Part shown: piece by piece, positions 1 through 64,000 of the stretch | How the letters are laid out: each line of letters begins with the position of its first letter | How positions within the stretch are numbered: the first letter of the stretch is position 1 | DNA from: an uncultured virus (IMG/VR IMGVR_UViG_3300020469_000015) | Taxonomy: Duplodnaviria > Heunggongvirae > Uroviricota > Caudoviricetes | IMG/VR virus record: IMGVR_UViG_3300020469_000015 | Reading direction: 5' to 3' (one strand) | Length of the DNA: 64,000 nt | Translations under genes and position numbers: made by a program | The notes under the pieces: model-generated | Database searches by the model: none | What the model saw: the letters and a program-made list of their open reading frames with translations, nothing else | Told to the model about the DNA's origin: nothing

Positions 1-752
1 TCAAAGTCAATTAGTCTCTGGTTTCTTTGGTAGTTTCTATAGTGATATTCATTACAGAAAGTTTTAGGATCCTCACCTTTCATTAAGGTGTCAATCCAAT
101 ATGATAATTTTTTCTTTTGTATAGGTTTTTGTTTAATCTTATTTACAAAGGTATCGTCTGGTGACAAGAAGTTAGGTATGCCATCAGAGGTATCACCTCT
201 CATTATATGTTCAAAGATATACTCTTGTGGATTTTGTGTTTCTATCATCTTCTTTTGTATAGGTGCATATTGAGATATGCCTGGATACTTTTGAAGTTGT
301 TGAAAGTCTTTGTCACCTGATATAATTAAAATCTTTTCGTCTGTAGCAATGTTTAATCCTGTCTTGTGTTTTTTACATAGTACAGCAATAATGTCATCTG
401 CTTCAACATTATCTAATTGTACAACTTTATAGTGGAAGTTGTCTCGTATTTCTTCTTTGATTGTGTGTATTAAACCAAACACACTTTCCCAATCAGTTTT
501 GGATTCGTCTCGCCCTTCCCTTCGTTTTGCTTTGTAGTGTGGAAATATATCTCTACGCCAAGGTGCCGGTCCGTCAACTGCAATGATAACATCACCTGGA
601 TAGTCTTGTTTAAATCTGTGTACTAATCCTCTAATAGAGTTTAGTATCATATGTCTTACAATTGGTATAGACAAGGTCATCTTGTCTTTACTCATTGCCA
701 ATTGTACAGCGATATTACTAATCGCTATCTGGCTGTAGTCTATCAGTATCAT
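1..752 (-). CDS. rnh: T4-like RNase H / 5'-3' exonuclease (partial, runs off window start)
   Basis: Manual translation from ATG at 752: MILIDYSQIAIS...PWRRDIFPHYKAKR...EADDIIAV...ISGDKDFQQLQKY...GDTSDGIPN, the T4 RNase H motifs. Confidence 0.93.
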   Translation of the reverse strand, partial: MILIDYSQIAISNIAVQLAMSKDKMTLSIPIVRHMILNSIRGLVHRFKQDYPGDVIIAVDGPAPWRRDIFPHYKAKRREGRDESKTDWESVFGLIHTIKEEIRDNFHYKVVQLDNVEADDIIAVLCKKHKTGLNIATDEKILIISGDKDFQQLQKYPGISQYAPIQKKMIETQNPQEYIFEHIMRGDTSDGIPNFLSPDDTFVNKIKQKPIQKKKLSYWIDTLMKGEDPKTFCNEYHYRNYQRNQRLIDF

Positions 753-1179
753 CTAAATTTTCTCCTTCAAATTCAATTTCGTCTTCATCATTTTTGTCAC
801 AAATTCTTTTACCTTCATAATCAATTACTGAATATGTCCTACCTGATTTCTCGTCTTTTTGTTTAAACATAAGATTATCAGTTATATCGTGGAAAGGGTG
901 TTCTAAGTTTAGTTCTCTATACAATAAACCTTTTAACGCCTCCATAAAGATACCTAAATCTAAGAAAGTTTTGTTACTTAACTTTGGATCTCGTAAACCA
1001 ATATTCATACCTTCTTGTTGTAACTGTGCCAACATTCCAATGACCATATCATCAGCAACTGCATTAGCATATTTTGTTGTTTGTTCTTCCGCTATCTTTT
1101 CTTCTACAGGTATTTTCTGTTCTCTGGTCAGATTAGGTATATGTTTTCCGTCAGGAAACGATAGAATTTTCGCTGTCAT
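718..1179 (-). CDS. hypothetical protein (153 aa)
   Basis: ORF track; overlaps the rnh start, typical phage packing. Confidence 0.75.
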   Translation of the reverse strand: MTAKILSFPDGKHIPNLTREQKIPVEEKIAEEQTTKYANAVADDMVIGMLAQLQQEGMNIGLRDPKLSNKTFLDLGIFMEALKGLLYRELNLEHPFHDITDNLMFKQKDEKSGRTYSVIDYEGKRICDKNDEDEIEFEGENLDDTDRLQPDSD

Positions 1180-1229
1180 CTAGTATCACTCTCTTTGGTT
1201 TTGTCCATCCTAGGTTGGTACACCAATCT

Positions 1230-1490
1230 TTATTCCTTGGTTTCACTTTGGAAATTGATTTTACCTTCATTTATTAGATGTTCTCGCAAATCAGTATAAC
1301 CACCAATCAACTCATCACCTTTCATAATTTGAGGCATAGACCGTACTTGTTTACCTATCATTTCAAACATTTTATCTGGTGTAAAAGTAGGCGACAGTTT
1401 ATGTTCCTCAAAAGGTAAATTTACACTATTAAGTAAGGACTTTGCCTTTGTACAATAGACACAATTATCTTTTGAAAATACTTTATACAT
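1230..1490 (-). CDS. nrdC: glutaredoxin
   Basis: CVYC active site, SMPQI and IGGY motifs. Confidence 0.9.
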   Translation of the reverse strand: MYKVFSKDNCVYCTKAKSLLNSVNLPFEEHKLSPTFTPDKMFEMIGKQVRSMPQIMKGDELIGGYTDLREHLINEGKINFQSETKE

Positions 1491-1493
1491 TAT

Positions 1494-2087
1494 TTACTCC
1501 GTTGCTATTTCTGTTAAACTATCTATAGCGTCATTCGCTTTAATATTAGCTTCTGCCATATTTATATCTTTTTTAGCTTCTGCTTTTACCAATTCTGCTA
1601 ACTTGTTTAACTCACCTAACGGTAACTGTAAACCCATGTAAACTCTATACTCATTGTCTCCAGTTATAGATACAGCAATCTGCCATTGTTCATAACCTTG
1701 TACTTTAGTTTGTTTAATTATGTTTACAATTGTGGACTCTGCCTTAGAGTTTATAATCTTAGAACCTTCTTGTCCTAGTTCTTGTATAAACACATTAGCA
1801 TTCTTATTCATTTCACCATGCATTACATCTGCTAAGTCAGCTTTCGCTACCATTGTTGCTTTGTCCATTGCAAGTTGTAAATCTGGACTTGTTGCCACAC
1901 CTACACCGTAAAGATAAAACTTGTCTTTCTTATTAAAGAGACCTTTCTTACCTTCTTTTTCTACAAACCATTTAGGTACTTCTTCTAACATACCAGACTT
2001 GGTCTGTCCTTCATGTTCTATTTTTACTGTCTTAGCACAACCTGTAACTAACAGACCTAGTAAAATCATTATTATTATTTTATTCAT
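1494..2087 (-). CDS. lipoprotein, LPP20-like
   Basis: Signal peptide with lipobox LVTGC; VPKWF...YGVGVATSPDLQLAMDKA pattern. Confidence 0.7.
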   Translation of the reverse strand: MNKIIIMILLGLLVTGCAKTVKIEHEGQTKSGMLEEVPKWFVEKEGKKGLFNKKDKFYLYGVGVATSPDLQLAMDKATMVAKADLADVMHGEMNKNANVFIQELGQEGSKIINSKAESTIVNIIKQTKVQGYEQWQIAVSITGDNEYRVYMGLQLPLGELNKLAELVKAEAKKDINMAEANIKANDAIDSLTEIATE

Positions 2088-2202
2088 TTCCTTTTATCAC
2101 CTCTCTTATATACTCTATTGAGTTGTGGTATATATCAAACCCAATATCTGGATTATGATATACAATAATACCACCTATTATCATACCAAAGATAAACTTC
2201 AT
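2080..2202 (-). CDS. small membrane protein (40 aa, MKFIFGMIIGGIIVY...)
   Basis: Manual translation; fills the gap with overlapping start/stop; below ORF-track cutoff. Confidence 0.65.
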   Translation of the reverse strand: MKFIFGMIIGGIIVYHNPDIGFDIYHNSIEYIREVIKGNE

Positions 2203-2525
2203 TGTTTCTCCCAAGTGCCGTCATTAGTTAAACATACCTTATCAGGTATTAAACCGCCTTCAACTTTTCTACAGTAGGCAGGCACATTTTCCTGTCCGTA
2301 ATAAAATTGAGCGAATAATTGCCAGTAGGTAGGACCTATAACACCGTCTCTACATATCATTTTTCTACTGACTTCGTTTTCCATGTTTTCATCATAGATA
2401 ACTTCTATAACACAATTACTCTTTGTGAATTTAGGTGTCTCGTCATTTGCTATTGCACCTGACCAGATTAATAATGCTAATATCAATACAATAAAAAACA
2501 TTACATTAAAGTTTGGTTCTCTCAT
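2199..2525 (-). CDS. secreted/membrane-anchored protein with Cys pairs
   Basis: N-terminal hydrophobic helix; C-terminal KVCLTNDGTWE resembles the end of 2850..3200. Confidence 0.7.
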   Translation of the reverse strand: MREPNFNVMFFIVLILALLIWSGAIANDETPKFTKSNCVIEVIYDENMENEVSRKMICRDGVIGPTYWQLFAQFYYGQENVPAYCRKVEGGLIPDKVCLTNDGTWEKQ

Positions 2526-2647
2526 ACAGTATCATCATTATAAGTTGGTTCTTTTTTCTTTGGTTTTTCTTTATTCATTAAATACATCATACCAACAGGT
2601 ACTAATAATATTCCAATTGAAACTAATATACCATAAAACATATTCAT
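2522..2647 (-). CDS. small single-TM protein (41 aa, MNMFYGILVSIGILLVPVGMMYLM...)
   Basis: Manual translation; ATGA overlap with the downstream gene. Confidence 0.6.
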   Translation of the reverse strand: MNMFYGILVSIGILLVPVGMMYLMNKEKPKKKEPTYNDDTV

Positions 2648-2850
2648 TTTATACTTTTCCTCATTTGTGTTTGATTGTTTACGAATACTCTTACCAACCT
2701 AGAAACATCAACTTGTTCTTCCTTTAATGTTTTAGGATTTTTAAATAACACTCTACAATCATTTACTTTTGCATATGTCATATTTTTATCATCTATAACT
2801 CTAGCGTCATCTGTATTCTTACGCCAATCATGTGTAGAATAAACTGTCAT
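2644..2850 (-). CDS. hypothetical protein (68 aa)
   Basis: ORF track; coupled to neighbours. Confidence 0.7.
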   Translation of the reverse strand: MTVYSTHDWRKNTDDARVIDDKNMTYAKVNDCRVLFKNPKTLKEEQVDVSRLVRVFVNNQTQMRKSIK

Positions 2851-3200
2851 TACATTACCCTTTCAATTATTCGCCATCTACCGTCAGGCATTTGACACGC
2901 CTTACCAAATTCTGTACTTCTATCTAAACTACCAGGAAAATTCATTGGCCAGCTATCTTGTATATTAACTGTAGATTGATAATCAACACATTTAGCACCT
3001 GACTTATGTATATAACTATTCACAATCTTAACATCACCTTGATTGCCTGTAGCACTATTGTGCCACATAAAAAAATTAGTTTTACCAATAGGCATATTAT
3101 TTAAATGGTCAACAAATAAACTGGCGTGGACTGTTCTATCGTTCATACTTCCACAACCAGTTAACATTGTAAATATTATTGCGATACTAAAGTAACGCAT
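2850..3200 (-). CDS. lipoprotein, 17-kDa surface antigen (RT0821/Lpp0805)-like
   Basis: Lipobox LTGC; WHNSATGNQG...CVDYQ...GKACQMPDGRWRI pattern. Confidence 0.7.
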   Translation of the reverse strand: MRYFSIAIIFTMLTGCGSMNDRTVHASLFVDHLNNMPIGKTNFFMWHNSATGNQGDVKIVNSYIHKSGAKCVDYQSTVNIQDSWPMNFPGSLDRSTEFGKACQMPDGRWRIIERVM

Positions 3201-3513
3201 CCAACTCCCTTTTAGTTAGAGGGTCGCCATGTCCTTCTGCATGACCAACAGAGTCCATTGAAACTCTATCAGAAAGGATATCTTCGTCACCTTCATCTTC
3301 ATCAACTTTCTTAATGACAGGAAAAGGTTTCGTGCCGTCATATCCTTGAGCAAGTCGCTCCCAATTCACATCATAGGGTAAATTTAACCCACCCATTTCT
3401 CTAAGAAATTTTGCTTTGTCTAAAGGATTATCGTAAGAGTTAAACTCTTTCAAAATACCTTGCATAGATAAATCATTCTCTTTAATCTTTTGTTGTATAG
3501 TTTTTGTAGTCAT
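3187..3513 (-). CDS. hypothetical early protein
   Basis: ORF with strong SD ACGAGGAG, downstream of an early promoter. Confidence 0.75.
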   Translation of the reverse strand: MTTKTIQQKIKENDLSMQGILKEFNSYDNPLDKAKFLREMGGLNLPYDVNWERLAQGYDGTKPFPVIKKVDEDEGDEDILSDRVSMDSVGHAEGHGDPLTKRELDALL

Positions 3514-3551
3514 ATTATAGTCTCCTCGTTGTTATTAATAATATATTGTTA

Positions 3552-3597
3552 ACTCTATCATGCTTTAATAGAAAAGTAAATGTGACAGGATGTCGCA
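3552..3597 (-). promoter_or_regulatory. sigma70-type early promoter (TTTACT-17-TAGAGT) with abutting TGCGAC-N5-GTCACA palindrome
   Basis: -10 at 3552-3557, -35 at 3575-3580, palindrome at 3581-3597. Confidence 0.6.
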
Positions 3598-3975
3598 CTA
3601 CTTACCTATGTCTTTCACGTTAGATTTAGTAATTACTTGATAAGCACCTTTGTTGTAGGCAGGAGCGATAGTAAAATTTTTACTTTCTTCAAGTCGCCAG
3701 TTATTTACAGGTTTTGTACCACCTGAAAATTTTTTGTTAATCCAGTATTCTGCGTCTAGTCTTTTCGTACTGTCTTTTGAAATATCGTTATATGTAACAG
3801 TTGTATATTTTGGGTTTTGTTTCATTACAATTCTACCTTTATCATTCACTTTTAGACCTAGTTTTTTTAAATACTTGATATGCTTTGCTAAAGCAATCAT
3901 ATATTCTTTAGTGGGTCTTCTTCTTTTTAAACGTCTTATTGCACCAGACGTATTGTGTGTATAAATTATTGCCAT
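3598..3975 (-). CDS. basic hypothetical protein with C-terminal IAPAYNKGAYQVI motif seen in T4-like marine phages
   Basis: ORF track; motif recognition. Confidence 0.75.
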   Translation of the reverse strand: MAIIYTHNTSGAIRRLKRRRPTKEYMIALAKHIKYLKKLGLKVNDKGRIVMKQNPKYTTVTYNDISKDSTKRLDAEYWINKKFSGGTKPVNNWRLEESKNFTIAPAYNKGAYQVITKSNVKDIGK

Positions 3976-3986
3976 CTATTGTCTAT

Positions 3987-4040
3987 ATCCTATCATAAAA
4001 GAGTGCTTTTGTCAAGCCTTTATTTGTTCTCGTTTTGTTC
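3987..4040 (-). promoter_or_regulatory. early promoter TTGACA-17-TAGGAT with upstream GTTC-N7-GTTC (alphaproteobacterial LexA-type box)
   Basis: -10 at 3987-3992, -35 at 4010-4015, box at 4026-4040. Confidence 0.75.
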
Positions 4041-4277
4041 TAGTCCTGTAATACCCATTACTTCAACCATTTCTACAGGATCCTGTGGTGCCACTGCTTT
4101 CTCAAAATCGTCTACCTGTTTCTCCCACTTCCTCTGAATAGTATCAATTAATTTAAAGGTAGCATTATCTGTACCTACTCCTAAGGAGTTCTTAATATCC
4201 TTCAACTCATCAATAAATGTTAATTCTGCAATCATAATTGTTTCCTTTCGTTTTTTTAAACTCATACTTTTATCCAA
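4020..4277 (-). CDS. hypothetical protein
   Basis: ORF track; probable real start at the internal Met after ACGAAAGGA. Confidence 0.65.
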   Translation of the reverse strand: MDKSMSLKKRKETIMIAELTFIDELKDIKNSLGVGTDNATFKLIDTIQRKWEKQVDDFEKAVAPQDPVEMVEVMGITGLEQNENK

Positions 4278-4522
4278 CCATCTGGCAAATCTACAGGATG
4301 GTCATTCAAATCAGTCCAATCGTAATCAGTTCTCCAATCATACTGTTTCTTTAAATCAACTGTCATCATTTTAGGATCCTTAATATCTTTCACTAAATCT
4401 TCCAGTTCTGCAATACCACTTTCTTCCATACCACTCTTAATATCTTTGATGGCATATTCTAATGTTTCTATAATATCTTCTTTTGTCTTAATTGTCATAA
4501 CACTCCTTGTTCTTACTGTCAC
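4262..4522 (-). CDS. hypothetical protein
   Basis: ORF track; probable start at MTIK after AGGAG. Confidence 0.65.
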   Translation of the reverse strand: MTVRTRSVMTIKTKEDIIETLEYAIKDIKSGMEESGIAELEDLVKDIKDPKMMTVDLKKQYDWRTDYDWTDLNDHPVDLPDGWIKV

Positions 4523-4832
4523 CTTGTAGTTTACATTTATATTCTTTATCTGCTTTTAGTCTCATATCAGCTATAGCACCTTCTAATATGTAAGGTAAAT
4601 GTTTCTGTACACTTATCAACATATCAATGGTATACATATGGGCAATTCTAGCAAGGTCGTCACTTAACACTTCGCTATGGTCCATGTTATTCATATTTCT
4701 AATTACATGACTAACAACTGTTTCAACATACTCTTTTGAAACTATTGGTTCATCTGCTTTCACTACGTTAAATATTGACCAAGACCAAATATAGACCCAA
4801 GCAACAAAAACGTAAAAAAATGTTTTTCTCAT
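4488..4832 (-). CDS. secreted/membrane hypothetical protein
   Basis: N-terminal hydrophobic segment ending VKA; SD AAGGAG. Confidence 0.7.
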   Translation of the reverse strand: MRKTFFYVFVAWVYIWSWSIFNVVKADEPIVSKEYVETVVSHVIRNMNNMDHSEVLSDDLARIAHMYTIDMLISVQKHLPYILEGAIADMRLKADKEYKCKLQGDSKNKECYDN

Positions 4833-5011
4833 TAAGCATTCTCCTTCTTTAAAGTTAATATAGTCATTATAATGGATACAATCATTATTGCTGTCATAAT
4901 AAAAAACATAGTCCAGTTTTCATTACCCATACAATGTCCTTTACAATCGTCTATAGCACCAACCGCCATGATGGCAGCAAGTATCGTAGTCATTGAAAAA
5001 AATGTGTTCAT
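4832..5011 (-). CDS. small two-TM protein (59 aa, MNTFFSMTTILAAIMAVGAIDDCKGHCMG...)
   Basis: Manual translation; TAATG coupling to the next gene. Confidence 0.65.
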   Translation of the reverse strand: MNTFFSMTTILAAIMAVGAIDDCKGHCMGNENWTMFFIMTAIMIVSIIMTILTLKKENA

Positions 5012-5030
5012 AATATATCTCTCTTTCTAG

Positions 5031-5258
5031 TTATTGTATTTCTACTTCTTTAAACTCAGTTGTATAGTCTTCTAAGTAATCTTGTAATTCTGAAAACTTA
5101 CTAGATAAATCAACAGTATCAACTTCTGTGTTTTCTTTATTATTCTCGTTATAGTCTTCAATCAACTCATTCATTTTTTCTTCAGCGTTATCAATTAACT
5201 TGGTAATTTTGTCACTCATTTGTTCATATGTCATAATGTTTTCCTTTGTTTTATTCAT
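5031..5258 (-). CDS. acidic helical early protein
   Basis: ORF directly after an early promoter. Confidence 0.7.
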   Translation of the reverse strand: MNKTKENIMTYEQMSDKITKLIDNAEEKMNELIEDYNENNKENTEVDTVDLSSKFSELQDYLEDYTTEFKEVEIQ

Positions 5259-5269
5259 AATATAGATAT

Positions 5270-5393
5270 ACTATACATGAAAAAGACCAAAAAGTCAACA
5301 ACTATTGGCATAAAAATGTAAATTAGTTCCGTTGCCTGGCAATGGTTTAGTGCTGGTGCGACAATCTGCACAGCCAATGTTCTTGTTTTGTTC
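5270..5393 (-). repeat. early-promoter regulatory cassette, copy 1 (promoter, palindromes, LexA-type box); similar to 51442-51565
   Basis: TTGACT-17-TATAGT; shared blocks aaaagtcaaca, tattggcataaaa, tgctggtgcg, gcacagcc, atgttcttgttttgttct. Confidence 0.85.
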
Positions 5394-6031
5394 TATTTAA
5401 TTTGAAGATTTACGACTAAGGTAACCCTTAATTCGTCTGATTTGAAAGGTGGTACTTCGTGTATCAAACTGGAAGGTGTGATAACAAAGGTATCCTGTTC
5501 AGTAGGTAGTTTATAGTATTTTAAAAGATAACTATGTTTTTCGTTATTGATATCTAGTTTCTTATATAACGTAGGTCTAAGATATTGATAATCGTCTGCC
5601 CAATGATTGGCATTGTGAAATACTGTGGATTGGTGTTTCTTAGGATTAAACTTTAAATAATGAATACAAGTAAAATCACTATCACCTATATGGTTATGTG
5701 GTCGCATATATTGACCTGATTTCATAGCAGTATAATTTGTAATATCAAATGCATATGAAAAGGTAGATGTAAGTTCTAACGTTTTACAAAACCCATCAAA
5801 AATTTTATGGTAAACTGGCACTAAAGATTTGTAATTAATCTTTTTAAATTTAGGGTTGTCTATATCTCTATTACTATGATGTAGTTTACTATTTAAGTAA
5901 TTGTTGCCGTCCCATTTATTTCTATCACTATCTAAACTATAGTTATGTTCTATATCTGCAAGTATGGTATCTCTATCATAACTTTTAGGATCCACATTAT
6001 ATTTCCAATAAGGTATATTAAACATAAGCAA
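5393..6031 (-). CDS. 2OG-Fe(II) oxygenase family protein
   Basis: PHNH...CIHYL...PSSLIHEV...RVTLVVN double-stranded beta-helix motifs. Confidence 0.85.
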   Translation of the reverse strand: MLMFNIPYWKYNVDPKSYDRDTILADIEHNYSLDSDRNKWDGNNYLNSKLHHSNRDIDNPKFKKINYKSLVPVYHKIFDGFCKTLELTSTFSYAFDITNYTAMKSGQYMRPHNHIGDSDFTCIHYLKFNPKKHQSTVFHNANHWADDYQYLRPTLYKKLDINNEKHSYLLKYYKLPTEQDTFVITPSSLIHEVPPFKSDELRVTLVVNLQIK

Positions 6032-6506
6032 ACATATCTAAAGTTACAAGTTTTTTCCAGTTTTCATTTTTTTGTGTATCATATCCCCATTCTTGGCAAA
6101 ATGATATTGTAGGTGTAATATATGTTTCAGGATTTGTTCTTCTTAACATTTGATACTTTTCTAATACTTGATGTTGTAAAAATACACCTGCAACAAATAT
6201 TTTATTATAACTTCTTATCTCATCTTCTGGTATAAACTTTCGTTTTTTAAATTTTTTAAAATGAAATAAAGGATGTATAATACTTCTATCATTAATAGTT
6301 TCATCAATAACATCATTCATTATATTAATTTTCCAACCTCTATCTACAAATGCTTCACACCTTGCACTTAGATATTCTACATAAGAATTATAATCTTTTT
6401 GTAAATGTCTTTGTTCACTTACAAGTTTTTGTGGTAGAGTTGAACGTATATTAACAAGATTAACTAATACGTTTGTACCAATCTTTCTATCTGCGAGTGT
6501 TACCAT
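6018..6506 (-). CDS. hypothetical protein
   Basis: ORF track; weak resemblance to the cysteine-hydrolase fold (IFVAGVFLQHQV). Confidence 0.7.
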   Translation of the reverse strand: MVTLADRKIGTNVLVNLVNIRSTLPQKLVSEQRHLQKDYNSYVEYLSARCEAFVDRGWKINIMNDVIDETINDRSIIHPLFHFKKFKKRKFIPEDEIRSYNKIFVAGVFLQHQVLEKYQMLRRTNPETYITPTISFCQEWGYDTQKNENWKKLVTLDMFAYV

Positions 6507-7632
6507 AATGTTTTACCACACAATTTTTAACTGGACCTAATTCTCTATAAGGGTCTATAATACAACTACCTGGATTCCATTCTTTTGGTATCATTGCTTT
6601 ATCGTGTATTAAAAACGTATAAGCGCCTTCATCTGGTGCGTGGTCATAATATACTTTATTAGTAGTTAACTTTCCAACATACCAACCAACTAACAAAGAA
6701 GGACTTCCTGCTGTTTGTTCAACACCTGGTTTAAAACCTCTACCAAGTATTACTACTGGCATTTTAAAAGATACACAATATTTTGCCATATTACGAGCTT
6801 GCTCTTCTCTTGCTTTCATAATAGCGTCAAATAAATCATAACCATAGTCATATCTTTCATTCAATACTCTTAATGCGATATTATCTCTAGGATGACAACC
6901 ACCACCGTCACCAAAACCTGCTTTCATATAACTAGGTCCCATAATTCGTTGCGTACTGTTTGCTAATGCCTTTGTTACAACATCAACATTCATATGACCA
7001 ACATTCATTGCCGTGTCTTGTATCATATTAACTAATGCAAGTTTTGTAGAAATAAAAGTATTATAAAAAACTTTGAGTGCCTCTATTTCTTCCCATGTAC
7101 CTAATTCATATCTTACTTCTTTTTCTAAGATAGGATTATATAAGTCATGCAACATATCTACTGCTAAACTTTCTTCACCATCTTCCGTACCTATCATAAT
7201 CATTTCAGGATTTCTCATATCCCATTTTACAGTACCTTGTGCAATCAAATAAGGATTGTAAATAAACTGACCATTTTGTACAAGTGGTTGTATTTCTTTT
7301 CTTACAGTACCTGGTAACATAGTTGATATAACAGAAATTAAAGTACCTTTATCTACCAATGCGTCAACTTGTTTTGTTGCTTCTATGATATATGAATAAT
7401 CAAAATCTCTTGGTGGTAAATGTGATGTTGGGTCTTTACCATCATATGCCGGTATATGTGGTGTTTGTACTGCAATTAAAACTACATCTTTACCTTTACA
7501 TGCTTGCTCTTGTGTACCTGATAATCCTGGTACATCTATGTTAGGGTCATAACCTGTTACATCATGTTTTTCTGCTAATACTTCAGCTGCGTCTCTGCCT
7601 AGTTTACCTAGTCCTATAAATCCTACTTTCAT
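6487..7632 (-). CDS. UDP-glucose/GDP-mannose dehydrogenase family protein
   Basis: GLGKLG Rossmann motif; STMLPGT; KVFYNTF; GDGGGCHPRD catalytic Cys. Confidence 0.92.
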   Translation of the reverse strand: MKVGFIGLGKLGRDAAEVLAEKHDVTGYDPNIDVPGLSGTQEQACKGKDVVLIAVQTPHIPAYDGKDPTSHLPPRDFDYSYIIEATKQVDALVDKGTLISVISTMLPGTVRKEIQPLVQNGQFIYNPYLIAQGTVKWDMRNPEMIMIGTEDGEESLAVDMLHDLYNPILEKEVRYELGTWEEIEALKVFYNTFISTKLALVNMIQDTAMNVGHMNVDVVTKALANSTQRIMGPSYMKAGFGDGGGCHPRDNIALRVLNERYDYGYDLFDAIMKAREEQARNMAKYCVSFKMPVVILGRGFKPGVEQTAGSPSLLVGWYVGKLTTNKVYYDHAPDEGAYTFLIHDKAMIPKEWNPGSCIIDPYRELGPVKNCVVKHYGNTRR

Positions 7633-8402
7633 TTAAATTTCTCCATGCTACATACTGGAATAGGTTCCATTTTATGTAAGTTTTGTTTTCTGTGTTTTAT
7701 ATATATCTTCATTTTTTCTTGGTCACTAGGTTTAGTTACAATAGCATTCATTTGGTCTTGCTTCATTGATTTTTCTAAATCTTCATAACTTACACCAAGT
7801 TGGTCTTCATCTGTTCTTCCATCGTCCCATAAACCATCTGTTGGTTTTGCCTCTTGTATTGATTGTAATATATTTAATTCTTTTGCAATTTTCCATACAT
7901 CTGTTTTCATACAATCTGCAATAGGTGATATATCAACACCACCATCACCATACTTAGTATAGAAACCTACACCAAAATCTTCTACTTTATTACCTGTGCC
8001 TACAACTAATCCATTATTACTTTGTGCCACTTGATATAACATCATCATTCTTAATCTACTACGACTATTTGCAAATGCTAATTTACTATCAGCACCTAGA
8101 TAATTACTTGCGTTTTCAAACTCATGGAATATTTTTTCTAAGTTAATAACTCTACGACTTACATTATCAAAATTCTCATCTAACCACCAAGCATGTTCTA
8201 ATGCTAATGTATCTTTATTTTTAATTGACATTACAATTGGTATGACTTTGATACCTGTCATAGCACATAGCGTTGACGCTACTGCACTATCTATACCACC
8301 TGATACACCTATAACTAATGTTGTCTTGTTATATTTGTTTGCATAATCTTTTATCCATTTTACTATGTGGTCAATTCTATCTTTCATATATTTTATCTCC
8401 AA
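7629..8402 (-). CDS. nadE: NH3-dependent NAD+ synthetase
   Basis: GVSGGIDS, RSRLRM, GTGNKVE, GFYTKYGDG, PTDGLW..GRTDEDQLG. Confidence 0.93.
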   Translation of the reverse strand: MEIKYMKDRIDHIVKWIKDYANKYNKTTLVIGVSGGIDSAVASTLCAMTGIKVIPIVMSIKNKDTLALEHAWWLDENFDNVSRRVINLEKIFHEFENASNYLGADSKLAFANSRSRLRMMMLYQVAQSNNGLVVGTGNKVEDFGVGFYTKYGDGGVDISPIADCMKTDVWKIAKELNILQSIQEAKPTDGLWDDGRTDEDQLGVSYEDLEKSMKQDQMNAIVTKPSDQEKMKIYIKHRKQNLHKMEPIPVCSMEKFK

Positions 8403-9909
8403 TTACTAATACATCAACATCTTTCATTCTATCAAATGTTGCCTTCGCCTGTTCAGGTGTTTCAACTATAGGTTCTTGGTAGTTAAAACTTGTATTCAAC
8501 AAAGCAGGCAATTTACTTTGTTGTATAATATTATATAGTGTTTCATTATGGTCATGTTTTAAAATTTGTGCTCTTGTACTACCATCAACTTGTGTAACGC
8601 CTGATAATGCCTCATCATATTCGTGTTTAACTATGGCACTTGTTTGCATATAAGGTGACCATTCGTTATAATCTAATAACATTTCTTTGGCATTTTCTTC
8701 AGGTATAATGGGTGCATATGGTCTGTACCATTCTCTCATTTTTACTTTGTAGTTTAATCTATCTCTTATGCCATCAATACCTGGATTACATAAAATACTT
8801 CTATGTCCTAATGCTCTAGGTCCACTCTCACTACGACCTTCATAGTAACATATAACTTTATTATCTGCAAGTAGGTTACCAACTCTTTCAATGTCAGGTT
8901 GTCCTACATTATAATCTGGTCCTGTATAAGGACTAAAATATGATGTTTTCTTAGGGTTATCTAACACATGGTGCCAGATGTACAAAGCACACCCTATCGC
9001 TAATCCTGTGTCGTTAGGAAACGGAGGAACATGTAATTTTTCAAACTTTGTCTGTTTGATAATCTCTCTATTTGCAATACAATTTAACGCAAGTCCACCT
9101 GCATAACATAAGTTTTGATTACCTGTGTAAATATTCTTTATTTCAGTTAATAGTGTTCGTGTAGTAAGACTTTGTAAACTTGCTGCCACATTTTGACTAT
9201 TAGATGTTTTTGTATCTGATAAGTCTTCGCAATTGTTATATGCTCTGGCACGTGGGTCATAATATTCATGTCTTGGTGCCTCTGATAATGTTCGCTCTAT
9301 TTTTTCTATCAAGTTTTCATTAGCATTACCATAACTTGCAAGACCCATAACTTTACCTGCACCAGAACCTGGATCCCAAGCATGTACTCTTTTCATTCTA
9401 TAATTATTAATTGTAATGCTTGACCAGTATGCCGCTAAGTTCTTTCTTGCGTCAGGTTTATATTGTTCTATTTTATTACCAACACCTTGTGATACACTAG
9501 AGTTCTCACTATCACCACCACCGTCCCATGTAAAGATTGTGGCAGTATCAAAAGGACTTGTATAGTATGTTGAAGCTGCGTGTGCTAAATGATGATTAAC
9601 AATATAACCTCTATCAAACTTTTTATATTCTAAAGTCTTTGCACTAGGTACTTCAAAATTTAATTTTCTTTCTGGCATGTGTTGTTCAATCCATCTAGTA
9701 ATTGTGCCTGGATTATTACATGCAATATGGTCAACATCATTCATTGTTAAACCACAATGTTCTAATGTTTTATCAATAAATTCCTGACTAAAACCAAAGT
9801 CATGTTTTATTCTCGTAAATCTTTCTAGTTCCCAATTAATTAATACTTCGCCATCTTTCAGTACACAGGCAGCAGCATTATGACCAAAGTACAATCCTAA
9901 TATAATCAT
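8377..9909 (-). CDS. carbamoyltransferase (NodU/CmcH/TobZ family)
   Basis: ERFTRIKH, HHLAHAAS, DGGGD, GKVMGLASYG, GPRALGHRSIL, LLNTSFN. Confidence 0.93.
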   Translation of the reverse strand: MIILGLYFGHNAAACVLKDGEVLINWELERFTRIKHDFGFSQEFIDKTLEHCGLTMNDVDHIACNNPGTITRWIEQHMPERKLNFEVPSAKTLEYKKFDRGYIVNHHLAHAASTYYTSPFDTATIFTWDGGGDSENSSVSQGVGNKIEQYKPDARKNLAAYWSSITINNYRMKRVHAWDPGSGAGKVMGLASYGNANENLIEKIERTLSEAPRHEYYDPRARAYNNCEDLSDTKTSNSQNVAASLQSLTTRTLLTEIKNIYTGNQNLCYAGGLALNCIANREIIKQTKFEKLHVPPFPNDTGLAIGCALYIWHHVLDNPKKTSYFSPYTGPDYNVGQPDIERVGNLLADNKVICYYEGRSESGPRALGHRSILCNPGIDGIRDRLNYKVKMREWYRPYAPIIPEENAKEMLLDYNEWSPYMQTSAIVKHEYDEALSGVTQVDGSTRAQILKHDHNETLYNIIQQSKLPALLNTSFNYQEPIVETPEQAKATFDRMKDVDVLVIGDKIYER

Positions 9910-10634
9910 TCGTCTTCTTCTTCTAATTCTCTTTGTCTTTTTTCTTCTTCAAAACCTATCATTAAATCTTCGTGTAAAGTATTTGGTCTTGTTGCCATAA
10001 TTAAGGCATTACCTTCTGGTTCAAATTGCCAGTTCTTTTTAAAAGGACCTAAATCATAAGTTGCTAAGTCTATCTTAAAACCTGCGTCTTCTATCTTTTT
10101 AGACCACCAATCTATATCTTCTTTGATAAAGTGTGACTTGTCTTGTTCATAACTATCAATTAAATATTTACCATTACGACCTATAGGTACAATTACAAAT
10201 AATCTTTTACCACCTTTGTAAAATACTTCCAGTTGTTGTTCTATATTTTCATAGGGTACATGTTCTAATATATCTTTACAAAGTATCCAGTCATAACCAC
10301 CTTCAGCACATGTTAATTCTTCTTGTGGTTCTATTACACCTAACCACTTTCTTATTTCTTCTGGTGATTTCTTAACTGCATATTCTGATACATCTACACC
10401 ATATGCCTTATAACCTAATAGTCTAAGACCATATACTGAAAATCCTTTGGCACAACCAAAGTCTAATACTTTATCTGTTTCTTTTAATTCTAAGTATTTG
10501 GCGATATGATGGCACATAGGTATTGTGAGTTCTGGCATCCATCTATAATGTGAATACAAACTCTTACCTGTTTCTGCACCTCTTTCGTAATAATTTTCGT
10601 CAAAGAATTGACCTGGTTTAAACAAAGTTTTCAT
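9906..10634 (-). CDS. class I SAM-dependent methyltransferase
   Basis: VLDFGCAKG, YGVDVS, DILEHV. Confidence 0.88.
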   Translation of the reverse strand: MKTLFKPGQFFDENYYERGAETGKSLYSHYRWMPELTIPMCHHIAKYLELKETDKVLDFGCAKGFSVYGLRLLGYKAYGVDVSEYAVKKSPEEIRKWLGVIEPQEELTCAEGGYDWILCKDILEHVPYENIEQQLEVFYKGGKRLFVIVPIGRNGKYLIDSYEQDKSHFIKEDIDWWSKKIEDAGFKIDLATYDLGPFKKNWQFEPEGNALIMATRPNTLHEDLMIGFEEEKRQRELEEEDE

Positions 10635-11988
10635 GTGTCAACGGCTCCTTAAATTCGTCAAACCTGTTAACTTTATCATTTATAAAATCATCAAGCATAT
10701 TGACATTATCAGTAAAGACACAACCTGTACATCTTTTTGTTGCGTCAAATTTTTGTAATACTTTTTTATCCAAGTAGTCTAATATATCACTAGCATGGCA
10801 TAACTGATATTCTTCAGCAAAGTGTTCATAGTTATCATTCAATACAACACTATCACAAGGATAAACAGTACCTGGTTTACCTGTCTCTTTATGTATTTCT
10901 TCACTTAGATAAGGTCTGAAATATGATTGATGGCATGTGGCAGTTTTAGGTGCTCCATGTATTTTGTATTGATGAAAAAATCTTGTATCTGTTACCTGTG
11001 ACAATACATTGTCTAAACTTTTATGTTGTCTAATTAAATTCTCTTGTTCTAATAAACAGTTAGGTAATAATCTTACATACTTACTACCACAAGCGTCTGC
11101 CACTTTAGAAACTTTATCTAGTAACCCAACTCTATCTTCCATTACTTCGTCTGATAGTTCGTGTTCTACTGTATAGACCATTGAGTTACCTACAATTGTT
11201 TTATTCATATCAAATTTTTCTAATGGTAAACCAATTCTGTTTTCCCAATCTGTAAATACATTAATTGATATTCTAACCCAACTAAACATTTTACATACAT
11301 CTTCGTCTATACGTTTCCAATATTGTTTACTACCATTACTAATTAAGGCAACTTCTAATCCTTCGCCATATATCCAACGTACTAATTCATTAAAATGTTT
11401 GTAAGCAGTAGGTTCGCCACCACCAGTTAATATTACTGCTTTTAATCCTCTTGTCTTTAATTTTAGTACATAGTCTTTTATTGTATCTAAATCTATTCTT
11501 GTATGTGTATCTCTATATGTTACACTACAATATGGGCATTTAAGATTACATGCACCTTCAGGACTTATGTGTGTGGAAATAACTGTATTAGGATTACCAT
11601 TCTTATAATTAAACATTGCCTCTTGGTGTCGCCACCATTTAATACCTGTAGATGTAAATTTATGTTCTTGTTCACTTGGCTCATCTGGTAATTTTGTATC
11701 TTCACTTTTTACATCATAGAAAATATAGATATTGGAATATTTCATTCCTTGTTCTACTCTATCTAAAATTTTATTACCGTATTCTAAGTCTATAGGTTTT
11801 AAATGTGATACGTTGTTGTTATCAATGTATTCATAATTACCAACAAAGTTTTTAATCTTACCTCTGGCAGCATGTCTATAGATAACATATTGAGTACCTG
11901 CTTCTGTTAATTTTTTATAGAGACCTATTTCAGAACCTTCTTTGGTGTGCAATCTAACTGGTTCGTAATCTTTAATCTTTAGTGCCAT
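10618..11988 (-). CDS. radical SAM protein with extra N-terminal domain and SPASM-like C-terminus
   Basis: CNLKCPYC, TGGGEP, C-terminal C/PC/CTGC. Confidence 0.9.
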   Translation of the reverse strand: MALKIKDYEPVRLHTKEGSEIGLYKKLTEAGTQYVIYRHAARGKIKNFVGNYEYIDNNNVSHLKPIDLEYGNKILDRVEQGMKYSNIYIFYDVKSEDTKLPDEPSEQEHKFTSTGIKWWRHQEAMFNYKNGNPNTVISTHISPEGACNLKCPYCSVTYRDTHTRIDLDTIKDYVLKLKTRGLKAVILTGGGEPTAYKHFNELVRWIYGEGLEVALISNGSKQYWKRIDEDVCKMFSWVRISINVFTDWENRIGLPLEKFDMNKTIVGNSMVYTVEHELSDEVMEDRVGLLDKVSKVADACGSKYVRLLPNCLLEQENLIRQHKSLDNVLSQVTDTRFFHQYKIHGAPKTATCHQSYFRPYLSEEIHKETGKPGTVYPCDSVVLNDNYEHFAEEYQLCHASDILDYLDKKVLQKFDATKRCTGCVFTDNVNMLDDFINDKVNRFDEFKEPLTHENFV

Positions 11989-12694
11989 AAGGATGTGCTT
12001 TCTTTATGTAGTGTTTATGTGCTTCTGACATTTCTAAATCTTCCGTCTCTGGTGTCCAGTTTAACCATTTCTTTTCATACCAGTCTTTGGCAGGTAAACT
12101 ATCTTTGTAATATTTAGACGACTGCACGGCGACTTCAAACTTATACTTCATCACTTCGTTGCTTAAACAAAATCCATAATTATAACAATATATATCATTG
12201 TTTACAAGTTTTTGATTTGAAGCAGTACCTTTACCTGTTAGACCTGGTGCCTGATTATACAATGTAGGTCCTGGTCTTTCTCTAGTTCTTTTTATATACC
12301 ATTCTTCATTCTTCCAAAATTCTATTTGTTTAAATGAAACTTCAGCGTCTGTTAGTTGTAATGCTTTTTTTAATTGTTCTTTGTCCCATACCATATCAGG
12401 TTCCATCATCAATACTTTTTTGGGTATTGTATGACCTGTAATCATGTCTGAATACATTTGAGTATATTGTCCTGATGGTAGGTCAAATTCTCTTTCTATA
12501 ACATTTACTTTACCATTCCATCTTTTGCAATACTCTTTTACATTCTCATTCAAAGGTGGTAAATTTTTACAATCTTTATACCAAGGTTGTTTAGACCAGT
12601 ATATAAAAATCATATCAACATCATCAATGATTGAGTTAATTGATTTTTCTAAGAAATCTAATCCATAGTGGATTCTATATAGAGCATATATCAT
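11972..12694 (-). CDS. glycosyltransferase-like protein (GT-A fold)
   Basis: FLEKSINSIIDDVD N-terminus; MEPD DxD-like motif; island context. Confidence 0.6.
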   Translation of the reverse strand: MIYALYRIHYGLDFLEKSINSIIDDVDMIFIYWSKQPWYKDCKNLPPLNENVKEYCKRWNGKVNVIEREFDLPSGQYTQMYSDMITGHTIPKKVLMMEPDMVWDKEQLKKALQLTDAEVSFKQIEFWKNEEWYIKRTRERPGPTLYNQAPGLTGKGTASNQKLVNNDIYCYNYGFCLSNEVMKYKFEVAVQSSKYYKDSLPAKDWYEKKWLNWTPETEDLEMSEAHKHYIKKAHPYGTKD

Positions 12695-13782
12695 AGAGGG
12701 TATTCGTCACCGTCAATATATGTTTTCTGAATAAACTTATCTATATTACTATCTTTTATTCTATAAGCACTAATGTATTTAATATCATTATCAATACAAT
12801 ACCATGCTCGTTGATTGCCTCGTAATACTTTGCCTTCACCATCAATCAGAATAGGATATTTCATACCATGTTTTTTTATACTCTCACATAGTTTATTGTA
12901 TTTTTCTGTCTGTTCTTTTAATGGGTCTTCTTTTAGTTTATGTGAAGTTGCTTGCCATTCTTTTTTTAGTTTCTGTACAAATACTAATTCATATTCAGGT
13001 ATATCTTCAATCACTTGTGCTTTTAAAGACGGACCTTTTATCTTGTTTATCTCTTGTTTAATTTTTTCTGCTTCTTCTTTTCTTCTTTGTACCTGATTAG
13101 GATGTTCCATAATCCCTTTATCTTTTTGATATAGATTACCTCTAGGTCCTGTTCTATTGTGAGCATATGTATCGTCCATATCACTTTTGCCTTTTGAAAA
13201 ATGCATATGTTCAACAAGTATGTTATTAATATAATGTGTTCTTTCTAATCTCTTTGCAATATCAAATACCCATGTATCGTTGTAACCAAAATGAAAACAA
13301 CCAGGTGCAAAATAACCTACAGTATTATACCACTCTCTTGCAATAATAGGAAAGGCACAATGTCTATCAGCATTGATACCATCATTGACCCAACTAACCC
13401 AATATGGATCCTCTTTATATCTTATTGCTAAATTTTGTATGAGTAAACTATCCCAATTAGCAGTTCTATAAATTAAATCATCATTACCCATAATCATTAA
13501 ATAACCTGAACTCTTAGCTGCTAAATCATTCCATGAAATAGAAACACTTTTAGGTTCATCAAATGTAAAATCTACTTTTTTAAAATCTTTATATTCACTA
13601 TCACAATGAGCAGCTAAAGATTTGTATTGTTCTAATGCTGGGTCATCATTATCAACATAAAAAAATAATTCTATCTTAGTCTTATCACTTGCTGTTGCAT
13701 ATATTGATTTAATAAACCTTTCACAATTGTTAGGTCTATTTCTTGTAGGTGTTAAAATAGAAATGGTAGTTTCATTTATCAT
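12691..13782 (-). CDS. GT2 glycosyltransferase fused to a C-terminal ParB/Srx-like domain
   Basis: ILTPTRNR, GNDD, EHMH; C-terminal LCESIKKHGMKYPILID...RGNQR. Confidence 0.8.
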   Translation of the reverse strand: MINETTISILTPTRNRPNNCERFIKSIYATASDKTKIELFFYVDNDDPALEQYKSLAAHCDSEYKDFKKVDFTFDEPKSVSISWNDLAAKSSGYLMIMGNDDLIYRTANWDSLLIQNLAIRYKEDPYWVSWVNDGINADRHCAFPIIAREWYNTVGYFAPGCFHFGYNDTWVFDIAKRLERTHYINNILVEHMHFSKGKSDMDDTYAHNRTGPRGNLYQKDKGIMEHPNQVQRRKEEAEKIKQEINKIKGPSLKAQVIEDIPEYELVFVQKLKKEWQATSHKLKEDPLKEQTEKYNKLCESIKKHGMKYPILIDGEGKVLRGNQRAWYCIDNDIKYISAYRIKDSNIDKFIQKTYIDGDEYPL

Positions 13783-14423
13783 ACAGTTTCACCTTTATAC
13801 TTTCTACCTTGTTTTAAATGTTCTCTTATAAATCTTTTACCTTTAGGTCCTGTCCAGTGAATAATCTTTTTAGTTGGACTATCTACGCCTTTATTTAATG
13901 ATATTCTTAACCATTGATATTCTTGTGGCAATTCTTGTATTTCATCATGCTCTTCTTTACCAACTATTTCAAATAACATTTCTTGGTCGCCTCTGATTGC
14001 TGTCTTTAACAACATTTCATTCCAATGTTTAAGTAATTCTGGTCTATCATTAACAACTATAACGCCAGTTGCCCACCAATTGTCTCTTACCCAATCTCTA
14101 GTAAGACCTATCATGTTAGATGGCACTAATGAAAATATTTCTTCTATGTTTGTTAAGACTTCACAATCTACATCTAACCATGCAACTGATTGACTTGGTG
14201 TATCTATAACTGCTCTTGTTTTATTAAACCAACCTATGTTACTAGGGTGTGTAATAGGTTCACTTAACCATGCGTCTATACCTTTAACTACTTCTCTCAT
14301 TTGCATAGACATACCAAAATCCCATATGCCTACTTTTACATCTGGATTATGTTTTTTAACATTTTCATACCACCAGATAACCATGTCTTCATGGTTCTTA
14401 TCTACTCCTGTTATTATCATCAT
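13779..14423 (-). CDS. GT8-like glycosyltransferase
   Basis: WLDVDC, TGVIVV, GDQEML, IIHWTG. Confidence 0.78.
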   Translation of the reverse strand: MMIITGVDKNHEDMVIWWYENVKKHNPDVKVGIWDFGMSMQMREVVKGIDAWLSEPITHPSNIGWFNKTRAVIDTPSQSVAWLDVDCEVLTNIEEIFSLVPSNMIGLTRDWVRDNWWATGVIVVNDRPELLKHWNEMLLKTAIRGDQEMLFEIVGKEEHDEIQELPQEYQWLRISLNKGVDSPTKKIIHWTGPKGKRFIREHLKQGRKYKGETV

Positions 14424-14492
14424 GTTCCCTTGCTTTTAATAATATATACATTGCTAATACTGTCACAGGTATTCCTAAAAAAAATAGACCTA

Positions 14493-14843
14493 TCATAAAT
14501 CTTCTACCGTCTTAGGCATATGTAATTGTACAAATGCTTCTAAGTCTATAACTACTAAAGGTTTTTGATTGTTCTTTTTGATTACTGCAATAGGTTCGTA
14601 TTTGCCAGAGTTTTCACTTGCTTGTTCATATGCTGACCAAACATTTACTTTCTCTTGGTTCTTACACTCTATTGAGTATGGAAACTTTTCTCTAGCGGCA
14701 CGTGCCATAATTAAATCTTCGCCACCTGCACCCATAGAACGACTTTCAATGTCCTCTGGATGTACGTCTAGTTTCTCTATTAATATTTCTCTAACTTTTT
14801 TTTGTAAATTTCTGCCTTTTGCTTTCGCACTACTCGTCTTCAT
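14493..14843 (-). CDS. PD-(D/E)XK nuclease, Holliday-junction-resolvase-like
   Basis: KAKGRNLQ...GEDL...SIECKNQE. Confidence 0.75.
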   Translation of the reverse strand: MKTSSAKAKGRNLQKKVREILIEKLDVHPEDIESRSMGAGGEDLIMARAAREKFPYSIECKNQEKVNVWSAYEQASENSGKYEPIAVIKKNNQKPLVVIDLEAFVQLHMPKTVEDL

Positions 14844-14970
14844 ATTTTATTTCATCTTCCCAATCAGCGTCATTATGTATTGCTTCTCCACAACACGGAC
14901 AAAACTTAACTGGTAATTCATTAAGCACTTTTACTTTAAACTCAGCGTCACAGCTTTCACAAATTATCAT
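14830..14970 (-). CDS. small zinc-ribbon protein (46 aa, CESC...CPCC)
   Basis: Manual translation; ATGA overlap with the nrdB stop. Confidence 0.7.
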   Translation of the reverse strand: MIICESCDAEFKVKVLNELPVKFCPCCGEAIHNDADWEDEIKYEDE

Positions 14971-16070
14971 AGTTTAAATCCTTCAAACGTATCTTTTTTA
15001 ACATCTTGTTTTATTCCTCCAACAACATAACTTTCTATTTCTGTTTCTTGTGGTGCATTTTGCAAACCACGACTATTTAGCCAATGTTCAGTCCAAGGTA
15101 ATGGATTGTTTGTACTTGACTGGTCATATATAGGCGTTAATCCTACTGCTCTCATTCTCTTGTTAGCAATAAACTCAACATAGTTATGTAATAATTTATC
15201 ATTAAGACCAATCATTGAACCATCTTTAAATAGATAATTTGCCCAACGCTTTTCTTGGTCAACGGCGTCTTTAAATGCCTGTATAGTATTTTCTTCTTCT
15301 TCTTTAATTACTTGTAACATTTCTTTATCGTTTTCTTTACTCTTATAAAGTTTCATCATATGCTGAGAACCTGCTAAGTGTTGACTTTCGTCTCTAGCAA
15401 TCAAAGATATAATTTTTGCACTACCTTCCATAAGTTTTAATTCACCAAATGCAAACGAACAAGCAAAAGAAACATAGAAACGGATACCTTCAAGTATCGC
15501 TACATTGACTATCGCTCGCCAAAGTTTTCTTTTTAGTTCTTTCATGTTACCTTTTTTATCAAGTAACCATCTTTGTCCGTGTTCAATTAAATCATCATAT
15601 GTTCCTGTAACACTTTCTGCTCTTTCTGTGATATACTTATCTGTTAAAATTTTATCAAATACTTCACCAGGGTCTGAGTAAATATTTTTAATAATGTATG
15701 TGTAACTTCTACTATGAATACTTTCCATAAAATCCCATACTAAGATATGACTTTCTATTTCAGGTAAACTACAAAATGGTAAGAAAGATAAACTAGGTCC
15801 TCTACCTTGTACACTATCTAATAATGTTTGATATCTTAGATTAGATGTAAAGATATGTTTTTGTTCTGGTCGTAATTGTTGCCAGTCGTTTCTATCTTTT
15901 TGTAAAGATACTTCTTCTGGTCGCCAGAATAAACCTAATTGATGTTGTGTTAATTTATCAAACACAGGATACTTAAATGTATCATATCTTTGAACGGAAT
16001 TGTCCTCTCCAAAAAACATTGGTTGTTTTGTAAAGTCCACTTGATTTTTATTGTAAACGCTCTTACTCAT
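14967..16070 (-). CDS. nrdB: ribonucleotide reductase class Ia, beta subunit
   Basis: FWRPEEV, DSVQGR, ESIHSRSY, LEGIRFYVSF, DESQH, APQETE. Confidence 0.97.
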   Translation of the reverse strand: MSKSVYNKNQVDFTKQPMFFGEDNSVQRYDTFKYPVFDKLTQHQLGLFWRPEEVSLQKDRNDWQQLRPEQKHIFTSNLRYQTLLDSVQGRGPSLSFLPFCSLPEIESHILVWDFMESIHSRSYTYIIKNIYSDPGEVFDKILTDKYITERAESVTGTYDDLIEHGQRWLLDKKGNMKELKRKLWRAIVNVAILEGIRFYVSFACSFAFGELKLMEGSAKIISLIARDESQHLAGSQHMMKLYKSKENDKEMLQVIKEEEENTIQAFKDAVDQEKRWANYLFKDGSMIGLNDKLLHNYVEFIANKRMRAVGLTPIYDQSSTNNPLPWTEHWLNSRGLQNAPQETEIESYVVGGIKQDVKKDTFEGFKL

Positions 16071-16710
16071 TTTCTCCTTCTTTTAGTTCGTAAAAAAACT
16101 CATCACTATCACCTGCTGTCCACTTTAGTTCGCCTTCTACACTAAACTCTTGTGTAGAAACTTTAAAGTCTGGAAACTTTAATTTACTTGGCGACAAACT
16201 CTTATCATAAAAGATAACTCTATTATTAGGTTGAGCCGCAAAGTGTCCATTATTTAATTTTATAATATTAAAAGATTTGTGTTGACTTGGTATCTCACTA
16301 TAAGTTATGTTTCTTTCCAAGTTTGTACTGTTCGCATTATCTATTGTAAACATGTACCAACCATTGTACCATTTTTTACCTGGTGACAAATACTTACATT
16401 GATTACCTGATAACATTTGTTTTTCAATAACTGATATATCATAACTAAAACAATCCCATAACTGTAACTCAGTTAAAGGTAAACTTTCACCATAATCTTT
16501 TTTCCATACAAACGCACTAATAGGTAACTTGTCATACAGAGCACCATACTCTGGTAGATAAGTTTCAAAATAAAGGGCACGACCTTGTATAGATTTTGCC
16601 GTAACCCAAACTCCTTCAGTTAATTCTCCATGACCTTTTTCGTTGTCATAAAGAAACTCTTTCTTTACATACACATCTATGTGTGGTATGTTAACAGTTA
16701 AATATGCCAT
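16063..16710 (-). CDS. conserved phage hypothetical protein
   Basis: YDKLPISAF, LQLWDCFSY, FAAQPNNR motifs recalled from marine phages. Confidence 0.8.
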   Translation of the reverse strand: MAYLTVNIPHIDVYVKKEFLYDNEKGHGELTEGVWVTAKSIQGRALYFETYLPEYGALYDKLPISAFVWKKDYGESLPLTELQLWDCFSYDISVIEKQMLSGNQCKYLSPGKKWYNGWYMFTIDNANSTNLERNITYSEIPSQHKSFNIIKLNNGHFAAQPNNRVIFYDKSLSPSKLKFPDFKVSTQEFSVEGELKWTAGDSDEFFYELKEGENE

Positions 16711-16712
16711 TC

Positions 16713-17261
16713 TTATACCTCTGGATAGTTAATTAAATCACCTTGTCCTGTGTATCTTAACTCAGGGTCAAGGTCACTACATCTTATTACAATTTTATAA
16801 TGTGGAGTTTCAACTTTATCAACTGACCAAAAATCTATATTAGGGTCAAACATTAATAGACTACCCATTTTATTTGATATAACTGCATGTTGAAAACGAT
16901 ATACACCGCCAGTAGTCTTATTTAGTGGAATGTGAATGTCTAGTCTGTTCCATTCTTTTTCATTGTGCCATGGAACATGCATATCACCGTGTTGTTTTCT
17001 TATTTGTATATATTTTAACTGTACGCCATTCTTAGTAGGTGCATATAAATTTAAAAATTCATGTAGTCCTATAATTGCGTCAGAAATATGTTGTGTTTTA
17101 TCATCATACTTTTCAGGTAAATCATGCGAACTTATATATTCAAATCCAAATTTATCTATCTTTACTAAATCTTTGTTTTCTTCAAAAGCGTCTATCAACG
17201 CTTGTCTTTTTTCTTGCGTGTCTATTAAACTTATTTGTTTTGATATTATCATATTGCACAA
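16713..17261 (-). CDS. divergent 2OG-Fe(II) oxygenase/cupin-like protein
   Basis: VPWHNE, IPLN..GG, LLMFDP pattern. Confidence 0.55.
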   Translation of the reverse strand: MCNMIISKQISLIDTQEKRQALIDAFEENKDLVKIDKFGFEYISSHDLPEKYDDKTQHISDAIIGLHEFLNLYAPTKNGVQLKYIQIRKQHGDMHVPWHNEKEWNRLDIHIPLNKTTGGVYRFQHAVISNKMGSLLMFDPNIDFWSVDKVETPHYKIVIRCSDLDPELRYTGQGDLINYPEV

Positions 17262-19564
17262 CTTTCACAGTATTCCTCATAAGCTTCATCACTTTGAAAC
17301 TCATTTCTTGTTTTTAATTCTTGTTCTGGACCACCAATACTGTGTTGTGGTTCATCACTATCACTTTTACTATCATATGTATTTTGATAATAACTTGTTT
17401 TCCATCCTAATTTATATGTAGTCAACAAATCTTTTGCCATTACAGAAATAGGCACTTCATTACCTTCAAACTGTTCTGGATTATAAGACCAGTTACCTGA
17501 TATTGCTTGGTCAAAGTATTTCTGCATTACTGCAACGACATTGATATAACCTTCGTTGCCTTGCATATCCCAAAGTAGGGTATAGAAGTTTTTGATATTA
17601 GGATATCCTGGTACTATTTGTTTGAGTGGACCTTTTTTACTTTTCTTAATAGACAAGTAGTCTCTTGGCGGTTCAATACCATTTGTTTCATTTGACACCA
17701 CAGACGAACTTTCACTAGGCATTTGTGCTGACAATGTTGAGTGACGTAATCCGTGTTCTTTGATATCCTTTCTAAGAGCAGACCAATCATAACTCAGCTT
17801 TCTTTTGACAATAGTATCAACATCTTTCTTATAAGTGTCAATAGGTAGTATACCATCTGAATATTTAGTTTTATTAAAGTATTCACATGGTCCTTTCTCT
17901 TTGGCAATCTCATTGGATGCTTTGAGTAGATAGTATTGAAATGCCTCAGTAAACTCGTCCACCATTCTCCAGGCGTCTTTTGAAGCATAAGAAACCTTGT
18001 TTTTTGCTAAGAAATGAGCAAGACCAATATAACCAATACCTAATGAACGTCTTGCTTTTGTACTTCTTTCTGCCGCTAAAACAGGATAATTTTGATGGTC
18101 AATAATTTCTTCTAACCCTCTTACAGATAAATCACAAAGGTTTTCTAATTCTTCTTTATCATTGATTGCACCCATATTAATAGCAGATAGAATACACAAT
18201 GCAATCTCACCTGCACCATCTATATGTTCAATAGGGTCTGTTGGTAATGTAATCTCTTGGCATAGATTAGACATGTTTACTTTATCTTTAAAAGATGAAT
18301 GAGAATTAGCATGGTCAATGTTCATAATATAGATACGACCTGTTTCTGCTCTTTCTTTTAAGATTGCACCAAATAACTCTTGTGCCTTTACTTTATGTTT
18401 CTTCACACTTGTTTTTCTTTCATACATCATATACATTTCGTCAAACTCATCTGTACCAAATGCGTCATATAGACCTGGTACTTCGTGTGGAGAAAATAAA
18501 CTTATGTCTTCGTTGTTAATAAATCTTTCGTAAAATAGTTTTGATATCTGTATAGAGTAATCTAACTTTCTAACTCTATTATCTTCCGTACCTTTATTGT
18601 TTTTTAAAACAAGTATATCTTCTATTTCTTGGTGCCAGATAGGAAAGTGTACAGTCGCTGACCCTCCTCTAACACCATTTTGTGTACAACACTTGACCGT
18701 TGCTTCAAACTTTTTAAGGAATGGGACAACGCCGGTGTGTTGAACTTCGCCGCCACGGATACGACTATTAATTCCCCTAATTCTGCCAGCATTGATACCA
18801 ATGCCAGCCCTTTGAGCAACATAACGCCCAATAGCCATATCGCTAGAGAAGATACTAGGAAGAGTATCATTAACGTCCACAAGGACACAACTAGCATACT
18901 GGCGGATAGGAGTCCTAACGCCTGCCATAACCGGTGTAGGAATATTGATAAGGTGGGTTGATATTGCGTTATAATATTTTTTAACATAATTCATCCTTTT
19001 GTCTTTTGAGTAATTTCTGAATAATGTAGCACTAATCATCATATACATGAATTGTGGTGTTTCAAATATTTGTCCTGAACTTCTATCTTGTACAAGGTAC
19101 TTGTCAAGCACTTGTCTCATACCTGCATATGAAAATAAGTAATCTCTTTCATGTTTGAGTAAACCATTCATCTGGTCAACTTCTTCTTTACTATACCATT
19201 TTAAAATATCAGGATCATATACACCTTGTTCTATACATGTTTCAATATGTTTTTGTAAGTGTGGTAGTTCCCATAGTCTATGATATAAAGATTTTCTTAA
19301 ACTGAATAGTAATAATCTAGCAGCAACGTATTGATAATTAGGATTTTCTAATGTAATTAAATCACTAGCAGACTTAATTAAAATTTGTTGTATATCATCT
19401 GTATTAATACCGTCATAGAATTGTATACCACTATTCATTTCTACTAAACTTTCAGATACACCTGCTAAGTCTTTACAGGCATAACCTACCATAGAGTGTA
19501 TTTTCTCTAAGTTAAGAGGTTCTGTTCCTCTACCATTTCTTTTTTTGACGTTAATTTGGGACAA
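17249..19564 (-). CDS. nrdA: ribonucleotide reductase class Ia, alpha subunit (ATP cone; TTG start)
   Basis: VKKRNG ATP cone, PTPVMAG, SCVL, SNLCQEI, MPSESSS, C-terminal CESC. Confidence 0.97.
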   Translation of the reverse strand: MSQINVKKRNGRGTEPLNLEKIHSMVGYACKDLAGVSESLVEMNSGIQFYDGINTDDIQQILIKSASDLITLENPNYQYVAARLLLFSLRKSLYHRLWELPHLQKHIETCIEQGVYDPDILKWYSKEEVDQMNGLLKHERDYLFSYAGMRQVLDKYLVQDRSSGQIFETPQFMYMMISATLFRNYSKDKRMNYVKKYYNAISTHLINIPTPVMAGVRTPIRQYASCVLVDVNDTLPSIFSSDMAIGRYVAQRAGIGINAGRIRGINSRIRGGEVQHTGVVPFLKKFEATVKCCTQNGVRGGSATVHFPIWHQEIEDILVLKNNKGTEDNRVRKLDYSIQISKLFYERFINNEDISLFSPHEVPGLYDAFGTDEFDEMYMMYERKTSVKKHKVKAQELFGAILKERAETGRIYIMNIDHANSHSSFKDKVNMSNLCQEITLPTDPIEHIDGAGEIALCILSAINMGAINDKEELENLCDLSVRGLEEIIDHQNYPVLAAERSTKARRSLGIGYIGLAHFLAKNKVSYASKDAWRMVDEFTEAFQYYLLKASNEIAKEKGPCEYFNKTKYSDGILPIDTYKKDVDTIVKRKLSYDWSALRKDIKEHGLRHSTLSAQMPSESSSVVSNETNGIEPPRDYLSIKKSKKGPLKQIVPGYPNIKNFYTLLWDMQGNEGYINVVAVMQKYFDQAISGNWSYNPEQFEGNEVPISVMAKDLLTTYKLGWKTSYYQNTYDSKSDSDEPQHSIGGPEQELKTRNEFQSDEAYEEYCESCAI
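18622..18987 (-). CDS. putative overprinted membrane protein (121 aa) in the +1 frame of nrdA
   Basis: AAGGA SD 6 nt before ATG; nrdA codons locally avoid NTA-purine and use atypical GGC/AGG/CTT; about 60-residue hydrophobic core. Confidence 0.6.
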   Translation of the reverse strand: MLKNIITQYQPTLSIFLHRLWQALGLLSASMLVVSLWTLMILFLVSSLAIWLLGVMLLKGLALVSMLAELGELIVVSVAAKFNTPALSHSLKSLKQRSSVVHKMVLEEGQRLYTFLSGTKK

Positions 19565-19565
19565 T

Positions 19566-20558
19566 CTATACCTCTTTCCAGTTGTTAAGTTGTTGTTGTG
19601 CTGATAATTTTGAAAATGTATTACTACTTATAATCTTTTCTATTTCAGGAGCAGAAATATTTTCACATATTAAATCGTTGATATCTTTAACTTTTATATT
19701 TTTCGGCCATATAAACACTTGATAATTCTTCTCAATTAATTTTTGCATTTTTTTTATTATTTCTATACTTCTTGGTTCATTATCAAAGATATACACAGCT
19801 TTGTTTTTTAACTGTTTCATTTCTAAATCACTACCTGCAACTGCAATGGCATTTTTTAAAAACATACTATCTATTGGACCTTCTACAATCTTTACTTGTT
19901 CATTCATATTCAATCTATCTAATCCATATATACGTCTTTTGTTTTCTTCTAGTTTAATAGTTATGTACTTAGGTTCTTCAATGCCAAAGGCACGTCCTTG
20001 AAAAGCAAAGACATTACCTTTGACATCATAGAAAGGGATAACTACTCTTGGATGGTCGTTCTTTATGGTTGGAAACTTATTTGGTATTAATGTATTAACC
20101 CATGTCATAAACTTATGACAGAAATAAAATTTATCTTTATGTTCGTCTAGTTTTCTTTTTGTAATAAAACCTAGTGCTGGGTGACCTTCTGGTAAATCTG
20201 TAAACTTAATTAAATCTTTTAACTTCTTATCGTCAAACTTCACAGGTTTAAATTCAAAGTCAGGTTCTTTTACTGAAGCAGTATTACCTGATTTATATTT
20301 TTCAACAATGTATTGTTTGTAAGTAGTAGGGTCTAAGTATTCTAATAACTTAGCAATAGTTGTACCTTTACCACAGTTATGGCATTTGTAGAACATATCA
20401 TTTTTTACTCTATAAATGTATGCTCTTGCCTTTGTTTTTTTCTTTTGACTATCTCCACAATAGACACATCTAAAATTATATAAGTTTTGAGACTTCTTTT
20501 TAAACCTGTCTAGTTTGTGGGAGATTGTGTGTATATACTGAATATCTAATGCCGACAT
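19566..20558 (-). CDS. 61: DNA primase (gp61)
   Basis: RCVYCGDS..KCHNC zinc finger; FQGR; VEGPIDS TOPRIM; FDNEPR. Confidence 0.96.
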   Translation of the reverse strand: MSALDIQYIHTISHKLDRFKKKSQNLYNFRCVYCGDSQKKKTKARAYIYRVKNDMFYKCHNCGKGTTIAKLLEYLDPTTYKQYIVEKYKSGNTASVKEPDFEFKPVKFDDKKLKDLIKFTDLPEGHPALGFITKRKLDEHKDKFYFCHKFMTWVNTLIPNKFPTIKNDHPRVVIPFYDVKGNVFAFQGRAFGIEEPKYITIKLEENKRRIYGLDRLNMNEQVKIVEGPIDSMFLKNAIAVAGSDLEMKQLKNKAVYIFDNEPRSIEIIKKMQKLIEKNYQVFIWPKNIKVKDINDLICENISAPEIEKIISSNTFSKLSAQQQLNNWKEV

Positions 20559-20569
20559 AATAATTATAT

Positions 20570-20598
20570 ATTATATCACAATACAGCAAAAAAGTCAA
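20570..20598 (-). promoter_or_regulatory. sigma70-type promoter TTGACT-17-TATAAT with extended TG
   Basis: Consensus match; g61 ATG is 11 nt downstream of the -10. Confidence 0.85.
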
Positions 20599-20601
20599 GC
20601 T

Positions 20602-20790
20602 TTAATCTTTACTTTTTTTGTTGATAAAGATAGTGTTCCAGTTCCGCTTTCCAGTGCTTTCCAAATTCTGTCCTAAAATAACGGACGATATTTGGATCCA
20701 CATTATCGTAATAAGCGCCACTAGAGTTAGTGGTAAAAGTAAGTGAGTTAAAAAATTGTCGTATGAGTTGTACCATTTGTGTCCTTTCAT
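20602..20790 (-). CDS. alternative-frame single-TM ORF (62 aa, MKGHKWYN...)
   Basis: Open over the whole of the 55-aa ORF; ATG directly after a TATAGT -10-like box. Confidence 0.35.
   Translation of the reverse strand: MKGHKWYNSYDNFLTHLLLPLTLVALITIMWIQISSVILGQNLESTGKRNWNTIFINKKSKD
20609..20776 (-). CDS. small protein (55 aa, MVQLIRQFF...VRYFRTEFGKHWKAELEHYLYQQKK)
   Basis: Manual translation; strong SD GAAAGGA 5 nt upstream; overlapped in another frame by 20602..20790. Confidence 0.65.
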   Translation of the reverse strand: MVQLIRQFFNSLTFTTNSSGAYYDNVDPNIVRYFRTEFGKHWKAELEHYLYQQKK

Positions 20791-20863
20791 AATACTATAT
20801 AACATATTTTCATATGTTTTTCAAGCATAAAGGACCACTAATGGGTATGACTTTATTGCATGT

Positions 20864-21286
20864 TTAAAATAATGAAAATTCCATTTTCTGCATAAGAAAT
20901 CCTAGAAGTATGGCGCCGCCAATAATCAACCAACGCCATTTCTCCAGAACGCCTACACGTTCATCTAATCGTCTATCTAGTTTATCAATTGCCTCTCGTA
21001 ATTCTCTGGATTGTGTGGAAATCCTAGAGTGTAAATGTTCTAAATCTTCGTTCCATTCTCGTCTTCTTTGTTCCATGAGGGACATTAAATCCTCTTGGGA
21101 CATATCAACACGTCTAATCTTTTCTTCTTGTACTGCTAACATACTTTTAAGACTAGATGAAATATCTGTTAGTTTTGAAATCGCTTCATCAAGTCTCATA
21201 TGTACTTGACTTGACGCTTCTTTATCTGCTTTAAGAGTTGCGATATCTTTTACTAACTCTTGTATCTGTTTGCCGTTATTCTCCAC
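20864..21286 (-). CDS. coiled-coil protein with C-terminal TM helix (XhlA/holin-like)
   Basis: Heptad pattern, then LEKWRWLIIGGAILLGFL; follows the spanin pair. Confidence 0.65.
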   Translation of the reverse strand: MENNGKQIQELVKDIATLKADKEASSQVHMRLDEAISKLTDISSSLKSMLAVQEEKIRRVDMSQEDLMSLMEQRRREWNEDLEHLHSRISTQSRELREAIDKLDRRLDERVGVLEKWRWLIIGGAILLGFLMQKMEFSLF

Positions 21287-21632
21287 CTTCGTAATACTCC
21301 TGATAAGATATGATTATTTGTCTTTGCATAGCAAGTGCTGTTCGTATATCAGCAATATTCAAAGCAAGTTGTTCATAACCCTTGTCAGTCAAGGCGAATA
21401 AAGCATAGTCATTACCATCTGCTTTTAGTTGTTCAAAAACTTCTTCAGCATTGTCTTTAGTTATAATAACCCATTTTACATCCTGTAATTCTAAAGGGGA
21501 TAGGGCAGGTAAAGATAACGGCTCCTTTTTTTTTTCTACCTTATAAGTAGATATCTCTTTTACTGCAGCTGCACAATTAGTCAGTAACAGTATCAGGCCA
21601 AAAAGAAGGACACTCTTTGTTAGGTTTACCAT
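21276..21632 (-). CDS. o-spanin-like lipoprotein
   Basis: Lipobox LLTNC; overlaps the 3' end of the i-spanin-like gene. Confidence 0.65.
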   Translation of the reverse strand: MVNLTKSVLLFGLILLLTNCAAAVKEISTYKVEKKKEPLSLPALSPLELQDVKWVIITKDNAEEVFEQLKADGNDYALFALTDKGYEQLALNIADIRTALAMQRQIIISYQEYYEGGE

Positions 21633-22026
21633 TTAATTCTTCCTCTGTTAAAGGTGACCCACTTGCAATCTCTATACATCTTAGAGCTTTCTTTGAAGCA
21701 CCGTTTATTATTTTTTCTACTAACTTAGGTTTGTTTTCTGCTAAGTTACCAATGTCGTGTTTACCTAGTCTTTTAGATAAATCGTTTTTGTCTTTTTCTA
21801 ATTTTTCTTTTTCTTTTTGTACTGTATCTAATGTACTTCGTATTTTTGCAAAGTCTTTGATTTGTTGGTCAATGACACCTTTTTGGTCTTCAACTGCTGT
21901 CTCTAACTTTGCTTGATTAAGTTTTAGTATATCATTATCTTTTTGTAGTTTCTTTACATATAGAAAACCACCACCTGCACCTGCAAGCATTAATAAAATC
22001 AAACCTATTTTCAAACTACTAAACAT
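21577..22026 (-). CDS. i-spanin-like protein
   Basis: N-terminal TM, long coiled coil, C-terminal Cys pair. Confidence 0.68.
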   Translation of the reverse strand: MFSSLKIGLILLMLAGAGGGFLYVKKLQKDNDILKLNQAKLETAVEDQKGVIDQQIKDFAKIRSTLDTVQKEKEKLEKDKNDLSKRLGKHDIGNLAENKPKLVEKIINGASKKALRCIEIASGSPLTEEELNGKPNKECPSFWPDTVTD

Positions 22027-22044
22027 TATTTTTTATTTACCTTA

Positions 22045-22647
22045 CTAAATCTTAGCGTTAACTTTACGGTGTTTATTCCACGCCATAAAACCACCTAGTC
22101 TTAATGACCAGTATGCTAAGTAATTCATAAGAAAGAAACCATTAATCTCTATATTAATATCTCTAAAGATTTGGTCTGCTTTCTTTTGTGTAACAGGTAC
22201 ACCCTCATTTTTTAGATTTGGGTCCATGTAATTTTTGTTGTTTATTAATTGTGCTTCATACTTGTACATATAATCGTGTACAAGTCCACCCATTAATAAT
22301 ACACCTACTGGTGACAAAAATGTATGTAAGAATTTTGGTATACTCGCACCATCAAATTTAAAACCTGCTGGTATAACATATTGTGATCCACCTACTGAGT
22401 AGTTAAAATCTTTTACAATTTCCCATTGTCTAGTACCTAATAACCACATTAATATACCTTTCCAAAAACCTTTACCTTTTGTTTTAATTGGTATTGGTTT
22501 CATATGAGGAAATTCTGTATATTTAAAACCTATTCTATTAGTGTTATCTTTTTTATCTAATAGGTTAACAATAAAACCTATTATGATTAGTGTAATCAAT
22601 ATTGACCATTGCCAAAATTTCATTGCTAAAGCTATTAATAATTCCAT
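22045..22647 (-). CDS. DUF1353-like membrane protein
   Basis: IPAGFKFDGASIP, VHDYMY, ADQIF motifs. Confidence 0.75.
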   Translation of the reverse strand: MELLIALAMKFWQWSILITLIIIGFIVNLLDKKDNTNRIGFKYTEFPHMKPIPIKTKGKGFWKGILMWLLGTRQWEIVKDFNYSVGGSQYVIPAGFKFDGASIPKFLHTFLSPVGVLLMGGLVHDYMYKYEAQLINNKNYMDPNLKNEGVPVTQKKADQIFRDINIEINGFFLMNYLAYWSLRLGGFMAWNKHRKVNAKI

Positions 22648-22648
22648 G

Positions 22649-23725
22649 TTAGTCCCTTTTCTTTTTTGCTATTAAATTCATTTGTGGTTTGTATGTGTTC
22701 ATACCAGGACCTACTGCCGTTTCTTTTTTCTTTTTCTTACTTGCATTTAAAGCATAAGCAGGTCTGCTTCGTGGTGATTTCATATTGCCTATATCAGCAA
22801 TAGGTCTTGCCAGACCTTGTGGTTCACCATACGTAGCTATTTCATAACACATATTTTTTAAACTTTTAAGACCCATTTGATTAAAGTTTAACATCTTTGT
22901 AAACTTCTCTTTTAGGTCGTCTCTTAATTCATTATATACTTTTAGTAATATACTTGCTTCTTCTGGAAATACTCTCATACTTCCATACTTGTCAAAATTA
23001 ATCTTTTGTCTTTCATTCTTTAAAACTATATCTTTTAAAATATTGATATTGTTTTCGTTAGCAATTGCTGGTGTTTCATACAATTGATTTTCTATCTTTG
23101 AATTAAAGTCTTCGTTTTGTAGACCTAAGTTTTCAATACTAGATTTAATCTGTTGTATCATTTTACCATATTGTTTACTTTCAATACCATTTTTTGCTTT
23201 TGCCATTTTCATAGCAGTTGCATACATAACTTTTTTAGCGTCTTTACCATATCTCTTAGCAAAGTCTGCTTTTTTCTTTTTTAAATCTTTTACTATTTCT
23301 TCAGCGTCATCTAATACTGCTTTAGGCATATCTTTATCTTCACCTACAATACCACGACTTAGTTTGTGCCATTGTCCACCACCCATTCTATTATGTCTGA
23401 TTGCTCTTACTTCACCTGTTACAGCATTTTGTAAGATAATGACACCGTGATGATTTTTGATTGCCCAACTGTATAATGCTCTTTGACTTTCATCTTCTAA
23501 GTTTAGATACTTAGACCATTTTTCAAACTTCTTCTTACCTCGTCTGAACATATCAAAGACTTGTGGAGATACACTAAATGTTTTTTTCTTTTTAACAACT
23601 TTTCTAGCAGTAGGTGGCATAGAAACTGCACCGTCACCTGCAACATTAGCAATCTCGTTTTGTTTGCCTTCTAATTTTATTTTTAACGCCGTTAACTGAG
23701 CATTGAAGTCTGAAAAATTTTTCAT
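22649..23725 (-). CDS. probable virion internal protein
   Basis: MKNFSDF N-terminus; FAKRYGKDAKKVMYATAMKMAK module; late region. Confidence 0.7.
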   Translation of the reverse strand: MKNFSDFNAQLTALKIKLEGKQNEIANVAGDGAVSMPPTARKVVKKKKTFSVSPQVFDMFRRGKKKFEKWSKYLNLEDESQRALYSWAIKNHHGVIILQNAVTGEVRAIRHNRMGGGQWHKLSRGIVGEDKDMPKAVLDDAEEIVKDLKKKKADFAKRYGKDAKKVMYATAMKMAKAKNGIESKQYGKMIQQIKSSIENLGLQNEDFNSKIENQLYETPAIANENNINILKDIVLKNERQKINFDKYGSMRVFPEEASILLKVYNELRDDLKEKFTKMLNFNQMGLKSLKNMCYEIATYGEPQGLARPIADIGNMKSPRSRPAYALNASKKKKKETAVGPGMNTYKPQMNLIAKKKRD

Positions 23726-24093
23726 TATTGTCCACCCATTTGTTTACGTCTTGCTTGTTCTTTTTGTCGTATCTTAGGGATTAGTTTTAGTGTGATAGTT
23801 TTAATTCTACCTGCCATCTTCTTTAATCTTTTTTCAATCTCTGTTCTTTTTGTAATTGTCATATCACTTTTATCCATACCTTTAGTAAATTTTTTAATCA
23901 ACATATTCTTTGCCTGTTTAGTGGCACGTTTCTTTAAAATATCTGGAGTTGCCATTCTTTTCATGGCACGTTTTCTTGCGATAACCATACGTTTCGCCAT
24001 ACGTCTCATTCTAATTGACTTCTTTCTTCTAGCAGCCATGTCCATTGCTTCTACAACTTCTGGACCTTTTTTAAATTTTGCGTATGTTTTCAT
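23725..24093 (-). CDS. highly basic protein, prohead core/internal-protein-like
   Basis: MKTYAKF...VVE then K/R-rich helices. Confidence 0.7.
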   Translation of the reverse strand: MKTYAKFKKGPEVVEAMDMAARRKKSIRMRRMAKRMVIARKRAMKRMATPDILKKRATKQAKNMLIKKFTKGMDKSDMTITKRTEIEKRLKKMAGRIKTITLKLIPKIRQKEQARRKQMGGQ

Positions 24094-24695
24094 GCTTCTT
24101 CTATGTCTTCTATTGTTACTAGTAATACTTGTTTACTCTCATCATGTATCACTTCAAAAACATCTTGTCCCATAACATTATCTTTAGCAACTTGGTCTGC
24201 ATAAACAGAAACTTTGTCACCTTTTTTACCTATAATCTTGTCTTCTTCATCTGTACCCACACTTTGTATTAACTTGTAAGTACCTTTTAAAAGTTTATCA
24301 CCAAAAGCAACTTCTTCCTTAATCTCGTTATCTTCTTCTTCAAGTAAGTCATTGTCTTTTAAGTATTTATAAAATTCTTTTTCCAGCAGTTCTCCGTCAC
24401 TATCATTCATTTCAGCAACATGTTCTTTAATAAGAAATAGAGCGGCAGCATAACTCGCCAATCTGGACTTACCACCAGGAACTTTTTCAATCAATTTCTT
24501 TACATTGAAAACCAACCTGTGTAAAATAGTATATGCTTGCCTTTCTTCTATTCGCTCAAGTGTCTTGTACTTCTTTAAAACTTTACCTCTCTCATTAATA
24601 ATACCAAGTTTAAATGCCTCAGTTTTATTAAATGGTGTAACTAATAGTTTCAAAAAACGAAATGTAATAAAAGCGTCTATTGCTGTACTTGCCAT
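24090..24695 (-). CDS. conserved T4-like marine phage protein (probably structural)
   Basis: FRFLKLLVTPFNKTEAFKLGII...HRLVFNVKKL...SYAAALFLIKE. Confidence 0.8.
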   Translation of the reverse strand: MASTAIDAFITFRFLKLLVTPFNKTEAFKLGIINERGKVLKKYKTLERIEERQAYTILHRLVFNVKKLIEKVPGGKSRLASYAAALFLIKEHVAEMNDSDGELLEKEFYKYLKDNDLLEEEDNEIKEEVAFGDKLLKGTYKLIQSVGTDEEDKIIGKKGDKVSVYADQVAKDNVMGQDVFEVIHDESKQVLLVTIEDIEEA

Positions 24696-25061
24696 TTATA
24701 TTTTCCTTAATGCCTCTAATAAACTACCATCTAGTGAGATTTGTTTCAATTCATCTGCGGTCATATAATTTAGAAATATCAAAAATGTTTTCAACTGTGT
24801 CCAATAAATCTGGTCAATCTTAAAAAATAATAATACTTTAACTGCGTCTGGACCAAACACGTTTGCCAATACAATAATATGGTTCATAATCAATCGCTCT
24901 TTAATAACACCTGACTTACTGTATTTCTTAAACAGTCTTTTCAGATACTTAAATCGCTTCATATCATCATAAAATTCCTTCTCGCTTGTCGCTTGATGGT
25001 TTTCATAGTGTTTCAAAGCAAACAGTAGGACATTGTCCTTTGTTAAATTATCAAACCTCAT
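24696..25061 (-). CDS. conserved T4-like hypothetical protein
   Basis: EFYDDMKRFKYLKRLF...ERLIMNHII. Confidence 0.8.
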   Translation of the reverse strand: MRFDNLTKDNVLLFALKHYENHQATSEKEFYDDMKRFKYLKRLFKKYSKSGVIKERLIMNHIIVLANVFGPDAVKVLLFFKIDQIYWTQLKTFLIFLNYMTADELKQISLDGSLLEALRKI

Positions 25062-25070
25062 TATCTACGC

Positions 25071-25484
25071 TTATACTAATTCAGCGTAAACCTTTGTAGC
25101 TCCGTTTTCTAATGTCTCGTATTTAATTTTTAAATTTCTTTCAATACCGTCATCATTTTTAACTTCACTAGCAGGTTCTTCACCTGTTTTACCATATACA
25201 CCACCAAACTTAGATAGTGGAATACTTACTGTACCATTCTTCTCAACAAACTCTGGTAACTCACCAACCATTTCTACACCTAAACCGTGTAGTTTACTTC
25301 TTAAATGATTTACTGCTGCCATTGGATTAATATGTTCCATGCTCGCAATTGAACCTACAAAGTTATTAATTCTAGCAACAATTTGGTCACTAGTAATATC
25401 ATTAAGGTGCATATCACTTTCTGAAGGTGCGTTAACAGGAGTAGTTTTTTCGTTTACGTTTTGAAAATCTTTAAATGATTTCAT
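25071..25484 (-). CDS. probable virion internal protein
   Basis: MKSFKDFQNVNE N-terminus resembling the T4 IP capsid-targeting sequence. Confidence 0.7.
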   Translation of the reverse strand: MKSFKDFQNVNEKTTPVNAPSESDMHLNDITSDQIVARINNFVGSIASMEHINPMAAVNHLRSKLHGLGVEMVGELPEFVEKNGTVSIPLSKFGGVYGKTGEEPASEVKNDDGIERNLKIKYETLENGATKVYAELV

Positions 25485-25695
25485 CTAACATCTCCTTGTT
25501 TTCTACCAGGTCATCTCCCATGATTTCCTGAATTACTTTTTTAGTTTTCTTTTTCTTTTTGGAAGTTCTTTCTTCCTTATTAGCGATAGATTGTTGATAA
25601 GAAGTATCTAATTCTTTTTTCTCAGTCTCAATTGCGTCTGCCTTTTCGTAGTAAGGAACGCCACCAGCGCCATATCTAATCTTTTGTTCCGTCAT
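25471..25695 (-). CDS. hypothetical protein
   Basis: ORF with SD AGGAG. Confidence 0.7.
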   Translation of the reverse strand: MTEQKIRYGAGGVPYYEKADAIETEKKELDTSYQQSIANKEERTSKKKKKTKKVIQEIMGDDLVENKEMLDEII

Positions 25696-25870
25696 TCTTA
25701 TCTCCTTTTTCTTCCTCTAATAATTGTTGACAAACTTGTATCGCACCTTGAATTGCGTTTAAGTCTGCCTTTGCTTTCGTTAACAATTGTTCACCATTTT
25801 GTATCTGTTCAGATACTTTTAAACGATTGTCTTCTAAAACTTTTAATTTCGCCTCAATATTTTCTTTCAT
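25676..25870 (-). CDS. small coiled-coil protein
   Basis: ORF with SD GAGGA. Confidence 0.7.
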   Translation of the reverse strand: MKENIEAKLKVLEDNRLKVSEQIQNGEQLLTKAKADLNAIQGAIQVCQQLLEEEKGDKNDGTKD

Positions 25871-25887
25871 ATTATCCTCATGTTAAG

Positions 25888-25908
25888 AAAGGGCGCCGTA
25901 GCGCCCTC
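25888..25908 (-). terminator. intrinsic terminator-like hairpin
   Basis: GGGCGC-TACG-GCGCCC followed by TTTCTT. Confidence 0.7.
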
Positions 25909-25920
25909 ACTAATTAATTA

Positions 25921-26592
25921 TTACGCTATTGTACAACCAAAGTGTGAAATTAGTTGCCAGTTACCGTTAGTGAATAGTAAGAATGCTGTATCACCTACGT
26001 CATTGAAAGCGATTGTTGAACCACTTGCAAAGTTAGATGGAGTTACAGTACCTACACCACCGTCAGTTTTCATAACTAGGAACTTAATTTGTCCCTCAAC
26101 ACCGTCAGCAAATGTTAATGCGTTAGTACCTGTAGTTACGATTTCTGTAATAGCAGATACAACATCAATAGCACCTGCACCTGAAAGTGCTTGTGTTAAT
26201 CCAAAAACTGGAGTTGCGTTAATTTGTACGTTGTCAGCAGAAGCGTCAACAAGTAAAGCAGTAGAGTAAGAGTTTGTCTCTGCTCTTAAATCTGTTTGAC
26301 CTGAAGCTTCGTTAATTACAACTTCTCTGTTAGCACCATCAACTCTTAATGCTTCTTCGTCATCATTTGAAACGATAAAGTCACTATCAGTTGCGTTAGC
26401 GTTAATTGTTACATTAGCACTTGCACCTGGATTGATTGCTACAGCAGTTGGAACGTTTGCGAATAAACTCGCTACTGAGATTTTTTTGTTAATTGGTGTT
26501 CCTGATGGATCATCAATTACATGAAGTAAGTCAGCACTTGCTATGTTACCTGAACCCAGGTCAGTAAGTGCCGTTATTTTTTTGTCAGCCAT
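25921..26592 (-). CDS. virion structural/fibre-like protein
   Basis: [12 protein letters not shown]...DLLHVID N-terminus; beta-rich G/A/T/S composition. Confidence 0.75.
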
Positions 26593-26710
26593 TTTTTTTT
26601 CTCCTTATATAAACCCGTTATGTATTTCGGGAATGCTACTAGCAGTACGCATATGCTTAACTGCTATCATTATGAGGGTACTAAGTGTACCCTCGTAATA
26701 ATCTTATTTA
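26593..26710 (-). promoter_or_regulatory. late promoter (TAAATA at 26705-26710) with a structured three-hairpin 5' leader
   Basis: GAGGGTAC/GTACCCTC, TAGCAGT/ACTGCTA and CCCG/CGGG stems before AAGGAG. Confidence 0.55.
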
Positions 26711-27463
26711 TTAACCTAAAACAACACCAGTTAATACAAGTGAAGATGTTCCACTTGATGAACCAGCAACTGTTCTTAGTGTGTTATCTGTTGAACCAGT
26801 ACGAGTAATCGCTGTTCCCCAGATTGAACTTCCACCATCAGCACCTGCTGCCGCTGAACCACCTGCGTGGTCGGCGTCTGCTGAAGGTACGGTTGTTCCG
26901 TTACCATCAACCATTGCTGAAGTTCCGTCTGTTGCCATAGCCGCTGTTGCGTCTGCAATTGCAATCAAACCACCTGCTACACCGTCAGCAGATATTCTGC
27001 CTCTGAATGTAATTTTGTTAGTTCCACTACCTGAGTGATATTGCATTTTCATATCAGCGTCTTTTGCCATATCAGTTGGACCTAATATATGCATTGATGT
27101 ATGTATTTTATTTGATACTGTATTGTTTGCTGTTGCTGCCGCTGATGTTACTGTGACTGCTTCATCATATGTAAATACGATATCAAAGTCAGTTGCACCT
27201 GCGTGTGCGTAAGTTCCGTCAGTCCAATCAACAGACATTAAGTTAGCTGCTCCAAGAGCCGCTGACAATCCGCCTATTGCGACTAAAACTTCACTATCAG
27301 CACTAGCGTTGTCGTTTCCGCTTGCCGCTGTTCCTGCTTTTAGTTCCCAGCCTCTTGTAGTTGCTAGAGCGTCTTCTTGTTTGCCCCCTGCACCTTCAGC
27401 GCCGTCACCTTTCAGAAACTTTGGTCTACTATCTGCGGAAGTAGATTTTCCCCATAGTCCCAT
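26711..27463 (-). CDS. virion structural protein (MGLWGK-type)
   Basis: N-terminus and EVLVAIGGL motif; Ig-like C-terminal part; late promoter upstream. Confidence 0.75.
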   Translation of the reverse strand: MGLWGKSTSADSRPKFLKGDGAEGAGGKQEDALATTRGWELKAGTAASGNDNASADSEVLVAIGGLSAALGAANLMSVDWTDGTYAHAGATDFDIVFTYDEAVTVTSAAATANNTVSNKIHTSMHILGPTDMAKDADMKMQYHSGSGTNKITFRGRISADGVAGGLIAIADATAAMATDGTSAMVDGNGTTVPSADADHAGGSAAAGADGGSSIWGTAITRTGSTDNTLRTVAGSSSGTSSLVLTGVVLG

Positions 27464-27507
27464 ATTAATTCTCCTTAATTAAGTTTTGTTTAGTTATAAC
27501 TTGTTAC

Positions 27508-27515
27508 TATTTATA
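27508..27515 (-). promoter_or_regulatory. T4-type late promoter TATAAATA
   Basis: Exact gp55 consensus upstream of 26711..27463. Confidence 0.8.
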
Positions 27516-28101
27516 CATATCCTAGTTTTCTCAACTGAGAAATCGTTTCAGCAGTTGATTTATGCTTAACTGGGATACCTTTGTTTGATTTCCATTCTTT
27601 CACATTTCTACCATAATCATCAATTAGTACATTACCATTAGCGTAAAGTTTCTTTTCTTTACGTCTGACCAAGTGTATTCTACTTTGGTCAGTAAGTCTT
27701 AAATTCCTTTGTATCCACAGTCTTTTACCTTTAATACTGTTCTTATCGTGTGGTGTATATGCTGATAAAATATGTGGTTTAAACTTGCTTATGTATGACC
27801 ATAACTTTAGACCGTCTTTCATCCACGGTAATGTCGGCCAAAACATAGGGTAGTTATGTATAGGTTGCCATTTTGTAGAACTCATTGGCGCTTTTAACCA
27901 ATCGTCTGTATCTGAGTAACCATTGGTTTGCATTGGTCCAGGCATAGATGGATCTTTAGATTTAAGCGTAAACATCTTATCAATGCCTGCAACAAAATCA
28001 CAAAGTACACCGTCCATGTCACAGTATATAGTTGGGAGACTGTCCTGTTCCTGAACTAGGTGTAGGTTTAAAGTCTCCGCCTTAAATGCGGAGTATTTCA
28101 T
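27511..28101 (-). CDS. HAD-family 5'(3')-nucleotidase/phosphatase
   Basis: IYCDMDGVLCDF, ILSA, GK, LIDD motifs. Confidence 0.85.
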   Translation of the reverse strand: MKYSAFKAETLNLHLVQEQDSLPTIYCDMDGVLCDFVAGIDKMFTLKSKDPSMPGPMQTNGYSDTDDWLKAPMSSTKWQPIHNYPMFWPTLPWMKDGLKLWSYISKFKPHILSAYTPHDKNSIKGKRLWIQRNLRLTDQSRIHLVRRKEKKLYANGNVLIDDYGRNVKEWKSNKGIPVKHKSTAETISQLRKLGYV

Positions 28102-28102
28102 A

Positions 28103-28750
28103 TTACTTACTTACTGCTTTAGATATTGCTTTTCTTCTTTTGTGAAGAAATTTATCTGAACTATCAACATCGCCATCGTTATCAATGTCTTTGTCTTTTC
28201 TATCGTCAAATTTTTTCTTTACAGCAGTTTGATTTACTTTATCTAATTCTGCTTCTACATTAAATTTCTTACCAGATACTACAAATTCAGTCTCGCCTTT
28301 TTCTTTAGCAGCTTGTAGTGCCTTACCAAATGCGTTACCTTCTTCATTAGTTTTGTACATATCAATAATAGTATCTACTAGTGATTTTACTTTACCTTGT
28401 TTAGCAGCTTCAATCTCAGCATTAACATCTTCGTTTTTTTCACCATGTACTTTGACAGGACCTTTGTCTTTAGACTTAGGTTCTTTCTGTGCCATATCTT
28501 CGTCTTCTTTTTTCTCTTTTTTAGCGTCAATTGCTTTTTGAAGAGCAGGTGGTAATTTACCCTCTTGTGCTAATTCTTCTTTTGCTTTTGCAGCTTGTAC
28601 TGCTTGACTGTCTGCGACTTCTGGTTTACCACCAACTAAGTCGTTTTGTTTATTTGTTATATCTGCGATTGTATGTGCTAATGACCCTGGTTTTGCTTCG
28701 CCAAAGTAACTAGAGTTCCAACCCACAGTTCCATTTTTATCTTTTGACAT
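28103..28750 (-). CDS. probable virion internal protein
   Basis: EEGNAFGKALQAAK and DIDNDGDVDSSDKFLHKRRKAI modules; charged. Confidence 0.7.
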   Translation of the reverse strand: MSKDKNGTVGWNSSYFGEAKPGSLAHTIADITNKQNDLVGGKPEVADSQAVQAAKAKEELAQEGKLPPALQKAIDAKKEKKEDEDMAQKEPKSKDKGPVKVHGEKNEDVNAEIEAAKQGKVKSLVDTIIDMYKTNEEGNAFGKALQAAKEKGETEFVVSGKKFNVEAELDKVNQTAVKKKFDDRKDKDIDNDGDVDSSDKFLHKRRKAISKAVSK

Positions 28751-28762
28751 TTTAGTCTCCCT

Positions 28763-29860
28763 TTAAAATTTAATTTTGCCTCTTGGTTGTGTTATTTTTA
28801 GTTTGTACCTAATCATATCAACAACTTCAGGTGGCATTAAGTAATTTAATAGATTAGCAATAGAGTTCTTTTCGTCTCTACTACCTTTCATCATTTTTTC
28901 AACTCTATCAATTACTTTTGGTTCTACACTTTTAAACTTAGATTTAGCTTCGTCTAATTGTTCTAAATCAATATACGCTACCAGTTCTTCTGGTAATTGT
29001 GACCACTTCATTCCATGATGAACAACTAATCTTGCTTTCGCAGCTGATGTAATTATAGGCAAATCTGCCTTAACTAATTTCAACAACATATCTTTAGTCA
29101 TTCTACTTAACATAACACGAAGTTTTTTAAACTTCTCTGGATTTATTCCAGTTTCTTTACCTCGTAGTGGTTCGTATTCTTTTTTCAGTCTCTTTATTTG
29201 AGCATCTGTAAATTCTAATATCATGTTTTCCATTAACTTGTCATGGTTTTTAATGGCATATTCTTCAGCGTCTTTTTTATCTTTGAATAATTTAACTTCA
29301 TTACCATCTTTATCAAATACACAATACATATCTGGATTCTTTTTACTCTTAGCAACATGTTCTCTAGGATCCATTTTTTCTTTTATCTTTTTCTTACTTG
29401 CGTTCATAGCTTTGTTTGCTATCGCCATGCCGGCACCTGTTGCTGCCGCTCTAGCAAGACCTGCTATTGCCGGTGCGATTTCGTTAACTTCTTCATTTTT
29501 CTCACCTGTTTTATATGAGTATGCCGTTTTGAGATAATCAGTTGCCTTAGTAATCTTACTTTGTACCCATTCTTCTACATCACCATCTTTAGCAATCATA
29601 CTTTCAATGCCGTCTAAGAAGTGTCGCATTTGATTTACTTGGTTCTTTATCATATCTACTTCAGCAGCACCACCAGTATCATCACTATCAACTGCTTCTG
29701 ATTGACCAGCACTTGATTTTTGTTGTGCTTTAATATCATCTATTTGTTTTTTTAAAGCCGCAATTTTCTTTGTTGCGTCTAGTTTATCCTGTGCTTTTGC
29801 AACTGGATCCTCAGTAACTTCTTTGTAGGCTTCCGCCATTGTTTTTGTGTATCTTGTCAT
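28763..29860 (-). CDS. probable virion internal protein (start corrected to MTRYTKTMAEAY)
   Basis: ATG 8 nt after TATAAATA (29869-29876); EEWVQSKITKATDYL module. Confidence 0.75.
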   Translation of the reverse strand: MTRYTKTMAEAYKEVTEDPVAKAQDKLDATKKIAALKKQIDDIKAQQKSSAGQSEAVDSDDTGGAAEVDMIKNQVNQMRHFLDGIESMIAKDGDVEEWVQSKITKATDYLKTAYSYKTGEKNEEVNEIAPAIAGLARAAATGAGMAIANKAMNASKKKIKEKMDPREHVAKSKKNPDMYCVFDKDGNEVKLFKDKKDAEEYAIKNHDKLMENMILEFTDAQIKRLKKEYEPLRGKETGINPEKFKKLRVMLSRMTKDMLLKLVKADLPIITSAAKARLVVHHGMKWSQLPEELVAYIDLEQLDEAKSKFKSVEPKVIDRVEKMMKGSRDEKNSIANLLNYLMPPEVVDMIRYKLKITQPRGKIKF

Positions 29861-29868
29861 AACTTTAC

Positions 29869-29876
29869 TATTTATA
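29869..29876 (-). promoter_or_regulatory. T4-type late promoter TATAAATA
   Basis: Exact consensus. Confidence 0.8.
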
Positions 29877-30269
29877 CTAATTATTAACCTTAGCGCCTGC
29901 ACGCCATTGATAACATGACCAATAACCAGCCGTTGTCTTATCTTTCTTCTGGTCACAGTTATGTCTTGCTCTAAAAGATTTACGCCTTGCCGGATCGTCA
30001 CGTTTAATACTTAAACCTGTCGTATCACCAAAAGAAACTTTTTTTACTTTGTCACCGTCTTTAACATATACATAAAATTTCTTTGAACCACCACGAATTG
30101 GATCGTTAAGTGTAACTTTCTTACCTTGATATTCTGCTTCTTCTAAAGGCAAATCTTGGTATTGTTGCTCACAGATAGCGTCAATCTCCTCTACTTCTTT
30201 AAATGATTTTACCATTGTTTCTTCCTTTACTTTCTTATATTTACTAGGGTGTTTAAATACAAATGTCAT
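29877..30269 (-). CDS. conserved basic phage protein (RRKSFRARHNC...AGYWSC)
   Basis: Motif recalled from marine T4-like phages. Confidence 0.8.
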   Translation of the reverse strand: MTFVFKHPSKYKKVKEETMVKSFKEVEEIDAICEQQYQDLPLEEAEYQGKKVTLNDPIRGGSKKFYVYVKDGDKVKKVSFGDTTGLSIKRDDPARRKSFRARHNCDQKKDKTTAGYWSCYQWRAGAKVNN

Positions 30270-32059
30270 TAACTTCCTCTGACTTGTTTCGCCAAGTCAG
30301 CGTCTGCTTTACCCCATGTGCCACTTGATTTAGTAACAAATGAATTAACTCTTGCAAGACCCCATTGTTGTGGTGTAGTTCCTGGTCTATGTCCTGTTCT
30401 CCAGGCAGCAACTCCACGATTATATACTTTTCTTAATACACCTGCCGGCATACCAGATTTATCTGCTTTATTCTTAATCGCTGCTGTAGCAGTTTCATCT
30501 ATCTCAATATCTTTCATCATTTCTGCAATTGTATTGTCTAATTCAATTTTCCAGTCAGTTTGATATTTGTCTTTAAACATATCAATAGTTTCTGGTAATA
30601 ATGACCAATCTCTAATATCATTAGCAGATAATACTTCTTCATCAACTTCACCAAACATCTTTTTAAATTTTTGTGTATGTGTACTAGGTTTAGTTTTACC
30701 TTTAGTATCACCAGGTGCCGGTTTATATGCCGCTGGATTATCGTCATCCATTTTTGCACCTTTTTTAAAGTGTGCGTCTCTAGCAGATTTAGTTGATTTC
30801 TTTAAACCAGAATAGTATTTCTTAGGTTGTGTACCATCTTTCTTTTTGATATCTGGATCCTGTGCAACTCTATCAACACCTTCAAACTTAGTGAACATTC
30901 TTTTTGCCACTAACTTCTCATAGTCTCTATCTTGTCCTGGTGTTACTTGACTAAACTTTCTAGTATTACTTTTTTGTACATCAGAAACATGAGTATCAGT
31001 ATAACTATCAAACGTATCTGGTTGTCCAGGTGTTTTTACTTTATTCTTTTGTTTATCTTTCTTCTCATTATCTTCTCTTGCTTTATCTTCGTCATCAACA
31101 TTTACATCTTGTTGATTAGAAGCTGCGTTGATTTCTTCATCAAAACTTTTAAATGAAACTAGTTTATCACTATTCTTTTGTAATACTAATTTCTTTTGGT
31201 CAATATTTTCATTAACCAATTCTTCATTTACCGTATCCTCAGTTGGAACGATATCATCTAACCATGCACGTTTAACACCACCGTCTTCCATTTCGTATTG
31301 AACGTAATTAGGTCCTCTTTTAATAATCTTACCTATACTACCATCTTTTAAATTTTCAACTGTTTCATTAATATTGAATATGTCACCTGCATGATAATTT
31401 TCTCTAATAATATTTAACTCGTCACTCTCACTACTTGTACTAGGTGGTAACATATCTTCTCTTACACCCATTTGATTTTTCAAATCTTTAAATAGTTTCA
31501 TTGCGTCTTTCTCCTTTGTGTTCTTCATTAGACCACTCCTAAAATCTTTATAATTGTTTACTTTTGCGAGCGCTCTCATTTTACTAGCAGACATACCAGT
31601 TACACCTTCAGCGTCTGGATCTCTTTCACCTGCACTCACTACATTAACGGTATCAAAATTGTAATCTTTACCGTTGTATTTTTTAATTAGTTTTTTAAAC
31701 TCTAATACTCTATCACTACCTGCAACCATATAAACATCTGTATATCTTTTATCAAATCTATTTTTTAATATTTCCATAAATGTTCTTTCGTTGCCTGTAG
31801 CAGGCATTAATTTTATACCACGAGGATATATCTTCTTTAAATAATCTAGTTTTTGTTTTGCTGTTAAAGGATTTTTATTTTTATCCTGTGAAGCACTAAC
31901 ATACAAAACAGGCAAACCTTTTACTCGTTTTGCCATAGTAATTACTTTATCAATTAGTTTTTGATGACCTACAGTAGGTGGATTTAAACGACCAAATGCA
32001 AATACAACTGGTTGTTTTCTTCCAACTTCCTTTCTTAGTAATTCTTTTAATGTCTTCAT
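30269..32059 (-). CDS. HIGH-class nucleotidyltransferase (cytidyltransferase/NadD-like) fused to internal-protein-like modules
   Basis: FGRLNPPTVGH, VAGSDR, MSASKMR; C-terminal VYNRGVAAW...QWGLARVNSF. Confidence 0.82.
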   Translation of the reverse strand: MKTLKELLRKEVGRKQPVVFAFGRLNPPTVGHQKLIDKVITMAKRVKGLPVLYVSASQDKNKNPLTAKQKLDYLKKIYPRGIKLMPATGNERTFMEILKNRFDKRYTDVYMVAGSDRVLEFKKLIKKYNGKDYNFDTVNVVSAGERDPDAEGVTGMSASKMRALAKVNNYKDFRSGLMKNTKEKDAMKLFKDLKNQMGVREDMLPPSTSSESDELNIIRENYHAGDIFNINETVENLKDGSIGKIIKRGPNYVQYEMEDGGVKRAWLDDIVPTEDTVNEELVNENIDQKKLVLQKNSDKLVSFKSFDEEINAASNQQDVNVDDEDKAREDNEKKDKQKNKVKTPGQPDTFDSYTDTHVSDVQKSNTRKFSQVTPGQDRDYEKLVAKRMFTKFEGVDRVAQDPDIKKKDGTQPKKYYSGLKKSTKSARDAHFKKGAKMDDDNPAAYKPAPGDTKGKTKPSTHTQKFKKMFGEVDEEVLSANDIRDWSLLPETIDMFKDKYQTDWKIELDNTIAEMMKDIEIDETATAAIKNKADKSGMPAGVLRKVYNRGVAAWRTGHRPGTTPQQWGLARVNSFVTKSSGTWGKADADLAKQVRGS

Positions 32060-32718
32060 CTTTTTCTCTTATCTGTTTCTTTTCTAATCCATTGCTTTGC
32101 AATATGATTATCTACAGGTTTTTTCACAAACTTGGCAACTTGTTTATATACATTGGTAATAATTTTTTCGTCTGCCTTATTATTATCTATGATAATCATT
32201 TTCTGTTGACCAAATAGTCTTTGAAACTTACCTATATTTTGTTGTACAGTATTCCAGTTATTCTTTACAATTTCAGGTGGTACAGTTCTTTCTCTTTCTG
32301 TATTTCTTACCATTGCAACTTCTAAACTCGTATTCACAAATACCATATAGCAATCATATCCCATTTGTTTTAATAATGAAACTGGTCTTGCTATACTCTC
32401 ATAATCTCTACCTGTACTATCTACAACAAGACCTAAACGACCTTGTATGTAATTCTCTAATGCTTTGCCTGTCAATTCTTTGGCACGCAATCTAATTGGG
32501 TCTCTTTTCTTTGCCTCATCTTCAGGCATTTTTAAAGATAGACCTGCCCTTTTTAAACCTATTTCAAATGCTCTATCACTATTAATATTCTTTAGTCCCA
32601 TACCACCCATTACTTTATTTGTAACATATGTTTTACCTGAACCAGGACCACCTGCAAGGAAAAATGCTTTGAATATACCTGGGTCATATAAACCTTCTTT
32701 TAAAATAAATGGTATCAT
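32056..32718 (-). CDS. P-loop kinase (zeta toxin/polynucleotide kinase-like)
   Basis: LAGGPGSGKT, INSD, VVDST, RN..RER lid motif. Confidence 0.82.
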   Translation of the reverse strand: MIPFILKEGLYDPGIFKAFFLAGGPGSGKTYVTNKVMGGMGLKNINSDRAFEIGLKRAGLSLKMPEDEAKKRDPIRLRAKELTGKALENYIQGRLGLVVDSTGRDYESIARPVSLLKQMGYDCYMVFVNTSLEVAMVRNTERERTVPPEIVKNNWNTVQQNIGKFQRLFGQQKMIIIDNNKADEKIITNVYKQVAKFVKKPVDNHIAKQWIRKETDKRKR

Positions 32719-33020
32719 TTCTTTGTCTTCTTTTTCATTGCGTTAATAAAACTTCTATATACTGCCGCTTCAGCAGTCTTACCCATAACTTTTGCTCTTT
32801 GTTCCATGGCAATCGCTGCCTGAATTTTATGAGCATGAGATTTACCAGAACCTTTAATCTTTGCAACACTCTTTTTTGCCGTTGCAACATCTTTAAATCC
32901 TAAACCGTGTATTGTACCTTTAGGATTTTCGTCTGTATATAAGTCACTATGTTTTTTAGAATTAGCAGGTTGACCTTTTTTTCTAGGTATCCTTTTATTT
33001 AATTCTTTAAACGTAATCAT
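32715..33020 (-). CDS. conserved basic phage protein
   Basis: HSDLYTDENPKGTIHGLGFKD motif; MITFKEL N-terminus. Confidence 0.78.
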   Translation of the reverse strand: MITFKELNKRIPRKKGQPANSKKHSDLYTDENPKGTIHGLGFKDVATAKKSVAKIKGSGKSHAHKIQAAIAMEQRAKVMGKTAEAAVYRSFINAMKKKTKK

Positions 33021-33424
33021 TATTTGTACTTATCACTCTTTCTTTTTTCTCCATCTGAACGAGGTATTAAACCTTTTGCTTTCAAATGTGCTTTATCTGT
33101 AAAACCTGCTTTACCTGCTTTGTGTCTTTTCATTGCGTCAGCAGTATTAGGTGCCTGTTCTAAATATTTCATTATAAATTCTTTAAAACCTTCCACCTTT
33201 TGTCCTGGTGTATCTTTTTTATATTTGTTTGTTAATTCAGGTGTGCCTAATAGATTATCTTTTTTGTATGCGTCTTTGTCTTTCATAGCAAGAGTTTGAG
33301 CGTCTTCGTTATTTGCTCTATCAAATGCACCTGCACCTGGATAACCTTTTTCGCCTGGTTTACGTTTAGGTTTACCCTCTTTTCGTCTCTTGTTCATATA
33401 ATACCAGAGTCCTTTTTTAGCCAT
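33020..33424 (-). CDS. basic probable internal protein
   Basis: GTPELTNKYKKDTPGQ module; internal GFKEFIMKYLE. Confidence 0.7.
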   Translation of the reverse strand: MAKKGLWYYMNKRRKEGKPKRKPGEKGYPGAGAFDRANNEDAQTLAMKDKDAYKKDNLLGTPELTNKYKKDTPGQKVEGFKEFIMKYLEQAPNTADAMKRHKAGKAGFTDKAHLKAKGLIPRSDGEKRKSDKYK

Positions 33425-34656
33425 TATTTTTTATCCCAATTTTTAGCAGCAGTAAAGTTTTGTACACTAAACTCTAATCTATCAACTAACTTAACTGCTT
33501 TGCCTGATTTGTCAACAGCAACATAACCTTCTGGATTAGTTACTTGTAATCCTTTTGGTGTTGTCTTATATGTTCCTATTGATTTTGCTTTGTTTAACTT
33601 ATCTATTAAAACTTGTTTTGCTCTCTGTAAAGTCTTATATGTAGCACATGCAAAATATATCTTTTCGTTTTGACTATCAATAAATTTAAGTCCTTCTTTT
33701 TGCACTATAATATATTTCTCTTTACCTTTATCAGTTTTCTTACTATCAATTTCTTTTTGTGTTCTATCTAAAAAAAACTTTCTAAATTTATTTGCTGTTT
33801 CTTTTGTACTAGGTAAATCAGTTGCAGCTCTAATAAAACTGTTTAGATATGTTTTTAATTGTACACCTACTGATAATGTATTTGTTTCAGTTTTAATTTT
33901 GTTTAATAATTCTTTTGATTTTTTTAATGACCCACCTGCCATGTTTAATATCTTTTGAAAAGATTGCATTTCGCCAATTGTCATTGTGGCAACACCAGAT
34001 ACATCTTTATAACTTGCGTCATCAAAGAAGACACTTGGACTTCTTCTTAGTTTTGATACATTAGCACCAAACTTGGCACTTAACTTATCAAAACTAGACC
34101 CTTTATAAGTTGTGTGGAATATAATACCTAATTTACTTGAATTAATTTTACGACCTAAACCAGACGCTTCTGGTACCATATAAACAATAGTATTAGGTTG
34201 AAAGGATAACATCTGTTCAGATTTACCACTTGATGATTTGTAAGTTGTTTTCTTTACTGTACCTTGTCTATACAATAAGTCACCTTGTAATATCTCTTTA
34301 AGACCTAGTGTAGAAAGGTATCTTAAACAATCTTGTAAAATATTTGCAACTTCACCTGTGTGATTGTTTTTAATATCTTGTACTGTATAATTTATTTTAG
34401 GTGTTTTGTTGAATACTGATTTTGTACCTACAAAGAATTTGCCATTTTCTGGACTAGGTCCACAAACTATTGCTGGTGCACCGTCCCATTTAACAGTTAC
34501 GTTTACACTCTTAGTTGAATTACCTGATAATAAGTCTGCTGTTGCTTTAAGAAAGTTTACTGCATTTTCTCCACCTGCATAACCATTATTGATGATATCA
34601 TCTTCTAAATGTTCTAGGTGTGTGTTTTTATCTTCTACTAATAAATCGTTATACAT
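33424..34656 (-). CDS. ATP-dependent ligase-like nucleotidyltransferase (DUF6267-like)
   Basis: Motif I VKWDG, motif III LQGD, motif IV PEGYV, motif V VKLVDR. Confidence 0.7.
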   Translation of the reverse strand: MYNDLLVEDKNTHLEHLEDDIINNGYAGGENAVNFLKATADLLSGNSTKSVNVTVKWDGAPAIVCGPSPENGKFFVGTKSVFNKTPKINYTVQDIKNNHTGEVANILQDCLRYLSTLGLKEILQGDLLYRQGTVKKTTYKSSSGKSEQMLSFQPNTIVYMVPEASGLGRKINSSKLGIIFHTTYKGSSFDKLSAKFGANVSKLRRSPSVFFDDASYKDVSGVATMTIGEMQSFQKILNMAGGSLKKSKELLNKIKTETNTLSVGVQLKTYLNSFIRAATDLPSTKETANKFRKFFLDRTQKEIDSKKTDKGKEKYIIVQKEGLKFIDSQNEKIYFACATYKTLQRAKQVLIDKLNKAKSIGTYKTTPKGLQVTNPEGYVAVDKSGKAVKLVDRLEFSVQNFTAAKNWDKK

Positions 34657-35707
34657 CTGTTCTTACCGTTGGGTCAACATCTACTTGTGGTTCTAAATCT
34701 AAAAAATCAATTAGATTATTAAAACCTTTTGAAATATATTCCATTATCTTTTTGAATAAGTTAACTATAAAGTCTTTTACTTTTCCATAGATATCTTTGA
34801 GTTTATCTAATACACCTTCGTGTAATAATTGTCCCTCAATAGGTCTCATTTCTTCTTCCAGTTTGTCAACTATTAACCCTACGGCAGACCAATACTTGTA
34901 TTTGCCTGTCTTTTTACCACCAACTTTTTGTGATGATGATTTAAACCTTACTGACACTTTCATTTGGTCAGCAATTTTCTGTACATATGCTTTATCACTT
35001 ACTTTTTTTAAATGTGCTTTCTTACCATCAAATGATACTGTAAGAAAATGAGTACAACTACCTGGAGATTTTTTACCAAACTTGGTATCACCAGACATTG
35101 CTTCATAAGCAAAAGCATTTGAAAAGACTTTGTTCTTTGCAAAGATAGCTTTGAGTTCACCCATTAATTCTTTATGAGCAGCGTTTGCTTTCATAACTGC
35201 CTTATCTTTACCTTTTTTAATTTCTTTTCCCAATTCACTACCTGCAACTGAAGCAGGTGCCAATCCTTCAAACATATCTGTTAATTTGTTAACAACTTTT
35301 TTCTGCATACCTTCTACACTCTTTAATGCTGTATAGAAAGTTGCAATACTCTCATTACGACCACCACTCATTAACTGAGCAGCACTACCTGATTTAAGGG
35401 AGATTTTATTATTTCCTATTGTGAAGTCTGTTTTAGGTGTTTTAGTAGAACCTGGTACTGAACCACCCGGCCAATAACTAGTCCATTCTGGTGTTACATT
35501 AATAGTATCTGCACCAAGGACTTGTCCTTTACCTCTAATACCTTTTGCTTTGAGAAATTTGGCAACATTTTTACCTGCGCCTGTAGGTATACCAAACTTA
35601 GATTTAGGTTCTTTCTGATTGTTGACAGCTGCAATAATCAGTTCTTCCATTTCTTCACCACGACTTCGTGCTTCAGATAAGTTTGAGTATGTATTAAAAC
35701 TTAACAT
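34649..35707 (-). CDS. PD-(D/E)XK-like nuclease-fold protein
   Basis: GEEMEE...PKTDF...ISLK pattern. Confidence 0.55.
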   Translation of the reverse strand: MLSFNTYSNLSEARSRGEEMEELIIAAVNNQKEPKSKFGIPTGAGKNVAKFLKAKGIRGKGQVLGADTINVTPEWTSYWPGGSVPGSTKTPKTDFTIGNNKISLKSGSAAQLMSGGRNESIATFYTALKSVEGMQKKVVNKLTDMFEGLAPASVAGSELGKEIKKGKDKAVMKANAAHKELMGELKAIFAKNKVFSNAFAYEAMSGDTKFGKKSPGSCTHFLTVSFDGKKAHLKKVSDKAYVQKIADQMKVSVRFKSSSQKVGGKKTGKYKYWSAVGLIVDKLEEEMRPIEGQLLHEGVLDKLKDIYGKVKDFIVNLFKKIMEYISKGFNNLIDFLDLEPQVDVDPTVRTDV

Positions 35708-35738
35708 TTTATCAATGCCTCCATAATAGTTATGTTAC

Positions 35739-35744
35739 TATTTA
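35739..35744 (-). promoter_or_regulatory. late promoter (CTAAATAGT)
   Basis: TAAATAGTAA core shared with 27508, 29869 and 63435. Confidence 0.65.
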
Positions 35745-36011
35745 GTCGTAGAAAAACTTAGGAAGACCACCATTTACTTTCCAAGGTTGTTTTTCATTGT
35801 GAAAGTCTGCTAGATGTTTGGCGTCTTTACGAAAGGCAAAGGTTTGTATTCTGCCTATATTACCGTTTCTATCAGTTTGCCATACTTCAAATACTATCTT
35901 GTTACCTTTCTTCTTAGATTTAACTTCTAAGTGATAACTAGTATTGGAAGTCTTGGAACTTTTTATATTTTTGTTCCGGTGTTTCTTCCTTCGTAGGGTT
36001 GTGTTGGACAT
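35742..36011 (-). CDS. hypothetical protein
   Basis: ORF track; start uncertain. Confidence 0.6.
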   Translation of the reverse strand: MSNTTLRRKKHRNKNIKSSKTSNTSYHLEVKSKKKGNKIVFEVWQTDRNGNIGRIQTFAFRKDAKHLADFHNEKQPWKVNGGLPKFFYD

Positions 36012-37341
36012 ATTTCTCCTTCTGCTCTGGTTGTATTAGATTTTGTGCCGCTTGTTCTATATCAAACAATTTCATTCTACTTCTATCAACGCCAATAATA
36101 AACTTTCTATTCATTGTTGGATCGTTATATCTGTTCTTTAATTGTTTGACAAGCATTTGACCTGCCTTTTCTAATTCTTCACTACTAATCAACGCAAACA
36201 TAAAGTCTGCTGTTGCTGGTAAACCAAAACTTTCAGACGTGTCTTCTAAACCTACATCTGTGGATACAAAACCAGTTCTTGTGGTTTGTGTTGCCGTTAC
36301 AATTGGCACATTTAATTCTACTGCCAATCCTCTTAATTCTTCAGCGATTGCTTTAATGTAAGTATAACTGTTTACATTACTGCCTGCTTTAAATCTACTT
36401 GAAGCACAAATATTAATATAGTCTATGAATATAATATCTGGTTTAAAACTTTTCTTTAATGCCAATTCATTTACTAATGCACGATAATGATTTGCACCTG
36501 CACTAGCAGTTGGATATTCTTTGATGATAACTGTACCTGTTGTTTTGCCTTGTAATTGTACAATCTTGTCGTTAAACATTTTCTTATTTAACATATGTAA
36601 ATCTTCCATAGACACATTTAATAAGTTAGCGTCTATTCTTTCAGCAATTCTTTCCTCTGCCATTTCCATTGTGATATACAATACATTCTTATTATCAGAT
36701 AAGGCAGCGGCAGCTTGATGACACATGAATAAAGTTTTACCAACACCCGTACCTGCAAGAGCAACATTAAGTGTTTTATTTGGTAAACCACCTTTTGTAA
36801 CTTTGTTAAAGAAATCTAAATCAAAAGGTATTCTGTTTTCTTTCTTATGGTAATAATCAAATCTTTTTTCTATATCAGACAAGTAATCATGCCCAACATT
36901 TTTATCAAACGACACAGAAAGGGCGTCTTTCATTATTTCGGGTATTGCTTCTGGTGTTTGATTTTTATTCTTACCATCTAAGATATGAATACCTTCCATA
37001 ACTGCGTTATGAATGGCACGGTCTTTACAAAACTTTTCTGTAGTATTTGTTAACCAATCAATGTCAATGTCTTCTTTATTAAGTGTAGAGATTAAATCTA
37101 CAATAGATTGGTGTTCTTTTTCGTTTAAGTCTTTACGTTTACCAATATCTATTTGTAGAGTTTCTTTTGTAGGTTGTTTGTTGTATTGTTCAACAAACTT
37201 TAATATTTGAGAAAAAACAATACGCTCATTACGGTCTTCAAAGTATTCTGGTCTAATAAAAGGTAATACCTTTCTTGTATATACTTCGTTATGTATTAGA
37301 TTTTTGAGCGCTGTCCGTTCTATTCTCTCTGCTGTTACCAT
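35938..37341 (-). CDS. 41: replicative DNA helicase (gp41)
   Basis: LAGTGVGKT, ITMEMAEE, IDYINIC, SESFGLPATAD, KQLKNRY. Confidence 0.97.
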   Translation of the reverse strand: MVTAERIERTALKNLIHNEVYTRKVLPFIRPEYFEDRNERIVFSQILKFVEQYNKQPTKETLQIDIGKRKDLNEKEHQSIVDLISTLNKEDIDIDWLTNTTEKFCKDRAIHNAVMEGIHILDGKNKNQTPEAIPEIMKDALSVSFDKNVGHDYLSDIEKRFDYYHKKENRIPFDLDFFNKVTKGGLPNKTLNVALAGTGVGKTLFMCHQAAAALSDNKNVLYITMEMAEERIAERIDANLLNVSMEDLHMLNKKMFNDKIVQLQGKTTGTVIIKEYPTASAGANHYRALVNELALKKSFKPDIIFIDYINICASSRFKAGSNVNSYTYIKAIAEELRGLAVELNVPIVTATQTTRTGFVSTDVGLEDTSESFGLPATADFMFALISSEELEKAGQMLVKQLKNRYNDPTMNRKFIIGVDRSRMKLFDIEQAAQNLIQPEQKEKYVQHNPTKEETPEQKYKKFQDFQY

Positions 37342-37585
37342 CTTTTTCTACCTCTATTGTTAATATGTCACCAATGACATTAATGAAATTTTTATCTTCC
37401 GTATCTACACCACTTGGATTCTCTACAACGTTATATTCAAACTTTAATCTCAACTTATCGTTTTCTTCAACAGGTTGGACTTTGCCATAAGTATAAACAA
37501 CGTCTTTATACACACCATCAGTAATCCTAAAACCTGTAAGGTCACTTTTAGGATTTTCCATGTATGTATAATTAGGAGTTTCCAT
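37289..37585 (-). CDS. hypothetical protein at the g40 position
   Basis: Between uvsX and g41. Confidence 0.7.
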
Positions 37586-38591
37586 AACTATATTCTTTGT
37601 CTGCAGCTTCGTCTAATTGTTTCATTACATCTTTAGTAAAATATTTTTCTGGATCAGCATATATGCTTTTCGCATATTGTTTAGTACCGTCTGGTAGTTC
37701 TATTCTTGTAGATACTTGTTTGAATATACCATGTTTAACTGCTAAGTCAACCAAACCATAGTGTTTATCTAAACCAGTATCGTATCTTAATCTTACATCA
37801 ACCATCATGTTTTCTTTTGACAATCTGGACTTTTGAGTTTTACAATGTATGATATTACCAACTACGTCTGTACCTTCTTTTTCTTTTTTCTTAGATAGAT
37901 ATACAATTGTACTAGCAGCATATTTCAAACCTGAACCGCCACCCATTTCTTTCATTGGCATATATGCACCAACTACGTCATATGTATGATTAGTAATAAT
38001 CATAGGTACTTTTGTTCTACCTAGTTTTAATGTTAATACTCTAAACGCAGCTTTAAGTATTTGTGCTCTAGTCATATCTCTAGTTTCTTTACCCTCTGCT
38101 GTGTCTTCTACTTCTTTTGTTGTTGACAACATACCAAGACTATCTAATACTAACAACAATGGTTGTCTATCTGCTTCATCTTGTTCATTGTATTTTTCTA
38201 ATACTGTTAATGCTTGATGTCTAAACTCTTGTACTGTAGTTACAGGCATAATTACCATGCGTTCACTATCAATACCTCTATCTTCAATAAGTTTTTTTGT
38301 TAATGCACTTTCACTTTCAAAGTAAATTACACCTGCATTTTTATTATTCTGTAAAAATTCTTTTACCATACCTAGTACAAAGAAAGTTTTACCTGTTGCA
38401 CTTTCACCTGCAATCGCCGTAATTTTATTACTTGGTAAACCACCATTAATACTACCTGATAGTAAGGCATTAAACATATACGAACCTGTGTCTATGAAAC
38501 TATCTACATCACCTGCTTCAACACCTTCACTTACTACACTCGCATATTCATTGCCAGTTTCTTTAATTATTTGTTTTAGAAAGTCCGCCAT
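37572..38591 (-). CDS. uvsX: RecA-like recombinase
   Basis: [23 protein letters not shown]. Confidence 0.96.
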
Positions 38592-38784
38592 CTGTTTTCT
38601 CCTTTTGTTCGTTTTCTACTTTAAGCAAATGAAATTTTAACTTCTCATACAATTGACCTACTGCTGTCATTTCTTCAGGTTTAATTGCACCTCTTTGAAG
38701 TGTTGCTTGTATTATCTTAACCATTGTAAGATAATCTTCATTTGTTATCATTTGTTCTTGTGCTTTTTTCATTATTTGTTCCAT
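38563..38784 (-). CDS. hypothetical protein
   Basis: ORF track; first ATG overlaps the -10, so a later Met is likelier. Confidence 0.65.
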
Positions 38785-38811
38785 TATATCATACTCCTTT
38801 CAAATAGTCAA
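38783..38811 (-). promoter_or_regulatory. sigma70-type promoter TTGACT-17-TATAAT
   Basis: Consensus with extended TG. Confidence 0.82.
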
Positions 38812-38813
38812 GC

Positions 38814-39323
38814 TTAATTATAATTAATATTAATGTTTATTCTGGCATTAGCATTCGTACATGTGGTGCTTCTATGCCTTTCTTTTCCGTTGAAAAGCAA
38901 CATTCTATTTCTGATAGATGATATAAAACCATCATCTTCAAAACTTGTATATCCGTCATTATTATTAACATAAAATAATGCCGCTTTAACTGGAAAGTTA
39001 TCTCTATCTGTATGAAAGTTATGTTTTACTATTTCATGTGTTCTAGGATAAAAGTTAACTTTAGCACGGATAATTTGTTCATGTGGAATCTTTTCCATTA
39101 ATTTAGATACAATAGGTTCTGCCCAATCACTATTGCTATAGGATCCTGTAATAAGACTATGTGATAACATAAACTCACTATCATTCTTTGTAATACTACT
39201 TTGATAGTAATAAGGAAAGTTTGCTGATAGTAAAAGGTCTTCTAACCATTTTATATCTTTCTCAGGTAAATAATTATCGTATAATTTGTATTTCTGCTTT
39301 ATCATGCCAGATTTCAAGTTCAT
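38814..39323 (-). CDS. 2OG-Fe(II) oxygenase
   Basis: FHTD, LFYVN..DGYT, NRMLLF...RHRS, RININ. Confidence 0.85.
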   Translation of the reverse strand: MNLKSGMIKQKYKLYDNYLPEKDIKWLEDLLLSANFPYYYQSSITKNDSEFMLSHSLITGSYSNSDWAEPIVSKLMEKIPHEQIIRAKVNFYPRTHEIVKHNFHTDRDNFPVKAALFYVNNNDGYTSFEDDGFISSIRNRMLLFNGKERHRSTTCTNANARINININYN

Positions 39324-40398
39324 TTCTTATGTTATTGTTTTGTTTAAGTTTATTAAATCTTTTAGTAGCAAGTTTTTGCCACCATTTGATTGTATTCTCT
39401 AATGTAAACTTATCGTAATGTATACCTTTTTTAAGTTCGTCTGTTTCTCTTTTAAGATATTGTGGTACATTTTCATATCCGTAATCAGACATGTAAAATC
39501 TTTTCTGTTCAGTTAAGTCTCTAGTTTTATTTACAAACTTACTAAACTTATCATATAGATTGGCGTCATATTGTTTTAAGGATTCCTTAATTATAGATAC
39601 CATCTTTGTTTGTATTTTTAGTTTTCTACTACTTGCGTCAGCGTCAACTAAAGGTTCTCCGTTTCTTTCTGTAAACCAGGCATTCATTTTCTTAAATGCT
39701 TCACCATGTAATAATGGTAAGAAGTGACTATCTGTCAAACCTTTAAATCTTAAATAAGGTTTCATACCATCATACTGACTTGATGATTTACTACTACCAT
39801 ATAAACTTGTTGTTTCAAATAAACATATGTTAGTGTTATATTTCATATTTAGTATATCTCTCACATGATGACTACAGCATATCGCCGCTAATAGTTTACC
39901 ACCAAGATAATTATAACCAAATGGTTGTGTAGGTACAATTACAAATCCCATAATGGCACTATTGTTAAATCTACCCATTTCTTCCATGTCTGTAGTTTGT
40001 AAAGGTCTACCAAGATAAACGTTTCGTGGTTTACTATTAATCACAGGACTACCAAGTCTAATAAAACCTACAATAGTATTTGTAGTTGTTTCTGTAACTA
40101 ATAATCTAATTGACTTACCAGGTATACTTGACATGTTAGTATGACTAGATGTTTTGTTTAACATTCTATCAAATATTTGACCATTAGGTATCGTCACGCT
40201 AAATTTCATATCTTCAGGAGATATTTCAAAGTTAGCAAAAAACTCATCTTCATCTGCCATACCAGGTAATTGAAATGGAAAATTTTTAACTTGTTCTAAT
40301 TTTTGTTCTTTAAGATATTGGTCTATTCTTTCATATTGACCAAAGTATTCTATAAAGTAATTCATTGCCCATGTAGCGTCTTGGTTATTTAATATCAA
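39274..40398 (-). CDS. DUF4338/DruA-like (Mom/GNAT-related) protein, paralog A
   Basis: PTQPFGYNYLGGKLLA, ETTSLYG..SSQY; paralogous to 51566..52822. Confidence 0.65.
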   Translation of the reverse strand: MILNNQDATWAMNYFIEYFGQYERIDQYLKEQKLEQVKNFPFQLPGMADEDEFFANFEISPEDMKFSVTIPNGQIFDRMLNKTSSHTNMSSIPGKSIRLLVTETTTNTIVGFIRLGSPVINSKPRNVYLGRPLQTTDMEEMGRFNNSAIMGFVIVPTQPFGYNYLGGKLLAAICCSHHVRDILNMKYNTNICLFETTSLYGSSKSSSQYDGMKPYLRFKGLTDSHFLPLLHGEAFKKMNAWFTERNGEPLVDADASSRKLKIQTKMVSIIKESLKQYDANLYDKFSKFVNKTRDLTEQKRFYMSDYGYENVPQYLKRETDELKKGIHYDKFTLENTIKWWQKLATKRFNKLKQNNNIRNELEIWHDKAEIQIIR

Positions 40399-42872
40399 AA
40401 GAAATCCTCTAGGTTACTTGTTTCGCTTGCGTCAACTCGCCACTTGATTGCTTCAAGTATAAATCGTAATGGTTCCATAAATGATTTATTAAACTGTAAA
40501 TCATAATCTATAATTTTATGCATATCAAATTCTTTTGGCAAATCTGCAATGAAAGTAATTACATTTGCATTCCATATATTCTTTCTTAGATGTACAAACT
40601 TACCTTTATCGCCATTGTATATTCGTTGGTACTTATGTGCCACTTTATTAGTTTTTAATAAGTGATTATATAACAATGCACCTTTGACATGCATTGGTGT
40701 ACCTTTCTTGTATATAGATGTTGTGTCAGAATATTTTTCTATGTTGTTAATACTACGAGGGAAACCAATCTGTTCTGGCGTCATATGTTCAAAGTCACGT
40801 TTAAATTTTATTACAAAGTCTTTCATTTGTGTTTCATTACCAGACATTAATATTTTAAAACTCTCTCTTAACTTTTCTCTAACAGGTAATGGCGTTGAAG
40901 TTTTTACTGCTTCAATGCCCATAATTTTAAGTTTAGGTTCAGAATATTGAACACCCTCAGAATTATGAACATTTAGAACATATCTTTTCTTGGCAGTCCA
41001 GATACCTCTATCAGCAATCGCCTCTCGTTTCATAACCATTTTGTTTTCACTAACGTTCATATAATCGCCAAGTTCTTTATATACTTTTGCAATATATGGT
41101 TCTAGTCTTTCACTACAAAATGTGTCTAATGCTTTTACAATTTTATCTTTATCAGTTGCACCTGTCATCTTAACAAGTGGTGCCATATTGATGTACACAC
41201 TATCTGTATCAGACGCAATGATATAATCATCATCTGTATTATATAACTTGTTAAAGTATTCGTTTAATCTTTTTTCAATCCATTTAATGTTTAATTGACC
41301 AGACATAGTAATCGCTTCTGCTTGTCTATGGTCATAATATCTAAAGTATTTGTTACCAATTGCACCATAAGCACTATTCAAAGATATTTTTTTAGAGTGT
41401 TGTATGATATAAAACTTTCTTGCCAGTTTTTCATACTTCTTATCTTTTGTGTTAGCATACATTTGTTCTGCTTCTAACATTTTCTTTTTGTAAATAACTC
41501 TATCGTTATATTCTTTTTGTATAATTCGTGGCAACATACCTTGTACGTCTCGTTTATACATTGTGCCATTGGCAGCAATACAGTTACCGTCAGACGTGTC
41601 AACTTTCTTTTCAAGTAAGTCATCAATCAATATATCTTTTTGTTCTGGTAGTATAGTTTCAGGACTAATATTGTATTGCATAATCAAATGTGGATATAGT
41701 GAGTTCAAGTCAAACGATACAACCCAATCATGGAAACCTACTTTAGGATCCTTAACATATGCACCTACAAGTTCTTTTGCTTGAATACTACCAATCTTTC
41801 TCATTGGTACAATAATATCATCTTTTAATAATTCGTTGAATATGATTGTGTCCCACATTCTAACTTGTGAGAATACATCTTCAAAGTTTGCTTTTGCATT
41901 ATAAGACATAGTGATTGCAAGCTCAATCAGTTGTAATCTATCTTCTAGTTTATCAACTAGTTCTACATCAACAATATTGTAATCAATAAAAGATTGTATA
42001 TCATTTTGATACCATTCTTTAAAAGTGTCATATGGGTTTTTATCTTTTTGTTCGCCAAGTTCTACAAATGCAATATGGTCAAGTGTATATCGTTCTTGGT
42101 TCTTAATTGTAAATTTAGCATAGAGTTGTAGATAGTCAAGTTGTGCAATACCTAACAATCTAAAAAATGTAACTTGTCTACCGTTATGATATGCTTTGTC
42201 TTCGTCAACAATATCCCATGGCGAATATCTTTTAATTGAGTGTTCGCCTAATACTTTTTTAGTTCTATTAATAAGATAAGGTACATCAAAGTATTTACTA
42301 TTCCAACCTGTTAGAATATCTGGCGTATATTGTTTCCAGAAACCTAAGAAGTTTTTAAGTAAATCTTTTTCATCTTTACATTTAATATAATTAACATTCT
42401 TTTGTTTAACTGTATAATCAGCAAGACCCCAAACTAATATAGATTTTTTAATTTGGTCTTTAATTGTAATACAAATCATTTTTTCGTCAGCGTCATCTGG
42501 ATTAGGAAATCCATGTTCACTTTCTACTTCAATATCTATTGTATAAATTCGTAATTTGCTTTTGTCGTATTCTACTGTACCTTGATAATAGTCAGCAATG
42601 TATTGATATTGCCATCTATCTGTCCCGTATATAAAATTAGGATGCTCTTCATACCGTTTGATAAGCATTCTTGCTTCTTTGACAGTTTTACATTTACGAG
42701 CAACAAGTGGAGTACCGTCTAGTGACTTGTACTTTGTTTTGCCAGGTGATTTGTAAGGATGATAAATTGAAGGTACATAATGTAGTCTATCTTCAAATCT
42801 CTCTCCGTTTTGAAAACCACGGACAAGTAATTCATCGCCGTAAGGTGAAACATTAGTATAAAAATCTCGCAT
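40395..42872 (-). CDS. 43: DNA polymerase, family B (gp43)
   Basis: DIEV exonuclease, SFDLNSLYP, KISLNSAYG, SDTDS, KKRY. Confidence 0.97.
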   Translation of the reverse strand: MRDFYTNVSPYGDELLVRGFQNGERFEDRLHYVPSIYHPYKSPGKTKYKSLDGTPLVARKCKTVKEARMLIKRYEEHPNFIYGTDRWQYQYIADYYQGTVEYDKSKLRIYTIDIEVESEHGFPNPDDADEKMICITIKDQIKKSILVWGLADYTVKQKNVNYIKCKDEKDLLKNFLGFWKQYTPDILTGWNSKYFDVPYLINRTKKVLGEHSIKRYSPWDIVDEDKAYHNGRQVTFFRLLGIAQLDYLQLYAKFTIKNQERYTLDHIAFVELGEQKDKNPYDTFKEWYQNDIQSFIDYNIVDVELVDKLEDRLQLIELAITMSYNAKANFEDVFSQVRMWDTIIFNELLKDDIIVPMRKIGSIQAKELVGAYVKDPKVGFHDWVVSFDLNSLYPHLIMQYNISPETILPEQKDILIDDLLEKKVDTSDGNCIAANGTMYKRDVQGMLPRIIQKEYNDRVIYKKKMLEAEQMYANTKDKKYEKLARKFYIIQHSKKISLNSAYGAIGNKYFRYYDHRQAEAITMSGQLNIKWIEKRLNEYFNKLYNTDDDYIIASDTDSVYINMAPLVKMTGATDKDKIVKALDTFCSERLEPYIAKVYKELGDYMNVSENKMVMKREAIADRGIWTAKKRYVLNVHNSEGVQYSEPKLKIMGIEAVKTSTPLPVREKLRESFKILMSGNETQMKDFVIKFKRDFEHMTPEQIGFPRSINNIEKYSDTTSIYKKGTPMHVKGALLYNHLLKTNKVAHKYQRIYNGDKGKFVHLRKNIWNANVITFIADLPKEFDMHKIIDYDLQFNKSFMEPLRFILEAIKWRVDASETSNLEDFF

Positions 42873-42884
42873 AAACAATAATAT

Positions 42885-42913
42885 ATTATATCACAATTGA
42901 CTTAAAAAGTCAA
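42885..42913 (-). promoter_or_regulatory. sigma70-type promoter TTGACT-17-TATAAT
   Basis: Consensus; g43 ATG is 12 nt after the -10. Confidence 0.85.
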
Positions 42914-42920
42914 GCTCTTT

Positions 42921-43136
42921 TTAGTTAAAATACTTATTTAACATTTCTAGTTGGTCATCATATTCAGCAATGTGCTTCAACTCTTTTTCAATTGTTTCCA
43001 CATGGTCGCTGTGCTCTGCCACACCTGTGGCATTTCTTATATGTATTTCTACATTAGCAACATGCTTGTCTATATGACCTTGAGCATGTGACTTAAGCGC
43101 TTTGAGTATCTGCTCTCTTGCTTTCCATTCTATCAT
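42921..43136 (-). CDS. conserved small hypothetical protein
   Basis: HVANVEI...GVAEHSD..ETIEKEL; start at MIEWK after GAAGGA. Confidence 0.75.
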   Translation of the reverse strand: MIEWKAREQILKALKSHAQGHIDKHVANVEIHIRNATGVAEHSDHVETIEKELKHIAEYDDQLEMLNKYFN

Positions 43137-43554
43137 TATCTTTTCCTTCTTGTTCTGGTTTCTTACCAATGTTATACTTAGGTTCCAATATCCACTCTTT
43201 TTTATCCTTGTAAGGTAAAACTTTAATTTGTGATAATGGTGCCTTTTCTGTTATAGTACCAACCAATTCAATTAAACCCCAATCACTTAATAATTGAGAT
43301 ATAGTATTTCTTCGTTCAATATCATTAGTCATTATATTGCTTTTCTTACCATCTAAAGCAAATAATTCTTTGAAGTGTACAATAAAATATCTACCTTGTT
43401 TATGTAATATATGACAAGATTGGAATATCTTACGTTCTTTTCTACTTGCAACACCTATTCGTGTTAACGTCTCTCTAATTTTTAGGAAATCATCTGGCTC
43501 TTTGAGTTTGACCTCGAGCATACTTTCTGGTTTCCATTCTACAAATTCACTCAT
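43093..43554 (-). CDS. regA: translational repressor RegA
   Basis: DDFLKIRETLTRIGVA, QSCHILHKQG, VHFKELF. Confidence 0.96.
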   Translation of the reverse strand: MSEFVEWKPESMLEVKLKEPDDFLKIRETLTRIGVASRKERKIFQSCHILHKQGRYFIVHFKELFALDGKKSNIMTNDIERRNTISQLLSDWGLIELVGTITEKAPLSQIKVLPYKDKKEWILEPKYNIGKKPEQEGKDNDRMESKRADTQSA

Positions 43555-43940
43555 TTTTTCCCACCTTTATGTAGTTTGTCTTTAATATATTCAACCTGTT
43601 TTTTAGTGAGTAAATTGAGTGCTACTTGTGCTTTTTTGTTGCTATATCCGTAATATTGCTTAACCAGCTCTAGGTTTGCTAACTTACTAGCCTTCATCCA
43701 CTTACTAAACCTTTTTTGAGGTCTAATAGTATTTAGTAAAAACGCAAATTGCATATGCTTTGTGGCATGGTGTAGTCTATTCATTTCATTAGCAAACATA
43801 ACTGTATCAACAAAATATGAAAGACCTTTGTTTATAATAAAAGGTGGGTATTTCTTTTCCCATGTTTTATCATCTGTATCCATTAACTTCTTTTTAGACC
43901 AGTTAATAGATGTTAAGTAATCTGTTAATTTATATTCCAT
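43551..43940 (-). CDS. 62: clamp loader small subunit (gp62)
   Basis: YPPFIINK, ANEMN, KRFSKW, YYGYS; start at MEYKL after GAGG. Confidence 0.92.
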   Translation of the reverse strand: MEYKLTDYLTSINWSKKKLMDTDDKTWEKKYPPFIINKGLSYFVDTVMFANEMNRLHHATKHMQFAFLLNTIRPQKRFSKWMKASKLANLELVKQYYGYSNKKAQVALNLLTKKQVEYIKDKLHKGGKK

Positions 43941-44388
43941 AATAACACACCTCTTTAGGTTCAAAATAATACACATGATTAAGTATCGCCTCAATCGTAG
44001 GTCTTATTTCATCATCTTTTATATTATATAGTTCTCTTTGATTTTGGGTTAATTCAACATGTCTATCAACTAAAAATTCTTCTACTATCTTTTCTAGTTT
44101 TTTTATTTGATTATTTGTTTCACAAACTATTTCTGCATAGATACGAAAATCACAACCAGGTTGATTACGACTTCTTTGAAGTGCTGTTGCAAATTTGGCA
44201 CGACCTATTTTAAGTAAACCTCTAGCTTCAACACCAGTTTGATGGTCTATAATATGAGTTCGTGCAAAGTAAACAACAAAACGTTCTTTACCTGGATCCT
44301 CAAAACCACTATTGTTTTTAGTTTGTTGAGTTGATAATCCTTCGTCTATACGTTTTTGACAATAGTCTAAGTACCCTAAACCTATCAT
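43930..44388 (-). CDS. T5orf172/MUG113-like GIY-YIG-related protein inserted between g44 and g62
   Basis: VYF...LKIGRA...R...LEK...RELY pattern. Confidence 0.55.
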   Translation of the reverse strand: MIGLGYLDYCQKRIDEGLSTQQTKNNSGFEDPGKERFVVYFARTHIIDHQTGVEARGLLKIGRAKFATALQRSRNQPGCDFRIYAEIVCETNNQIKKLEKIVEEFLVDRHVELTQNQRELYNIKDDEIRPTIEAILNHVYYFEPKEVCYYGI

Positions 44389-45329
44389 TTGAATTTACAC
44401 TCGCCCATTATTTCAGTTAGGCAAGCGACCATATTCAATTCAGGATCAGCTACAAAAGCATTCTTATACTGATACTCTGCTAGTAATATAATCATAGCAG
44501 GTATTGTTTCAGGTTTTAATACTTCATAGAAGTTTTGATATAGTTCTTTATATAGACCAGTAGGATCCTTGTCAATGTTATCTACTACCCATTTTCTCAT
44601 GTCACCAAAGTGTTTATTAGATAACGCTTTGTTAAGACCTTGGATATTCATTTCAGCAATACTTACAAGTATTCCTGTGTCTATTTTACCACTTACACTA
44701 TAACGTTGTAATTCATTGATAGTTCTTCTAAAGTCTGGATAGAATTTTATAATTAATTCTGCCAATACTTTAGGATCAAACTCAATGTTTTCTTGTTCTA
44801 GTATTGTGGATAATCGTTTGTGAAATAAACCTGCTAACTTTTCTTTATCTTTTTTCTGAACAGAAAAATTGATAACAGTACATCTACTGTGGATAGCAGG
44901 TATGATTTTGTTTTTATAGTTACATGTAAAAATAAATCTACAGTTATTACTAAATGTTTCTATAAAGTTTCTTAATGCAGGTTGCACGGACTCAGCATTC
45001 ATATAGTCTGCTTCGTCAACAATAACTACTTTTGGTTTATTGCTTTCGTTTAATGAAACCGTACTGGCAAATGACTTGATTTGATTTCTTACAATGTCAA
45101 TGGAACGACCTTCGTCTGAACCATTAATCATCATTACATCACAATCAAGTTCGTTACATAATGCTTTCGCAATTGTAGTTTTACCTGTACCTGCTGTACC
45201 AGATAATAATAAGTTAGGTATTTCTCCTTGTTTTACTATCTGTTTAAATGTATTCTTAATTTCTGTAGGTAAGATACATTCATCAATCTTACTTGGTCGA
45301 TATTGTTCGACCCATAAAAAGTTTTCCAT
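44385..45329 (-). CDS. 44: clamp loader large subunit (gp44)
   Basis: WVEQYRP, GTAGTGKTT, DEAD, IHSRC, PDFRR. Confidence 0.97.
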   Translation of the reverse strand: MENFLWVEQYRPSKIDECILPTEIKNTFKQIVKQGEIPNLLLSGTAGTGKTTIAKALCNELDCDVMMINGSDEGRSIDIVRNQIKSFASTVSLNESNKPKVVIVDEADYMNAESVQPALRNFIETFSNNCRFIFTCNYKNKIIPAIHSRCTVINFSVQKKDKEKLAGLFHKRLSTILEQENIEFDPKVLAELIIKFYPDFRRTINELQRYSVSGKIDTGILVSIAEMNIQGLNKALSNKHFGDMRKWVVDNIDKDPTGLYKELYQNFYEVLKPETIPAMIILLAEYQYKNAFVADPELNMVACLTEIMGECKFK

Positions 45330-45347
45330 AATATAATCCTCATCTAA

Positions 45348-46016
45348 TTAGCCAGTAAATTTACTTGTGTTTTCTAAAGCAATCCAGTATTGAATTGGTT
45401 TTGATTTGTGTTTAAAATTACTAATTAATTTTGATGAGATAGATACATTGTAATCACCAGGTAACATTTTTAAATGTTCTGTTTTAAAATGAAACTCAAA
45501 TTTAGAGTTTGTTTCACCAACTTTAATACTAAAGTTATTAGCAGTATCATTCTTTTTATCAATTGCTGATAATGTGATATCACTACCTTTAGAAGTAATA
45601 GCGATATCTGGCAATTGTAACATTGACGCCGCTTTCTTCACTTTAGTTAAATCTGTTTCAGTTAGAGTAAACTGTACCTCTGCGTCAGGCATTTTTACAT
45701 CTTTTTGTGGAACAGTTAAGATTGAAGGATCAGCAAAGTAATATTTTGACTTTGTTGATGTACCTTCTTCACCAATAGATAACGATTTGTCATCAAAGGC
45801 AAACTGTGGTTTTGTAAATAAAGACATTACACCTAAAAACTCATTCAAGTCATAGATGGCGATATCTTGTGGAAAATCTTCACTTACATTTGCTGTAGCA
45901 AGGATATTCTTCATTGTAGAGATAGTCTTTAATTGTTTACCTGGTTTAATCATCAAGTTTGGATTAATCTCAGAAAAGTTTTTAAGTATCTCTTTTGTAC
46001 TTTCACTTAATTGCAT
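45348..46016 (-). CDS. 45: sliding clamp (gp45)
   Basis: LKNFSEIN, IYDLNEFL, YWIALE. Confidence 0.95.
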   Translation of the reverse strand: MQLSESTKEILKNFSEINPNLMIKPGKQLKTISTMKNILATANVSEDFPQDIAIYDLNEFLGVMSLFTKPQFAFDDKSLSIGEEGTSTKSKYYFADPSILTVPQKDVKMPDAEVQFTLTETDLTKVKKAASMLQLPDIAITSKGSDITLSAIDKKNDTANNFSIKVGETNSKFEFHFKTEHLKMLPGDYNVSISSKLISNFKHKSKPIQYWIALENTSKFTG

Positions 46017-46028
46017 TATATATTCTCC

Positions 46029-46340
46029 TTAGTTATTATTAAGTTTTTCAGACATCACACTACCAAGAGGACGTTCTTCTTCTTTGTAGTGGTCTTGGGA
46101 CAATTGTATTATGGCATAATGAATAACTTTCATAAGGTCTGCCTTATTCTTGCCTTCTTTTTTGCCATATCTTTGGGTATATTTCATAATATTACCCATA
46201 CAGAAACCATCACCATGTCCTTGGTCAATAATGTTTTCCGTAGATTGTCTTTGACTTTGTGCATAATGACCACCGTAAGTGTTATCAATATAATTCATCA
46301 CATCATCTAAGATAATTTTTTCTTTAAATTTATAGTTCAT
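46029..46340 (-). CDS. DUF3310-like protein
   Basis: HY...GFCMGNIMKY..RYGKK...DLMKVIHY. Confidence 0.75.
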   Translation of the reverse strand: MNYKFKEKIILDDVMNYIDNTYGGHYAQSQRQSTENIIDQGHGDGFCMGNIMKYTQRYGKKEGKNKADLMKVIHYAIIQLSQDHYKEEERPLGSVMSEKLNNN

Positions 46341-46347
46341 AATATAC

Positions 46348-46376
46348 ATTCTATCATAAAATCATACTTTTGTCAA
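46348..46376 (-). promoter_or_regulatory. sigma70-type promoter TTGACA-17-TAGAAT (leaderless start)
   Basis: ATG 7 nt after the -10. Confidence 0.8.
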
Positions 46377-46390
46377 GCCTGAAATTAATT

Positions 46391-46414
46391 AAAGGGCGGC
46401 GATTAAGCCGCCCC
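46391..46414 (-). terminator. intrinsic terminator after hsp20
   Basis: GGGCGGC/GCCGCCC stem then TTTAATT. Confidence 0.8.
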
Positions 46415-46420
46415 ATCTAT

Positions 46421-46867
46421 TTACTTAATCTCAAAAGTTTTTGCTTTCTTGTGGTCTGGAACAATTCGTTCTAAACCTACTTTAAGCAAACCATCTTTTA
46501 GTTCTGCACCTTTGACTTCAACGTCATCAGCAATCGTAAAGACTTTAGAGAAATATCTTTTAGCAATACCTTTGTGTATTGTTTCTGTATCTTCCTTTTC
46601 TTCGTCTTTAGGATATGGTTTTGATTTAATTGTTAATTGATTGTTTTCGTATTCAACTATAACATCATCTTTACTATATCCTGCTAATGCCATTTCAACA
46701 TCATACTTGTTACTGTCATGTTTAACAATATTGTATGGTGGGAAATTATTTGCTGTCAAGTGAGGAAGATGAGTTGTCATTTCGTCAAAATGCGAAAATA
46801 AATCATCATACCCTACAGTAAATGGTTTAAGTGAATTAAAAATAGATAGTGCTTTGTAATTGGTCAT
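46421..46867 (-). CDS. hsp20: small heat shock protein (Hsp20/IbpA-like)
   Basis: FPPYNI, EMALAGY, HKGIAKRYF, AELKDGLL. Confidence 0.95.
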   Translation of the reverse strand: MTNYKALSIFNSLKPFTVGYDDLFSHFDEMTTHLPHLTANNFPPYNIVKHDSNKYDVEMALAGYSKDDVIVEYENNQLTIKSKPYPKDEEKEDTETIHKGIAKRYFSKVFTIADDVEVKGAELKDGLLKVGLERIVPDHKKAKTFEIK

Positions 46868-46940
46868 TTGAACCTCCTTTTGTTAAAGCAAAGTTATTTT
46901 TTTATATAAATTGAAACACCCTTATGGCATGCTTCGTAAG
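46868..46940 (-). ncRNA. ROSE-like RNA thermometer in the hsp20 5' UTR
   Basis: AACUUUGCUUU pairs with AAAGGAGGUU (UUGCU opposite the SD); a further hairpin lies upstream. Confidence 0.6.
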
Positions 46941-46973
46941 TATTTATATAATCATTAAATTTCATATTTCAAG
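46941..46973 (-). promoter_or_regulatory. overlapping late promoter TATAAATA and RpoH-like CTTGAA...TTATAT promoter for hsp20
   Basis: TATAAATA at 46941-46948; CTTGAA at 46968-46973. Confidence 0.55.
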
Positions 46974-47060
46974 TGGCAGTTTTTAAAGAGATACTGCCAA
47001 ACTCAATGTCTTGCATTTACGAGAGGCAAGACTTACCTAGGATTTACGAGCTACCTAGAT
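46974..47060 (-). ncRNA. putative small RNA of three tandem hairpins with CUC(G/U)U-AAA loops
   Basis: Stems CUAGG/CCUAG, GUCUUGC/GCAAGAC, UGGCAGU/ACUGCCA; loop CUCGUAAAU twice; TAAATA at 47065-47070. Confidence 0.6.
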
Positions 47061-47067
47061 AAACTAT

Positions 47068-47403
47068 TTATGCGTATGCTTGTCCCTCAAGCGCCATTAA
47101 GCCAGCGGCTACAATCGCTTTTGAAGGTGTACCAATTCTGTAACTAGTACCATTAGAAGATTTATTGATATATACACAATATCCTTCTTCTCTTAACTTA
47201 TCAACAACCGCTCTTGGTCTCTTTAAGTTAAATTTATTTTGTGCGTCAGTCCATGACACACTTGCACCTCTTAACATTGAGTTAAGAAATTTAGTGCTAT
47301 TCGCTATTTTAGCTCTTCCCATAACAACTTTTCCTTTCGTTTTCTTGTTTGTCTTGGTCGTCTTTTCACTATCGCTAATGAAATCTTTTATAAAGTTTAA
47401 CAT
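47068..47403 (-). CDS. small basic winged-HTH-like protein (likely start MGRAK at 47322)
   Basis: PRAVVDKLREEGYCVYIN...YRIGTPS. Confidence 0.7.
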   Translation of the reverse strand: MLNFIKDFISDSEKTTKTNKKTKGKVVMGRAKIANSTKFLNSMLRGASVSWTDAQNKFNLKRPRAVVDKLREEGYCVYINKSSNGTSYRIGTPSKAIVAAGLMALEGQAYA

Positions 47404-47404
47404 C

Positions 47405-47608
47405 TTATTGTTCCCTTTCCCTTATTTTTTTGTTTTTCAGGACACGCTTAATGTTTTCCTTTTTTAATCTGAGTTTTTTTTCTGATGGTTTTTCATAGTA
47501 TTGTCTTGTCTTCAACTCTCTCACTACACCTTCTCTCATAAGTTTTTTCTTAAGCTGTCTGATTGCTTTTTCAACATTATTGTTTTTTACTACAACAGTT
47601 ATTGACAT
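47405..47608 (-). CDS. rpsU: ribosomal protein bS21
   Basis: VVVKNNNVEKAIRQLKKK...GVVRELK.RQYYEKPSEKK. Confidence 0.93.
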   Translation of the reverse strand: MSITVVVKNNNVEKAIRQLKKKLMREGVVRELKTRQYYEKPSEKKLRLKKENIKRVLKNKKIREREQ

Positions 47609-47622
47609 AATATACCCTTTAT

Positions 47623-47696
47623 TGGAGCGGATGGCAGGTAACGCTCCTGCATTTCCAGTTTGGTAAACTGGCGTAATACTTCTATACCACACCCGC
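47623..47696 (-). tRNA. tRNA-Gly with anticodon ACC (atypical D and T loops)
   Basis: Acceptor GCGGGTG/CATCCGC, U73, encoded CCA; anticodon arm CCAGT-TTACCAA-ACTGG; T arm GCAGG-AGCGTTA-CCTGC. Confidence 0.85.
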
Positions 47697-47706
47697 TTGT
47701 TTTAAA

Positions 47707-47751
47707 TCCGTGGACATTGCTGCCCACGGATACGAGGTCTACATTATGAAT
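47707..47751 (-). ncRNA. GNRA-capped hairpin preceded by a segment antisense to early-gene RBS/start regions
   Basis: UCCGUGGGCA-GCAA-UGUCCACGGA; AUUCAUAAUGUAGACCUCGU complementary to ACGAGGUC...AUGAAU at 51406-51423. Confidence 0.45.
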
Positions 47752-47758
47752 GTTTTTA

Positions 47759-48958
47759 TTAAACACTTGGAGTTTCCTCTTCCATGTTTATTGCGTCAAC
47801 ATCATTCGCATTTCCAGATATATCTTCCATGTTAACACCAGCGTCAACTTTAGAATATAAATCTAAGAAACTGTTTTTAGTATCGTCATCAAATCTGTTT
47901 ACACAAACTTGAACAGCTTTAAGTTTATTCTTAAAGATAGCAAAAGCATTAATGATATGCACTAGTCTTCTAGTAGCAATAATCTCATCAACACCGCCAT
48001 CATAAAAAGTTTTTCTAATAACATCTGCCCATTTAACAAGGTTCTCAGTAAACTTAGGATCCTTTAAAGCATAAGCGGACATAACGTTATCTAAAATTTT
48101 CTGTTCTACTTTTACAGGAGGATACTCTTGTTCAAATGTAACAGGAAATCTTTCAAGGAATGCTTCATTGAGTATATTAGTACCAATAAATCTTCCGTCT
48201 TCACTACCTTTACCCTTAGTATTGGCAGTAGCAACAATGTTGAAACCTTCAGCAGGTTCAACAAATTTACCAATCTTTTTAAGGAACACTCCGTTACCTT
48301 CTAAGATAGGTTGCAAACACATAATTTTGTTTGAAGCAAGGTCAATCTCATCTAATAAAAGAAGAGCACCACGCTTCATAGCGTCAACAACAGGACCGTC
48401 ATGCCATACTGTAGCACCGTCAACTAGTCTGAAACCACCAAGTAAATCATCTTCGTCCGTTTCAACAGTTATGTTAACTCTAATTAATTCTCTTTTTAAC
48501 TCAGCACACGCTTGAGTAACACCTAAAGTCTTACCGTTACCAGAAAGACCTGTGATAAATGTAGGATAGAATATTTTAGATTTTACAATATTCTTAATAT
48601 CTTTGTAATTACCAAATGATACGAAAGTTGCCTCTTTATTAGGAACTAAACTCTCAGTATTTTGAGCAGTCTCTTTTAAAGTAACTGTCTCAGCAACTGC
48701 TTTAGTCTTAGGCAATTTCTGTTTGATATTCTTACTAGGGTTTACAACACCGTCAGTAGGTAATTTATATACGCCTCTGCCCACTTTGTAATCTCCTGAA
48801 TTTACTAACCAACTGTTACCAGTAAGGTTAAATTTTGTTTCAATTTCTTGTACTTGCTTTCTTGTTACTGTATCAGTACCAAGTTCTTTAACCGCAAGGT
48901 CAACAAACTTTTTTTGTTTCTCGTTTAACATAATTGTAGTCCTTTCACTTTTTTTCAT
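47759..48958 (-). CDS. cobS: MoxR/CobS-like AAA+ ATPase
   Basis: GLSGNGKT, LLLDEID, ATANTKG, NEAFLERF. Confidence 0.9.
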   Translation of the reverse strand: MKKSERTTIMLNEKQKKFVDLAVKELGTDTVTRKQVQEIETKFNLTGNSWLVNSGDYKVGRGVYKLPTDGVVNPSKNIKQKLPKTKAVAETVTLKETAQNTESLVPNKEATFVSFGNYKDIKNIVKSKIFYPTFITGLSGNGKTLGVTQACAELKRELIRVNITVETDEDDLLGGFRLVDGATVWHDGPVVDAMKRGALLLLDEIDLASNKIMCLQPILEGNGVFLKKIGKFVEPAEGFNIVATANTKGKGSEDGRFIGTNILNEAFLERFPVTFEQEYPPVKVEQKILDNVMSAYALKDPKFTENLVKWADVIRKTFYDGGVDEIIATRRLVHIINAFAIFKNKLKAVQVCVNRFDDDTKNSFLDLYSKVDAGVNMEDISGNANDVDAINMEEETPSV

Positions 48959-48969
48959 AATATAACTAT

Positions 48970-49068
48970 ATCCTATCACACTTTGTTGTTAAAGTCAAGC
49001 GTTATTTCAAATAAAAAACCTTTATATTTCAACGCTTTCCAAATTAATTGCTGTGTCAACATGTCGCA
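48970..49068 (-). promoter_or_regulatory. early promoter TTGACT-17-TAGGAT with CCTTTA-N5-CAACG and TGCGAC-N5-GACACA motifs
   Basis: Motifs shared with the cassettes at 5270 and 51442. Confidence 0.75.
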
Positions 49069-49086
49069 CTTAGTCATTTTTTTCAT

Positions 49087-51429
49087 TTAGGCAACTCTTT
49101 CCACAAATTTATTCAGTAAAACTCTGGATATCTTTTTAGTTTTTAAAGTCTTACCAAATTCTGATTTCATTTTAGCAATTGACATATCTGGATCAATCTT
49201 CGCTTCTTCGTCAACTATCTTTAAATTCTTTTTTGGAATGATAAACAATTCATCATAACCATTACCAACAATAGTACCAACTTTATCTTTACGCATTTGT
49301 TTTCTTACAGCGTCAACACCATTATAACCGGCACCTTCTGGTAAGAAATTTGATATATCATAGTAACTAGCATTATTTCTACTTGTAACATAGAAACCTA
49401 CAACGTTAGTACCAGTAGCATGTCTTAACATATCAAATATAACAGCAGTTGATTTTGTAAATCTATGACTTTCATAAGGATAGTTTTTTCTAGTAATTGA
49501 ATTTTTAATAACTAAATCTGCTCTTTCAGCACCATAATCTAATTCTAACTTGCCATCTACTTCAACAACAGTATTATACATTGAATGACCACAACCATCA
49601 GTTAAAAAGATTGTATTCATTTTTTGTATCTTATGTTTAGCAATAAAGTTTTTAACAATAGTTATAGAAGCAACTACAGCAGGATCCAAAGGAGTACCGC
49701 CAAGTCTCATACAACTAGGTATATCAATTGGTTCTTCATAACTGTCATAATTTCTTCTATGATTATAATATTGAGTATGATACTCACCAAATCTATATAA
49801 GTTTAACATATTCTCATTATACTCAGGAGTTTTTTGGTCACTTGATAACCACTCAATTAAGTTTACGTTTTCAATAAACAAGTCACCGTGTTTATGTTTA
49901 AAAGGATTGTTATTAATATCTCTTGTTGCTCTACTTGAATAACCATAATCATCATCAGCGTCTTTTTTATAGAACGCAGCTCTAGTAATATCTGAAAAAG
50001 CAAATACTCTAAAAGGTATTTGAACTGCTTTACAAAACATTACTAAGTTTAAAGTTTGTTTGATTGTGTCATCAATATTTTGAGACATGGATCCAGACCA
50101 ATCTATAAACATAATCATACCATGATTTTTGGCACCTGGTTCTACTTGAATTTTTTTGAATATATCATCATTGAATTTATATGAGTGAATTTTATTCATA
50201 TTGATAATACCAGTTTTACTTGTCATAGACTTTTTATAATTATCTGCCGCTTTTTTCATTTCAAACTCTTTTGCCATATAAGAGATTGTACCAGATTGTG
50301 ATTTCTTCCACTCTTTAAATCTATTCACACTATTTGCTAACAATCTAGGAGTTGATTGATATTTTACATAGTAATCTTTGTATATCTTAGCAATTTGTTT
50401 TGTAGATACAATAACGTCATCCTCATTAAGACTTGGTAATGTAACATACATACGGTCTCTAGTATTCTCAGACATATTTGATAAAGACTTCATTGCTTCA
50501 TTAAATACTTCATCAGTTAATGAACCGTCACTTTTTGAAGGAGTAATTTTTTCAGGTTGATAATCTGGATTATGACCACCCATGTGACCTTTGTCACCAT
50601 CTACTTTTTGTTTATTATCGTTTTCAGGTTTGTCTTCGTTACCTTGTGAACTACCAGAAGTATTGTCTTCTTGTTTATCTTCTTCTTTATCGCCACCAGA
50701 TTGTTCTTGTTCTTGGTCACCTGGATCCTGACTATCTGAACTATCAGATTGCTCTGATTGATTATCTAATTCATCTTGGTCAAGTTTATCTTGTTCTATT
50801 TCTTTTAACTGTTGATATAAAGGGTCTTTTTCTTTATCGTAATTTTCTTCACCAGAATATTTGAATATTTGTTTTGCAAGGTCAATTACATCATCAAAAG
50901 TTTCTAAGTGATTTGATTTTTCAATAAATGATTTTTCTTGGTCATTAAACTCAATAGTATTTTCTAAGTGACCAGATTTTGTAAACACATTAAGTCTATC
51001 AATAAATCTCATATTGTTTGCTTCGTCACCAATCTTACCAAAAAAGTCTCTAGCAACTAATTCTTTGTAACCGTTAAAGTATGATTTTCTAAGACCAGGG
51101 TATTTTAATTTCATCTTCTTATCAATTCTGATATCTTCAATAACATTCATGTAAGAATGAGGAATATTGTATTTCTTTTTTGCTTCGTTTAATTTTGTCT
51201 CATCAGCAGGAGTCCATAATGCGTGACCAACTTCGTGTCCACATAATAAGTCATAAAGGTCATTAGACATATTGTCCCATATTGGAAGACATAAAGTTCT
51301 AGTCTTAGGTACAAAGTGTGCTGTCTTAACTTTACGGTGTTCTACATTTAGATTTTCTGTTGCAAGTAATTTAGCAAGATTTGATTTTTGCTCTTTTGAA
51401 ATAGTATTCATATTTGACCTCGTTTTCAT
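49087..51429 (-). CDS. CobT-like protein: HExxH peptidase-like domain, acidic linker, vWA (MIDAS) domain
   Basis: HEVGHALWT; IDWSGSM; GGTPL; FLTDG. Confidence 0.88.
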   Translation of the reverse strand: MKTRSNMNTISKEQKSNLAKLLATENLNVEHRKVKTAHFVPKTRTLCLPIWDNMSNDLYDLLCGHEVGHALWTPADETKLNEAKKKYNIPHSYMNVIEDIRIDKKMKLKYPGLRKSYFNGYKELVARDFFGKIGDEANNMRFIDRLNVFTKSGHLENTIEFNDQEKSFIEKSNHLETFDDVIDLAKQIFKYSGEENYDKEKDPLYQQLKEIEQDKLDQDELDNQSEQSDSSDSQDPGDQEQEQSGGDKEEDKQEDNTSGSSQGNEDKPENDNKQKVDGDKGHMGGHNPDYQPEKITPSKSDGSLTDEVFNEAMKSLSNMSENTRDRMYVTLPSLNEDDVIVSTKQIAKIYKDYYVKYQSTPRLLANSVNRFKEWKKSQSGTISYMAKEFEMKKAADNYKKSMTSKTGIINMNKIHSYKFNDDIFKKIQVEPGAKNHGMIMFIDWSGSMSQNIDDTIKQTLNLVMFCKAVQIPFRVFAFSDITRAAFYKKDADDDYGYSSRATRDINNNPFKHKHGDLFIENVNLIEWLSSDQKTPEYNENMLNLYRFGEYHTQYYNHRRNYDSYEEPIDIPSCMRLGGTPLDPAVVASITIVKNFIAKHKIQKMNTIFLTDGCGHSMYNTVVEVDGKLELDYGAERADLVIKNSITRKNYPYESHRFTKSTAVIFDMLRHATGTNVVGFYVTSRNNASYYDISNFLPEGAGYNGVDAVRKQMRKDKVGTIVGNGYDELFIIPKKNLKIVDEEAKIDPDMSIAKMKSEFGKTLKTKKISRVLLNKFVERVA

Positions 51430-51441
51430 AATATACTGTAT

Positions 51442-51565
51442 ATCCTATACCAATTTGGTTAAAAAGTCAACATATATTGGCATAAAATACAAAAAAAGAA
51501 CCTTTATAAATCAACGATTTATTGCTGGTGCGTCATATCGCACAGCCTATGTTCTTGTTTTGTTC
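51442..51565 (-). repeat. early-promoter regulatory cassette, copy 2
   Basis: TTGACT-17-TAGGAT; GTTC-N7-GTTC at 51551-51565; blocks shared with 5270-5393. Confidence 0.85.
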
Positions 51566-52822
51566 TTATCTTCCTACCTGTTTTAGATACTTTTCCTTGG
51601 TTTCTTCCCATGTTAAATGTATCAAGTCATCATAGTAAAGCGTCTCCATGTTTGTCCTTGTTTGGTCAATCAATGATTTAATACGCTTTCTAGCATAACG
51701 TTCTCGCCATAATTCTGATAATGCGTCAACGCTACTCTCAAAACTTTTGACTAGTTTATCTTCAGGTATTTCTTCTCGTAAAAATTCTCTTGTATTATCA
51801 TATAGTGTGGAAAAATAGATACCTCTACTGTGGTCTGACTTTGTTAACTCTTTTGGTATACCTAGTTTACTATATGCAAATGTATGACTTCTATTTCTGT
51901 GGTCTCTCTTATATGGTTGACCTGTAGGTTTTGTAGCACTATACCATTCAAAGTATTTTCTGGTGTGATTTTCCATAATCCACTTTCTTAACATTTGAAT
52001 AGTAGGTTTTGTTGCTTCGTATGATACACTACCTGCACTATGACCTCTTTTCTTCCAATGTCTTAAATTTTGATATTGACTAAAACTACCATATAAACTT
52101 GTAGTTGTAACACCAACCATTGTATCGCCATATTCTTTTTTCCATGTCTCTTGTACTTTATCTGATAAACACATCAACGCAAGTAACTTACCACCTGTGT
52201 AATTATAACCTAGTGGTTGTAGTGGCACAATCGTACTACCTATCGCCGTGTGATTAATCATCTTTTTAGTTTTACGTTCTCTATCCCAACCTATGTAACT
52301 ATCTCTAGGTGTTAAATCTAAAAAGTCACTTGATATACAAATGACACCTAGATATTTCTTTGTTGGTTTATCTCTTACTATAAAGTTTAGATTACGACCT
52401 ATATTGTTATTGTTTTTCATTGTAGAGGCAAATGTTCTTATTGCGTTCCACAATTGTGGTAATTCTGGACTATCTTTTGTATAGATTAGTTCTGGTTGTA
52501 ACTTCTCAAAATCCATAGGATCCTGAGGTGACCATATATTGTTCTTTACATGAGTTAATAGTTTGTCTTTTGATAAATCTACTAATTGACTTTCTTCGCC
52601 AAATAAAGTGTTTACTGTCTGAGCAGGATACTTGTTTTTAACTTCACACCATTTTTGATATAACGTATATTCTTCTACCGTCATACCAGACACATAACCT
52701 AGTTCAGTAATTAAACGTTCTTTAAGTTCGTTTGTATCTATATGTTCGTAAGGTGTAGGGTTTTCTTGTTGAAAGGTCTCCCATTGCTTTTCTAATAAAG
52801 GGTCTATAATTTTTTCTGCCAT
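51566..52822 (-). CDS. DUF4338/DruA-like (Mom/GNAT-related) protein, paralog B
   Basis: PLQPLGYNYTGGKLLA, TTTSLYG..SQY. Confidence 0.65.
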   Translation of the reverse strand: MAEKIIDPLLEKQWETFQQENPTPYEHIDTNELKERLITELGYVSGMTVEEYTLYQKWCEVKNKYPAQTVNTLFGEESQLVDLSKDKLLTHVKNNIWSPQDPMDFEKLQPELIYTKDSPELPQLWNAIRTFASTMKNNNNIGRNLNFIVRDKPTKKYLGVICISSDFLDLTPRDSYIGWDRERKTKKMINHTAIGSTIVPLQPLGYNYTGGKLLALMCLSDKVQETWKKEYGDTMVGVTTTSLYGSFSQYQNLRHWKKRGHSAGSVSYEATKPTIQMLRKWIMENHTRKYFEWYSATKPTGQPYKRDHRNRSHTFAYSKLGIPKELTKSDHSRGIYFSTLYDNTREFLREEIPEDKLVKSFESSVDALSELWRERYARKRIKSLIDQTRTNMETLYYDDLIHLTWEETKEKYLKQVGR

Positions 52823-52834
52823 AATATAGTCTAT

Positions 52835-52863
52835 ATCCTATCACAAATTAATCAAATTGTCAA
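52835..52863 (-). promoter_or_regulatory. sigma70-type promoter TTGACA-17-TAGGAT
   Basis: Consensus with extended TG. Confidence 0.8.
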
Positions 52864-53848
52864 GCCTTGATTGAAAAGCGTTGTAATACCACTCTTTTGA
52901 CTTCAATGTTCTTCGTTTATAGTCTTCTAATATCTCATTATACTTTTCTTGCCAGCTATTATTTGTTCTCATTTCTTCAATTTTAGAATATAAATGTTCT
53001 ACATCTGTTACCCTTTGCCATTCGTTTCCAACTATTGTATTGTTTACGTCATATTTCATATGAACAAATGGTATTATGCCACATGCTAATGCTTCGTGGT
53101 ATCTACTTGTTGTTGCTGTCTCACTCATCCAGTTAAAACACATTGTTGTTTTACCATTTGTTAAGTGTGGTAATAGATTTCTCATCTTATCTATTTTCTT
53201 ATCTCTTTGTACACCTGAAAACTTACCAATCCAGTATGCACTAATTTTTTTCTCTTTGTATATTTGTTTAAAGAAAGTGTGTCTTATATCTCCACTATCA
53301 ACATTATCTGCCGTCTTTCTTTTGTCTGTACCCCAATATACAAAATCATATGCTCTTGTACCTTCTTCTAGTTTAGGTGGTATTGCGTCTGTGATAAAAT
53401 GATACTTCATAGCATGTATGCCACCTTCAATATCTATTTCATCTAATATACTTACCTTACCTATATCAAATCCTTTAAATGTTTTGTTTCTGTATAGTTC
53501 TTCATTATCTGCTCTATCACTTCTCATTATAATAATATGTTTGTCTGCCAACATGGCACCTATCTCTTGTACCTTTTCGTTACTACGAAATACTTGTCTA
53601 TTGTCCTGAAAATTTTTGATATGGAATGTAAACTCATTCTCACTTGGTATTAGAATAACATCACTATCTTTAATATCATCCATTTTTTGTCTGTTTGCAA
53701 AACCAAAACCAAAGTTGTAATATCCATATTGATGTTGTGGTCTTTGTATTTGATATTTTTTATATAACTCATAAAAAGAATCCATAATATCTAATAACGG
53801 TTCTTTGTAATTTGTTCCACTTCTTAATCTAGCAATTGTTATTTTCAT
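52841..53848 (-). CDS. GT-B glycosyltransferase, T4 beta-glucosyltransferase-like
   Basis: MKITI start, DFVYWG..RK, TSRYHEALACG..PFV...YD. Confidence 0.6.
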   Translation of the reverse strand: MKITIARLRSGTNYKEPLLDIMDSFYELYKKYQIQRPQHQYGYYNFGFGFANRQKMDDIKDSDVILIPSENEFTFHIKNFQDNRQVFRSNEKVQEIGAMLADKHIIIMRSDRADNEELYRNKTFKGFDIGKVSILDEIDIEGGIHAMKYHFITDAIPPKLEEGTRAYDFVYWGTDKRKTADNVDSGDIRHTFFKQIYKEKKISAYWIGKFSGVQRDKKIDKMRNLLPHLTNGKTTMCFNWMSETATTSRYHEALACGIIPFVHMKYDVNNTIVGNEWQRVTDVEHLYSKIEEMRTNNSWQEKYNEILEDYKRRTLKSKEWYYNAFQSRLDNLINL

Positions 53849-55557
53849 TCTACTATCCTTGTAAAGTTCTTATCTTTCTCAAACCTTATTTGTTGTTTAA
53901 ATTTGTCTGCCATAATATCTGTCTTGTGAGATATAATAAAAACATTCTCACCTTCTAGTGTGTTTAGTATCTTTAAGAAATCGTCTGTGCCTTGTCCGTC
54001 TAAACTACTATCAAATATTTCATCTAGTAATAATAGATTTGTTGATATACTGTTTTTCATTTTAGCAATAGCACGCCATGTAAATAACAATGCAAGATTT
54101 ATTCTCATCTTCTCACCTTCACTAAAACTTGTATAACTAAAATCGTCTCTAAATCTACTTCTTATTATTTCTTTAAACTCATCATCTAATTTAAAGTTAA
54201 CAAAGAAATCCATACTAGCAAGATACTTGTTAATTAACTGGTTCATAATAGGCAAGTATTGTTTAATAACTTTTGTTTTGATACCTGTATCTGCTAACAT
54301 TACTCTTGCCGCTTGTAGGTAATCAGTTTCTTCTTTTTTAGTTCTTATTGAATTTTCATATTCTTGTAATTGATTTTCTAATTCTTCTAACTTACCTTTT
54401 GCTTTACCTGTGTCTTCACTTTGTTGTGATAACTGTTCAATGTTATGTGCCAGTTTTGTGTTAATATTGTGTAACTCATTTTTTGATTGTTCATACTTAA
54501 CACTATCAATCTCTAATACTTTTATTTCTTCGTGTACACTAGCAATTGCTTGTAATCTATTTTGTTTAGTTGTAATCTCTTTGGCAACATCTGCTAATGC
54601 CTGATTAAATTTAATAAGTGATTTGTTTTCATCAGCAATCTTTTCTGATTTAAATTGTGGGTCAATACTTTGTTGACAAGTAGGACAGTTATCATTGAGT
54701 TCATAAAACTTCTTATGTTTTGTACATTGATTTACTTTACTTTCAAATTGTGTTTCAAAACTATTCAGTTTCTTAACTTGTTGTCTTACCTTATCTTCAT
54801 CTAGTATTGTTGTTTTAATATTTGTTATCTGTTTATTGATACCATCAACATGTGTTGAATACTTGTCTATTGCTTGTTTATTATCTTCTATCTTAGAATT
54901 ATAATCATCTATAACTTTTGTATTCTGTTTACCTGTATCTTGTAAATATTGTTGTTGAGTTTCTACCTTACTCTTTGTTATTTGTATATCTCTATCAATA
55001 TCTCTTATCTGTTCAGTAACTTCTTTGATTTGCATTTTAACTAACATATTCATTACTGAAAATATCTTAATATCTAAAATGTCTTCTACTACCTCTCGTC
55101 TATGTGGTGACTTCAATTCCATAAAAGGAACAAATGTACTACTACCTAAGATTACTACCTGAGTAAAACTTCTATAGTTAAATTTAAGTATATTATTCTC
55201 TAAATGTTTTTGTTGGTCAGCTATAGTTGCTTCTTGGTTTATCATTTCACCATTTAAGTATATCTGAAATATATTAGGTTTAATACCTCGTACTACTCTA
55301 TACTTGTTTTGTGCAATGGTAAAGTTTACTTCTATCTCAGTACCACCTAAGTTAATACTGTTAATTAATTGTTCTTTCTTTATATCTCTAAAAGCTTTAT
55401 TAAATAAAGCAAAACACAATGCGTCAAGTATAGTTGACTTACCTGCACCGTTATGACCTATAATAAGTGTTGTTTCGTCTTTGTTTAAATCTATTTCTAT
55501 ACCTTGTTGTCCTGTTGAAAGAAAGTTCTTCCATTTAATCTTTTCAAATACTATCAT
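53845..55557 (-). CDS. 46: recombination endonuclease subunit, Rad50/SbcC-like (gp46)
   Basis: GHNGAGKST, CPTC hook, FSEGEK, LLDEIFD, ISH. Confidence 0.96.
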   Translation of the reverse strand: MIVFEKIKWKNFLSTGQQGIEIDLNKDETTLIIGHNGAGKSTILDALCFALFNKAFRDIKKEQLINSINLGGTEIEVNFTIAQNKYRVVRGIKPNIFQIYLNGEMINQEATIADQQKHLENNILKFNYRSFTQVVILGSSTFVPFMELKSPHRREVVEDILDIKIFSVMNMLVKMQIKEVTEQIRDIDRDIQITKSKVETQQQYLQDTGKQNTKVIDDYNSKIEDNKQAIDKYSTHVDGINKQITNIKTTILDEDKVRQQVKKLNSFETQFESKVNQCTKHKKFYELNDNCPTCQQSIDPQFKSEKIADENKSLIKFNQALADVAKEITTKQNRLQAIASVHEEIKVLEIDSVKYEQSKNELHNINTKLAHNIEQLSQQSEDTGKAKGKLEELENQLQEYENSIRTKKEETDYLQAARVMLADTGIKTKVIKQYLPIMNQLINKYLASMDFFVNFKLDDEFKEIIRSRFRDDFSYTSFSEGEKMRINLALLFTWRAIAKMKNSISTNLLLLDEIFDSSLDGQGTDDFLKILNTLEGENVFIISHKTDIMADKFKQQIRFEKDKNFTRIVE

Positions 55558-56273
55558 ACTTCGTATCTTTTTTCTCCCATAACATATAGTTTACTATCTG
55601 GTCTTTGAAACGCACCATTACCACTTACTGATATTCTTACACCATCACACTTAAATGGTGGCACAGCATGTTTTAACTGAGACGGAAAGATATACATTTC
55701 ATTTGCTTCAGGTACTCCCATGTGAATATTTGTTACCCAAGGAAAAGTTACATCTGGATTGCCACTTGTCTCGCCATAACTAAATGCAATACAACCAGGA
55801 CCAGGACCTTTCTTTTTATAATTTTCTCTTTCTGCTTTCATGCCCTCTGGTATCTGTAAATAGATTACCCAACTAAAGTCACCAGAATGTGTATGTTCAG
55901 GTTGATATTCATTGGCATGTTGATAATTAATCCATACGTTCTCTATTACATAATCTGGTACAAAAATATAGTTATGAAAGTTCATACGTTCTTTTGTATA
56001 ATGTGTAAACACATCTTTTAAACTTTTATTAAACCATCTTTGTTGTTTGCCATCAAATTGTCTTTCATGTCCTGTTTTTAAATCACCTGCTAAACTATCT
56101 TTAATAATTTGATTAGTATATGTACCGTCTTCTTGTAAATATCTATCTGTAGTTTTATCACCTTGTTCTAATAAATCTTTACAAAATTGTGGGTCTAATT
56201 TACAATGATAGATGTAAGGACCAAAGTACATATTTTTATATTCATATTTGTGGTCGTAATTACTCATAGTCAA
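55554..56273 (-). CDS. 2OG-Fe(II) oxygenase
   Basis: WINY...QPEHTH, IFPSQLKHAV, RISVSGN. Confidence 0.87.
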   Translation of the reverse strand: MTMSNYDHKYEYKNMYFGPYIYHCKLDPQFCKDLLEQGDKTTDRYLQEDGTYTNQIIKDSLAGDLKTGHERQFDGKQQRWFNKSLKDVFTHYTKERMNFHNYIFVPDYVIENVWINYQHANEYQPEHTHSGDFSWVIYLQIPEGMKAERENYKKKGPGPGCIAFSYGETSGNPDVTFPWVTNIHMGVPEANEMYIFPSQLKHAVPPFKCDGVRISVSGNGAFQRPDSKLYVMGEKRYEV

Positions 56274-57303
56274 ATGCCTCCGTATATAAACTTTTCATTA
56301 AGGTTTTTAATCTATCTTTATTTAAATTCGTATCTGTTTGTTCTATATAGGTATCAAGTAAAGTTGGTGTATCTTCCGTCTTTTCAACTATATCATCATT
56401 TACTGTTGAAGCGTCTAAGTCTGAATAATCTTCTATAATTTTTAAATCATATACATTAGACTTTTGGTAAATATCATCAACAAATTTATCAAACATAAAG
56501 TAGTCTGATTTCTTTTCTACTATAAGTTTAATGTATTTGTTATTACATTCATTAAAATCAAAGTTCTTATAATCTGTAGTTTCATCATTGTAATATATTT
56601 TATGATGTATTGTTAAAGGGTTTCGTATTGGTGTAAGTTCTCTTGTTTCTGTATCGTAAATGTGAAAGTGTTTAGGACATTTATAATCTGACCAAGTCAT
56701 TTCATATTGACAACCAAGGTAAAATATATGACCATCATCTGATTTCTTATGAAAGTGACCAGATAATACTGTTTCAAATCTTTTAAACATTTCTTTTTCT
56801 ACACCTACATCTGAATGATGTCCAGTATGCATTTCAAAACCTTTAATCTCTAAATGACCCATAACAATGTCTGCTGTTTCTTGTTCTAACATCATTTTAG
56901 TTCTATCGTAGTTTTCAGGTGTTACCCATGGTATAATCAATATATCATGTCCTGCAATTGTAATCTTTTGTGGGTCTGAATAAACTTTAAACTGACTTAA
57001 CAATTCTTTAGGTGCGTTTACTTCATTTGTGTTCTTGTAATAGGTATCATGGTTACCTACTATAAAGTGTGTATCATATTTCTTAAATTGACTTACTATC
57101 TTATTATTAAAATCAGTAAGTGTTTTAAAGTTTACATACTTACGTCTATCTAATATATCACCTAAATGAATAATTGTTTTGATATCGTTTTGTTCTAAGT
57201 ATGGAAAGAATTGTTTTTGCCAAAACTTATACATGTATTCATGGTAATTTGGATTGTCATTACGACATCCAAAATGTGTGTCGTTAACTAGGGCGATTTT
57301 CAT
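56260..57303 (-). CDS. 47: recombination endonuclease subunit, Mre11/SbcD-like (gp47)
   Basis: DTHFG, HLGD, GNHD, SGHFH. Confidence 0.96.
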   Translation of the reverse strand: MKIALVNDTHFGCRNDNPNYHEYMYKFWQKQFFPYLEQNDIKTIIHLGDILDRRKYVNFKTLTDFNNKIVSQFKKYDTHFIVGNHDTYYKNTNEVNAPKELLSQFKVYSDPQKITIAGHDILIIPWVTPENYDRTKMMLEQETADIVMGHLEIKGFEMHTGHHSDVGVEKEMFKRFETVLSGHFHKKSDDGHIFYLGCQYEMTWSDYKCPKHFHIYDTETRELTPIRNPLTIHHKIYYNDETTDYKNFDFNECNNKYIKLIVEKKSDYFMFDKFVDDIYQKSNVYDLKIIEDYSDLDASTVNDDIVEKTEDTPTLLDTYIEQTDTNLNKDRLKTLMKSLYTEAFDYE

Positions 57304-58774
57304 ATATGTTGTCTTTTAAATATTGATATAAAGATGGCATAGTATTTACTATTTTTTGCCAATCTTGTTTGTTTTGTTCTAAATGATTTGTCCATTCTTC
57401 GTTTATCTCTTTTGTATCCGGGTCATACAATAATTGTTCTACATCTAATAATGATACTGCCTGCCAATTTAAACCTGTTGCTATATAATGCATACCACCT
57501 AATGGGTTAAAATAGTAATCTTGCATTTTGGCATTCATTAAAGATTGTACTTCTTTTAAATGTACCAAACTTCTTTTTCTTACATCTTGCCAATATGGTG
57601 TATCGTCTCTTAATGATAAGGCATAATGCATGGCAACAAATGTAACATACTCATCAAAAATACTATTACACTCTAAGTTGTGTGTGTCTCTATCCCATTG
57701 TGAAAAATCACCTCGTTCTAAATTAGATACTAGTTTCATTATAAACGTATGTGTTTGTAAAAGACCTGTGCTCTCTAATGGTTCTATAAATCCGGCAGAT
57801 AAACCAATTGAACATACATTTTTTATCCACATTTCTTTTTGTCTGCCAACTCTCATACGGATGTTTTTAAATTCTAAATCGTCTCTACCTAAGTATTGTT
57901 TAAATTGTATTAATGCGTCATCATCATTGATATATTTACTTGAATAAACATAACCAGTACCAATTCTTTCCCAACTAGGTATATTCCACACCCAACCATT
58001 ATCTATCGCCGTACAATTTGTATATGGTTCTAGTTGTTGTTCTTTGTTTGTGTATGGCATTCTTGTTGCCCATGCACTATCATTAGGTAATATATCATTG
58101 TAAGATATAAAATCACCACCAACTTTATTTAATATCATAGATTTAAAACCTGTACAGTCTATGACTAAATCACATTCATGTGAATTGATATGTGATACAC
58201 CATTATCATTTTGTTGTACAAGATTTACATTTTCTAATACATGTTTCACACCTCTTGGTAAACAATAATGTTCTTTTAACCATAAACCAAATTTAGTGGC
58301 GTCAAAATGATAAGCGGTATCTGTTTTAAAATTGTAGTTAGGTAAAATATCATTAATATCACTTATTTTATTAGCATTAGAAATTAATACATTGGGTGAC
58401 ATGCACTCAGCATAATCACTATTAGGTAAATTTAATAATTGTTTTCTAAAGTACCATTTGTTTCTTTCTTTATCGTCCCAATAATATGGTCTGCCAAATG
58501 GGTAATGAAATGAACCTGCACCTTTTTTATAGAAGTCTGTAAATTTAATTGATAACTTATAACTAGCGTCACAGTAAGGCATAAAGTCTTTGTCTTCAAT
58601 GTTGAGATAATTTAACCAACCATTGATATGACCTAATGTACTTTCACCTACACCAACTGTAGATACATCTGGACTTTCTATTACAGTTATATTTTTATCA
58701 GGAAAGGTACGAATGAGTGTAGCTGCTGACATCCAGCCTGCACTACCACCACCCACAACTATAATATTTTTCAT
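57284..58774 (-). CDS. flavin-dependent tryptophan halogenase-like protein
   Basis: GGGSAG, GVGEST, ASYKLSIKF, WVWNIP, FIEPLESTG. Confidence 0.9.
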   Translation of the reverse strand: MKNIIVVGGGSAGWMSAATLIRTFPDKNITVIESPDVSTVGVGESTLGHINGWLNYLNIEDKDFMPYCDASYKLSIKFTDFYKKGAGSFHYPFGRPYYWDDKERNKWYFRKQLLNLPNSDYAECMSPNVLISNANKISDINDILPNYNFKTDTAYHFDATKFGLWLKEHYCLPRGVKHVLENVNLVQQNDNGVSHINSHECDLVIDCTGFKSMILNKVGGDFISYNDILPNDSAWATRMPYTNKEQQLEPYTNCTAIDNGWVWNIPSWERIGTGYVYSSKYINDDDALIQFKQYLGRDDLEFKNIRMRVGRQKEMWIKNVCSIGLSAGFIEPLESTGLLQTHTFIMKLVSNLERGDFSQWDRDTHNLECNSIFDEYVTFVAMHYALSLRDDTPYWQDVRKRSLVHLKEVQSLMNAKMQDYYFNPLGGMHYIATGLNWQAVSLLDVEQLLYDPDTKEINEEWTNHLEQNKQDWQKIVNTMPSLYQYLKDNIYENRPS

Positions 58775-59328
58775 TGCATAAAGTATTCTAGTTTAGATAC
58801 TTTTTTCTTCCTTGGTTTCTTTTCTTTTGGTTTATCAGGTGCTATCTCTACCATATTCTTTCTTAAAAAGTCAGCATATGCGTTTTGATATTCTGTATTA
58901 TCTGCTTCTTGTGAAACTAACTCATCTAAACCAGACTTCATTATTAGTTTCTGTTTAATAATTGTTTGTTTCTTTTCTTTTTGGATTCTTCTTATAAATG
59001 CGTAGTATATTATTTGTGTAAAGTAAGCAAATGGATTATTTGATTTTGTTGGATCAAAGTTAGAAACATATTGTAAACAATTTTCTATACCATCAGATAT
59101 CATATCTTCTTTATAAGTGTAATTAATGAAGTTTGGTCTATATGATAAATGATTAGCAATCTTTAGAAAACACTCACCAATGTAATCAGTTATTGGTGGT
59201 CTAGGTTTCTTTTTCTTTTCTGCCGCTATACACTTTAATTTATATTCTTTCATGGCAACTAAAAATTCTTTATTAGAGACATAATGCTCTTTCTTTTTAG
59301 GAACCTTGATTGGTTGTGTATTTTTCAT
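58771..59328 (-). CDS. 55: late transcription sigma factor (gp55)
   Basis: HYVSNKEF, IANHLSYRPNF, DGIENC, NPFAYFTQI. Confidence 0.96.
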   Translation of the reverse strand: MKNTQPIKVPKKKEHYVSNKEFLVAMKEYKLKCIAAEKKKKPRPPITDYIGECFLKIANHLSYRPNFINYTYKEDMISDGIENCLQYVSNFDPTKSNNPFAYFTQIIYYAFIRRIQKEKKQTIIKQKLIMKSGLDELVSQEADNTEYQNAYADFLRKNMVEIAPDKPKEKKPRKKKVSKLEYFMQ

Positions 59329-59356
59329 ATTATATTCCTTTTTAAAATATTACCCT

Positions 59357-59385
59357 ATTATATCACAATCTAGTAAAAAAGTCAA
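59357..59385 (-). promoter_or_regulatory. sigma70-type promoter for g55 (TTGACT-17-TATAAT)
   Basis: Consensus with extended TG. Confidence 0.85.
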
Positions 59386-59442
59386 GCTGTTATACTAGAT
59401 TTTGTAGTAATAAATTATTTTCATTTTTTTTGGTTTAAGCGC

Positions 59443-59471
59443 TTGACAATTTGAACAAAATGGTATATAAT
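59443..59471 (+). promoter_or_regulatory. perfect-consensus plus-strand promoter TTGACA-17-TATAAT, divergent from g55 and antisense to 59514..59987/uvsW
   Basis: Exact hexamers, 17-bp spacer, AT-rich upstream region; no sizeable plus-strand ORF follows. Confidence 0.75.
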
Positions 59472-59513
59472 AGGCATGTGCCTCCTTCAGAGATAGATTA
59501 CCTTAGAGTTACC

Positions 59514-59987
59514 TTAGTGTACTGTCTTCTTACCCATTAAGTAGTCTTGTGTCTCGTCATACTCAACATCGCCCAATTGGTCTAACAATTTACCAAAAGC
59601 AGCGGCTCTGTGTTTCTTTATTTCTTCAGGCGATTGTCTTAGTTTTCCACTACGAATATTCATATAATACTCAGAAATATCATCTGTAGGAACTGCAAAA
59701 CATAAAATATTATTTTTATGTATAGATATTACTTTATCTTTAGACTTGAATAACCAAGGTTTAATTGTCATCTTTTCTTCCATCATATAGTCTCCCAAAA
59801 AGTCATGTGGGTGTAACTGTATAATGTAAGGTTCTTCTAATCTTATAAAATCTGAGTTATCTTGTACCATTACTATGGCAACAAGTTGTTCACCTGAATT
59901 TAACTTTACTATTCTAGGTGTTGGTATCTTCTTAATAGTCTCTTTAGGGTTAGTAGTCACTTTACTTCCTTTCTTTGGAGTTCTCAT
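59514..59987 (-). CDS. conserved small beta-barrel (Sm-like) protein downstream of uvsW
   Basis: IVKLNSGEQLVA...EEP...KPW; C-terminal TVH. Confidence 0.75.
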   Translation of the reverse strand: MRTPKKGSKVTTNPKETIKKIPTPRIVKLNSGEQLVAIVMVQDNSDFIRLEEPYIIQLHPHDFLGDYMMEEKMTIKPWLFKSKDKVISIHKNNILCFAVPTDDISEYYMNIRSGKLRQSPEEIKKHRAAAFGKLLDQLGDVEYDETQDYLMGKKTVH

Positions 59988-61447
59988 ATCAAGTCCACCG
60001 TGTGTATATCATAATCAAACTGTTGTTCATTGTAAATATTTATCCTTTCCAAAAAGTGCTGGATTGTAAAGTTCTTCTTTTCTTTATAAGTAAAATCGTC
60101 AGATATATCATACACTTTAGCAGTATCTTTCTGCTCACCTAATCTTAAACCACGACCTATAGATTGTAAAACTCTTATAGGTGATTTAGTAGGGCTACTA
60201 AAAATAATGTTGTGTAAGTTACGAATATTGATACCAGTGCTATACGTCCCGTAAGAAGCGACAATAATCGTGTTGTCCAACTTTTCTGTGATTGCTCTAA
60301 TTCTTTCTCTATCATTTGTTTCTGTTCCGCCGTAAACAAAAAATACTTTACGGTCTTTTGCTTTTGCCTTTATTTGGTCATGTAAAGGTTTTCCATGTTT
60401 TTCTACATACTGAAATAGAACTAGAGTATTACCTTTTTGGTCGATTGCCAGATTAGTTAAAAACTTATTTCTTCTTTCGTGTGTTACTATATAGTCAATC
60501 TCGTCTTGGAACTTAGCATTTTTTATTTGCATACATTCTTCTTTTGGATATTTTAAGACAATACATTCTATTTTTAAATCCGCTAATTGTTTCTTATCTA
60601 TTAATTCTTTTGTAGTTGTAACATAGTGAACAGGTCCAAAGAGACCTTCTAATACTAACTTGTGTACTTTACTATCATCTAGTGTACCAGTTGTACCTAT
60701 TCTAAACTTGGCATTAATGCAAGCTGCCATAATCTTTTGTAATTCTTTTGATTTATATAAGTGTGCTTCATCACCTATTACACAATCAAACTGTTCAAAG
60801 TATTTCTTATCAAATGTTGCCAGAGATTGCCATGTAGATACAACTATCTTCTTATCTTCATCTATCTCATAACCATAATACTTTCTTTGTACATTTGTTT
60901 CTGCGTCATACCCATATGATATAAAGTCTTTATACATTTGTTCTACTAGTGATGTAGTTGGTACTACTAATAATATCTTTCCATCACTTTCTCTTATCAT
61001 TCGTATAATACAATAGATGATTAGAGACTTACCTGAAGCAGTTGGCGATACTAATACAGCACGTTTATTATTGATTGCATGTTGAACCGCTCCTATTTGA
61101 TATTCTCTTGGTTTGATGTTAGGTATAGATAAACCATCAATATACTTGGAAAAAAGATTGGTAGGATGGTTCACACCAATGGTTTCAGGTGCTTCGTGTG
61201 TGATTGTATGTGCGTTCCGGCGACAAAATTCGTTTATATACGGTAGTAACCCATAGTAAATTTTACCAGTTGCTTTACTAAACATTCTTATTTTACCGTC
61301 CCAACGTCTTGCTCTTACAGACGGCATAAAGCTGGCACCTGGTACTTGAAATGTAAAAAAATCAGATAAAGACTGTAACAGTCCTAAATCTTCACTTGTA
61401 CACTTAATATAGGATTCGTTAAACTTTGTTATTTTTAATTCGCTCAT
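59984..61447 (-). CDS. uvsW: SF2 DNA/RNA-DNA helicase
   Basis: WDGKIR, PTASGKS, DEAH, TGT, QSIGRGLR. Confidence 0.96.
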   Translation of the reverse strand: MSELKITKFNESYIKCTSEDLGLLQSLSDFFTFQVPGASFMPSVRARRWDGKIRMFSKATGKIYYGLLPYINEFCRRNAHTITHEAPETIGVNHPTNLFSKYIDGLSIPNIKPREYQIGAVQHAINNKRAVLVSPTASGKSLIIYCIIRMIRESDGKILLVVPTTSLVEQMYKDFISYGYDAETNVQRKYYGYEIDEDKKIVVSTWQSLATFDKKYFEQFDCVIGDEAHLYKSKELQKIMAACINAKFRIGTTGTLDDSKVHKLVLEGLFGPVHYVTTTKELIDKKQLADLKIECIVLKYPKEECMQIKNAKFQDEIDYIVTHERRNKFLTNLAIDQKGNTLVLFQYVEKHGKPLHDQIKAKAKDRKVFFVYGGTETNDRERIRAITEKLDNTIIVASYGTYSTGINIRNLHNIIFSSPTKSPIRVLQSIGRGLRLGEQKDTAKVYDISDDFTYKEKKNFTIQHFLERINIYNEQQFDYDIHTVDLI

Positions 61448-62249
61448 TTAATTCTGCATATGAGATATTAGTCAAGTTTGGTATGTCTTTGAATTTATCA
61501 ATAGGTTTACCTACATGTACATATTCATGTTGAGGATATTTCTTACATAATTTTTCAGTATGGTCTAACCAGTTCTTAGGTTTGATTGCACTTGCACTCT
61601 TACCTACATAACCTTTTGTACCTTTGTATATGTTATTGACTTGTTCAGTCTCACTATAATAATCATAACCTATTAGATATATCTTACTATCTTTATCAGA
61701 CGCCATCAAAGCAATCAAAGTACCTGCATTAGTCTTTTCATAGTAATACTTACCAAGACCTTGTACTTTGTCTTTTCTCTTTGTCCATGTAATTAGATAA
61801 CCTTCTTGGTCTTTAGATAGATATAGTTTTAAATCATCTTCATTCCAACCATTCTTTATTCTATCTTCTCTTAGTTTTGCCATTAAGTCTCTATTGTTTG
61901 CCCAACAAACAAAAAATTTCTTCTTTTCACCTTCCCATTCGTGTTCATCTAAATGAGTTAATTTAGGTTCTGCAATATCTTTACCTATAAACTTATCAAC
62001 TGTTTCTCTCTTAAACAAGTTTTCATATACAGTTGCTGGGTTCTTTGACCATTGTCTTAGATAACATATATTTTCAAATGCGTAACCACTACGATATATC
62101 TCATGGCATATATTATAATCCATTGCAAGTAATATATCAGGTGTAAAATCTCTATACAGTCCGTTAGCACCATATATTTTACCATGTGGTCTTAATGTTT
62201 CTAAATCAAAGTCTTTACGACTTTCGCCATTACCAATGCAAAAAATCAT
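61419..62249 (-). CDS. DUF115/Maf-like nucleotide-sugar-binding protein
   Basis: CIGNGESR, IYGANGLYR..PD, IYLIGYD. Confidence 0.6.
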   Translation of the reverse strand: MIFCIGNGESRKDFDLETLRPHGKIYGANGLYRDFTPDILLAMDYNICHEIYRSGYAFENICYLRQWSKNPATVYENLFKRETVDKFIGKDIAEPKLTHLDEHEWEGEKKKFFVCWANNRDLMAKLREDRIKNGWNEDDLKLYLSKDQEGYLITWTKRKDKVQGLGKYYYEKTNAGTLIALMASDKDSKIYLIGYDYYSETEQVNNIYKGTKGYVGKSASAIKPKNWLDHTEKLCKKYPQHEYVHVGKPIDKFKDIPNLTNISYAELNERIKNNKV

Positions 62250-62250
62250 A

Positions 62251-62679
62251 TTATATTCCGCCTTCCGTAAATTTTTTCCAATCTATTGCGTTCTTTATCT
62301 GAAAACCACGATTAGATATTTGTTTAAGTATATTCTCTAGGTAACTGTTTACTACGTTTAAGTAATCTACTTTTTGTTTCTGTTTAATAATATCAGTATC
62401 AGCGTCAATAAATGTACCTACATCTTGTCGTAATACTTTTAATTCAAAGTTATTATCTTTGTATGCCTCTGGTTCTGCTTTACCTAAGTAAAACAACCAT
62501 TTGCTTTTGTATAGTTGTGAGTATTCACTTTTTGCTTTTGTTAACATAAGTGAGTATGTGGAAAAGTGTTTAAGGTATTTGGCGTGTAAGATTGGTGTTG
62601 CTAAACTTTCTCTATCTAGTTCAGTATCGTCTATCTTTAAATCTTTTTCTGCTTGTGTTTGTAGTTCTTCTAAGTTCAT
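62251..62679 (-). CDS. uvsY: recombination mediator
   Basis: DLKID...LHAKY...YLGK...RGFQIKNAIDW. Confidence 0.92.
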   Translation of the reverse strand: MNLEELQTQAEKDLKIDDTELDRESLATPILHAKYLKHFSTYSLMLTKAKSEYSQLYKSKWLFYLGKAEPEAYKDNNFELKVLRQDVGTFIDADTDIIKQKQKVDYLNVVNSYLENILKQISNRGFQIKNAIDWKKFTEGGI

Positions 62680-62786
62680 AGTAAAATTGCTCCAATAATA
62701 AAACCTAAACTAAACATAATTTTATGTGGGTGGTCAATCCACAATATTTCTAGTTTAAATCTCAATTCATTTATATATTTCATCAT
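62676..62786 (-). CDS. small TM protein (36 aa, MMKYINELRF...SLGFIIGAILL)
   Basis: Manual translation; directly after a promoter; ATGA overlap with uvsY. Confidence 0.6.
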   Translation of the reverse strand: MMKYINELRFKLEILWIDHPHKIMFSLGFIIGAILL

Positions 62787-62789
62787 AAT

Positions 62790-62818
62790 ATTATATCACG
62801 TTTTTGCCAATTTGGCAA
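62790..62818 (-). promoter_or_regulatory. sigma70-type promoter TTGCCA-17-TATAAT
   Basis: Consensus with extended TG. Confidence 0.75.
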
Positions 62819-62826
62819 GTTTTTAA

Positions 62827-63429
62827 TTAAAATGGTGTAGAATACTCGTGGTACTTATAACCAAATGTTACCTGTGCTGTGATATATTCAACATCTGTAT
62901 TGTTTTGATTATATTCTATTGCACTTAAAGCTTTAGGATAACAATCTATAAATGATATCTCTACTTTAGGTATGTTTCTATTTGTTAAGTGTACTAGTTT
63001 TGCGTCTGAGTATATTGCACCATCAGGTGTTGCTAAACCAGATTTACCTGGTTCACTTTGTATGCCTCTTGTTTGAGAGTTTGGCATTCTATCTTGTCCT
63101 TCTGCTAATAGTGCTTGAAATTTCTCATCACTATCAACTTGTGCTAAAGCTGCCATCCACTCATGTACTTTTCTATAGTTTTGTAATTCTTCATCAACTA
63201 AGAAAGTAATTGTTAAATCACTAAACGTCATATCATTACCTGGTATTTTCAGTTGTTGTAAACGAGTAGGTTGATTTAATTCTGATAATGATACATCTGG
63301 TATTTGAGCTGCTACTGTATTAAACTCTACAAGTGGTAATTTTACCATCTGAAATTTAAACTTAGTAGGATCAGCGTAATCTAAACCTGCACCACTTGGT
63401 TGTTTAGTAGTTATTGTACTATCTGTCAT
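62827..63429 (-). CDS. 3: tail tube terminator/completion protein (gp3-like)
   Basis: PTKFKF, IPG..MTFSDLTITFLVDEELQNY, F.DCYP..LS; TAAATA at 63435-63440. Confidence 0.82.
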   Translation of the reverse strand: MTDSTITTKQPSGAGLDYADPTKFKFQMVKLPLVEFNTVAAQIPDVSLSELNQPTRLQQLKIPGNDMTFSDLTITFLVDEELQNYRKVHEWMAALAQVDSDEKFQALLAEGQDRMPNSQTRGIQSEPGKSGLATPDGAIYSDAKLVHLTNRNIPKVEISFIDCYPKALSAIEYNQNNTDVEYITAQVTFGYKYHEYSTPF

Positions 63430-63442
63430 ATTACTATTTAGT

Positions 63443-63700
63443 CTAACCCCTAATGTCTGTCCCTGGTTTAGGTAGTGGTGTTATGATAGTTGTTGTCTCA
63501 TCTACCTCTTCCCACGCTTTATCGTCTGATAATTTCTTTAATTCTTTTTCTGTATCTGTTAATACTTTTTCTTTTTCTCTTATCTCATCCATTTTTTCTT
63601 CTAAAGGTAAAGGATCCTTAGATGTAGGTATCATCATAGCACACACTAATATGATAAGCGATATGATTGTTATCCAGAGATATTGTATTAGTATTTTCAT
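63443..63700 (-). CDS. single-TM hypothetical protein
   Basis: N-terminal TM; TAAATA at 63706-63711. Confidence 0.7.
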   Translation of the reverse strand: MKILIQYLWITIISLIILVCAMMIPTSKDPLPLEEKMDEIREKEKVLTDTEKELKKLSDDKAWEEVDETTTIITPLPKPGTDIRG

Positions 63701-63715
63701 ATGATTATTTATTCC

Positions 63716-63750
63716 AAAAAAAAAGAGGGGAAAATTAATTCCCCTCTCTT
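63716..63750 (-). terminator. intrinsic terminator after g23
   Basis: AGAGGGGAA/TTCCCCTCT stem plus poly-T. Confidence 0.9.
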
Positions 63751-63775
63751 TATAATTTACACCGCAAAGGTAATA

Positions 63776-64000
63776 TTACATTAGGTTAGTAACTTTAACC
63801 ATTCTGTAATAGATGTTTGCTTGGTCAGTACCTGTGTCAGAAGCTTGAGCACTTGCTTCCGCAAATGGATTTCTTACAAGACCGTATCTTGTTTTGAAAC
63901 CAATTTTTGGTTGGAAAGTGTTCTCACCAACTGCTCTAACCATTTGTAGAGGTACATACGGACAATAGAACATACCAGCGTCATAAGGTGAAGTACCTTT
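63776..64000 (-). CDS. 23: major capsid protein (gp23), C-terminal part
   Basis: DAGMFYCPYVPLQM...TFQPKIGFKTRYG..NPF. Confidence 0.97.
   Translation of the reverse strand, partial: KGTSPYDAGMFYCPYVPLQMVRAVGENTFQPKIGFKTRYGLVRNPFAEASAQASDTGTDQANIYYRMVKVTNLM

Follow-up and report, generated by a model that had tools for sequence, protein, structure and literature searches.

A candidate small structured RNA with a family-defining hairpin and a 3' pseudoknot in T4-like phages of SAR11-type bacteria

In the ocean, T4-like phages that infect SAR11-type bacteria occur in abundance, and they are known carriers of bS21 and tmRNA. CsrB/RsmZ sponges repeat GGA in their hairpin loops, type III antitoxin RNAs (ToxI/CptI) consist of tandem repeats of a pseudoknot unit, and TYMV-type tRNA-like structures have a 3' H-type pseudoknot with a short U loop, a free 3' NCCA and a constant acceptor/T stack. 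The cuckoo sRNAs of Alphaproteobacteria carry CCUCCUCCC in each of two to four hairpin loops (PMC4615179), triple-helix pseudoknots are common in riboswitches (PMC13541005), the non-coding OLE RNA binds bS21 via an SD/anti-SD mimic (PMC12054373), lake phages express their bS21 late (PMC9723584), and the T4 late promoter box lies at −13 to −6 and is tolerant at its first base (PMC1524935).

The window analysed here is a stretch of 64,000 nucleotides from an uncultured virus (IMG/VR IMGVR_UViG_3300020469_000015) and is a piece of a T4-like phage genome. Pelagibacter phage HTVC008M is 98% identical to it over 46400-47700 and 100% identical over the RNA element described below. The minus-strand gene order is cobT-like, cobS-like AAA, tRNA-Gly, bS21, HTH-like protein, a 200-nt gap, hsp20, DUF3310 and gp45, and the folded RNA element of this virus of SAR11-type bacteria sits in the gap between the HTH-like gene and hsp20. 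The neighbouring features are as follows.

47405..47608, minus strand: phage ribosomal protein bS21 (PF01165)
47068..47403, minus strand: upstream gene, HTH-like protein, a 111-aa ORF (phrog_4973)
46941..46972, minus strand: separate hsp20 promoter region, with TTGAAA at 46972-46967 and a perfect TATAAATA at 46948-46941
46868..46935, minus strand: hsp20 5' leader, a separate element predicted to fold in a ROSE-like two-hairpin layout that ends over the GGAGG ribosome site
46421..46867, minus strand: hsp20, small heat-shock protein (PF00011, phrog_432), the usual downstream gene

Among 53 distinct viral loci, the order cobS-bS21-HTH-element-hsp20 was found as far as each contig extends; across the wider family the genes upstream of the element are the HTH-like gene, bS21, cobS or an LGT-type gene. 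The HTH-like protein has 133 homologs and belongs to Atlas clusters in which HTH_39 is assigned to 11-75% of members. Its conserved core is 84 aa and begins at the ATG at 47322, most homologs being 84 aa with the same start. Paralogs of this gene elsewhere in related phages have no RNA element and end in a plain terminator-like hairpin at the equivalent place, and one HTH gene (L267) matches residues 1-58 only, with no element behind it, possibly through rearrangement or misassembly. An obligate link of the element to the HTH-like gene was rejected, the gene being absent beside the element in subfamilies C and E and its paralogs lacking the RNA; one to bS21 was rejected because it fails in D and E. 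Several other features of the region were noted. Ahead of bS21 lies an odd tRNA-Gly (47623-47696, minus strand; anticodon ACC by ARAGORN, non-standard T loop), present in two loci (L001 and L161) and not found in 11 other scanned loci. HTVC008M has a 2OG-Fe(II) oxygenase gene between hsp20 and DUF3310 (L001:4319-4873) that the window lacks (46350-46420). A DruA-family gene lies at 51566 (PF14236; regions 51566-52822 and 39274-40365, minus strand). Many members of subfamilies B and C carry short tRNA-like or hairpin-rich clusters behind the element (L002:2650-2990; just past the pseudoknot in L412, L450, L460 and L425); the L002 cluster was missed by ARAGORN and Rfam, and the small ORFs annotated there in Mosig are probably not genes.

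The minus strand of 47062-46974 folds into three adjacent hairpins (−28.4 kcal/mol, z −3.68, none of 200 shuffles as stable), compared with z −1.85 for the plus strand. The three-hairpin region begins directly after CATAAATAGT; the element is about 90 nt long in the window and 63-133 nt across the family. Its parts in the window are listed from 5' to 3'.

47065..47072, minus strand: T4 late-promoter-like box CATAAATA, with a TAA that doubles as stop codon for the upstream HTH gene
47033..47062, minus strand: H1, the family-defining hairpin, with a stem, GG/CC, bulged U47042, closing pair U47053-A47043 and the 9-nt loop AGCUCGUAA
47008..47032, minus strand: H2, the subfamily-A middle domain, loop CUCUCGUAAAU, with double changes in three of six pairs
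46974..47004, minus strand: H-type pseudoknot, S1 pairing GAG 47004-47002 with CUC 46990-46988 and S2 pairing GGCAGU 46998-46993 with ACUGCC 46980-46975
47001-46999 and 46987-46981, minus strand: U-rich loop L1 and A-rich loop L3 of the same pseudoknot

The original prediction was of three tandem hairpins behind a late promoter, with conserved loops repeated on divergent stems. Its fold, position and quoted loops are all present in the window and the H1 loop is conserved, but the third hairpin is stem S2 of a pseudoknot, and its loop is no copy of the first two, as the CUC in it pairs with the upstream GAG.

Subfamily-A loci were collected via homologs of the HTH-like protein and with a promoter-free DNA pattern, which gave 76 viral matches; the initial set held 44 distinct variants, all with NATAAATA, H1 and H2. 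With model R1, H1 was detected behind bS21 in Mosig (E 9e-4) and, weakly, ahead of hsp20 in Melnitz; the H1 model R2 confirmed both (E 8e-7 and 7e-4, respectively). For the wider set, one pattern combined the late box with H1 (at least 120 matches) and another TATAAT with H1 (99 matches). The full set comprises at least 138 distinct variants among at least 382 locus matches, many of which are the same contig fetched twice; the 138 divide into subfamilies A (45), B (17), C (33), D (26) and E (17). Because the B-E patterns required promoter and loop, conservation of these two parts in B-E is partly built in, while stems, pseudoknot and gene context were not fixed by the search. Thirteen loci were left out (two cellular chance matches, eight chance matches, one adapter chimera and two unrelated). 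Matches to a TAAATA pattern in L444, L478, L497, L499, L505, L516 and L521 were judged to be chance, four lying inside opposite-strand ORFs and three being near-copies of those, and L598, with no stem and no neighbours, was dropped likewise. An exact-repeat scan for CTCGTAAAT..CTCGTAAAT returned mostly unrelated repeats among the matches listed. Two unrelated viral contigs (L090:348-421 and L099:1547-1620) carry 31-nt tandem repeats with CCCUCUCGUAAAUC that match R1 weakly (E 0.095), possibly a CRISPR-like or other array.

A single strong copy of the element was found in each of five complete or near-complete genomes. In cyanophages, R1 gave one weak match inside uvsW over five genomes and R2 none over three. 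The subfamily-A pattern, run over genome_contigs for a cellular homolog, gave two matches without promoter or matching stems (best CM E 1.6). The element had been thought to belong to no named family, and this held: Rfam 15 gave no match at gathering score or credible E-value over the element in the window, Mosig, Melnitz or 10 B, C and E loci.

That the stems are under selection as RNA was borne out in the relatives. On alignment A3, 94.2% of cells pair, compared with 31-51% for slid registers, and double changes are seen in 9 of 16 pairs and in 73 cells, a level reached by none of 500 shuffles, although tests of this kind are inflated by the relatedness of the variants. In the subfamily-A alignment, 6 of the 10 H1 pairs show double changes. 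The lower H1 stem contains 82 G-U pairs and no A-C, which fixes the strand as the coding (minus) strand and argues for RNA; a DNA cruciform was rejected on the same count. Comparison across variants shows a constant arrangement of box, H1, exchangeable middle domain and H-type pseudoknot, evidently selected as RNA on the coding strand.

H1 has the family consensus GGC-NRYYCRUWA-G-W-CC, with the loop NRYYCRUWA and five columns invariant in 138 variants. In subfamily A it has two G-C pairs, a bulged U or A, and a closing pair that is C-G in 39 of 44 variants and U-A in 5. The 7-mer YUCRUAA, which fits the anticodon-loop pattern Y-U-N-N-N-R-A, was found in 133 of 138 H1 loops, a count to which the search patterns contribute in B-E, and in 38 of 44 in subfamily A. 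One form, UUCGUAA, is identical to the anticodon loop of E. coli thrW, and another, UUCAUAA, is one base from the fMet loop. The closing 31-39 pair of a 7-nt anticodon loop is possible in 0 of 138 loops; all 138 could instead form a UUCG-like tetraloop closed by an R-U pair. Decoys of Tyr and Lys anticodon loops had been suggested on the basis of GUAAA and UUUAA, but the former is not the family consensus and the latter occurs in 10 of 134 pseudoknot loops, so that the likeness that survives concerns a different 7-mer without anticodon-loop geometry. No covariation between H1 and the pseudoknot was detected, mutual information being low, and the H1 loop has no conserved partner inside the RNA. 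An invariant, unpaired loop of this kind suggests recognition in trans.

A finder that required a U-rich L1 located the pseudoknot just past the middle domain in 101 of 103 variants, whereas among shuffled sequences it did so in 64 of 309 and among reverse complements in 50 of 103; in the full set, with one mismatch allowed, 134 of 138 variants have it. The first count of S1 pairing (1.0) was circular, and a swap test with S2 located independently of S1 was used instead: the own partner paired in 103 of 120 variants, compared with 31% for swapped partners and 21% for those with a different triplet. S1 occurs as GAG/CUC, AAG/CUU, GGG/CCC, GGC/GCC, CGG/CCG and others. On a tool alignment of 22 short-loop variants, S2 is 100% paired, with double changes in two pairs, and S1 is 67% paired by fixed-column counting, as loop lengths shift its register. 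S2 retains a G-C, U-A step at its top in 123 of 134 variants, L1 is UU or UUU in 103, and S1 and S2 together span 8-17 bp. By analogy, the pseudoknot may contain a U·A-U-type triple helix. It resembles the triple-helix pseudoknots of telomerase (P2b-P3) and of SAM-II/SAM-V (PMC13541005 and PMC2704228) in its H-type topology, U-rich L1, U-A-rich S2 top and A-rich last loop, the triples themselves being putative; unlike SAM-II/SAM-V, the element lacks SAM-binding residues and an Rfam match and is preceded by a fixed hairpin.

The middle domain differs between subfamilies. Subfamily A has an CCUCUCGUA loop (in H2 of 39 of 44 variants), B has AGAGGUAGAG and a hairpin, C has GCGUGGARGG and, by eye, an apparent second pseudoknot, D has a CCUACUC loop, and E has no such domain, giving a natural minimal form of ~65 nt. 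A second YCGUA-type loop, the other repeat of the original prediction, is essentially confined to subfamily A (43 of 45 variants, compared with 5 of 93 others), the middle hairpin being subfamily-specific or missing. In L014-L017, L161 and L170 an insert of ~30 nt lies between H2 and S2, across which GGUG/CACC pairing could keep the pseudoknot. A stretch of CGUGGAGG appeared by eye to be common to subfamily C and the rpsB/t44 leader; this candidate was rejected, as the topology differs and there is no Rfam match.

The box at the front of the element probably acts as its promoter, judging from sequence conservation. In subfamily A, NATAAATA was found in 44 of 44 variants without being part of the search pattern. 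Among 45 subfamily-A variants, box and HTH stop codon are apart in 31, coincide in 11 and are undeterminable in 3; the 31 indicate that the box is kept for its own sake. The T4 rule places the predicted +1 near 47059, with the NATAAATA box at −13 to −6 as in gp55 late transcripts of T4. The assignment as a late promoter stands for all A and B and for 27 of 33 C variants, but not for the family as a whole, since D, E and 6 C variants have only a TATAAT-type promoter; promoter type thus appears to have switched between host type and late type within the family. A loose end is that the outer pairs of H1 covary although they precede the predicted late +1; the hairpin may therefore fold in read-through RNA as well. 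Behind the pseudoknot there is no strong U-tract (9 nt contain 3.5-5.7 U), and terminator prediction was negative.

Compared with the analogues that had been proposed, the element recalls cuckoo sRNAs in its variable stems and conserved pyrimidine-rich loops and, in part, in its adjacent hairpins, and its H2 loop CCUCUC is anti-SD-like. It differs in lacking the CCUCCUCCC motif (CCUCC occurs in 4 of 138 elements), in loops that are mutually different and in a 3' part that is a pseudoknot. Adjacent hairpins number two in subfamily A, the third being a pseudoknot stem, and one in E. Unlike CsrB/RsmZ, it has GGA in 0 of 138 H1 loops and no Rfam match. A multi-copy protein sponge is thereby disfavoured, the minimal form having a single such hairpin, whereas the general idea of a protein-binding RNA survives. 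TYMV-type tRNA-like structures also have a hairpin with an anticodon-like 7-mer, a 3' H-type pseudoknot and a UUU loop, but in the element a free CCA occurs in 2 of 134 variants, S1 and S2 vary in length and the 9-nt loop cannot close as a 7-nt one. ToxI/CptI differ in being tandem repeats, the element being single-copy. The setting recalls that of OLE RNA, with bS21 no more than 800 nt away in 85 of the 86 A-C variants that could be assessed, but there is no CCUCCU mimic duplex, and in D and E the element never adjoins bS21 (0 of 26 testable variants). The likeness to the ROSE_3 thermometers of ibpA (RF02523) belongs to the separate hsp20 leader; the element itself precedes the hsp20 promoter and bears no resemblance to ROSE.

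Taken together, the element works most likely as a small binding or decoy RNA. We tentatively favour, at somewhat less than an even chance, a small non-coding RNA of ~65-110 nt that stands alone, occurs as a single copy in T4-like phages of SAR11/OM43-type bacteria and presents H1 to a conserved protein. The RNA would start at its own promoter, late in the lineage of the window. The pseudoknot would be a rigid, triple-helix-type module protecting the 3' end, its sequence drifting while the U-rich L1, the G-C/U-A top pairs and the A-rich L3 are kept. H1 would be the working face, its loop and bulge being almost unchanged among phages with different hosts; it would be bound by a conserved protein, most probably a host factor that acts in translation or RNA turnover. 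During infection the RNA would thereby serve as a decoy or ligand with one site. The tRNA-like 7-mer of the H1 loop makes tRNA-handling proteins the first partner candidates. Changing neighbours, a separate hsp20 promoter in most lineages, the fixed H1 face and a 3' knot conserved in structure only all fit a stand-alone RNA; the lack of a second promoter in E, the lack of a strong U-tract, the outer H1 pairs before +1 and the pattern bias in B-E count against it.

A less probable but serious alternative is that the element is a cis-acting upstream module of the hsp20 operon leader that tunes hsp20 translation together with the ROSE-like hairpin; H1 and the pseudoknot would then either lend stability to the 5' end or offer a binding site to a regulator, which may be the small heat-shock protein itself. 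Downstream of the element, hsp20 begins within 160 nt in 97 of 134 cases, which favours such a module, but the 28 cases in which DUF3310 comes next (7) or hsp20 lies farther away (21) do not, the contig being too short in the remaining 9; in Mosig, hsp20 is ~1.4 kb and one long gene away. Where hsp20 is adjacent, a separate promoter precedes it in 41 of 41 A, 6 of 7 B, 9 of 10 C, 16 of 23 D and 0 of 16 E variants. In the lineage of the window the hsp20 promoter thus lies behind the knot, against the module; in 7 of 23 D and in all 16 of these E variants there is no second promoter, so that in such E variants the hsp20 mRNA has the element at its front end. Promoters fitting TTG-N17-19-CYTATAT, which we take to be of the RpoH type, were found in 16 of 26 D and 6 of 17 E variants, and the Melnitz hsp20 leader (L316:936-998) matches ROSE_3 (E 5.7e-4, 34 bits, under the 43-bit cut-off), both in favour of a leader role; the Rfam search gave no ROSE_3 match in the window's own hsp20 leader. 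Twelve RNA runs contain part of the region, and four were compared, all as contigs from mixed metatranscriptomes. In three studies hsp20 RNA contigs stop at 46935, 46920 and 46916, at or inside the hsp20 leader, a weak sign that also speaks against the module. X2, X9 and X10 have no RNA contig cover over 46985-47070, which is uninformative either way as small RNAs are lost, and among the 32 of 79 pieces listed one contig (X5) spans the element and may be DNA or read-through. A role in the hsp20 leader may be the ancestral or E-type use.

It is unlikely that the element chiefly marks a boundary or processing site, at which H1 would signal to a nuclease or for termination, the pseudoknot would stop exonucleases and the long bS21-HTH-(tRNA-like RNAs)-hsp20 transcript would be cut up. 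Upstream RNA contigs stop at 47072 and 47074 in two studies, just 5' of H1, and with the hsp20 contig ends this weakly hints that the hsp20 mRNA starts behind the element and that H1 marks a boundary. The plain hairpin in the same place in HTH paralogs and the tRNA-like sequences behind the knot in several B and C members also agree with it, but a barrier needs neither a conserved promoter box of its own, apart from the stop codon in most subfamily-A variants, nor a subfamily-specific invariant middle loop. A new riboswitch or ribozyme, with H1 docked on the pseudoknot, is improbable: H1 and knot always occur together, the minimal form is small with about a dozen near-invariant positions, and triple-helix pseudoknots are frequent in riboswitches (PMC13541005), but no Rfam riboswitch or ribozyme matches, no metabolic gene lies downstream, and the H1-knot spacing varies by ~45 nt with no covariation between the two.

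Least probable is a base-pairing RNA whose middle loop pairs with a target. The best target for subfamily A is the sarcin-ricin loop: CCUCUCGUA is complementary to E. coli 23S rRNA 2656-2664, perfectly over 9 nt in four of four rRNA sets tested, none from SAR11, and 25 of 2520 permutations do as well; the best rRNA site for the subfamily-A element gives −15.5 kcal/mol. Little weight attaches to this match, since it was noticed post hoc and nothing similar occurs in other subfamilies: the B, C and D middle motifs have no conserved rRNA complement, E has no domain, 5 of 44 A variants lose the 9-mer, and 109 of 2520 permutations of it match E. coli rRNA somewhere. A complementarity of the subfamily-D loop to 5S loop E was rejected, as it fits E. 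coli only and not alpha- or betaproteobacterial operons. The shut-off of early genes through CUCGU-ACGAG pairing, put forward in the original prediction, fares no better: CUCGU is present in 4 of 138 H1 loops, of 80 gene starts, 2 have ACGAG nearby, and duplex energies resemble those of random windows, the H1 loop paired with the site at 3513 (−6.9 kcal/mol) standing at their 5% level.

The literature yielded no account of such an RNA, subscription journals and the supplements of PMC10690425 being outside reach, nor did the accessible text of the Melnitz paper (PMC9004378) and the SAR11 motif paper (PMC2704228). The text tables of Fremin et al. 2023 (PMC10690425), who reported 8,495 candidate structured RNAs of DNA viruses, hold no match to the motif strings or contig ids; the family may be among the unnamed candidates of that work.

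With three carriers cultured, a minimal natural form of ~65 nt and natural variants that mark mutable positions, the element is open to testing. It is a rather remote prospect that the family is a widespread phage RNA class engaging the host translation machinery, with H1 as a tRNA-loop-like ligand of a tRNA- or ribosome-handling protein, a telomerase-type triple-helix scaffold and a middle domain for targeting (in subfamily A, antisense to the sarcin-ricin loop, which is universally conserved); if so, the subfamily-A RNA, whose gene neighbours phage bS21, would be a natural modulator of the GTPase function of the ribosome. An RNA with a nearly fixed loop, an exchangeable middle domain and a change of promoter type, kept by Mosig, Melnitz and HTVC008M-like phages and not found in five cyanophages, points to an undescribed RNA-level tool of infection.
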